From positions 13,392,001 to 13,456,000 of the forward strand of contig NW_026889803.1 of NCBI RefSeq assembly GCF_033153115.1: a stretch of DNA of 64,000 nt. Direction: 5' to 3'. A model generated the notes under the pieces. That model did no database searches, was not told the DNA's origin, and worked only from the letters and a program-made list of their open reading frames with translations. Of the stretch, positions 1 to 64,000 are shown piece by piece. Position 1 is the first letter of the stretch; every line of letters starts with the position of its first letter. The DNA comes from Saccostrea echinata. Its lineage: Eukaryota. A program made the position numbers and the translations under genes.

Positions 1-23297: not shown

Positions 23298-24129
23298 AAC
23301 AAGATGTGTTTGTGAAACACTGATGCCCCCGTATGGCAACTTATAACAAAGGTTAAACTTTCTCAAATGCAAATCAAATATGTTTGTACTCAAAATAAGG
23401 TCTTGTCTCGAGGAATATACCTGTGAAATATATATGGAAAAGGTTAAAGTTTTTCAAAAGTAAGTGAAACATCAAGGTCAAGGTCAAATGGTGAAAATTA
23501 ATGATGCCCAAGGAATTGCCTTCTCACAAGAGATACACATGTGAAAAATGAAAGCCGTACTACCAACCGTTCAAAAGTTAAGGCCAAGGTTAGATTTTTT
23601 CAAATGTAGGTCAAACTCCAAGGTCAAGGTCAAAGGGTCAAAGTTGTTGGTATCTTAAGAAAGGTCTTGTCACAAGGATTACATATGTGAAGTATGAAAG
23701 TCCTAGCACCAACCATTCAAAAGTTAAGGCCAAGGTTAAAGTTTTTCAAAAGAAGGTCAAACTCCTAGGTCAACGGTCAAAGGGTCAAATTTGTTGGTAT
23801 CCAAAGAAAGGTCTTGTCACAAGCATTACACATGTGAAGTATGAAAGCCGTAGCCCAACCGTTCAAAACTTATGGCCAAGGTTAACGTTCAGTTAAATTT
23901 TGCAAAACTGGGTCAAACGCCAAGGTCAAAAGGTCAAATATGATGGTACCCAAAGAAAGGTCTTTTCACAAGGAATACACATGTGAAATATGAAAGCCAT
24001 AGCTCCAGCTAATCAAAAGTTATGGGCAATGTTAAAGTTTTTGCGGACAAACAGACACACAGACAGACAGAAAGACGGACGGACAGGGCAAAAGCTATAT
24101 ACCCCCGAATCTTTAAGGGGGCATAAAAA
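23298..24129 (-). mobile_element. HINE on the minus strand with tandem ggtcaa-rich units
   Basis: On the minus strand: 5' TTTTTATGCCCC..GGGGTATA hairpin and (GTCC/GTCT)n microsatellite; 3' GGGGGCAT, GTGTTT-CAC-AAACAC, CTTGTT. Confidence 0.85.
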
Positions 24130-25465
24130 GCTTTCGCTATCATTGCAACGAAGATATCACAGATCACTTCTAATTTCATATCATGCTACATGTAATTAAC
24201 ATTGATACCCAAGGCCAGATTAACAACTTTTATACAAGACCGTTACTAAGACTCCACATAACCTAGAATCATATTGAGATCTATGAAATGAAAATTGTTG
24301 CACGAAAAGATTTTAAATTTCAAGCTTCATTTTTAGACCTTTAAAATGAAATAATCATTTTAAAAGTTATCTTTCCTGGCTGAGAAGCAGATATCCTTAA
24401 TTGGTAAACATCTTAACTATTCTATATTTGTTTTATTTTCTTTGGTTATTTTTTTTAAGCAAATAAACTATGATAGTCAACGACTTTTCCGGTAAGACTG
24501 TATGACATACCCCTAAAGCTAGCAATTGCTCACTATCAGCACCAAACAATTGAACATTTGCAAAGGACATGAATGAATTAACAAAAGGTCACTGTAAAAT
24601 TTTGAATTAATAATTATGAAACAGTTATTTTCATTAAACTATCCCTACATCTACACATAAAATAACTATGGATTTTACTAACCAAATGATTAAGAAGATA
24701 TATATACAATTATTAATTTGATCGGAGCGGAATATATGCTGTATTTAATTACAACCATGATGTGATGTTGTAAGGATCTCCCTTAAAGCTATACACTATT
24801 TCTCCCTATATGTCAGTATCTTCATAGTTGATCATTTTTATACAAATGTCACTCGTGCAATCAAAATGACAGACAAACCAAAATCGTTATATTATTATAG
24901 GATGAACAAACCTCGCATCAATTTTGTCTGAGCGCGATGCGGTTCGGAGGGACACACTAAAACATGGCACACATGGACAATTGGTGGAAGTTTTGATGTA
25001 TTAATGATTACTAACCCGTGTATCGACATACACTTTATCAAAGCTTCTCCTATTGTCCTCCGAGACAACATATGGTGCTAAGCAAACCGGTATCGTGGAT
25101 AGACCAGGATATAGCATCTAGTTGGCGCGGTCTCAATTGTTGTTTTCCTTAAAGGTGAGTAATTAATATTTGTTTTCATTTCAAATTGAAATTTAAAAAA
25201 AAAATAACTGTTCTTTGTTTTAAAGTTGTAATAAGATCTATGTTTTGTTAACATTAAATGTTCAATTATTCTTTAAATTTATTTGTTTGTCAAATCTTAG
25301 AACGTCTGGTGGTTAACAATTAAAAGGCATAATTGATTAAGTATAAAATTACATTTAGCACTTTTATAATTATACCAGAGACGGTGTTTTCCTCTACTGT
25401 GCACGCCATCACAATAAACTACTTAACATTGTATTCAGAACCTAGTGCTGCATGGTTTGACCGAT

Positions 25466-26716
25466 TTTCTATAGGAAGGGTCCCCCCTTACAGAAATTCA
25501 CAGGGGAAAATTTGTTGCATAGTAAAACTTCCCCCGAATTATTTGCAATATATCAACTCTTTCCCTTACGGAAGAAATGCAATATTGCACCCCCTTCCCC
25601 TGGAATGATTGCTTTATACCAAACATTCCCCTCTTTATAGCATGGATGTTTGCAATATAGATTTGCCCCAATTAAAATTGAATCCGAATTCCCCTACGGA
25701 AGAAATGCAATATTGCACCTCCCCTCCCCTTGGAATGATTGCTTAATAATTCAATTCAATTCAATTCACTTTATTGACAATTACCATGTCGGCATACAGT
25801 CATGACATAAAACGAATTAACAAGAATAATACATACATATACAAAATGACAAATGTGAGTTGAACAAAATAATGTAGAGTATATTCACATATCTCTAAGT
25901 ATTCATTGCTGATTTTCTTTTCTGGTGTCAAAGCACTTTTTCAAAAAACAACATATCCTTCTAGCAGTTGTAATATTTGTAGGATTGACAATTTTTCTAA
26001 TGGGATTATCACTAGTATATGTGTTTACATTAAATATATCAGTATAATTGCATCTAAATTGGTCATACTTTGAACAGTATAGAACAAAATGTTTTTCATC
26101 TTCAATAAATAATTTACATGAATAGCATAAACGTTTTTCTCTAGGAATAGGGGGTTTACAGTATCTGCCCGTTTCAATATACAATGGATGGGCACTGATC
26201 CTTAATTTTGTTAATACAGATCTAAAACTTTTCTTTAAATAATAATAAATATATATATAAATAATAATAGCAAACATTGCCCTCTTTATAGCATGGATGT
26301 TTGCGATATAGATTTTGCCCCAATTAAAATTATATCCGAATTATGATTAAACTCTGTTAAACGATCTAATTTTTTTCTGAGCTATTTTCTATCATTTAAT
26401 GCTTACAGCCATTTATCTGTGCCGAACAAACGTTAAAAGGCACTGGACCTTGTTTATGTGACCTGACAAAACAGAAGAACCGTAATTTGTACATAACTGA
26501 CAACAAAAATTAATTCAGATTTTGGACTGACGAAGTGCATCGTGAATAATGAAAATGGAATTATTTTTTTAATTCTTACCAAATCGTTGGGTAAACCGAT
26601 CGTGGCTATGTCCCTGTCCTATGCGGAATTTTTGCTATATAGCAGATCGAACTTCCCCCATGGGGAACATTTGCAATATAGCAATTCATCCGTTATGTGG
26701 GAAGTTCTGCTCTACA
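25466..26716. repeat. Unclassified repeat with a ~130-bp internal tandem duplication, interrupted by a LINE
   Basis: tacggaagaaatgcaatattgcac..ggaatgattgctt..ccctctttatagcatggatgtttgc occurs twice; the second copy is split by the LINE fragment. Confidence 0.55.
25748..26245 (-). mobile_element. 5'-truncated non-LTR retrotransposon 3' end (CCHC domain, RTE-X-like)
   Basis: LTKLRISAHPLYIETGRY..REKRLCYSC..EDEKHFVLYC, then stop, 3' UTR, AATAAA and a (TTGAA)n tail. Confidence 0.88.
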
Positions 26717-28216
26717 ATTTTGGGATTCCAGCAAATGTTGAAAAGCATACTGCATCTTACAGCAAAGGAATCATGTTCTAATTTAAGTGTCATAGTTTAG
26801 ATCTGTCCTTGAACTTATCAAAGAGCCGTGGTAAAAAGTATTTTCCCATGACCCTTTGATAAATTCAAGGCCATCAGATTTCTCCCTTTTTGCATTGACA
26901 TTTTTACTATGCATGTTGTTTTGGACAAGAGGTGGCGTTCACATTTACAGTAATTCGTATTTTCAAACTTTCATTGAGAAAGAATAAATCTCATTTGATC
27001 GATAATCGGAAAGATTTGGCTTCTCTCATTTATTTTGCTAGGCCATTTGGCCACAAAATTCACTCTGACATCATCGTTGTAAGCATGTATATTGGCTTCT
27101 TAATCCGTTTAAATATGCAATTGTATCAATAAAATATTCATGACATTCATGCTCCACAAACCACTATTTGGCGGTAACCATTTCACATCATCCCCCGCTG
27201 AATTGAGTGGAATGAAAGCTCTCAAGGATAATGCAATTATCTGGGCTTGAACTCTTTCTATAGTTGGCGACATGCATATCTATATTTTCTCACTTTTGCG
27301 AGACGATTAAAGTATTTGTTTATGTGAACAGATGAAAAGATGTATGATAGATAATTTTTGTGACGGGACCAGTCAATAGGATGATTACAGGCATTGCACA
27401 TAACGTAAGTGTATGATTAATTTTACAACTCATTAAGATATTCATTTATAGAAACTGTAATCTTGCATATTTCCCATTAATTATAATATTAAGATTAAAG
27501 AAGTCTGATTTGCTCTTCAATCGTTTGTTTGTTTGTTTTTTGGGGGTGGGGTGGGGTGGGATGAGTTTTCTGTTATTTAATAATCATATTGTCGTGTGAT
27601 TCATATTGGACATATTCTATATCAAATAACTCTGATTTGCCCTCGAATAGTTTGTTTGTTTAATTGTTTTTTAATTTTTTTTTTTGGGGGGGGGGGTTGA
27701 AGAATTTAATAAATATATTGTCACGTGATTCGTACTTTAAAATAGAATGGAGCTATTTCAGAATTGTTTCCAAAATTACATGCTAGAGACACTCTCGCGA
27801 CAAACATACATTACAGAAACCTCTGGCACCGATGATATAAAAAAGAATATTTCATTTATCATCCCAAAGCGGCATCTGCTTACTTGCTTGGTAATTAGTA
27901 GACAAAATTTTACAGTAAGCTTGAATGATGTCCGTATCCGTGATCGTTGTATGATTGATGATGGAAGAAAAACGAGAATAATGTTCGTGTTTTCATGCTA
28001 TTTGCCACGACACTTATCGTGTGTATGACAAGATGATATGGACTCCCTATTTCAAATTTGTGTCAGTCTCTCTCACCAATGCACAATCAACTGGGAAAAT
28101 CGCTGTTATTATTCCTTAACTTTTTTGGCAGTATAAATCTGGTTCTTTTTATATAGTTACCTAACGCTTACAATAATATTCCTGCTGTTTTGAGAACCCT
28201 ATGGGTAAGGATTTAG

Positions 28217-28300
28217 ATATTGTCTTCCCACAAATTTTTATTAAAATAGAAAATTTGACCAATTTTTCTATTTTAATAAAAAATTGTGGGAAGACAATAT
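28217..28300. repeat. 84-bp palindrome
   Basis: atattgtcttcccacaaatttttattaaaatagaaaa / ttttctattttaataaaaaattgtgggaagacaatat. Confidence 0.9.
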
Positions 28301-31300
28301 ATTGGTATATTTCTACTTTAAGAGCCAGAGAATCATGGAAAATAAAAAAAAATACTACCTAAAAGACAATGTATAAATAAAACGTTCTAATAGTACCGGA
28401 ACTAGTAATTCTATCGGTAGTACATTGTTTTTTTTAATTTAATTTATTTTTTTTTGTCTTTAAAATCTTGCTGTCGTATTAGTGAAGATATACAGTGTAT
28501 GCACTCGACATGACAGTATCAGTTATGACAAATGAAATATTAATCATCACATTTATTTAAATTAATATCAAAGTTATATAAGCCGATGAAAGATTACAAC
28601 CAAATATTTGAATCGATTCACAGTTCTAAAAAGCATCCGTTTCATCACATATATCAAAATGTGTAAACTGAACCGCACTCTTCTGCATTCATTGTTCAAA
28701 GTCTGTAAATGGGGTGTGAAATATTGTGTAACTCGGCTATAAATCTTTTGGACATTTATAGTTTTCCTTGTCCGTTGTATGGTAACTCCAGAGAGAATCA
28801 CAGGCCGTCTCATTTGTATTATTTGTCAATAAGTGGATGTCTTGGGTCTAGATCACGTGATATGTTGCTGCTAAATGCCGGACCAACTGCAACGTCAGGC
28901 ACCGTGTACTTTTACATATCTGAATGAAGCAGAAATTGATGTTTTGGATTTATTTTTAATTTACAATTACACAGTAAATGTTCACGCTTCTGTATTTTCC
29001 TCATTATCAAGTAAGCACCCATCTTCTTGAACTTTTTCTTATTGTGAAGACGATTTTCGATAAAAGTAAAGCATTTCTCCATCCTCAAATTTTGGGTAAT
29101 TTTGAAACTGACTGATAAAAAATTCTCTGAGACAGAGAACAGAACAAATATGTAAACATGATGATGTTACTCTCTAAGTTATACTTTTAATCATAATAGT
29201 CTGACGGTATTATACATGTATGTACTGTTGATTGTTTTCAGACCTACCAAGAATCGGCCCGGCTTAAAGTCCTTGGTCATGTTTCAGCAGCACACCCTTT
29301 ATGCATCGCAATACTACAAGTCTACTTTTATTATAAAGCATTTCATGACTCTATTGCCTAACTTCTGAGATGTTTCACTTCTCTCTATGTTTGACTGACT
29401 TAGCTTTTGTGACACTTATGCTTCATTGCTCTCTACGATTGACCGCCATTAGAGTAATGGTTGATGTCTGCTGTTTTTACTGGCTACTCTTAAGTTGACT
29501 GCTTTAAGGAGTCTGGGTGGTCGACAAATTACCAACAGATCTACCTAAAAATATAAAATATGATTTTTTAGCCATAAACGATTTTTTATGAAGGAAAAAA
29601 CCCACATGTTCAAGCTATCATATTTGATGCAATTTCCTGCATTTTCACACAGAACTCTTCTTTTCCAGGAGATTTAAATAGTGTAAAAATGGCCATGACC
29701 ATCCACCCCCCCCCCCTTAAGTAATAATTACATGTACTTTGTACAGTAGTTGAATTAATTAGTAATTCTGTTAATGATGATGGTCCTAAGAAATTCAAAA
29801 TTTACTTTTGAATTGTATAAAGCATTGTGTGTTGGAAAATTCACCTTACCTTTTAAGATTTTTGTACAGTTGAATACTTATCTATTCAGAATTCAAATTT
29901 TGCTTATAATATATATAAAAAAAATTATTTGTAATATATACGTAAAAAACATGAAAGCAAAAAAAAAAAAATCTACCTAGAATCCCTACTCTACACATTT
30001 GTAAATTGGGGTTAACTTAATAAGTTGCATCAATTGGACACACTTGATTTCTTACGAAGAAGTTGCATACGTTTATCAAACTTTCTCTACCTATAGAAGG
30101 CTTTGTTGTAGTAAACTTTCTTAACATCAAGGTTAGCTTTTATTCTTTGGATGTCAGTCTTAAAATGCAGGGTTTTGAAGAAGAAAAAAAAATGAAAAAC
30201 ATCAAGAAGAACTGATGAGATTTCGATTAAAGCAAAACATAACTGGATATTTTTCAATTATCTTTGCGCATTCTGAAGTCATTCCGCGAATCGAACGCAT
30301 CTATTAATACGATAATTATTTGCTTCTTCATCCTGTTTATATTATATAGACTTTCACTCTGTAAATAAATTAGTAAGTAATATTTCCCTAGAATATATAA
30401 ATACGTGGTCTATTCATTTATTATAATGACTTCGATCTGCGAAATGTTTTGTAATCCCAACATATAGTCAATTCGAAATGATTTTAACAGCTATATAATG
30501 CAACCAAAGGAACGCAAAAAAACCTTTAATTTCAATGTAACAATGTGCGCAGATTCCTGACTATTTACATACGTACAGACCAATATGGTCGATTATTGAT
30601 GGAAGGTAATGAACAGAAATCTAATAATTAGTTAATTGGTTTTGTACTACTGGATTGCACTTCAGTTCAGCTTGGTGGCAAATGAAGGAAACTTGTTTCG
30701 ACACTTGGTTAATATATTGTAGTCTCTTGTTACAATTTTAGTGTGGGTTAAAACTTGTGTCATTAAGTAGAAACAGGTTATGTTATACATTAGGGCTCTT
30801 TAAATGTGATGGTACAATACAATTTCCTACGTGCACTTCAGAAACTTTACCATTTTTCATGGGGGAAAATATTTTTTTCAGAATTCGTATTGACATACAA
30901 ACTAAATTACACTTAAAATATTTTGTATAATGTTATTGTTAATTCATTCTTATATATGTAGTTCTATGTAAAGAATTTGTAAATGTCCATTATTTCATCC
31001 ATAACCCCCTTTCATTTTTTTTTACTTAACCATGTTCTCTGACGTTTTGCTTCTGGCTCTAGAACACATGGTATCTCTATAATAACTAATCCCCTGCCAC
31101 ATCCCAATGGAATCATGCATTGTAGCTCTGTTTAATTTCCTTGTACGTTATACAAAGGATTATGAACAATATTTATGTGATCTGGTCCTTTGGAACATGG
31201 CGAGAGGAAAAATCTACCCGAAACTCTGTTTGTTTTGAAAGCTCTGTCACGCGGCAGTGAATCGCTAATATTGCTATTCTTAGAACGTATAGCAATTACC

Positions 31301-31949
31301 TGACTAGTAGTATAGTACAGTTCCCGACATCTCGCCAAATCAAAACATTGTCACTGGTTGCCAGATTCTGCCGCGCGGCCATGAAGATGGACTCGTAACT
31401 TCTTATACTTTGTAGGGAAAAAAAGTGTTCACGTTTTTGCCGTAGGAAACTCTTATGCCACTGATCGACACAAGTAGGTATTAATTTATGCTTCCTAAGT
31501 TCGTTTCTTCTGGAAAGATTAAAGATATGGAATTTCCGTAAGAGATCCCACTTGCATGCTTCTTTGAAATTTATTAATCGTCCGTCCCTCCGTTCTTTGT
31601 TTTTTTTCTGCGTTTTACATGCAATATTTTAGCACAAGAGACAGAAAATAACGTTAGAACTGCGATATGTAAATCAAACCATATGTTATTGCTTATGTGT
31701 TTGCTCTTTCATCTAAAGGGGATGTTGAATAACAATTATTGACATGTGTGGTGTCTTGTTCTCTAAAAAGGATTACCATTTCCTCTGGTATGACAATGGT
31801 CAAAATAACACCATATATTGTCTTTCATTACAATATATCGGATTAACTTTATTTTTGCCTTAGTTTCAAGGTATTCCACAACGCCATAAGCTGCATGTGG
31901 CCATGATTATTTTAAGCTTGTACACATAATTACTCTTTTTATCCTCTTC

Positions 31950-34900
31950 CTGAGCAAAATGTATTCAAAGAGATATTTTCGCTATCTGATAGCCATTTGC
32001 ATAATAAAGATGTAACTGATTAAACCATCACACTTAAGCAAGAAAACTGCTTTGATGCACATGAAATGCTTTGTGAGTATGAGATCATCGACCTGGCAAG
32101 GAAAGGGATAGATGATGCAGACAATTGCAGTTGACCGCCTTATATATTTATATGCAGATGAGGTTTGCTTTGGCATTCCTCATTGACATTGGTGAGCTCT
32201 CTCCCCCGCAGTGTAATATAAACGCCATGTTGTTGTTGCCCAGTCTTTTATGAATTTTTCTACAACCATCCCCAATATCTTTGATCGTACAGCACAGTTT
32301 CTTTCTTTCGACTAAGTCAGAGCAAATATATATACTATTTGGACAATTGTTGTGGAAATTTTATCTTAGCTGGCACTGATTTATTTTCATTCATTTCAAT
32401 TTTATTACTTTTGTTTTTTGCAACGTCAAGGCACTTTAAAGCGCTCATAGTATGGTTTTTGTGGTACTATGTAACACTGTCGTTTTTTGGGATGCCTTGT
32501 TTTGTTAATTCCATGTGTATTGGGTTATATCAATACGTCATGCGTGTTCGGTTGTTTCGGGTCTGTTCAGTTCCATTAGCCTTGGAGTGACAATGCAATC
32601 AGTAGCTCGTAATTGTCGAATTTGTTTCCGTCACGGTGTACAGTCATCTTAGGTATGCCTGCTGATAACGGGTTATGGAGATGCCAGAGTACCATCCAGG
32701 TCTTGTTCCAATTAAGATCTTTCAAGGTTCTTTTCTTGAAACCACTTGGTACGTGTATTTTTATCTTACCAGTTTCAGGCTTGGTATTTTTCCGACATAA
32801 TACTCGATCGAACAAGCAAAATTAATCAATTCATTCACATTTGTTTAAAAATATGTTCAAATACTTTTCATACAATATTCTACGCTCTAACACATAGTTT
32901 AGATGGATTGTTTTACGGTAAAAGAAACAACGAGAATTCCTTAATGACAAATTACAACACTTTCTCTAAATACATTTGTTTTTTATTATTGGCAGCAAAT
33001 ACGTCTTTCAAGTTTACTTTTTATAGGATCAGCCAATTGCCTTAGTTGAAAGATTCGCTTGCAGGCACAAAGGAACTCAATTCTGACAAATTCAAACGAG
33101 CTGATATACATTTGGATTTTTATCGTATGAAAGATCACCATCTTTTTCGACCAGATAATGCCGTAATATTTCACTTAAACAACCACTAGTATGACAAACA
33201 TGTTGTCAATTTAAATTGGTTTCCTCTTGTATTTATGCATATCAACATTTCAGAATTATTGACCGCCACACCTACATTCTGCACTCTTTACAAAGTTTCC
33301 TGTCAAAGTACATCTGTTTACAGATCTACCTATTTCGGGTTTTTCTGACAGAAGCAGTATGCCCACGTAGAAGGGGCCAATTTCTAAATTATTGAGTAAT
33401 ATTGCATGGTATCAGATTTGTTTGGGTATATTTTGTGGTTGGTAGGAGCGCTGTATACAGTTAATTCTTGATAAGGAGAAATCCCATGTCCATGGATCAC
33501 GAGATTATCAGGCCAAGGAGAGGCTTCATTTGTTTCCGTAGGCAAAGAAATGTAATCACCTCAAAATCAGTGGTTCATGACAAGCACCGAAGTTCTCAAT
33601 AAATTGACCGCTCCATGTAAAATATTAAACTTCATTCATGTCCCATTGCTGCTTGTGGTGGGAGAGTCGCTTTCGTTTTTCACGGAGAACATTCTCGGAA
33701 TCAGCAGATGGGTACGATAAAGCATCATTAAATTGTTTTAACCAACATTGCATTTTGGTGGAATCAGTTAAAATGATATTGGCGTTTATTTAACACAGCC
33801 AGAATGGTAGAATTCCCCGGAGGACAAAATGTAAATGAAATCCGGGGCTTTATAGATGTACTACATCAGTATATACTTATCAAATAATCTATCTGTTTTT
33901 GGATTTTTTCAATCTCTAAATTTGTGTATTGCACTGTTAATGATGAAAGATCTTCAATTAATACAAGAAGCAAACTGCCCTGGTAAGCGTTTTGGCAAAT
34001 ATCGGCACCTTAATCATAGTAAGCTCGTTGGAAGTGATACCAGCAAAAATGTAATTATGACAAACTATAACCAACTGATGTGTGCCGATACAAATAGCAG
34101 AATTGCTTTATTAATGACATAGTTCTTTGCTACCTCTCGCGTACGTTATGTAAGCGAGTGTGTTCCACCCATGTTTTTACTCGAGCATTCGCGCGGTGTA
34201 GCAAACGAAAACCTCAGTGTTGGTGCAAATGACGCGCATCGACAGATGTACTTCATTACAGAAGCTAAATCAATCATCTCAAAAAAATTGATGAGACATG
34301 GAAGAACTTGTAGTATAGCTTTCCGTCAGTTCGGAATGACACGTCTATCTGTAATCACGGCTAGAGAAAATGTACTCACTTTGAGAACTATAGCTACAGA
34401 CGACATGGAGCGATTTGCCAGGTCAAGGACACGAGACCTTGAAGCAAATTATTAATAGGTTCAATTTTCCTTCCCAACATTCGTCATTGTTTCAATACTA
34501 ATTATATAGCTCTTCGACCGTTAGACAGCCATTAATTAAGAACTAAAACTTCTTGCTAACAAGATCCTTGAATAGCCTGTCATTTGTCAAAAACATTCTA
34601 GTTGAACAGTTATGACTTCAAGAACTGTTACTGGAGAATTTAAAGCATCGTTAATTAAACTTCTCTAAAGAAGTCAAAATCGATCAAAGCTAAGGAAAAT
34701 CAATTTCAAATGAAATCTGTAATTAGCCAAATGATGGATCTAGAGGATAAGACAACTGCTTTTCGAAAGAATAGCGTCATTCTTATCTCAAGTGTTTCTT
34801 CGTCCACAACCTCAAAAACCATATTGGTTCAGTATATTGAAGAGTAATGCAAAGAGGCCTGTCCGGGGACAACTGTTTGCTGTCAAATAATGACGATAGA

Positions 34901-35100
34901 TCCTCATGTGTAATATATCTGGGCAGTGGTCTGATACATATTGCCGAGCGTTTATGCACAAAATATTGGTTTTCCAGAAAAATACTGTGAATTTGTAAAT
35001 ATTACATATTAATGTATTGTTGTAATTTGCTCCCAGGCCGATGTTGATAACATTCGGTTCTATGAGAATTGATGACCCCACTGTATAAGCCGACTTAATT
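31950..35100. pseudogene. Possible highly decayed Gypsy-like pol remnant(s)
   Basis: Coding-like composition without homopolymer runs. Weak integrase-region-like peptide on the minus strand (DRVLCRK..IHVPSGFKKRTLKDL; QLADP) and weak RT-like fragments on the plus strand. No intact catalytic motif seen. Confidence 0.3.
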
Positions 35101-35331
35101 ACAGACAATATTCACTTGGTTTACACTTTGATCATGAAGTTCATCTTATTGTAAGTACATAGTCTTCATAGGTTATACAAAACCTTCAAAAGGTACGGCG
35201 TGTATCTATAATTATAACAAATCATTACTGTTGTTATTAATCCGACAGTAACGAATCTGGATTGGTCATATTTATTATGGTCTTTGATTTTAATATTTAC
35301 AAAATCCTTTTCATTTTCTGAAACATAGTTA

Positions 35332-36017
35332 TATAATAGTGTTATTATTTGGATGTACTATGCCGAAATAGTAGTCAGGGTTTGACACATGGTGCACGAG
35401 CCGGAGGCGAGTGCACTATGTGTCAAACCCTGACTACTATTTCGGCATAGTACATCCAAACAATAACACTATTATAATTATTATGCTGACTGTTGTTTGC
35501 ATACGACAATTTAATTAAATTCTCAATCCCAAACCTGTTTGCAGACGTTAAATCTAAATGAAAATTTTCTTGAACATTCTTTAATCAAGCGTTATATCAA
35601 AAAGCTTTTATTGACTCCGAAGAACCAGTTCATGTTACGTTGCAATTTTGGTTACTGATAAATTCGATTATTTGTTAGAGAATTTATCTTTAAGATCCTT
35701 ATCAATAATATCAGTCTTTTAGAAATTATATTCATTTATTTCTTGTTTTGTGACAAATGTATAAAAACTACGTTTATATATTTGAAAATACATTCCGTAA
35801 AGTAGCGGTGTTTGTGGCGTAATCGGTAACGCGTTGGACTGACGTTCTCCTGATCGTGAGTTCGATCCCCAGCGTGGGTGCAAATAACATTTTCTCTAGA
35901 AAAGACAGCCGTGCACTATTTCGACATAGTATGCTTACGCTATATAAATCCTTAGAACACTATGCGAAAATAGTTGGGTATTGATTATATAGAGACAAAC
36001 TGACAGGAAGCATAATA
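35332..36017 (+). mobile_element. Non-autonomous hairpin element (Crypton/tyrosine-recombinase type suspected) containing a pseudo-tRNA
   Basis: ~65-bp arm hairpin at 35332-35476, ATAATA direct repeats at both ends, and an internal segment complementary to both termini. Confidence 0.7.
35808..35881 (+). pseudogene. tRNA-like sequence (pseudo-tRNA, Pol III A/B boxes)
   Basis: A box TGGCGTAATCGG, perfect D stem GCGT/ACGC, B box GTTCGATCC at tRNA spacing. Acceptor, anticodon and T stems pair poorly. Confidence 0.7.
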
Positions 36018-63061: not shown

Positions 63062-64000
63062 TATATTAAAAAAAACCCCACCAGATTCTTCCATTTATCG
63101 GTCAAGAATTTGTGTGTTGCATCTACATACACTTGGGGATTATTTTATGTAGTTGTCTGTCTCGCCGCCTGTCGCAGCCGCTTTGCAGACACATTGGCGA
63201 GACATGTATTTAATTATTTTCTCTTTTTTTTTCAAAACCCATTTCTGAAAAAAAAAATCGTCATTTGCTAAGTATGAATATTGTTTTCCCTCTTCTCTTG
63301 AATTAAGGATGATCATCCTCAGATAAATTTTACGTTAATCATTCTGAAAAAAGATATCTACTTTATAATTGAAATGCACACAATTTCAGCATACCTTGCG
63401 GGACGCAATTTCACATTATAAAGGATTAATAGTTATATATCCAACTAAGAGTTATCTCTCTTATCGTAGGGTCAGTGAACCTTGAGGACACAGGATCATT
63501 CGGCAAACCTCGGCTGATTCCGTCACCCGAGGTGTGCCGAGTGGACATAGGATAGTAAGGATACTGAACAAAATGTTACATTTTGTTAAACCATTTTTTT
63601 TTCAGACTTTATTATTGCTAAAACACATTTTTTTCAAAAAGTTTTCTATTGGAGTCATACTTATTAATGCTTTCTCATCCAAAATCTATACTTCCATATC
63701 TACATTGAATTCCACACAAAATGTACTCGTGTAATTTTAAAATCTTTTTTCTTTCTTCAAAGGAAAACACGTATAATTTTTGTCATGTTTCAGTACAGAA
63801 TTGATGGATTACAAAAAGCTGATGTTGTTTCTTGTAGTTGCCTCGCTGAAACACAGTGACCACAATACTTTTCGTATCCCAATTTATAGTTTTAAACATT
63901 AACTGTACTAAAACGAACTCTGCTCAGAATCCCTGCTGTTGAGAAGTGGTAGCAGACTTGGTCTGGCTAACACGAAAGGTACGTATTATGTATATACTTG

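Follow-up and report, generated by a model that had tools for sequence, protein, structure and literature searches.

The window analysed here, a 64,000-nt stretch of DNA from Saccostrea echinata, holds at positions 35329 to 36018 (+ strand) a 690-bp non-coding repeat that is probably a non-autonomous transposon of the CryptonA type, moved by a DUF3504 tyrosine recombinase (YR) as a folded single DNA strand. It carries a terminal hairpin and an internal segment, here called the splint, that pairs with both ends. For animal CryptonA as a group, the balance tips slightly towards movement in the style of integrons, with splint and hairpin as the recombination site, two extrahelical bases and exchange of a single strand.

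The copy in the window belongs to subfamily 1, and the + strand is its hairpin-first strand. It starts TTATATAATAG and stops GCATAATAA, boundaries which are common to 30 copies and were also read from empty paralogous sites. An earlier note on this DNA had set the ends at 35332 or 35333 and at 36017; these were wrong according to the flanks of the 30 copies and the empty sites, and the length of ~690 bp that it gave was borne out. The ATAATA direct repeats that it had placed at the ends sit inside the element and do not flank it, and the single ATAATA predicted for empty sites is absent from them. Copies were 97-100% identical (40 scored of 769 candidates in the 923-Mb genome), and the element appears to be a young dispersed family. 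Its 16-nt right end ACAGGAAGCATAATAA (36003-36018, +), the pairing partner of the splint, had 294 exact matches in the genome, a control pattern 0. An array at G000:C12:13371169-13371812 contained 18 exact copies of this right end in tandem, spaced ~28 bp, and one copy of the element (L104) was a mosaic with a left arm like subfamily 1 and a right arm like subfamily 2. Related elements were also observed in public runs X6, X8 and X11 (organisms B and D), which share its boundaries and splint and have paired arm changes at 35365/35443 and 35356/35452. Elsewhere in the window, a single long exon at 57659-59272 (+) with a 537-aa open frame encodes a small-conductance calcium-activated potassium channel, as judged by matches to SK_channel, Ion_trans_2 and CaMBD, and the open frames at 46735-47912 are repetitive and resemble an array of tandem repeats that stays in frame throughout.

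No conventional target-site duplication (TSD) accompanied the insertions, as had been claimed; duplications of 5-9 nt were found in 0-1 of 49 flank rows. Empty sites came from two diverged paralog sets (81-87% identical) and from near-identical paralogs of the L062 locus (5/5), and they have one T in common at most. The longest end-to-end inverted matches measured 17 nt and were not terminal at both sides, and the element has neither TSD nor ordinary terminal inverted repeat (TIR), as in CryptonA. The 4-6 bp terminal direct repeat with one copy at the empty site, by which fungal and oomycete Cryptons are defined, was not found here. The missing repeat does not speak against CryptonA, because animal CryptonA is reported without one too in the account of PMC3212892. 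The proposal of a non-autonomous, TSD-less element of ~690 bp from the YR world was supported; the earlier note had missed the dyad at the target, the ACTAT-N6-ATAGT sites at four places within the element and a tRNA-like module for Pol III.

The terminal hairpin occupies 35332-35476 (+). The hairpin with a GGA triloop that had been read from the sequence is real, with 71-nt arms (35332-35402 and 35406-35476) that are 94% complementary around a 3-nt loop; its DNA fold gave z = -19.9, and 0 of 200 shuffles were as good. The tip (35397-35411, +), delineated by sequence and fold, has a CGAG/CGAG tandem G.A mismatch around a 3-bp stem and a C-GGA-G triloop. A miRNA gene was considered as well and rejected, Rfam having returned generic hairpin (miRNA) models only, all under gathering score. 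Where arm pairs differ between the two subfamilies, 6 of 7 differences were double compensatory; the 15 private arm changes, counted with two rearranged copies excluded, were all one-sided. The tip was oriented as in the window in 54 of 57 copies, flipped in 2 and half-flipped in 1. Since such flips reveal arm-to-arm copying, the covariation of the arms is a sign of fold-back or conversion and does not in itself demonstrate selection. In L093/L124 and L273, tips were half or fully inverted and a G-T arm mismatch was corrected, which amounts to an exchange of information from arm to arm. At another locus (L245), a subfamily-2 copy harboured the hairpin end of an L060-family Crypton, whose tip is flipped when compared with L060.

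The splint lies at 35467-35493 (+, CACTATTATAATTATTATGCTGACTGT) and, from pairing and copies, consists of CACTAT, a 5-nt spacer (35473-35477) and a segment complementary to the right end (35478-35493). It had 62 exact matches in the genome against 1 for a control pattern. Of the 16 nt that close it, 14 are complementary to the right end, with pair probabilities of 0.83-0.97, and no other 16-mer in the window (63,984 in all) pairs with that end so well. The left-end spacer TTATATA (35329-35335, +) is 7 nt long; 29 of 30 copies have it, as do 20 of 24 left ends from a second set, and nested insertions at L061 and L062 mark both of its edges. Two of its bases, 35333-35334, stay bulged in the circular DNA fold in silico, and a real head-to-tail junction in the genome (L005/L061) was 2 nt longer than the internal copy. 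The splint spacer measured 5 nt in 65 of 66 copies; its letters vary (TATAA 41, TGTTA 15, TGTAA 7; n = 66), unlike the constant TTATATA of the left end. Between splint and right end, a GA/GA mismatch was retained in all 46 readable copies. The earlier description of an internal copy of the end-to-end junction holds insofar as the segment is complementary to both ends, and fails insofar as it is 2 nt short of an exact junction. Its capacity to align the two ends of the element is supported by the pairing with both; a role as template of the junction finds no support in view of the shortfall, the variable spacer letters and the persistent mismatch. Given its 2-nt shortfall and its variation at positions where the ends are constant, the internal segment is taken as a pairing splint and not as a template of the DIRS type.

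The same layout was found on autonomous elements. Among the DUF3504 YR loci of the genome (150 scored of 309), aligned copies delimit elements of 2.0-2.8 kb with one YR ORF, the gene standing in either orientation, and neither a second ORF of at least 250 aa nor RT/RNase H was found in those sharing the layout. Their YRs keep R, K, H-x-x-R, H and Y in a 12-ORF alignment, and a structure model (pLDDT 68) matched QRICH1 and Cre, the latter with Z 19.3 (rmsd 3.1, 280 aligned) against Z 13.4 for IntI (2a3v). Assignment of these YRs to CryptonA is by Pfam DUF3504/QRICH1 and the QRICH1 fold match. The YR ORF of locus L041 was identical to a protein labelled as coming from Saccostrea echinata. At one end of these elements stands a long hairpin, and abutting it is a stretch that can pair with the far end; the length of this match was 10-14 nt for 12 families and 13 nt for another three. 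When 40 additional DUF3504 loci were picked blind to their flanks, a hairpin lay at most 1.4 kb from the ORF in 33 (12 downstream, 23 upstream, 2 both), a few of these hairpins resembling unrelated repeats; other YR loci had one in 1 of 24, downstream side only. A far-end match of at least 11 nt was present in 14 of the 23 hairpin-upstream DUF3504 loci. In 80 metagenome loci, a hairpin was detected in 15 of 35 with enough downstream sequence and in 9 of 45 upstream, and 6 of 15 testable loci had a far-end match of 12-21 nt. A second DUF3504 clade (L341-L368) was also noticed, with the ORF directed away from the hairpin and in two frames, likely split by an intron.

The excess of junction over splint was exactly 2 nt in four families (the 690-bp family, L048/L049, L045 and L131), as read from genomic head-to-tail (tandem) junctions. 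Multi-copy boundary counting gave an excess of 0-7 nt, compatible with 2, with at most 1 row each from F2, F4, G4 and G5; values from boundaries only are spread in this way because targets mimic ends. A first base common to element and target was not evident in the L041 and L139 groups.

The cognate autonomous partner of the 690-bp family was not found among the 62 exact splint matches (most examined) or at 40 of the 294 exact right ends. No YR element with the family's own ends occurred among the DUF3504/YR loci examined, which came from searches that each scored a part of their candidates, and 0 of 26 other-YR loci matched the ends of the element. The longer copies with a YR or RT ORF that the earlier note had looked to did not appear among the loci examined; the 2,956-bp copy L130 was rejected as an autonomous copy, its extra sequence being an unrelated insertion without YR. 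That insertion (L130 528-2825, reverse orientation), placed inside a subfamily-2 copy, is itself a 2.3-kb element; it has terminal inverted repeats, seems to have duplicated a TA and contains a SINE-like repeat. Viral contigs yielded no YR relative, and public runs yielded 14 low-share holders with no RNA holder among the matches listed; none of the listed contigs assembled from public runs bridges the right-left junction, which counts neither way. Neither a free circle nor a single-stranded form of the element was observed in the material covered, for which the public runs supplied assembled contigs. Because the cognate YR element was not found, CryptonA membership of the 690-bp element rests on the shared layout, by which it very probably belongs to this type.

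Insertions of the element reveal a loose but consistent target. In the window, the host DNA offers a left half-site TAN (here TAG, 35326-35328, +) and, on the other side, a 6-nt spacer starting with T followed by the half-site ATA (36019-36027, +). Over 49 rows, the left flank had T at -3 in 36 and A at -2 in 39, and the right flank had T at +1 in 46, A at +7 in 35, T at +8 in 46 and A at +9 in 36; one false row (L062 minus) is contained in these 49 and was left out of later counts. The right-flank pattern was repeated in 34 further distinct flanks (+1 T 32, +7 A 28, +8 T 28, +9 A 29). The consensus is the dyad TAN^TNNNNN-ATA. On the hairpin-first strand, crossover takes place at the 5' edge of its 6-nt spacer, where element and target have a T in common in 46 of 49 rows. 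Such a spaced dyad, apparently cut at the 5' edge of the spacer, has the geometry of a YR site.

Four dyads also lie within the element itself: ACTAT-N6-ATAGT in the left hairpin arm (35357-35372, +; family D1), which is shaped like the target consensus, and in the right arm (35436-35451, +; D11, I20), a third near the right end (35915-35930, +) and a fourth at 35959-35974 (+; D1, I3). These internal dyads would serve as additional YR sites. The third is a used target, as two copies (L256, L262) were inserted exactly into it, with the crossover after CTAT. Two other insertions (L061, L062) had entered a resident left end, at opposite edges of the 7-nt TTATATA and on opposite strands. Four independent insertions in the family's own dyads compare with ~0.0003 expected at random, an expectation that the target preference raises, the cut positions being informative regardless. 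At the L061 locus (G000:C35:1527000-1536900), the hairpin end of an autonomous Crypton was also seen ~280 bp from a head-to-tail pair of the 690-bp family.

The distribution of spacers bears on the number of strands exchanged. The element's own spacer stood at the left end in 29 of 30 copies; at the right end it was found in 1 of 30, a tandem, and in 0 of the 34 further flanks. An element spacer on the left and a target spacer on the right would be expected if only the hairpin-first strand was exchanged. The textbook route for Cryptons supposes instead a double-stranded circle with exchange of both strands, and here the hairpin and splint would be accessory, for binding or bending, or would form a cruciform that aids synapsis. 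A double-stranded circle is the standing model for Cryptons as set out in PMC13565253 and PMC3212892, the internal dyads resemble duplex YR sites and serve as duplex targets, and the YR model is nearest to Cre. However, two-strand exchange across unlike spacers should sometimes put the element spacer at the right end, against the counts above, and the fixed 2-nt shortfall, the 70-bp arms and the strand-biased stable tips across unrelated families would be left unexplained. We consider this route unlikely.

The strand bias was read from the tip loops. In families sharing the layout, these are C-GNA-G (or GNNA) or C-TT(T)-G, usually within a CGAG/CGAG tandem mismatch, and the hairpin-first strand carried them in 17 of 20 families with the hairpin downstream and in 10 of 13 with it upstream; for two of these 10 tips, the script took a neighbouring loop, and the true tips recognised by eye were on the same strand. 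On the other strand, such tips occurred in 1 of 20 and 1 of 13 families, respectively. The bias is not strict: 2 of 57 copies of the element have a flipped tip, and among the metagenome loci, 4 of the 14 inspected by eye carry it on the other strand. It tracks the ends and not the direction of the ORF, which argues against a structure of the mRNA. It is also on the hairpin-first strand that the spacer is cut at its 5' edge. Stable structures of DNA are known to include TT loops as well as G.A pairs in tandem. For d(GNA) loops closed by C-G, PMC3201870 describes an unusual stability in DNA. The nearest-neighbour fold energy was equal on both strands (-133.7 versus -133.4); because computed energies show no strand preference, the asymmetry rests on the special stability of the loops.

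Tip flips also bring in another reading, by which the Crypton hairpin primes its own DNA copying, in the rolling-hairpin manner, and a YR resolves and integrates the product. Flip/flop termini are known from rolling-hairpin replication systems, and the flips and arm-to-arm corrections of L093 and L273 resemble them; the arms are co-corrected between subfamilies, with all 15 private changes one-sided, and a step of this kind could be added to the folded-strand explanation, where it would account for copy gain. Against it, the would-be primer end has unpaired terminal bases and is invariant while the splint varies, flips are also possible by YR inversion or by conversion between the two arm dyads, and no foldback dimer was noticed among the loci examined. 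It is accordingly a distinctly unlikely account of the element.

Movement as a folded single strand, the explanation that we prefer, would proceed in five steps. First, the hairpin-first strand would turn single-stranded, in a replication gap or as a cruciform, and the stable tip would nucleate folding. The splint would then keep both ends adjacent, and the YR would join the right end to the left end, giving a single-stranded circle; this second step is the least constrained of the five. The folded junction would constitute a duplex site in which a 7-nt spacer is set against a 5-nt spacer, leaving two bases extrahelical. The YR would exchange one strand of this site with a double-stranded TAN^TNNNNN-ATA target, for which one base of homology would be required, and replication would finally resolve the junction and fix the insertion. 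We infer folding in vivo, the circle, the one-strand chemistry and the resolution. Excision and copy gain would be the weakest steps, the rise in copy number lying outside the proposed mechanism. The folded end would resemble an attC site in being an imperfect palindrome with extrahelical bases and micro-homology; such traits are present in silico as the 2-nt bulge of the circular fold and as the T shared in 46 of 49 rows.

A putative tRNA-like Pol III module (35808-35893, +) was read from the sequence, with an A box at 35815-35826, a B box at 35860-35868 and TTTT at 35890-35893. ARAGORN called the module at a relaxed threshold only and returned no tRNA at default, and Rfam did not call it. 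It was 75% identical between subfamilies against 57% for the middle of the element, and was retained in 20 of 40 right-end loci. The A and B box pair was found in 0 of 15 autonomous layout-sharing Cryptons. The module might open chromatin or expose the hairpin-first strand.

The hairpin and the inverted copy also invite comparison with non-autonomous Helitron2/Helentron elements moved by RepHel, since the minus strand of the element shows a repeat at the terminus, an inverted copy of it in subterminal position and a hairpin at the 3' side. The rough order of parts, the T at the start and the absence of a TSD are similar to the description in PMC3627910, and the cognate partner was not found, so the enzyme is not proven. 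However, the 3'-ATIR of Helitron2 is found at 20-30 bp from the end and precedes a short hairpin, and here the copy is ~150 nt in and the hairpin reaches the terminus; insertion is into a dyad spaced by 6 nt and not after a T run; and the full layout, the tip motif and the 2-nt excess occur on YR-only elements, which makes a Helitron2 very unlikely. Hardly credible is a non-autonomous retroelement of the DIRS kind, in which the tRNA-like promoter would perhaps drive a transcript for reverse transcription and the internal segment would be an internal complementary region (ICR) templating the circle junction: a segment complementary to both ends does resemble the ICR described in PMC6681497, the Pol III module persists in half of the right-end loci and tRNA-like promoters are described for bivalve non-autonomous LTR elements (PMC10886601), but the splint, with its 2-nt shortfall, variable letters and retained mismatch, cannot serve as template of the junction, the Pol III unit stops at TTTT after ~80 nt, the autonomous relatives have one YR ORF and no A and B box pair, other-YR loci do not match the ends, and the tip bias tracks the ends and not the transcribed strand. 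The link to DIRS elements which the earlier note had drawn is unsupported, as the layout-bearing elements encode a YR only and have no long inverted terminal repeat (ITR) pair.

The ends of animal Cryptons were described as featureless, and the layout offers a rule for their boundaries and for non-autonomous derivatives. It further defines substrates, namely a folded oligonucleotide with a 2-nt bulge, a dyad target with a known cut position and YR ORFs whose catalytic residues are intact, and the folded-strand reading gives a direct test for a transposon class without experimental proof of movement. If this reading is true, single-strand recombination by YRs would not be confined to bacteria, and a third solution would stand beside integrons and CTXphi. 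The splint could then be a DNA-level forerunner of the DIRS ICR, a common origin of the two being possible, and the DIRS ICR as well as the domesticated ZMYM/QRICH1 proteins would gain a mechanistic background. Eulor5/6 entries are annotated as having hairpins. No published account of hairpin-plus-splint Crypton ends was found in a search that covered mainly titles and abstracts and few subscription journals; the termini table of PMC3212892 may bear on the novelty of these ends.

Among known systems, animal CryptonA as described in PMC3212892, PMC13465315 and PMC5753468 resembles the element and its layout-sharing relatives in having a single YR gene in autonomous forms, no TSD or ordinary TIR and many short derivatives. 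Kojima and Jurka found no terminal repeats in animal Cryptons (PMC3212892, section 8), and the mechanism of Cryptons is presented as undemonstrated by experiment, with a double-stranded circle assumed, in a 2026 review (PMC13565253). Unlike CryptonA as so described, the element ends in a hairpin, carries a splint that its junction exceeds by 2 nt and enters a dyad target, and unlike Cryptons with direct repeats of 4-6 bp, its homology with the target is one base. With Helitron2 it shares an asymmetric inverted repeat followed by a hairpin and, as portrayed in PMC3627910, the absence of a TSD, but spacing, hairpin size (71-nt arms), target and enzyme differ. With elements of the DIRS1 type it shares an internal segment complementary to both termini, presumed integration by a YR and, on the description in PMC6681497, no TSD; in contrast, neither RT/RNase H nor a pair of long ITRs was found in layout-sharing elements, and the splint does not act as a template. 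CTXphi, which XerC integrates, is alike in that a folded single strand makes the recombinase site, but according to PMC4792948 it borrows host XerCD and its stem is without extrahelical bases, whereas Cryptons encode their own YR. A working analogue is the integron attC site (PMC4792948): both sites are palindromic but poorly conserved in sequence, both are predicted to leave bases extrahelical, and in both the crossover involves micro-homology and the outcome is that of one-strand exchange. In the recombination of attC with attI by IntI, as reviewed there, a folded single strand is used, one strand is exchanged and resolution takes place through replication. The element differs in being eukaryotic, in forming its site from both ends and an internal splint and in using a loose genomic dyad as the target, and its layout-sharing YRs are structurally nearer to Cre than to IntI (Z 19.3 versus 13.4); it is an analogue of the integron system, not a member.
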